Assembly: GCF_003334355.1 (NCBI RefSeq) | Contig: NZ_QOWP01000115.1 | Length of the DNA: 327 bases | Strand: one strand, 5' to 3' | From: Escherichia coli | GTDB lineage: Bacteria > Pseudomonadota > Gammaproteobacteria > Enterobacterales > Enterobacteriaceae | Shown here: one piece after another, positions 1-327 of the stretch | Layout: every line of letters starts with the position of its first letter | How positions within the stretch are numbered: the stretch's first letter is position 1 | Notes under the pieces: model-generated | The model's input: only the letters and a program-made list of their open reading frames with translations | Told to the model about the DNA's origin: nothing | The model's database searches: none | Position numbers and translations under genes: made by a program

Positions 1-327
1 TTCAACGGGCGGCCTGACTGCACCATCTCTCCACAGGCAAGAACGGCGTGCCCCGCCGCTAAAATGTTACGAGCGCCGTTTACATCGGCGTTCGCTGTAT
101 ATCCACATACCTGGCATCTGAATTTACTTTGTGACAGGCGGTTCTCTTTCGCTGTATGACCACAGTACGCGCAACGCTGGCTTGTATACGCTGGCGGAAC
201 AGCAAGCACCTGACCGCCACGCCAGAGCTGCTTGTACTCAAGCTGGCGGTGCATTTCATACCAGCCCTGATCCAGTATCGAACGGTTTAAACCTGATTTT
301 GCCCGGACATTGCGCCCCGGCTGGCTG
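1..327 (-). CDS. tnpB: Partial CDS, truncated at both window edges: C-terminal region of a TnpB-type RNA-guided endonuclease (IS200/IS605- or IS607-family accessory protein OrfB). Complete codons span 3-326.
   Basis: Seen in sequence: the reverse-complement frame starting at + strand 326 reads 108 codons with no stop, while the other two minus-strand frames and all three plus-strand frames contain stops. The translation has the TnpB hallmarks in the family order: GW..L.YK, then [11 protein letters not shown], a second C..CG, then the [14 protein letters not shown] RuvC-III motif. Codon usage looks enterobacterial. From unverified memory it closely resembles the E. coli IS609 TnpB (insQ/ydcM-like); this needs a BLAST check. 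Confidence 0.9.
63..92 (-). other. RuvC-III catalytic motif of TnpB ([10 protein letters not shown]), conserved Asp codon (gat) at + strand 84-86
   Basis: Seen in sequence: the reverse complement of 63-92 reads aac gcc gat gta aac ggc gct cgt aac att, i.e. [10 protein letters not shown]. Established knowledge: the third RuvC catalytic residue of TnpB/Cas12 is an Asp in an N-A-D-x-N-(A/G)-A-x-N-I context just downstream of the zinc finger. Confidence 0.8.
105..173 (-). other. Zinc-finger (zinc-ribbon) motif of TnpB, C-x2-C-x15-C-x2-C (CAYCGH ... CQVCGY), all four Cys codons intact
   Basis: Seen in sequence: Cys codons at + strand 171-173, 162-164, 114-116 and 105-107 (minus-strand tgc, tgt, tgc, tgt). 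Established knowledge: TnpB and Cas12 proteins carry a CxxC...CxxC zinc finger inserted between RuvC-II and RuvC-III. Confidence 0.8.

Follow-up and report, generated by a model that had tools for sequence, protein, structure and literature searches.

The 327-nt stretch of Escherichia coli DNA analysed here (hereafter the window) is, with essential certainty, the 3' third of insQ, the tnpB gene of IS609 (IS200/IS605 family). The IS609 copy concerned is the ancient chromosomal one, located between ydcL and ydcO. By analogy with characterised systems, we read it as an intact, probably active TnpB/ωRNA module within a non-autonomous IS, because insQ is intact in all 15 copies compared, nonsynonymous change in it is depleted, tnpA was lost at least four times and IS609 is immobile in K-12. 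That InsQ would act as a functional RNA-guided nuclease is considered probable, at roughly 0.75.

As a gene identification this adds little, given that the annotation of K-12 and of almost all other E. coli genomes already lists insQ and IS609 and that the biology of TnpB is well described. What is useful is the detailed anatomy obtained for a native E. coli TnpB, comprising the element ends, the putative TTTAT TAM, the predicted ωRNA helices, the candidate guide TATCGGTTTCTGTCAGCG and the IS-free targets. To this comes a population contrast: among the ten sampled alleles, there are at least four separate inactivations of tnpA and not one disruption of insQ. If InsQ is active in laboratory K-12, an endogenous RNA-guided nuclease could affect experiments with TTTAT-flanked matching sequences, and the same strain would offer a convenient native system for the role of TnpB after transposase loss.

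Identity and genomic context of the window

When compared with the annotated insQ genes of complete E. coli chromosomes, the window showed 100% DNA identity in the minus-strand orientation, the strand to which an earlier note, made from the sequence of the window alone, had assigned the gene. At a coverage of ≥ 80%, the window was present in 4,885 of 5,426 complete E. coli genomes (~90%). Two exact-match strains (L001 and L002) were examined for gene context. The window corresponds to L002 5001-5327, and a position in L002 equals 5328 minus the window position. The N-terminal 845 nt of insQ lie to the right of the window; to its left, only 37 nt of the CDS remain, followed by the 43-nt right end of the element. 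In both strains, the gene order is tehA-tehB-ydcL-(tnpA pseudogene)-insQ-ydcO. The features located in the window, the protein and tnpA are collected in Table 1.

In K-12 MG1655, the element is annotated as mobile_genetic_element IS609 at 1503161-1504908, the tnpA remnant as the pseudogene yncK (b4578), and insQ (b1432, formerly ydcM) as 'putative RNA-guided DNA endonuclease InsQ'; the NCBI name for the product is 'RNA-guided endonuclease InsQ/TnpB family protein'. Since insQ thus already bears the name of a putative RNA-guided endonuclease, the identification is not new. The E. coli IS609 InsQ that the earlier note had proposed as a comparator turned out to be the window's own gene. Gene and locus are the same as in K-12, with allelic differences only: between the window and MG1655, 5 of 327 nt and 2 of 108 aa differ (H308R, E312A), and the L002 protein as a whole differs in 4 of 402 aa. 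The lineages also differ in their tnpA lesion, which is a 5-nt or 1-nt deletion (L002, L001) versus a premature stop in K-12.

Table 1. Location of the features of insQ, the InsQ protein, the predicted ωRNA and the tnpA lesions
Feature	Position	Strand	Remarks
insQ codons 283-390 of 402	window 1..327	minus	nt 846-1172 of the 1,209-nt CDS
End of RuvC-II region, zinc-finger/TNB domain and RuvC-III	window 1..327		Span of the window
Zinc-finger CxxC pair 1, C334-A-Y-C337 (CAYC)	window 162..173	minus	15/15 copies
Zinc-finger CxxC pair 2, C353-Q-V-C356 (CQVC)	window 105..116	minus	15/15 copies
RuvC-III motif NADVNGA	window 72..92	minus	D363 aligned to ISDra2 D361
Catalytic Asp D363, codon GAT	window 84-86	minus	Invariant, 15/15 copies
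Predicted ωRNA (reRNA) scaffold, 5' part, inside the CDS	window 1..95	minus	Alignment and RNAalifold
Predicted ωRNA helix 2, wraps the NADVNGA codons	window 69-95	minus	RNAalifold
Predicted ωRNA helix 3	window 43-59	minus	RNAalifold
Predicted ωRNA helix 4, 5' strand	window 33-37	minus	RNAalifold
Predicted ωRNA helix 5	window 22-29 with 7-13	minus	RNAalifold
HTH_OrfB_IS605 (PF12323)	InsQ residues 1-48		Pfam
OrfB_IS605 (PF01385)	InsQ residues 162-277		Pfam
Cas12f1-like TNB (PF07282)	InsQ residues 304-370		Pfam
tnpA lesion, 1-nt deletion			3/10 alleles
tnpA lesion, 5-nt deletion			2/10 alleles
tnpA lesion, stop	tnpA codon 96		4/10 alleles, K-12 among them
tnpA lesion, stop	tnpA codon 62		1/10 alleles

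Domain architecture and catalytic residues of InsQ

Translation of the minus-strand frame from window base 326 gives 108 stop-free codons, and the remaining two minus-strand frames of the window contain 4 to 5 stops each. The 108-aa fragment alone matches Pfam PF07282 (Cas12f1-like TNB, formerly OrfB_Zn_ribbon) at 4.4e-24 and NCBIfam guided_TnpB at 110.6 bits (cutoff 100). The frame is real and no chance ORF. What the earlier note had read within the window was borne out, i.e., 108 codons without stop or frameshift, the four zinc-finger cysteines in CAYC and CQVC, and the RuvC-III Asp retained in NADVNGA.

The full insQ ORF (L002 4156-5361) encodes 402 aa from a GTG start without a stop or frameshift, which agrees with the roughly 350-420 aa that had been anticipated. 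The complete protein scores 378.6 bits against NCBIfam NF040570 guided_TnpB (cutoff 100). [quoted passage not shown] A PDB sequence search aligned InsQ to ISDra2 TnpB 8bf8 across residues 3-372 (E = 2.6e-55), and the ISDra2 TnpB entries 8bf8, 8exa and 8h1j all align at about 1e-55. In these alignments, RuvC-I D183 (GLDAGV) corresponds to ISDra2 D191, RuvC-II E267 (VIEDL) to E278 and RuvC-III D363 to D361, such that the RuvC-I Asp and RuvC-II Glu, which the earlier note had expected outside the window, are both in place. The CxxC...CxxC zinc finger sits between RuvC-II and RuvC-III. Neither a frameshift nor a substitution of the RuvC-I or RuvC-II residue was found, and the best match is not TldR-like. 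On every feature examined, InsQ is a bona fide TnpB, and it probably cleaves DNA.

In the PDB sequence search, InsQ matches best to entry 9yyg (E = 1.1e-62), described as an 'AI-designed RNA-guided nuclease', and less closely to the natural ISDra2 TnpB (2.6e-55).

Assignment to Cas12f or another type V effector was rejected based on scores far below the respective cutoffs, both for Cas12f2 (92 bits, cutoff 450) and for c2c8 (141 bits, cutoff 350). In the annotation, no CRISPR-associated genes or repeat features were present near insQ, the neighbours of which are ydcL, the tnpA remnant and ydcO. An IS607-type TnpB was likewise rejected, as NF038280 reaches 191.7 bits (cutoff 350) and the partner is a Y1 HUH enzyme, not a serine recombinase.

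A predicted structured RNA across the 3' end of insQ

The last ~175 nt of IS609, composed of the end of the CDS and the 43-nt right end, form a conserved covarying RNA structure. Relatives of the element were collected from 57 loci in viral or prophage contigs (30-97% protein identity), and the last 220 nt of the element were aligned for 15 of these relatives with 57-97% protein identity. RNAalifold on the 15 relatives returned six helices with a total of 40 pairs, and compensatory double changes are seen in 12 of them. Paired cells amount to 93.8%; sliding the 3' partners by 1-3 columns lowers this value to 38-58%, and these slid controls have 2-6 compensatory pairs instead of 12. The observed covariation score was reached by none of 500 shuffles. 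The E. coli sequence itself has a fold z-score of -4.5. The right-end terminus GGAGGATGTCAA is invariant among the 15 relatives, down to about 57-60% protein identity.

From window base 1, the predicted scaffold runs about 80 nt further, past the window, to the right end of the IS at GGAGGATGTCAA. A structured RNA that spans the 3' end of tnpB and terminates at the IS boundary is what would be expected of an ωRNA, and the covariation points to such a molecule here. Window bases 1-95 are predicted to encode protein and guide-RNA scaffold at once. Since the covarying hairpin wraps NADVNGA, the codon of the catalytic Asp appears to be constrained both in the protein and in the RNA. The hairpin sequence of helix 2 is GCGAACGCCG-ATGTAAA-CGGCGCTCGT (window 69-95, minus strand).

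All Rfam hits on the ωRNA stretch are sub-threshold, namely HgcC (22 bits, gathering threshold 50), sot0042 (19 bits, threshold 88) and RAGATH-18 (25 bits, threshold 44.9), and were taken as pointers only. HgcC and sot0042 are RNAs that overlap the 3' ends of tnpB genes in archaea.

Ends of IS609, TAM and IS-free sites

A whole-element search retrieved the same inner span at loci other than ydcL/ydcO as well. These other IS609 sites include a TetR-family gene in O157, gltX/yfeD, a DUF3251 gene, yfaY/yfaV and yhgE/hslO. With five independent insertions lined up, the left end of IS609 starts with CCGGTGCGCC and the right end finishes with GGAGGATGTCAA, terminating in ...GGATGTCAA, and the element has a full length of 1,748 bp. 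Its partner transposase is a Y1 HUH TnpA; an intact 143-aa tnpA product (L004) contains the HVHLL motif and RQYIEQQ, the latter of which is taken to carry the catalytic Tyr.

In each of the five insertions for which the left junction could be read (ydcL/ydcO and four others), TTTAT directly precedes the left end. Four IS-free strains, Nissle among them, have TTTAT directly joined to TATCGGTTTCTGT(C/T)AGCG, without a scar or duplication. The flank of the occupied allele, which is the would-be guide, matches perfectly in two of these four strains. Following the pattern of the IS200/IS605 family, TTTAT would be the TAM of IS609 and the right-flank sequence the guide of the ωRNA. The assignment of TTTAT agrees with a published assay design in which TTAT is taken as the TAM for IS609-like TnpB (PMC12781874). 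Because TTTAT would serve as TAM and the right flank as guide, the IS-free allele combines a putative TAM with a guide match and would represent a donor-joint target.

The IS-free junctions are located at L003 1501-1570 and at positions 81-150 of L074, L075 and L076. The other two of the four IS-free strains have a C-to-T change at guide position 13, which equals a D/N difference in the tail of YdcO. The IS-free alleles may never have been occupied or may go back to precise excision. IS609 is inserted exactly in the stop codon of ydcO (L002 5404-5410, outside the window and immediately to its left; L003 1533-1540). In IS-free strains, this stop is a TAA made up of the last T of TTTAT and the flanking TA; in occupied strains, it is a TGA inside the right end of the IS, with one residue gained (...NRNR* to ...DRNRY*). 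The putative guide region is antisense to the final codons of ydcO, and insQ and ydcO converge. At the other side of the element, the T-run of the ydcL terminator (L002 3638-3657) supplies the TTTAT.

Decay of tnpA and retention of insQ

A sample of 10 ydcL/ydcO-locus alleles out of roughly 4,900 genomes (97.8-100% identity, K-12 included) was compared together with five copies from elsewhere. The insQ ORF measures 1,209 nt in all 15 copies, and D183, E267, D363 and the four cysteines are present in each of them. Among the 14 full copies, there are zero indels in insQ or the right end. In ydcO-locus insQ, 17 synonymous and 22 nonsynonymous codons segregate over 268 and 938 sites, respectively, which corresponds to a nonsynonymous/synonymous ratio of about 0.37 (binomial p = 0.0024 against neutrality, 10 alleles). 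This ratio is relaxed relative to typical core genes, and the pairwise ratios among insQ alleles range from 0.07 to 1.0, i.e., a moderate depletion of nonsynonymous change. The tnpB/ωRNA module is under purifying selection.

The 432-nt tnpA (remnant at L002 3647-4148) has suffered at least four independent inactivating lesions in the same 10 alleles (L001, L002 and L009-L016; Table 1). At equal per-nucleotide rates, about 11 disruptions of insQ would be expected in these alleles, versus none observed (P(0) about 1e-5). Intact tnpA persists elsewhere, for example in O157 strain Z1814; one IS609 TnpA from O157 is WP_000604943.1. Since tnpA is dead at ydcL/ydcO, this IS609 copy is non-autonomous and can move only with TnpA provided in trans.

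The LE hairpin (L002 3679-3698) reads CCCCATCC...GGGCGGGG in 10/10 ydcL/ydcO copies and CCCCGTCC at other loci. A G-to-A change common to the ydcO-locus copies creates an A·C mismatch in the hairpin stem, which may by itself immobilise the ydcL/ydcO copy. In K-12 mutation-accumulation lines, IS609 accounts for 0 of 758 new insertions (PMC5009759). IS609 at ydcL/ydcO is non-autonomous and immobile in K-12, and its tnpB/ωRNA module is preserved. The suggestion of the earlier note that the window belongs to something other than a decayed IS remnant holds for this undecayed module; it fails for the element as a whole, in which tnpA is a pseudogene and which does not transpose. Why insQ survives where tnpA is repeatedly lost is one point of modest interest.

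Possible mode of action and alternative explanations

By analogy with ISDra2 TnpB and the TnpBs of Geobacillus, InsQ would process the 3' end of the insQ transcript into an ωRNA and bind it. This ωRNA would carry as its guide the 16-20 nt of flank just beyond the right end, here UAUCGGUUUCUGUCAGCG, the end of ydcO. The InsQ RNP would then cut double-stranded DNA where TTTAT directly precedes a match to the guide, that is, the IS-free 'donor joint', and recombination with an occupied copy would repair the break, such that the element is restored and retained. The mechanism of the TnpB family is described by Karvelis 2021 (PMC8612924) and Nety 2023 (PMC10278001), a cryo-EM structure of TnpB in PMC10097598, and the homing or donor-joint model by Meers 2023 (bioRxiv 10.1101/2023.03.14.532601). 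As tnpA is dead and the LE hairpin mismatched, TnpA-mediated excision, which canonically sets off the action of TnpB, may never take place at ydcL/ydcO.

In the literature on IS609 TnpB/insQ, no activity or cleavage assay for IS609 InsQ was found. Outside this scope lies the screen of Xiang et al. (Nat Biotechnol 2023), which is reportedly the original ISfinder TnpB screen. The sole paper found that handles an 'IS609' TnpB uses a variant of metagenomic origin with 94% identity to the entry in ISfinder, and reports only another ortholog as most active in trans-cleavage.

The element could also be an idle relic, in which the ORF, ωRNA and ends survive as decay lags or as gene conversion from mobile IS609 refreshes them, and in which InsQ does nothing. 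Such a relic is in line with the loss of tnpA in 10/10 ydcO-locus alleles, the LE hairpin mismatch common to all of them, the lack of transposition in the K-12 lines and the only moderate nonsynonymous depletion (pairwise 0.07 to 1.0); moreover, mobile IS609 copies with intact tnpA in some strains could donate sequence. It is also in line with the lack of a predicted promoter upstream of insQ, where a consensus scan of L002 3600-4200 yielded no sigma-70-like site ahead of the GTG start in the direction of the gene, a result that is uninformative on expression. We nevertheless regard an inert InsQ as unlikely. In the same alleles, insQ has 0 disruptions against at least four independent ones in a tnpA that is 2.8-fold shorter, the nonsynonymous deficit is significant and indels are missing from insQ and the right end in the 14 full copies. 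In addition, K-12-type genomes have one IS609 place and therefore no conversion donor. Another explanation is that a host-exapted or TnpA-independent selfish function keeps InsQ and its ωRNA at the fixed locus, either by cutting incoming IS-free ydcL-ydcO alleles during recombination (allele drive) or by acting on ydcO, of which the stop codon is replaced by the IS and the 3' end is antisense to the guide. Fixation of the locus in about 90% of genomes, repeated independent loss of tnpA while insQ is kept, natural IS-free alleles with TTTAT and a perfect guide match, and a ydcO stop codon inside the right end with convergent transcription all fit this explanation. As a competitor to an ordinary TnpB it seems very unlikely to us, however: the occupied locus has GTCAA instead of TTTAT before the guide-matching DNA, such that the RNP would not be expected to act on the locus that encodes it; tnpB-only elements are the rule, with a neighbouring tnpA for only about 25% of tnpB genes (Meers et al.), such that no special function is needed; and selection is more simply explained by TnpA supplied in trans from IS609 copies elsewhere. 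The broader proposal that insQ and the ωRNA at ydcL-ydcO are kept by selection independent of their own transposase, be it as a species-wide allele drive or exclusion system or in a host-exapted role at ydcO, is in our view unlikely; if true, either version would explain at least four losses of tnpA with insQ intact in about 90% of genomes.

Finally, InsQ was weighed as a TldR-like, nuclease-dead TnpB derivative that acts as an RNA-guided repressor. TldR proteins share with InsQ a distant TnpB homology and a chromosomal position beside a host gene, and this fixed location is the sole feature in favour. InsQ lacks the features by which TldR is defined: the RuvC D-E-D triad and full C-terminus occur in 15/15 copies, insQ sits in a bounded IS with LE, RE and TAM, and identical elements are found at several other loci. 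The TldR reading was rejected on the intact triad and C-terminus and the position of the gene within a bounded IS609, and we give it next to no credence. The earlier note had argued against a TldR-type protein as well, rightly so given that triad and C-terminus are intact and that the gene has IS ends along with a putative ωRNA and TAM.

Comparison with characterised TnpB systems

ISDra2 TnpB of Deinococcus radiodurans, the reference RNA-guided TnpB, has the domain order, D-E-D triad and zinc finger in common with InsQ. In both elements, the ωRNA, predicted in the case of IS609, extends across the 3' end of tnpB into the right end; the activity of InsQ, in contrast to that of ISDra2 TnpB, is a predicted one. 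Both elements also have a 5-nt T-rich TAM 5' of the left end, putatively TTTAT in IS609. The TAM of ISDra2 is TTGAT. InsQ differs in an insertion of roughly 15 aa after RuvC-II that is missing from ISDra2 TnpB, and IS609 differs in the divergent orientation of tnpA.

The IS605-family TnpBs of Geobacillus stearothermophilus (Meers et al. 2023) resemble that of IS609 in the combination of a TAM with a donor-joint target that matches a flank-derived guide, as proposed here for IS609, and in the prevalence of tnpB-only, non-autonomous copies. In contrast to the Geobacillus elements, most of the species carries the IS609 copy as a fixed insertion at a single orthologous locus, and the tnpA of this copy decayed in place several times instead of being missing from the outset.

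Among the relatives in viral or prophage contigs, L029 and L033 have RE termini (2741-2752) with GTCAC instead of GTCAA and share a common right flank. A single insertion may be represented here by two related prophage contigs; alternatively, the element may truly end one base earlier. In L045, an LE-like hairpin, CCCCTTCCTTTTAGGTAGGGGATATAAGGCGC, is located about 100 nt right of the RE (roughly 2860-2900), which suggests that a second IS200/IS605-type element or a PATE adjoins.

Follow-up and report, generated by a model that had tools for sequence, protein, structure and literature searches.

The minus strand of positions 1 to ~60–80 of a 327-nucleotide stretch of Escherichia coli DNA (the window) very probably (a probability of roughly 85%) constitutes the 5′ portion of the scaffold of an IS609-type omega RNA (reRNA), which belongs to an element located at the stop codon of ydcO. 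The interpretation given in a first-pass annotation of the window is thereby supported, with small corrections that are described below. The scaffold overlaps the protein-coding sequence of the element, and the evidence for it comprises the boundaries of the element in related genomes, a covariance model of the scaffold and compensatory changes in a hairpin that lies within the window (Table 1).

The window falls in the 3′ part of insQ, the tnpB of an IS609-type element on the E. coli chromosome, and matches annotated insQ at 100% identity. It is also 100% identical to NZ_CP028769, which was used as the reference record (L001; window position = L001 position − 3000). As the first-pass annotation had described, tnpB lies on the minus strand and is still open at position 3: the frame is free of stop codons across the full window (codons 326–324 down to 5–3) and its translation is the C-terminus of TnpB (Pfam PF07282, Cas12f1-like TNB domain, E = 4e-24). 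Full-length InsQ aligns end to end with the solved ISDra2 TnpB structures (E = 1e-55). Its RuvC triad (D183/E267/D363) and zinc finger (CxxC at 334 and 353) are intact, D183 and E267 being encoded upstream of the window. The plus strand of the window contains open reading frames of 31–44 amino acids, antisense to the well-supported insQ.

Table 1. Features of the insQ 3′ region and its scaffold, in window positions or, where marked, in L001 positions
Feature	Position	Strand	Details
insQ coding sequence, 3′ part	1–327	−	InsQ residues ~283–390 of 402; ORF runs beyond both edges
Zinc-finger (TNB) CxxC pairs and RuvC-III aspartate	84–173	−	Motif positions in InsQ, codon register
InsQ C334 codon	173–171	−	Zinc-finger CxxC
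InsQ C337 codon	164–162	−	Zinc-finger CxxC
InsQ C353 codon	116–114	−	Zinc-finger CxxC
InsQ C356 codon	107–105	−	Zinc-finger CxxC
InsQ D363 codon	86–84	−	RuvC-III aspartate
Omega RNA scaffold, 5′ part (predicted)	1–81	−	Match to covariance model R1, cut by the window edge
5′-most conserved hairpin	42–60	−	5′ arm 58–54 CGGCG, loop 53–49 GGGCA, 3′ arm 48–44 CGCCG
Proposed pseudoknot, 5′ strand (loop GGCA)	49–52	−	Would pair with UGUC at L001 2926–2923 (scaffold −6 to −3, beside the guide)
Large stem, 5′ strand CCUGU	33–37	−	Partner GCAGG at L001 3000–2996, directly beyond the window
Large-stem interior (tentative fold)	1–32	−	GGAG...UGAA kink-turn-like internal loop and variable apical hairpin (about 27–4)
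Middle hairpin	L001 2980–2963		Contains the insQ stop codon
Right-end hairpin	L001 2951–2930		UCCACGUCC-UUCA-GGGCGUGGA; subterminal imperfect palindrome
Tail	L001 2929–2921		GGAUGUCAA
Guide equivalent	L001 2920–2905		UAUCGGUUUCUGUCAG, ~16 nt from the flank
Left-end hairpin			CCCCGUCC-UUCA-GGGCGGGG; subterminal imperfect palindrome

Extension to the left located the parts that had been predicted to lie outside the window. Counting leftward from window position 1, the insQ stop codon TGA is 35–37 nt away (L001 2966–2964) and the right end of the element (...GGAGGAUGUCAA) is 80 nt away (L001 2921); the flanking DNA equivalent to the guide runs from L001 2920 downward. The ~300 nt of additional sequence called for in the first-pass annotation proved generous, as about 100 nt suffice to find the stop codon, the right-end palindrome and a sharp element boundary. 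Copies of the element at yfeD, hslO and yfaV have their sequence in common as far as ...GGAGGATGTCAA and diverge beyond it, and the flanks at four loci differ past ...GTCAA. Empty sites read TTTAT/TATCGG..., and that at ydcO reads TTTAT/TATCGGTTTCTGTCAG; comparison of occupied with empty sites reveals no target duplication and an insertion 3′ of TTTAT. The same TTTAT adjoins the left end at three loci (L001, L003 and L005) and likewise in mini-elements from other phyla, and relatives at 68–83% identity share an identical terminal base with the E. coli element. At the level of DNA alone, the guide position is therefore flank that varies with each insertion, and the TAM plus guide equals the empty (donor-joint) site. 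Hairpins at both ends, the lack of duplication, an AT-rich target and the combination of tnpB with a divergent Y1 tnpA place the element in the IS605 group (IS609) of the IS200/IS605 family.

A covariance model (R1; 172 model positions) was trained on 44 relatives, a set from which sequences of the Enterobacterales type had been excluded. On the extended locus it gives a full-length match at L001 2921–3081 with 138.1 bits, as high as for clearly intact relatives. On the window alone, model positions 1–84/172 match at 1–81 of the minus strand (52.2 bits, E~9e-15), truncated at the 3′ side by the edge, which agrees with the earlier expectation that the 5′ part of the scaffold occupies roughly the left ~100 nt. 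Model positions 1–23 are unstructured and may reflect protein conservation only. The scaffold runs in the tnpB sense, begins in the last part of tnpB, passes through the right-end hairpin and stops exactly at the right end, beside the flank-derived guide, as had been anticipated. The view that the greater part of it is to the left of the window holds marginally for the conserved core of 138 nt (58 nt inside, 80 nt or 58% outside) and fails for the 206-nt scaffold of the literature, 38% of which is beyond the edge. The 180 nt up to the element boundary fold at z = −3.1. Invariant scaffold blocks recur across many phyla, and TnpB ends just upstream of them in 81/120 matches; GCCUGUGGAG...GCAGGAACC could serve as a tail-agnostic anchor for collecting relatives. 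One further locus (L061), without TnpB, the hairpin or the GGAAUC block, was dropped as a chance pattern match.

The covariance search proposed in the first-pass annotation thus succeeds with the custom model, and Rfam models give sub-threshold matches only. On the extended locus, HgcC (RF00062; 22.2 bits, gathering score 50), sot0042 (RF02656; 18.9 bits, gathering score 88) and RAGATH-18 (RF03064; 25.4 bits, gathering score 44.9) all fall within L001 2911–3091 of the minus strand. All three have been tied to RNAs of the tnpB 3′ end (PMC4615843, PMC11061315). Because every match is below its gathering score, no Rfam membership is claimed: the E. coli RNA resembles these three models, yet it should not be assigned to any of them. 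On the window alone, the Rfam search gave no relevant match, only a chance-level one to UPD-PKib (E = 10).

The 5′-most conserved hairpin, which falls in codons A-A-G-H-A-V of insQ, corrects the earlier statement that the window holds no diagnostic structure, since it covaries (positions 44–58). RNAalifold recovered it from 55 sequences that had been aligned with MAFFT in a structure-agnostic manner, and the minimum free energy (MFE) fold also has it, with arms lengthened to 60–54 and 48–42. All five pairs show double changes (5/5), with 88% of cells paired. In the MAFFT alignment, 84–92% of cells are paired in the helices, against 40–54% with partners slid, and the covariation score is 0.37–0.38 against at most 0.11, with none of 500 shuffles as high as the observed value. 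For the set of five helices, in which structure is conserved with compensatory changes and which includes the hairpin in the window, the corresponding figures are 84% against 40–47% and 0.381 against at most 0.108 (0/500 shuffles). The analysis thus far shows the anatomy, boundaries and structural conservation of the IS609 scaffold.

Within coding sequence, such a hairpin might merely reflect NILAAGHA, a run of conserved TnpB residues that follows RuvC-III directly, a view to which the unstructured model positions 1–23, with their likeness to plain protein conservation, lend some colour. The GCC..GGC complementarity further upstream, at window ~69–95, can be accounted for by Ala and Gly codons alone, with wobble changes only, and was not counted as RNA structure. 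The hairpin behaves differently. Its closing pair 54/48 joins two synonymous third codon positions that always change together (16 G..C, 15 A..U, 0 mixed), and both states occur in three amino-acid backgrounds. Such coupled synonymous changes are not explicable by protein coding. The inner pairs switch jointly from Ala(GCN)..Ala(GCC) to Arg(CGN)..Arg(CGC); mini-elements without the tnpB ORF retain the left end and a scaffold that starts just upstream of the hairpin, which they keep; and the ISDra2 structure resolves the equivalent region as RNA scaffold (PMC10097598). The coupled synonymous changes largely refute an explanation by protein conservation alone, which we consider exceedingly improbable, and they demonstrate that RNA-level constraint acts within the insQ coding sequence at this hairpin.

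The constraint might in principle be exerted on single-stranded DNA, the hairpins being structures for TnpA at the right end and not RNA. In IS608, TnpA reportedly recognises three features of the top strand (Barabas et al., 2008): a hairpin in subterminal position, the guide tetranucleotide that lies on the 5′ side of the hairpin's foot, and TCAA, the site of cleavage. A DNA role certainly exists as well for the hairpin at the terminus, the GAAU-like block and TCAA, and the left end carries a similar hairpin with a weak resemblance to the scaffold (L003 895–968, 21 bits against R1). The TnpA proteins of IS608 and ISDra2 require only a few tens of nucleotides of the right end, and the window hairpin, 124–138 nt inside the element, lies far past that length. 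It has no counterpart at the left end, and its loop complements the tail as in the solved RNA pseudoknot. A purely DNA-level origin of the window hairpin is accordingly very hard to credit.

The loop of the 5′ hairpin is the proposed pseudoknot partner of the tail, by analogy with ISDra2, in whose solved pseudoknot tail positions −6 to −3 are joined to the 5′ loop (PMC10097598). With 12 sequences, RNAalifold had proposed a plain long-range helix between window 45–52 and the tail; with 55 sequences, this was replaced by the local hairpin and the putative loop–tail pseudoknot. Loop and tail vary together among the published scaffolds compared, and within the clade their variation is wobble-compatible only (A/G opposite U; C/U opposite G). 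A metagenome scan for the tail variant GGAGGAUGCCAA returned 53 heterogeneous stretches, with a recognisable hairpin in only 11; the compensating G accompanies the variant U(−4)→C in 4/11, compared with 17/46, which is no enrichment in this heterogeneous set.

The strand of the large stem at 33–37 has 95% of cells paired, is nearly invariant and matches the closing helix of RAGATH-18; being nearly invariant, its pairs carry little information on covariation. The interior of the stem may fold as listed in Table 1, a tentative model that draws on the sub-threshold RAGATH-18 alignment (25.4 bits) and the MFE fold. Across the family, the interior is a hairpin of variable length with a median z of −1.8, and the E. 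coli segment alone is no more stable than its shuffles (z = +0.25).

From this anatomy we infer production of the RNA, its binding by InsQ and cleavage of DNA. The predicted RNA, in the tnpB sense, would open its conserved core with the 5-bp hairpin (window 58–44), continue into the large kink-turn-like stem (5′ strand at window 37–33) and then exit the window. Beyond it would follow the CC..GG helix, the middle hairpin (L001 2980–2963), the right-end hairpin (L001 2951–2930), the tail and the ~16-nt guide copied from the flank. A pseudoknot between loop GGCA (window 52–49) and UGUC of the tail would bring the 5′ end of the scaffold beside the guide, as in the ISDra2 TnpB complex. The RNA would probably be made by 5′ processing of tnpB mRNA, the route described in the literature. 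InsQ would bind the scaffold and cut DNA in which TTTAT is followed by a match to the guide. The ydcO site has exactly this sequence when empty, and it is the donor joint that would result if the element were lost. Donor-joint cleavage by TnpB systems has been reported (Meers et al.), and cutting of the empty ydcO site would favour retention of the element. The neighbouring divergent tnpA is a pseudogene, and a retention function may therefore be moot at ydcO.

The same anatomy is compatible with a scaffold that was inherited from an active IS609 ancestor and whose RNA, at this tnpA-defective locus, is no longer made or is inert. The tnpA beside insQ is interrupted by an internal stop and is missing the C-terminus; the E. 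coli copies depart from the clade consensus, with GGGAUCC for GGAAUCC and one extra mismatch in the CC..GG helix; a promoter and terminator scan found no promoter-like or terminator-like sites on the minus strand; and TnpB of IS608, which is related to IS609, was inactive in one assay (Meers et al.). On the other hand, insQ is a full-length ORF of 402 amino acids that preserves both the catalytic triad and the zinc finger; against R1 the locus reaches 138 bits, as high a score as clearly intact relatives obtain; and neither the hairpin nor its loop nor the tail departs from the canonical form in the E. coli copy. The element is found in most E. coli genomes at 95–100% identity, in up to 7 places per genome, and a sense-overlapping transcript is reported for K-12 (PMC4615843), which has 99.3% identity to this sequence. 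An inert remnant thus appears unlikely, while still deserving consideration. A more distant prospect, which we judge improbable, is that the tnpA-defective insQ and its omega RNA at ydcO have been exapted for a host-level role, either as an allele-specific nuclease or in regulation of ydcO. The empty ydcO allele is present in about 40% of E. coli genomes. If exaptation were true, the fixed guide and TTTAT TAM would match this allele and InsQ would act against incoming empty-site DNA, either as a drive or as a barrier; in the other version, ydcO might be regulated by the guide and run-through transcript, which are antisense to its final codons.

For the omega RNA scaffold favoured here, location inside the 3′ end of tnpB is a well-known arrangement, and nothing in it is new in kind. 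The details added for the IS609-type TnpB clade are a 5′ hairpin stem that dictates coupled synonymous and Ala/Arg codon choices, a loop that is the likely pseudoknot partner of the tail and a RAGATH-18-like module in an IS605-type scaffold. The last ~140 nt of IS609-type tnpB would be in dual use, for protein coding and as guide-RNA scaffold, and variant interpretation, codon-usage and dN/dS analyses and gene-boundary calls there should allow for RNA-level selection. These details could aid the design of minimal scaffolds for IS609/ISAba30-type editors and leave the established picture of TnpB unchanged.

The closest characterised system is the omega RNA (reRNA) of ISDra2 TnpB from Deinococcus radiodurans, solved by cryo-EM (8H1J, 8EXA and 8BF8; Nakagawa et al., 2023, PMC10097598). 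Like it, the predicted E. coli RNA overlaps the 3′ end of tnpB, in the non-essential C-terminal tail of the protein, and stops at the right end, where a guide derived from the flank begins. Its parts also come in a shared order: a 5′ stem-loop that holds the pseudoknot partner, putative in the E. coli RNA (the E. coli 5′ hairpin being the equivalent of ISDra2 stem 1), a short long-range helix, a middle hairpin, a terminal hairpin with a UUNA tetraloop and a ..UCAA tail. The IS609 clade differs in its longer core (about 138 nt, against 116 nt in ISDra2), its additional large stem of kink-turn-like form, which separates the 5′ hairpin from the CC..GG helix, its 5-nt hairpin loop (GGRCA, against 19 nt) and its tail (UGUCAA, against GUUCAA); the TAM is TTTAT for the IS609 element and TTGAT for ISDra2.

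An IS609 omega RNA scaffold with TAM TTAT has been predicted previously (PMC12781874; NAR 2026, Table S3), in a screen in which an IS609-type TnpB was purified and assayed. According to the available text of that work, its IS609 entry covers the same region in a 94%-identical ortholog, starting at the counterpart of window 127 and extending to ...GGAGGAUGUCAA, and is a prediction of ~206 nt by analogy, with an unmapped 5′ end; the hairpin, GCCUGUGAAG...GCAGGAACC and the tail recur in its ISAba30-1/2/3 scaffolds, and the same text contains no description of the hairpin, pseudoknot or covariation. Gomes-Filho et al. (2015; PMC4615843) described sense-overlapping transcripts (sotRNAs) located where IS1341-type tnpB genes have their 3′ ends, E. 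coli K-12 being one of the bacterial examples. The E. coli locus shares with sotRNA/HgcC (RF02656, RF00062) the right-end hairpin with its UUCA tetraloop and the HgcC consensus tail GGAGGAxGUCA, while these Rfam models, which are archaeal, mostly represent the 3′ half. RAGATH-18 (RF03064) is the core of the IS607 TnpB reRNA (Ren et al., 2024, PMC11061315). The large stem (CCUGUGGAG ... UGAAGCAGGAA) fits nearly all of its conserved closing-helix and internal-loop positions; the apical part is much shorter in E. coli, and the module lies within an IS200/IS605 tnpB coding sequence, whereas IS607 reRNAs are reported to be separate from the coding sequence.

By all features that can be tested in silico, the RNA predicted at the left end of the window is an IS200/IS605 TnpB omega RNA; the feature is real and belongs to a known kind. 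A single frame stays open along the whole minus strand of the 327-nt window (codons 326-324 to 5-3), and its translation includes CAYCGH and a Cas12f1-like TNB domain (Pfam, E = 4e-24). The window DNA is 100% identical to chromosomal insQ in several E. coli strains, where the gene is annotated as "RNA-guided endonuclease InsQ/TnpB family protein", and related copies are present in 4902 of 5426 complete E. coli genomes. At the identical locus in NZ_CP028769 (L001; window position = L001 position minus 3000), insQ encodes a full-length protein of 402 aa, which aligns from end to end with the solved ISDra2 TnpB (E = 1e-55) and retains D183, E267, D363 and both CxxC pairs. All chromosomal E. coli copies examined combine an intact insQ with a neighbouring tnpA that carries a pseudogene or partial-gene annotation; in one of these copies (L004) the left end (LE) has apparently been lost entirely.

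The first-pass annotation had placed the stop codon, the right end (RE) and the guide outside the window, and correctly so: past window position 1 the insQ frame reads ...KQEPTEMIQATA, and its stop codon occupies L001 2966-2964, 35-37 nt further left. A query composed of the putative RE and the ydcO flank was matched only to position 180/181 by copies elsewhere (yfeD, hslO, yfaV and plasmids) and only from position 181 onward by element-free genomes. Given the junctions of these copies, the empty sites and the occupied sites, the last base of the element is L001 2921, which lies 80 nt left of window position 1. Of the leftward extension that the annotation had proposed, about 100 nt therefore suffice rather than the 300 nt envisaged. 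The RE hairpin and element boundary expected beyond the stop codon are both present, and at the DNA level ydcO-flank sequence fills the guide position. The same terminal base is found in Salmonella, Klebsiella and Aeromonas relatives (94%, 83% and 68% identity, respectively). Comparison of empty and occupied junctions reveals no target duplication at the ydcO insertion; the target/TAM is TTTAT, as at two further E. coli loci. The insQ-ydcO junction occurs in 3265 of the 5426 complete genomes.

The insertion point, at L001 2920-2926 (75-81 nt left of window position 1) and at L002 394-406 in the empty site, lies inside the ydcO stop codon. Where the native gene ends in ...CGA TAA, the occupied one ends in ...CGA TAT TGA, extending YdcO by one Tyr, and the stop codon of the occupied allele comes from TCA in the transposon's terminal GTCAA. 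The predicted 16-nt guide is antisense to the final ydcO mRNA codons, and run-through of the predicted omega RNA would likewise be antisense to ydcO. Other E. coli genomes carry the empty site, a perfect TTTAT+guide target of this locus's own predicted RNP.

Features of the predicted omega RNA locus and of related elements
Feature	Coordinates	Strand	Remarks
5'-most hairpin	window: 5' arm 58-54, loop 53-49, 3' arm 48-44	minus	CGGCG, GGGCA, CGCCG
Large-stem 5' strand CCUGU	window 37-33	minus	partner GCAGG at L001 3000-2996, directly beyond the window edge
AA-CC	L001 2995-2992	minus	CC pairs with GG at 2954-2953
Middle hairpin	L001 2980-2963	minus	includes the stop codon
RE hairpin	L001 2951-2930	minus	UUCA tetraloop
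Tail GGAUGUCAA	L001 2929-2921	minus	
Guide-equivalent UAUCGGUUUCUGUCAG	L001 2920-2905	minus	
Empty site			GCGCTTTTTAT / TATCGGTTTCTGTCAGCG, from sequence comparison
Occupied left junction			...TTTAT / CCGGTGCGCCGTAAAACCCCATCCTTCAGGGCGGGGATATAAGG, from sequence comparison
Occupied right junction			...TCCACGTCCTTCAGGGCGTGGAGGATGTCAA / TATCGGTTTC..., from sequence comparison
tnpA pseudogene or partial	L001 4242-4604; L003 and L005 996-1421; L004 1224-1421		at L001 upstream of insQ, divergent
ydcO (host gene)	L001		converges on insQ 3' end
Mini-elements	L019 ~4454-4760; L120 ~10800-11107; L040 ~950-1190	minus; plus; minus	

A permissive Rfam search of the extended locus returned three minus-strand matches within L001 2911-3091, to HgcC (22 bits), sot0042 (19 bits) and RAGATH-18 (25 bits), which have been described as tnpB-associated 3'-end or guide RNAs (PMC4615843; PMC11061315). 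None reached its gathering score, so the matches serve as leads only and the feature is not filed under any of the three families. The 180 nt upstream of the boundary fold with z = -3.1 against 200 dinucleotide shuffles. Relatives were sought in one genome per species with a pattern limited to the invariant blocks, which are mostly single-stranded (GCAGGAACC and GGAGGATGTCAA, separated by 52-82 nt); it yielded at least 120 stretches from many phyla. In 81 of the 120 matches listed, a same-strand TnpB homologue, 29-88% identical to InsQ, ends a short way upstream; the remainder lie mostly at contig ends.

The 54 representatives below 85% identity, with one obvious chance match taken out, were aligned with the E. 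coli and Klebsiella sequences by structure-agnostic MAFFT. RNAalifold recovered two helices with many compensatory changes each: the RE hairpin and, a long way upstream of it, a second, small one. A five-helix model pairs 84% of cells, compared with 40-47% when partners are slid by 1-3 columns; its covariation score is 0.381 versus at most 0.108 in controls, and none of 500 shuffles reached the observed value. An 18-pair nested core with a 4-pair pseudoknot pairs 92% versus 40-54%. The covariance-model search suggested by the first-pass annotation was run with a model from 44 relatives, E. coli and Enterobacterales-type sequences being left out. It matches L001 2921-3081 at full length (138 bits, E ~ 1e-40), and the bare window matches at 1-81 (52 bits, E ~ 9e-15); this alignment covers model positions 1-84 of 172 and carries a truncation flag on the RNA's 3' side. 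The earlier inference of a 5' scaffold part at the window's left end is thus supported. That most of the scaffold lies beyond the edge holds by a small margin only, since the 138-nt conserved core, from first hairpin to boundary, has 80 nt outside and 58 nt (42%) inside.

The first-pass annotation had identified no diagnostic structure in the window; the 5'-most hairpin is one, and it covaries: all five pairs show double changes (e.g. CG/AU/GC, GC/AU/CG/UA) and 88% of cells are paired. The hairpin sits in codons A-A-G-H-A-V (window 59-42), so RNA constraint had to be told apart from constraint on the protein only. The closing pair 54/48 is formed by the third bases of codon 2 (Ala or Arg) and codon 4 (His or Tyr), both of them synonymous sites. 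Among 31 informative sequences it is G..C in 16, A..U in 15 and mixed in none (Fisher p ~ 3e-9, uncorrected for phylogeny), and three amino-acid backgrounds each contain both types. The inner pairs change jointly between Ala(GCN)..Ala(GCC) and Arg(CGN)..Arg(CGC), flanking Gly-His. Neither the synonymous coupling nor the existence of tnpB-less mini-elements that keep the scaffold is compatible with constraint on the protein alone. On the evidence of these alignments, the RNA stem dictates part of the TnpB protein sequence, because a protein-only account can yield neither the coupling nor the joint Ala/Arg switch; at window 42-59, dN/dS or codon analyses of the standard type would give misleading results for TnpB C-termini.

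The mini-elements, which are non-autonomous, come from MAGs of three distant lineages: Chlamydiales (L019), Gammaproteobacteria (L120) and Gracilibacteria (L040). Each comprises TTTAT, an LE hairpin, a short spacer and the scaffold through RE, with its own flank-derived guide. Their scaffolds begin ~10-20 nt upstream of the 5' hairpin, which independently supports the predicted 5' limit. RE-only or fused LE/RE remnants on an E. coli IncY plasmid (NZ_CP023961; L013 500-639) and a Moellerella plasmid (L014 448-607) keep the last ~120-140 nt of the scaffold, but their stems have decayed and the tail is mutated (GGAUGCCAA in L013); against the covariance model they still reach 60-65 bits.

Beyond the hairpin, the large-stem helix (CCUGU/GCAGG) is nearly invariant and hence silent on covariation. 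Its counterpart in RAGATH-18 is the stem that closes the motif, together with the kink-turn-like loop. The interior of the helix (window 32-1) forms a hairpin that varies across the family (median z -1.8) and whose fold in E. coli alone is unconvincing (z = +0.25). Window 1-37 with L001 2994-3000 matches nearly all conserved RAGATH-18 positions (CCUGUGGAG...UGAAGCAGGAA), although its 25.4 bits stay below the gathering score of 44.9. RAGATH-18 was reported to co-occur solely with IS607 TnpB (Ren et al., 2024; PMC11061315). The sequence resemblance suggests a module common to IS607 reRNAs and this IS605-type clade.

In the IS608 paradigm, TnpA uses the terminal hairpin, a GAAU-like block and TCAA at the DNA level. 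Such a role is certainly valid for these structures here, which consequently provide no argument for an RNA. As an explanation of the window hairpin it fares poorly: that hairpin lies 124-138 nt inside the element, lacks an LE counterpart and matches a solved RNA feature. An LE (L003 895-968, plus strand) has a weak match (21 bits) to positions 90-162, in the 3' half of the scaffold model, because LE and RE hairpins are near-identical (CGUCCUUCAGGGCG), as expected for IS200/IS605 ends. Terminal hairpins with a 12-25 nt insertion and longer stem (e.g. CCCCCUCCUGAAUCGCGCAGCGUGAAGGUGGGG) occur in L010 and L011 (Klebsiella plasmids), L044, L116, L017, L073 and L114, the tail and GGAAUCC block being unchanged.

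In this family, reRNA is made at least partly by TnpB-dependent 5' processing of tnpB mRNA (PMC10278001), and the RNP cuts the TAM+guide donor joint left after excision, leading to element retention (PMC10055086). By analogy, the omega RNA would be cut at least partly from insQ mRNA by InsQ-dependent 5' processing, with which the absence of a promoter-like site at the locus fits. The InsQ RNP would cleave a TTTAT+guide target, exactly the empty ydcO site, and donor-joint cleavage would promote retention. That the RNA is a relic, no longer used at the tnpA-defective ydcO locus, seems to us unlikely, and this reading leaves what the sequence encodes unchanged.

Sense-overlapping tnpB 3' transcripts have been described in E. 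coli K-12 (Gomes-Filho et al., 2015; PMC4615843), and a 2026 paper predicted a 206-nt IS609 scaffold for a 94%-identical orthologue with TAM TTAT (PMC12781874), covering the equivalent of window 127 through RE. The modest additions made here are the exact boundary and TAM at the ydcO locus, a covarying 5' hairpin with an imprint on codon choice, and a RAGATH-18-like module within an IS605-type scaffold. In a metagenome scan (L135-L187, tail GGAGGAUGCCAA), many of the elements retrieved have neither the 5' hairpin nor GCCUGUGGAG, so further TnpB clades, with other 5' halves, share the GCAGGAACC...GGAGGAUGNCAA frame.

The scaffold of the solved ISDra2 complex measures 116 nt and folds into four stems plus a pseudoknot between the tail (-6 to -2) and loop nucleotides -102 to -106 of the 5'-most stem; the stretch from -231 to -117 is not required, and the overlap with TnpB falls in the protein's disordered C-terminal tail (PMC10097598). 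In E. coli, GGCA of the loop (window 52-49; scaffold -132 to -129) and UGUC of the tail (-6 to -3) are complementary, and the two variable loop positions in the clade are only A/G (opposite U) and C/U (opposite G). Loop and tail vary together across published scaffolds (sequences from PMC12781874 Table S3): GGAAU with GUUC in ISDra2 (solved), GGAAC with GUUC in ISBth16, GGRCA with UGUC in IS609, ISDge10, ISAam1 and ISAba30-3, and UGAGA with UCUC in SfaTnpB. Where tail U(-4) is C, the compensating G is not commoner (4/11 usable relatives versus 17/46 of the canonical set). Because this direct test was not positive, the pseudoknot is regarded as likely in the E. coli clade but short of demonstrated. 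Set against ISDra2, the predicted E. coli RNA presents its elements in identical order.

Follow-up and report, generated by a model that had tools for sequence, protein, structure and literature searches.

The 10-bp direct repeat TTCGCTGTAT, found twice in the window (the whole analysed stretch of 327 nucleotides), is very probably a lineage-specific coincidence of amino acids and codons over a conserved zinc-knuckle motif. It would have no function of its own, because Thr-Ala pairs and their ACA GCG codons coincide on a knuckle that is conserved in any case. On its minus strand the window carries the 3' part of insQ, the Escherichia coli TnpB gene of an IS609-like IS200/IS605 element, and thus the zinc finger and RuvC-III region of a well-known RNA-guided nuclease. 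Gene and zinc finger are already known, and the finding is ordinary and matters little.

Translation and homology searches were performed for the identification of the gene. A minus-strand frame, the sole fully open one of the three on that strand, runs through positions 1 to 326 without a stop. The window DNA is 100% identical to the annotated chromosomal insQ of several E. coli strains in RefSeq. The 402-aa InsQ matched the NCBIfam model NF040570 (guided_TnpB) with 378.6 bits (E = 3.9e-113), above the cut-off of 100, and aligned over its full length with the solved ISDra2 TnpB structures 8BF8, 8EXA and 8H1J (E ~4e-55); this alignment matches both CxxCG knuckles and the NADxNA catalytic motif of InsQ. 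A Pfam scan of the 108-residue fragment encoded by the window identified the TNB domain, and weak similarities to other zinc ribbons and to rubredoxin-like domains fell on the same zinc-finger residues. An earlier note, made from the letters of the window, had taken the minus strand as coding and the protein as TnpB, and had placed the repeat copies directly after the two CxxCG knuckles of a zinc finger; the DNA identity and the PF07282 and NF040570 hits bear out the former, translation and the ISDra2 TnpB alignment the latter. The following features could be assigned in the window:

Positions 1 to 326, minus strand: open reading frame, InsQ/TnpB residues 283-390 of 402 aa (translation; 100% DNA identity to annotated insQ).
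Positions 1 to 37, minus strand: start of the probable guide-RNA (omega RNA) scaffold overlapping the insQ 3' end, not part of the repeat (sub-threshold Rfam matches, predicted fold, low synonymous divergence).
Positions 63 to 263, minus strand: Cas12f1-like TNB (zinc-finger) domain, Pfam PF07282 (E = 4.4e-24; model positions 1-60 of 60, fragment residues 22-88).
Positions 84 to 86, minus strand: GAT, D363, third RuvC catalytic residue in the NADxNA motif (aligned to the DRDENA Asp of ISDra2 TnpB).
Positions 91 to 100, minus strand: downstream copy of the repeat (coding direction), tAT ACA GCG AAc = (Y358) T359 A360 (N361), after knuckle 2 and Gly357.
Positions 105 to 116, minus strand: second zinc knuckle, C353-Q-V-C356 (CQVC) (translation; aligned to the second CxxC of ISDra2 TnpB).
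Positions 148 to 157, minus strand: upstream copy of the repeat (coding direction), cAT ACA GCG AAa = (H339) T340 A341 (K342), after knuckle 1 and Gly338.
Positions 162 to 173, minus strand: first zinc knuckle, C334-A-Y-C337 (CAYC) (translation; aligned to the first CxxC of ISDra2 TnpB).

The C4 zinc finger of InsQ lies in the RuvC domain and consists of two CxxC knuckles at a spacing of exactly 19 codons. In an alignment of 61 sequences its four cysteines (C334, C337, C353 and C356) are invariant. The Asp-Glu-Asp triad of the RuvC domain is also present; D183, E267 and D363 are nearly invariant in the same alignment and correspond to the ISDra2 TnpB motifs GVDVG, TEHL and DRDENA. From the published structures we take D361 of ISDra2 TnpB (the DRDENA Asp) and its other aligned acidic residues to be catalytic. 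InsQ and ISDra2 TnpB thus share full-length homology, the TNB zinc-finger domain, the four cysteines and the D-E-D residues. At the knuckles, however, ISDra2 TnpB reads CHDCGFKN and CPNCGETH and has neither the Thr-Ala pairs nor a nucleotide repeat, while InsQ has both; beyond these post-knuckle residues the two proteins differ in nothing of substance. Codon 336 (window 165-167, minus strand) is TAC (Tyr) in the window allele, giving CAYC, while the 13 other distinct InsQ-clade sequences compared carry TGC (Cys), giving CACC or CVCC with an extra cysteine within the first knuckle.

Of 5,426 complete E. coli genomes, 4,902 have copies related to insQ; 4,885 have one that covers at least 80% of the window, and genomes with any match have a median of two matching places. 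In strain 41 (locus L001), insQ sits between ydcL and ydcO. As in the transposon context of TnpB, a Y1 transposase gene adjoins it: a tnpA of the IS200/IS605 family is located directly upstream in divergent orientation, frameshifted and with an internal stop. At L001 1147-2864 insQ is intact beside this tnpA pseudogene, and it looks like a solo TnpB kept at ydcL-ydcO.

The repeat itself is exact at window 91-100 and 148-157 and exceeds every other exact direct repeat of the window in length. On the coding strand both copies read ATACAGCGAA, and translation confirmed the peptides CAYCGHTA and CQVCGYTA given in the earlier note. The copies start 57 nt, i.e. 19 codons, apart and are thus in the same reading frame, and ungapped extension of the match covers 17 nt (91-107 against 148-164) with 15 of 17 positions identical. 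The contexts are TGT GGT CAT ACA GCG AAA (C337-G-H-T-A-K342) and TGT GGA TAT ACA GCG AAC (C356-G-Y-T-A-N361). Each copy begins in the codon after the post-knuckle glycine, whose own codon differs (GGT versus GGA), and the downstream copy ends two residues ahead of the catalytic Asp363. The 10-nt identity requires that CAT and TAT agree in the third base, that Thr and Ala are encoded by ACA and GCG in both copies, and that the Lys and Asn codons have AA in common.

An exact non-overlapping direct repeat of at least 10 nt was present in 4.7% of 5000 dinucleotide-preserving shuffles of the window. Given both hexapeptides, exact enumeration over synonymous codons yielded a probability of 0.043 for an in-register exact run of at least 10 nt and of 0.07 for at least 15 of 18 identical positions, with the same result under the gene's own and under approximate E. 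coli codon usage. These codon-level values are in the upper tail and not compelling, especially after post-hoc selection of the repeat. The repeat is genuine and, for a single window, mildly unusual; a genome-wide scan often meets such repeats by chance. Other short repeats in the window, ACGCTGGC and GCTGGCGG, each present twice (174-181/188-195 and 190-197/242-249), were judged to be at chance level. A third near-copy of the 10-mer in insQ (L001 2358-2367, one mismatch) is in another reading frame (I-Q-R) and was likewise attributed to chance.

To place the motif in the TnpB family, 1.84 billion cluster representatives were scanned in full, giving 33,223 relatives, the best 150 of which were aligned. 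About 140 of these span the region; their identity is 39-61%, except for a few InsQ fragments at 96-97%. Among them the four cysteines are 97-99% conserved over both knuckles (99% for C334 and C337), and D363 is 96% conserved. The residue after the knuckle is Gly in 71% (knuckle 1) and 85% (knuckle 2), followed by His, Tyr or Phe in 76% and 87%, respectively. The next position is V (37%), T (23%) or I (21%) after knuckle 1 and T (24%), E (24%) or S (14%) after knuckle 2, and the one after that S (30%), D (29%) or A (15%) and E (29%), A (26%) or D (11%), respectively. The Thr-Ala dipeptide was found in only 8 of 137 sequences after knuckle 1 and in 13 of 137 after knuckle 2. The same dipeptide occupied both halves in three sequences, all of them InsQ fragments with 96-97% identity, where 1.35 would be expected by chance. 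The motif common to both halves is therefore CxxCG[H/Y/F] and not, as the earlier note had supposed, CxxCGxTA. That note had named a second half-motif that is not conserved as the finding that would make the repeat a chance feature; the knuckle part of this half-motif is conserved and its Thr-Ala is not, and the repeat would thus be largely a chance feature of the lineage. In a distant AT-rich TnpB on a viral contig (L086 8860-8882, minus strand) the second knuckle is CCGHTANADVNA (CGHTANAD); GHTA(N) after a knuckle has therefore arisen independently elsewhere in the family.

These data bear on the proposal that the zinc finger derives from a tandem duplication of a 19-codon knuckle unit, with the 10-nt identity as its remnant. 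Such an origin is consistent with C..CG[H/Y/F] being common to both halves and with the in-register position of the knuckles, whose distance is exactly 57 nt wherever the motif was found. In addition, hhalign of the two 19-residue half-profiles aligned nine columns with 66% probability. These nine of 19 columns, however, comprise only C..CG.., while the other in-register columns are at background (0.00-0.12), so that the halves fail to align beyond the metal-ligand turn; CxxCG knuckles also recur by convergence in unrelated zinc ribbons. Since Thr-Ala in both halves is limited to InsQ-like genes, the nucleotide identity would be young and lineage-specific, whereas a duplication event would have to pre-date the whole TnpB/Cas12 family, both knuckles being present in ISDra2 TnpB and in Cas12f. 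Zinc-ribbon or rubredoxin-type knuckles (CPxCG-like turns) offer a parallel: like InsQ, these domains have two CxxC turns, each followed by Gly, that bind one zinc. The likeness of the InsQ halves would reflect the structural requirement of each knuckle and not common descent, with the residues past the Gly-aromatic pair free to vary.

The DNA of homologues was compared in a locus search built on 13 closer sequences, and a scan of viral contigs yielded 80 loci from relatives with 54-97% identity. The knuckle-to-knuckle spacing was 57 nt in all 81 loci in which the motif could be found (L001-L085, 54-100% identity, 76 of them viral-contig relatives), and the zinc-finger loop thus appears fixed at 19 codons in this subfamily. 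The exact 10-mer pair, by contrast with this spacing, is confined to InsQ-like copies among the 81 loci. Synonymous resampling of the 18-nt segments with each gene's own codon usage provided the expected in-register identity. Outside the InsQ-like clade, where relatives at 40-60% identity carry other residues and codons after the knuckles, 313 identical positions were observed against 316.3 expected (z = -0.47, 37 distinct sequences). The identity between the halves beyond what the amino acids require, for which the earlier note had proposed to look, is therefore absent across these homologues. Within the InsQ-like clade, 121 were observed against 112.2 expected (z = 2.76), a figure based on nine distinct sequences with shared ancestry. 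Because of this shared ancestry the excess would effectively count as one inherited coincidence, although a single past gene-conversion event could also have produced it.

Even within the clade the repeat is broken repeatedly, and the changes affect one copy at a time. In copy 1, ACA is replaced by ACC in seven loci (L002, L008, L009, L013, L017, L018 and L021), GCG by GCA together with AAA by AAG in L028-L032, and Thr by Ile in L037. L022-L026 and L036 combine ACA to ACG in copy 1 with Ala to Glu in copy 2, and L027 has Ala to Thr in copy 2. L003 has Ser for Ala in copy 1 (TS versus TA), and its Thr and Ala codons differ between the copies. Codons 340-342 thus vary synonymously in the InsQ clade (ACA/ACC/ACG, GCG/GCA, AAA/AAG) with no matching change in the other copy, and A360 is replaced by Glu or Thr, with other codons, in clade relatives. 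Synonymous divergence at codons 331-345, which include the first copy, is 0.227 and resembles the rest of the gene (0.2-0.3 gene-wide); at codons 346-360 it is 0.095, below the gene-wide range, a point against coincidence, with few divergent lineages behind this value. Three viral contigs (L045, L060 and L081) carry a TnpB only 67-71% identical to InsQ in the best segment, with both zinc-finger 18-mers nucleotide-identical, which suggests that these genes are mosaic or recombinant.

Taken together, the lineage-specific Thr-Ala, the likeness limited to the metal-binding knuckle, the lack of excess identity and the one-sided substitutions argue that the repeat is not the trace of internal duplication that the earlier note had seen in it, and a duplication origin is highly improbable.

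A second possibility is that one knuckle segment was copied onto the other in the InsQ lineage by gene conversion or concerted evolution, transferring G(H/Y)TA(K/N) together with its codons. The in-clade excess (z 2.76), although its sequences are not independent, would agree with this, as would the similarity of 15/17 nt and the rarity of Thr-Ala in both halves family-wide. On the other hand, the Gly codons (GGT versus GGA) and the His/Tyr codons differ within the tract that would have been copied, and the later changes are all one-sided, which speaks against ongoing homogenisation. More distant relatives (L079 and L085) have CGHTAK in knuckle 1 with TE in knuckle 2, while P0006 and P0073 have CGYTA in knuckle 2 with other knuckle-1 sequences. 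Since these combinations occur, each half seems to have its own history. The coincidence is also unremarkable in number: about 1% of lineages would share the dipeptide and about 4% of those the codons, and among the 33,223 clusters of the family, which amount to tens of thousands of lineages, chance should produce such a repeat somewhere. Gene conversion is accordingly regarded as very unlikely.

Coincidence on a conserved knuckle would account for the repeat as follows. In InsQ, a conserved Gly and then an aromatic residue or His come after each knuckle, which is the usual zinc-knuckle signature. In zinc fingers generally, the knuckle Gly serves the tight turn and the backbone NH-to-sulphur hydrogen bonds, and its role in InsQ is presumably the same. 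In the InsQ lineage Thr-Ala also happens to come after both knuckles, with both pairs happening to use ACA GCG; together with the common -AT of CAT and TAT and the AA- of AAA and AAC this gives ten identical bases. The copies drift apart freely in relatives and, like any short direct repeat, the 10-mers may act as an accidental substrate for slippage or microhomology deletion.

The 10-mers could instead be constrained at the nucleotide level, either as part of a guide (omega) RNA that overlaps the tnpB 3' end or as a site for binding or regulation on one strand or the other. In the Rfam search of L001 three sub-threshold matches were obtained, RAGATH-18 at 2791-2834 (25.4 bits against 44.9), HgcC at 2801-2917 (22.2 against 50) and sot0042 at 2737-2898 (18.9 against 88), which presumably are RNA families linked to TnpB 3' ends. 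The sot0042-like match begins at the last base of the downstream repeat copy, and a 271-nt segment of L001, reaching from the codons of the zinc finger beyond the stop codon of insQ, has a better predicted fold than shuffled versions of it (z -2.67). All these matches, however, are far below the gathering scores, and the stable, well-defined helices are downstream of the repeat (L001 ~2775-2925), while the centroid fold leaves the 10-mers largely unpaired or in weak local pairs. Synonymous divergence is low at codons 376-390 of insQ, and window ~1-37 together with the sequence beyond the window probably forms the InsQ guide RNA scaffold, downstream of the repeat. Fold stability was therefore discarded as a property of the repeat, as it comes from the 3' scaffold, and the sub-threshold families, located downstream, are relevant to the gene and not to the repeat. 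On the window itself Rfam returned one 13-bit match to a viral pseudoknot, which was rejected as chance-level.

No promoter-like or terminator-like sites could be found in the window, and other than the repeats themselves neither the window nor the L001 locus contains a complement of the 10-mer. Close relatives show synonymous variation in the repeat codons, and in many InsQ-clade genes the repeat is lost through synonymous or non-synonymous changes on one side only, unlike a functional DNA repeat. A nucleotide-level role is barely conceivable on these data, and the earlier note was right to attribute the repeat to the encoding of the same residues and not to a regulatory or recombination signal.

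The E. coli plasmid p98191-contig_2 (L004) carries a truncated remnant of insQ that lacks 94 nt in comparison with full copies:

Positions 276-345 of L004 (NZ_CP173599.1, ~60,080-60,150): junction in the truncated insQ pseudogene.

The remnant reads ...GGTGCTGGC TGTGGTCAT ACAGCGAA TGCCGATGTAAAC... at this junction. TGTGGTCAT is the 5' flank of the first copy, and GCCGATGT comes after the second; in the core TGTGGTCAT-ACAGCGAA-TGCCGAT the 5' flank of the first copy is joined to the 3' flank of the second. If two deletions are assumed, one of 37 nt between TGCTGT microhomologies and another of 57 nt between the 10-mers, two fewer mismatches are left than with a single 94-nt deletion, and the junction may thus represent two microhomology deletions, including the 57 nt between the 10-mers; the alternative is one 94-nt deletion with two substitutions. 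At least 128 plasmids carry the identical remnant, which would therefore go back to one event, spread with the plasmid lineage. Short direct repeats are substrates for slipped-strand and microhomology deletion, and the junction is what excision of the 57 nt separating the copies would leave. Such an excision would be accidental rather than functional, and it concerns a single pseudogene lineage that was truncated already.

An allele lacking the 57 nt would be expected to show the junction CATACAGCGAA[C/T]GCCGAT. Among 5,426 E. coli genomes, the top places for a clean 57-nt deletion allele were all normal copies, matching in two pieces that span 177 nt. The junction query gave no perfect one-piece match in these genomes, where lower-ranked imperfect alleles are possible. 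Nor was a 57-nt deletion found in a scan of the viral contigs for the junction pattern; the sole match, in L086, was its ordinary second knuckle CGHTANAD and was rejected. At most, the repeat has served a deletion by accident once, in a copy that was already dead. It is doubtful that the repeat pair and the 6-nt TGCTGT microhomology form a recurrent breakpoint for loss of the zinc finger in InsQ/TnpB or, alternatively, that a single knuckle-to-knuckle conversion made the two Thr-Ala pairs. Loss of the 57 nt alone would stay in frame, and if the breakpoint were recurrent, the coincidence would bias how these nucleases decay on plasmids.

A search of the literature on insQ, IS609 and TnpB found nothing on this zinc finger or repeat. 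No site or element has to be annotated for the conspicuous 10-bp direct repeat in insQ. The repeat can serve as a worked negative control: in-register repeats at fixed codon spacing in zinc-finger genes call for a synonymous-codon null and a comparison of homologues before a duplication or signal is read into them. The sole possible consequence of the repeat for insQ is mutational, i.e. deletion between the copies, and this is generic to any short repeat.

Follow-up and report, generated by a model that had tools for sequence, protein, structure and literature searches.

The 327 nt stretch of DNA analysed here (the window) almost certainly belongs to insQ, which is the tnpB of IS609, an Escherichia coli insertion sequence in the IS200/IS605 family. 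Its most probable source, judging from sequence matches, is the chromosomal copy of IS609 that lies between ydcL and ydcO. It is an ordinary piece of a long-annotated and already described feature. A stop-free frame (minus strand, frame 2) runs through all 327 bases and encodes 108 aa at a GC content of 56 %, and the ORFs on the plus strand of the window are short, at 31 and 44 aa. In megablast searches, all 327 bases were matched in three E. coli chromosomes, those of strains A5, 41 and PSS-12, each time inside a 402-codon gene annotated as insQ. The insQ of K-12 (b1432) is identical at 322 of the 327 positions, and copies of IS609 at other sites at 316–321 of them. The hits are annotated throughout as insQ or ‘RNA-guided endonuclease InsQ/TnpB family protein’, and neither best matches outside TnpB nor a low identity to enterobacterial sequences was found. 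A preliminary description of the window, made from the sequence with no database searches, proposed a likeness to the E. coli IS609 TnpB (InsQ, formerly YdcM), and these matches bear that out. It also placed the window at the C-terminus of the protein, and this was right in that residues 283–390 are near the C-terminal end, but the window stops 12 codons (37 nt with the stop codon) short of the end of the gene. The window itself includes no flanks, and assignment to the ydcO locus rests on the three exact database matches. The gene fragment and the protein features within it are as follows.

1–327, minus strand: internal fragment of insQ (IS609 tnpB), codons 283–390 of 402, identified by the open frame, 100 % identity to annotated insQ and an NF040570 score above cutoff.
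324–326 and 3–5, minus strand: codon 283 and codon 390, respectively.
63–263, minus strand: TNB (target-nucleic-acid-binding/zinc-ribbon) domain and RuvC-III segment, InsQ residues 304–370, matching Pfam PF07282 over residues 22–88 of the fragment.
105–173, minus strand: zinc finger CxxC...CxxC (C334, C337, C353 and C356), aligning to the zinc finger of the ISDra2 TnpB.
63–92, minus strand: RuvC-III motif, aligning to ‘DRDENAALNI’ of the ISDra2 TnpB.
84–86, minus strand: catalytic Asp363 (codon gat).

The 108 aa peptide matches Pfam PF07282 (Cas12f1-like TNB domain) with E=4e-24 and reaches 110.6 bits against the NCBIfam model NF040570 (‘RNA-guided endonuclease TnpB’), for which the curated cutoff is 100. 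The open frame and the TnpB match taken together are far past what chance would give. On NF040570, again with the cutoff of 100, the full-length InsQ reaches 379.5 bits. It includes all three Pfam TnpB domains, HTH_OrfB_IS605, OrfB_IS605 and Cas12f1-like_TNB (PF12323, PF01385 and PF07282), and aligns over its full length with the structures of the ISDra2 TnpB (8bf8, 8ex9, 8exa and 8h1j) with E=1e-55. On the IS200_TnpB ‘exception’ model NF038281 it scores 306, under the cutoff of 425. In the alignment with ISDra2, the RuvC acidic triad of InsQ consists of D183 (in GLDAGV), E267 (in VIEDLK) and D363 (in NADVNG), for which we take the ISDra2 counterparts to be D191, E278 and D361. Only D363 and the zinc finger are within the window, and D183 and E267 fall outside it. 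The RuvC-III motif is conserved across 86 homologous loci. Judged from these alignments, InsQ begins with an HTH/WED region and carries a split RuvC domain (D183/E267/D363) as well as a zinc ribbon, and because the triad and the four zinc-finger cysteines are all in place the nuclease looks catalytically competent. Literature searches on the activity, TAM and omega RNA of InsQ/IS609 gave no functional study, and the IS609 TnpB is merely listed among nine purified TnpBs (PMC12781874). The HpyTnpB of IS608 was inactive in an activity assay of the kind used for GstTnpB2 (bioRxiv 10.1101/2023.03.14.532601) and homology to TnpB is, therefore, no guarantee of activity.

At the exact matches the gene order is tehA-tehB-ydcL-[tnpA pseudogene, opposite strand]-insQ-ydcO-sutR-rlhA. 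The same locus in K-12 MG1655 is annotated ‘insertion sequence:IS609’ (1503161–1504908, 1748 bp) and holds the yncK pseudogene together with insQ, and K-12 IS609 with its flanks shares 98.8–99.4 % identity with the element found here over 2348 nt. The ends were mapped by comparing K-12 IS609 plus 300 nt flanks with copies at other sites, namely between gltX and yfeD in an O157:H7 strain, between yjfZ and ytfB in strain EC-1639, and in two P1-like phage-plasmids. Homology between the insertions breaks off exactly at the annotated IS609 ends. At three independent chromosomal sites the left flank ends in TTTAT directly at the boundary. The preliminary description proposed a search for hairpins at the left end (LE) and right end (RE), and both were found in subterminal positions with TTCA loops, CCCCGTCC-TTCA-GGGCGGGG at the LE and CCACGTCC-TTCA-GGGCGTGG at the RE. 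The RE terminus reads GATGTCAA up to the boundary; in approximately 70 loci a terminal GGAGGATGTCAA is nearly invariant, and the sequence past the RE is unrelated between loci. These ends agree with the published IS609 cleavage sites, TTAT on the left and TCAA on the right (PMC6906374).

An empty allele was found in strain PSUO2, where GCGCTTTTTAT is joined directly to TATCGGTTTCTGTCAG, i.e. TTTAT is followed immediately by TATCGG... Hence, the insertion was precise, lies 3' of TTTAT and did not duplicate the target. A probe for the junction of the RE with the ydcO side was fully covered in 3265 of 5426 genomes and the insertion at the ydcO locus is, therefore, a polymorphism, with approximately 60 % of E. 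coli occupied; the empty ydcL-ydcO allele, with a TAM and a perfect target, is carried by approximately 40 %. With an adjacent Y1 TnpA, hairpin ends that lack terminal inverted repeats, insertion without duplication and near-identity to IS609, the element has the properties of the IS200/IS605 family.

The tnpA gene is divergent from insQ and 7 nt from the insQ start. Copies with an intact frame encode a Y1 HUH transposase that has the motifs HVHLL and YIEQQ and reaches 138 bits against NF033573 (IS200/IS605 transposase; cutoff 55). The preliminary description had considered either a Y1 (IS200-type) or a serine-recombinase tnpA upstream, and the gene is of the Y1 type, though as a pseudogene at the locus of the exact matches. 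The O157 and EC-1639 copies have an open tnpA frame. Each of the 12 genomes sampled for the ydcO locus has a broken one, and the lesions differ: codon 62 is changed from GAA to TAA in three genomes, two of which also have a 1 nt deletion; codon 76 from TAT to TAA in six, five of them with a 5 nt deletion in addition; and codon 96 from TTA to TGA in three, including K-12 and BL21. The three genomes that match the window exactly have three different nonsense alleles (codons 62, 76 and 96). As tnpA has been inactivated at the ydcO locus, the element there is unable to excise unaided. Whether the window came from a standard IS copy or from a solo tnpB had been left undecided, and it is neither an autonomous standard IS nor a bare solo tnpB: the tnpB is effectively solo with a dead tnpA, but tnpA is present and both end hairpins have been kept. 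The copy at the ydcO locus is, thus, a functionally solo tnpB within a structurally complete element, because tnpA is dead rather than absent.

Other identities for the window were considered. InsQ does hit the IS607_TnpB model NF038280 with 191 bits, as might be seen if the window were from an IS607-type tnpB with a serine-recombinase partner, but the cutoff for that model is 350, the neighbouring transposase is of the Y1 HUH kind (HVHLL ... YIEQQ; 138 bits on NF033573) and the ends are hairpins of the IS200/IS605 type. IS607 family membership was rejected on the Y1 partner and the sub-cutoff score, and we give this origin practically no credence. A nuclease-dead, domesticated TnpB of the TldR type or a miniature type V CRISPR effector (Cas12f-like) might be suspected, as the fragment weakly hits models for Cas12f2, C2c8 and CasX and TldRs derived from related TnpBs are known in the Enterobacteriaceae (bioRxiv 10.1101/2023.11.30.569447). 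However, D183, E267 and D363 are intact and the element has a Y1 tnpA and both of its ends, and a TldR was rejected because the catalytic triad and both element ends are retained. A CRISPR effector fails on model scores far below the cutoffs, the full InsQ scoring 92 against a cutoff of 450 for Cas12f2 and 141 against 350 for C2c8, and on its surroundings, as the 12 kb annotated around three copies contain housekeeping neighbours and no cas genes. The chance that the window belongs to either of these groups appears vanishingly small, and the reading of the window as part of the insQ gene of IS609 is retained in what follows.

The number of copies, which could not be decided from the window, was obtained by megablast against 5426 complete E. 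coli genomes. The window was matched in 4902 of them (90 %), at 9734 places in total of which 495 are plasmid-borne, with a median of two and a range of one to seven copies in each genome that has any. The module made up of tnpB and the RE is also found in 1712 plasmid records (805 from Klebsiella, 527 from Escherichia, 227 from Salmonella and 113 from Shigella) and in 11 phage records, including Morganella phage IME1369_01 and the P1-like phages RCS47 and SJ46, in which it adjoins ddrA. Among 69 related loci with enough upstream DNA, the divergent tnpA is kept in 50 and missing in 19. The residue Y336 (in CAYC), a candidate marker for the ydcO locus in a comparison of L001–L004 with four paralogues, was discarded since nucleotide 1007 varies within the set of 12 orthologues.

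TnpB systems encode their guide RNA (omega RNA) in the 3' end of the gene and the RE. A set of homologues from 80 loci in Enterobacterales, Burkholderiales and others, with 57–94 % protein identity, was assembled, and 37 sequences that begin at the RuvC-III codon and end with the RE were aligned using plain MAFFT and folded using RNAalifold. The consensus fold has eight helices and 48 pairs, of which 26 show compensatory double changes. Pairing was seen in 94.7 % of cells compared with 37–50 % when the partners were slid by 1–3 columns, and there were 138 double-change cells compared with 19–38 in the slid controls. None of 500 shuffles attained any of the observed pairing measures. The parts of the predicted structure that fall within the window are as follows.

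1–90, minus strand: 5' half of the predicted omega RNA scaffold, overlapping the coding sequence (RNAalifold, 37 homologues).
74–90, minus strand: helix H1, with one-sided changes only.
62–67, minus strand: 5' arm of helix H2, with mainly one-sided changes or invariant pairs.
43–59, minus strand: helix H3, GCGGCG-GGGCA-CGCCGT, compensatory in four of six pairs (GC to CG and GC to AU, in either direction).
33–37, minus strand: 5' arm of helix H4, with mainly one-sided changes or invariant pairs.
8–28, minus strand: helix H5, compensatory in four of six pairs, the basal pair being an A.C mismatch in the allele of the window.

Helix H3, which sits within the codons for ‘AAGHAV’, is the best-supported helix that is wholly inside the window, and both H3 and H5 covary strongly despite the coding overlap. 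Covariation is also seen in helix H7 and in the RE hairpin, H8, though in the latter it could stem from a function as a DNA hairpin for TnpA. The remainder of the scaffold, with the RE hairpin, and the guide lie 1–80 nt past window position 1. A conserved, covarying structure is, thus, found at the 3' end of the gene and in the RE, ending at the transposon boundary as in a TnpB omega RNA, and the last ~170 nt of insQ together with the RE are predicted to serve also as a guide-RNA scaffold. The predicted guide at the ydcO locus is TATCGGTTTCTGTCAG, ~16 nt of host sequence directly past the RE.

A search of Rfam with the window alone gave a single chance-level hit (UPD-PKib, E=10). When the whole element was searched at a relaxed threshold, sot0042, HgcC and RAGATH-18 were hit on the same strand and at the same place with E values of 0.02–0.06, all of them sub-threshold (18.9 for sot0042 and 22.2 for HgcC against gathering thresholds of 88 and 50, respectively), and these hits are supporting evidence and not grounds for membership. 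The sot and HgcC RNAs are described as transcripts of tnpB 3' ends with a UUCA ‘RE-like tetraloop’, and the same paper notes a sense-overlapping transcript at the 3' end of a tnpB, the gene not being named in its main text, in RNA-seq of E. coli K-12 (PMC4615843). In a promoter scan, no sigma-70-like site preceded the RNA region on its sense strand, and sites overall were no more frequent than in shuffled sequences. Hence, no claim is made for an independent promoter, and by analogy the omega RNA is presumably processed from the tnpB mRNA.

From homology to ISDra2 and the Geobacillus TnpBs, a complex of TnpB with the omega RNA would recognize TTTAT and then a match to the guide. TTTAT next to a guide match would constitute the scarless ‘donor joint’, i.e. 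the empty allele, and the complex would cut it so that recombination with a copy that bears the IS could restore the element. The element resident at the ydcO locus would make the guide TATCGGTTTCTGTCAG, and the empty allele carries TTTAT followed by exactly that sequence. Experimentally, TTTAT has been shown to be the TAM of GstTnpB2, and the Geobacillus TnpB2 cuts the scarless donor joint, after which recombination restores the transposon (bioRxiv 10.1101/2023.03.14.532601). By analogy with these systems, cutting of the donor joint very likely applies to IS609 in general, and we infer from the homologues that the RNA would be transcribed and processed and that InsQ would cleave. However, as tnpA is dead at the ydcO locus, the canonical re-cutting of the donor joint after excision cannot work there in cis.

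In all 12 of the orthologous copies at the ydcO locus, insQ is a full 402-codon ORF. Of the segregating sites in these copies, 19 are synonymous and 18 non-synonymous, which corresponds to a pN/pS of 0.27 (binomial p=1e-4 against a neutral expectation of 22:78), and insQ is as constrained as the host neighbour ydcO, for which pN/pS is 0.33 in the same genomes. The tnpA gene, at one third the length of insQ, has acquired at least three independent nonsense alleles and two deletions. The 426 nt of tnpA have taken five disabling events and the 1209 nt of insQ none; such a split has a probability of (426/1635)^5 = 0.0012 if the events are independent and, given independence, it is therefore unlikely that the two genes have been equally free to decay. 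It may be that, after the death of tnpA, insQ and the omega RNA at the ydcO locus have been kept by selection for a putative activity that does not need TnpA, a reading with which the abundance of empty alleles carrying a TAM and a perfect target is also consistent. Possible roles would be the cutting of incoming empty ydcL-ydcO alleles (stand-alone drive or allele exclusion) or some host function. We consider this reading tentative and unlikely. The sample is 12 genomes only, pN/pS within a species is noisy, insQ could be refreshed by gene conversion from other copies of IS609 (median of two per genome), and some of the constraint may predate the loss of tnpA. In addition, the dead tnpA-LE region has 23 segregating sites in 534, fewer per site than the synonymous sites of insQ, and is therefore no clean neutral yardstick. 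With a small sample, and with gene conversion possible, selective retention of insQ is a lead and not a result.

It may instead be that the element is an immobile, decaying relic with no current function, in which insQ has merely not yet had the time to decay or is now and then restored by gene conversion from active copies. In keeping with this, tnpA has already died by several routes, one of the paralogues, L008, is cut short by a stop at codon 399, the alleles at the ydcO locus have an A.C mismatch in helix H5, and there are Tnp-less derivatives on phage-plasmids. Moreover, the ~37 substitutions would be expected, by our estimate, to include approximately one or two nonsense hits in insQ and their absence alone is, therefore, weak evidence. 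However, decay sits poorly with the significant surplus of synonymous over non-synonymous polymorphism in insQ and with the distribution of the disabling events, five in tnpA and none in insQ (0.0012 if independent), and we regard a mere relic as quite unlikely. Returning to retention, the specific form of it in which insQ and the omega RNA between ydcL and ydcO have been selectively maintained after repeated loss of tnpA and would do their work, perhaps the cutting of an empty allele brought in by recombination, with no transposase is to us rather improbable. If true, it would represent a stand-alone, RNA-guided system of allele drive or exclusion in the best-studied bacterium.

As a discovery this amounts to little, since annotations of K-12 and of thousands of RefSeq genomes already cover the gene, the element, its ends and the family, and for homologues the TnpB/omega RNA mechanism is established. 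Nothing in the window departs from known IS200/IS605 biology. What the analysis fixes is the identity, locus, copy number and tnpA status of the window, and it indicates that the 327 bases, besides coding for protein, hold the 5' half of a predicted guide-RNA scaffold. A modest lead that arises is the question of why insQ stays intact once tnpA has died. E. coli offers a natural and genetically tractable case in which to pursue it, with an intact TnpB beside a repeatedly inactivated TnpA and with occupied and empty alleles segregating.

Among known systems, IS609 of K-12 (insQ b1432 with yncK) is the same element at the same locus with the same ends and a 402 aa InsQ. The K-12 protein differs from the allele of the window in having R308 and A312 where the latter has H308 and E312, and its tnpA carries the codon 96 nonsense allele, one of the three found among the genomes that match the window exactly. 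The flank motif of ISDra2 is TTGAT compared with TTTAT for IS609. The TnpB of ISDra2 (Deinococcus radiodurans; PDB 8EXA/8BF8/8H1J) has the HTH/WED, RuvC and zinc-ribbon parts and the D-E-D triad in common with InsQ, and the guide RNA comes from the 3' end of the gene and the RE in both elements, that of IS609 as predicted here. InsQ has a 15-residue insertion after RuvC-II that the ISDra2 TnpB does not have, and the divergent orientation of tnpA in IS609 is a further difference.

The TnpB2 of ISGst2 from Geobacillus stearothermophilus resembles IS609 in its 5'-TTTAT TAM and in the logic of the donor joint (bioRxiv 10.1101/2023.03.14.532601), the likeness being one of TAM and logic, but the host belongs to another phylum and the Gst TnpA is active whereas that at the ydcO locus is dead. 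The sotRNA and HgcC RNAs (Rfam RF02656 and RF00062; PMC4615843) are sense RNAs that overlap the 3' end of tnpB and have a stem of ~8 bp and a UUCA loop near their own 3' end. The RE hairpin of IS609 written as RNA, CCACGUCC-UUCA-GGGCGUGG, is like this tetraloop, and the IS609 RNA is of the same kind but is not a member of those archaeal families. Finally, the TldRs of the Enterobacteriaceae (bioRxiv 10.1101/2023.11.30.569447) are, like the insQ copy at the ydcO locus, derived from TnpB, with a guide RNA in the 3' flank and no working transposase. However, the TldRs have lost the catalytic residues and the transposon ends, whereas InsQ keeps the triad and both ends of its element.

At a single chromosomal insertion of IS609, the one between ydcL and ydcO, tnpA has been inactivated by three independent nonsense alleles (at codons 62, 76 and 96) and by two different deletions, and what is left of the gene lies upstream of insQ.

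L001-L004 and L090-L097 (copies at the ydcO locus), stretch of about 500 nt upstream of insQ: tnpA remnant

The three genomes that carry the exact window each have a different tnpA nonsense allele, a hint either that parts of the element have been exchanged by recombination or that the window allele has recurred.

The tnpA reading frame of Escherichia IS609 has no stop codon within the element and runs through the hairpin of the left end (LE) into host DNA, whereas in most relatives tnpA ends at a stop four codons past YIEQQQ.

L006 (copy at the gltX site), 2660-3148: tnpA region without a stop
L008 (copy at a site other than ydcO), 2660-3148: tnpA region without a stop
L009: tnpA region without a stop

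The absence of a stop within the Escherichia copies is probably the reason why PGAP flags them across the board as "incomplete; missing C-terminus". A derivative of approximately 1.34 kb that lacks tnpA altogether was found on P1-like phage-plasmids.

L005, 3072-4407: tnpA-less derivative
L007, 3171-4405: tnpA-less derivative
H123 (MN510445, pJIE250-3): plasmid match to the tnpA-less derivative

In the L005 derivative, 59 nt of LE are fused directly to insQ and the right end (RE). Depending on the record, the tnpA-less derivative adjoins either anti-restriction (darA/ddrA) or head-processing genes.

The insertion point of IS609 coincides precisely with the stop codon of ydcO (L001 6404-6407), which is outside the window, just past window position 1. 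In occupied alleles the stop is TGA, contributed by the final bases of RE, and YdcO ends in ...DRNRY*, as opposed to ...DRNR* in the empty allele (L089 1489-1516). On the left flank, TTTAT, the target and putative TAM, forms the end of the T-tract in the intrinsic terminator of the upstream gene at the ydcL and gltX insertion sites.

L001, 4634-4660: terminator hairpin followed by TTTTTAT
L006, about 2620-2659: terminator hairpin followed by TTTTTAT

This overlap at both sites suggests that IS609 tends to insert directly 3' of terminators.

The basal pair of helix H5 in the predicted omega RNA scaffold (window positions 8 and 28; columns 87 and 66 of alignment A1) is mismatched (A.C) in the alleles at the ydcO locus. 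The copies of O157 and EC-1639 have A-U at this place, and those of the phage-plasmid, Escherichia sp. and Citrobacter have G-C, so that the pair forms a compensatory series among very close relatives.

Sequences resembling insQ were also seen in further records. That of Escherichia phage If1 (U02303.1/NC_001954.1), a filamentous phage record of 8.4 kb, includes a 647 nt stretch (6409-7055) annotated as "ORF348" that shares 96% identity with the central part of insQ; it could be a piece of the IS, or else an artefact of the clone that was sequenced. The 254-kb record of the jumbo phage Aeromonas phage AP1 (MT713136.1) matches the insQ 3' end/RE region at two places, with 96.9% identity over 291 nt at 238144-238434. 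An InsQ homologue (81% identity) in the Streptomyces mutabilis JCM 4400 assembly (L017, NZ_BMTT01000064.1) is on a stand-alone contig of 2057 nt that also encodes a tnpA of enterobacterial type, and this contig is probably a contaminant in the actinomycete assembly.

In a pairwise alignment, InsQ differs from the ISDra2 TnpB in including an insertion of 15 residues between RuvC-II and the TNB domain, which is absent from the ISDra2 protein.

Window 282-327, minus strand: 15-residue insertion, InsQ residues ~278-297
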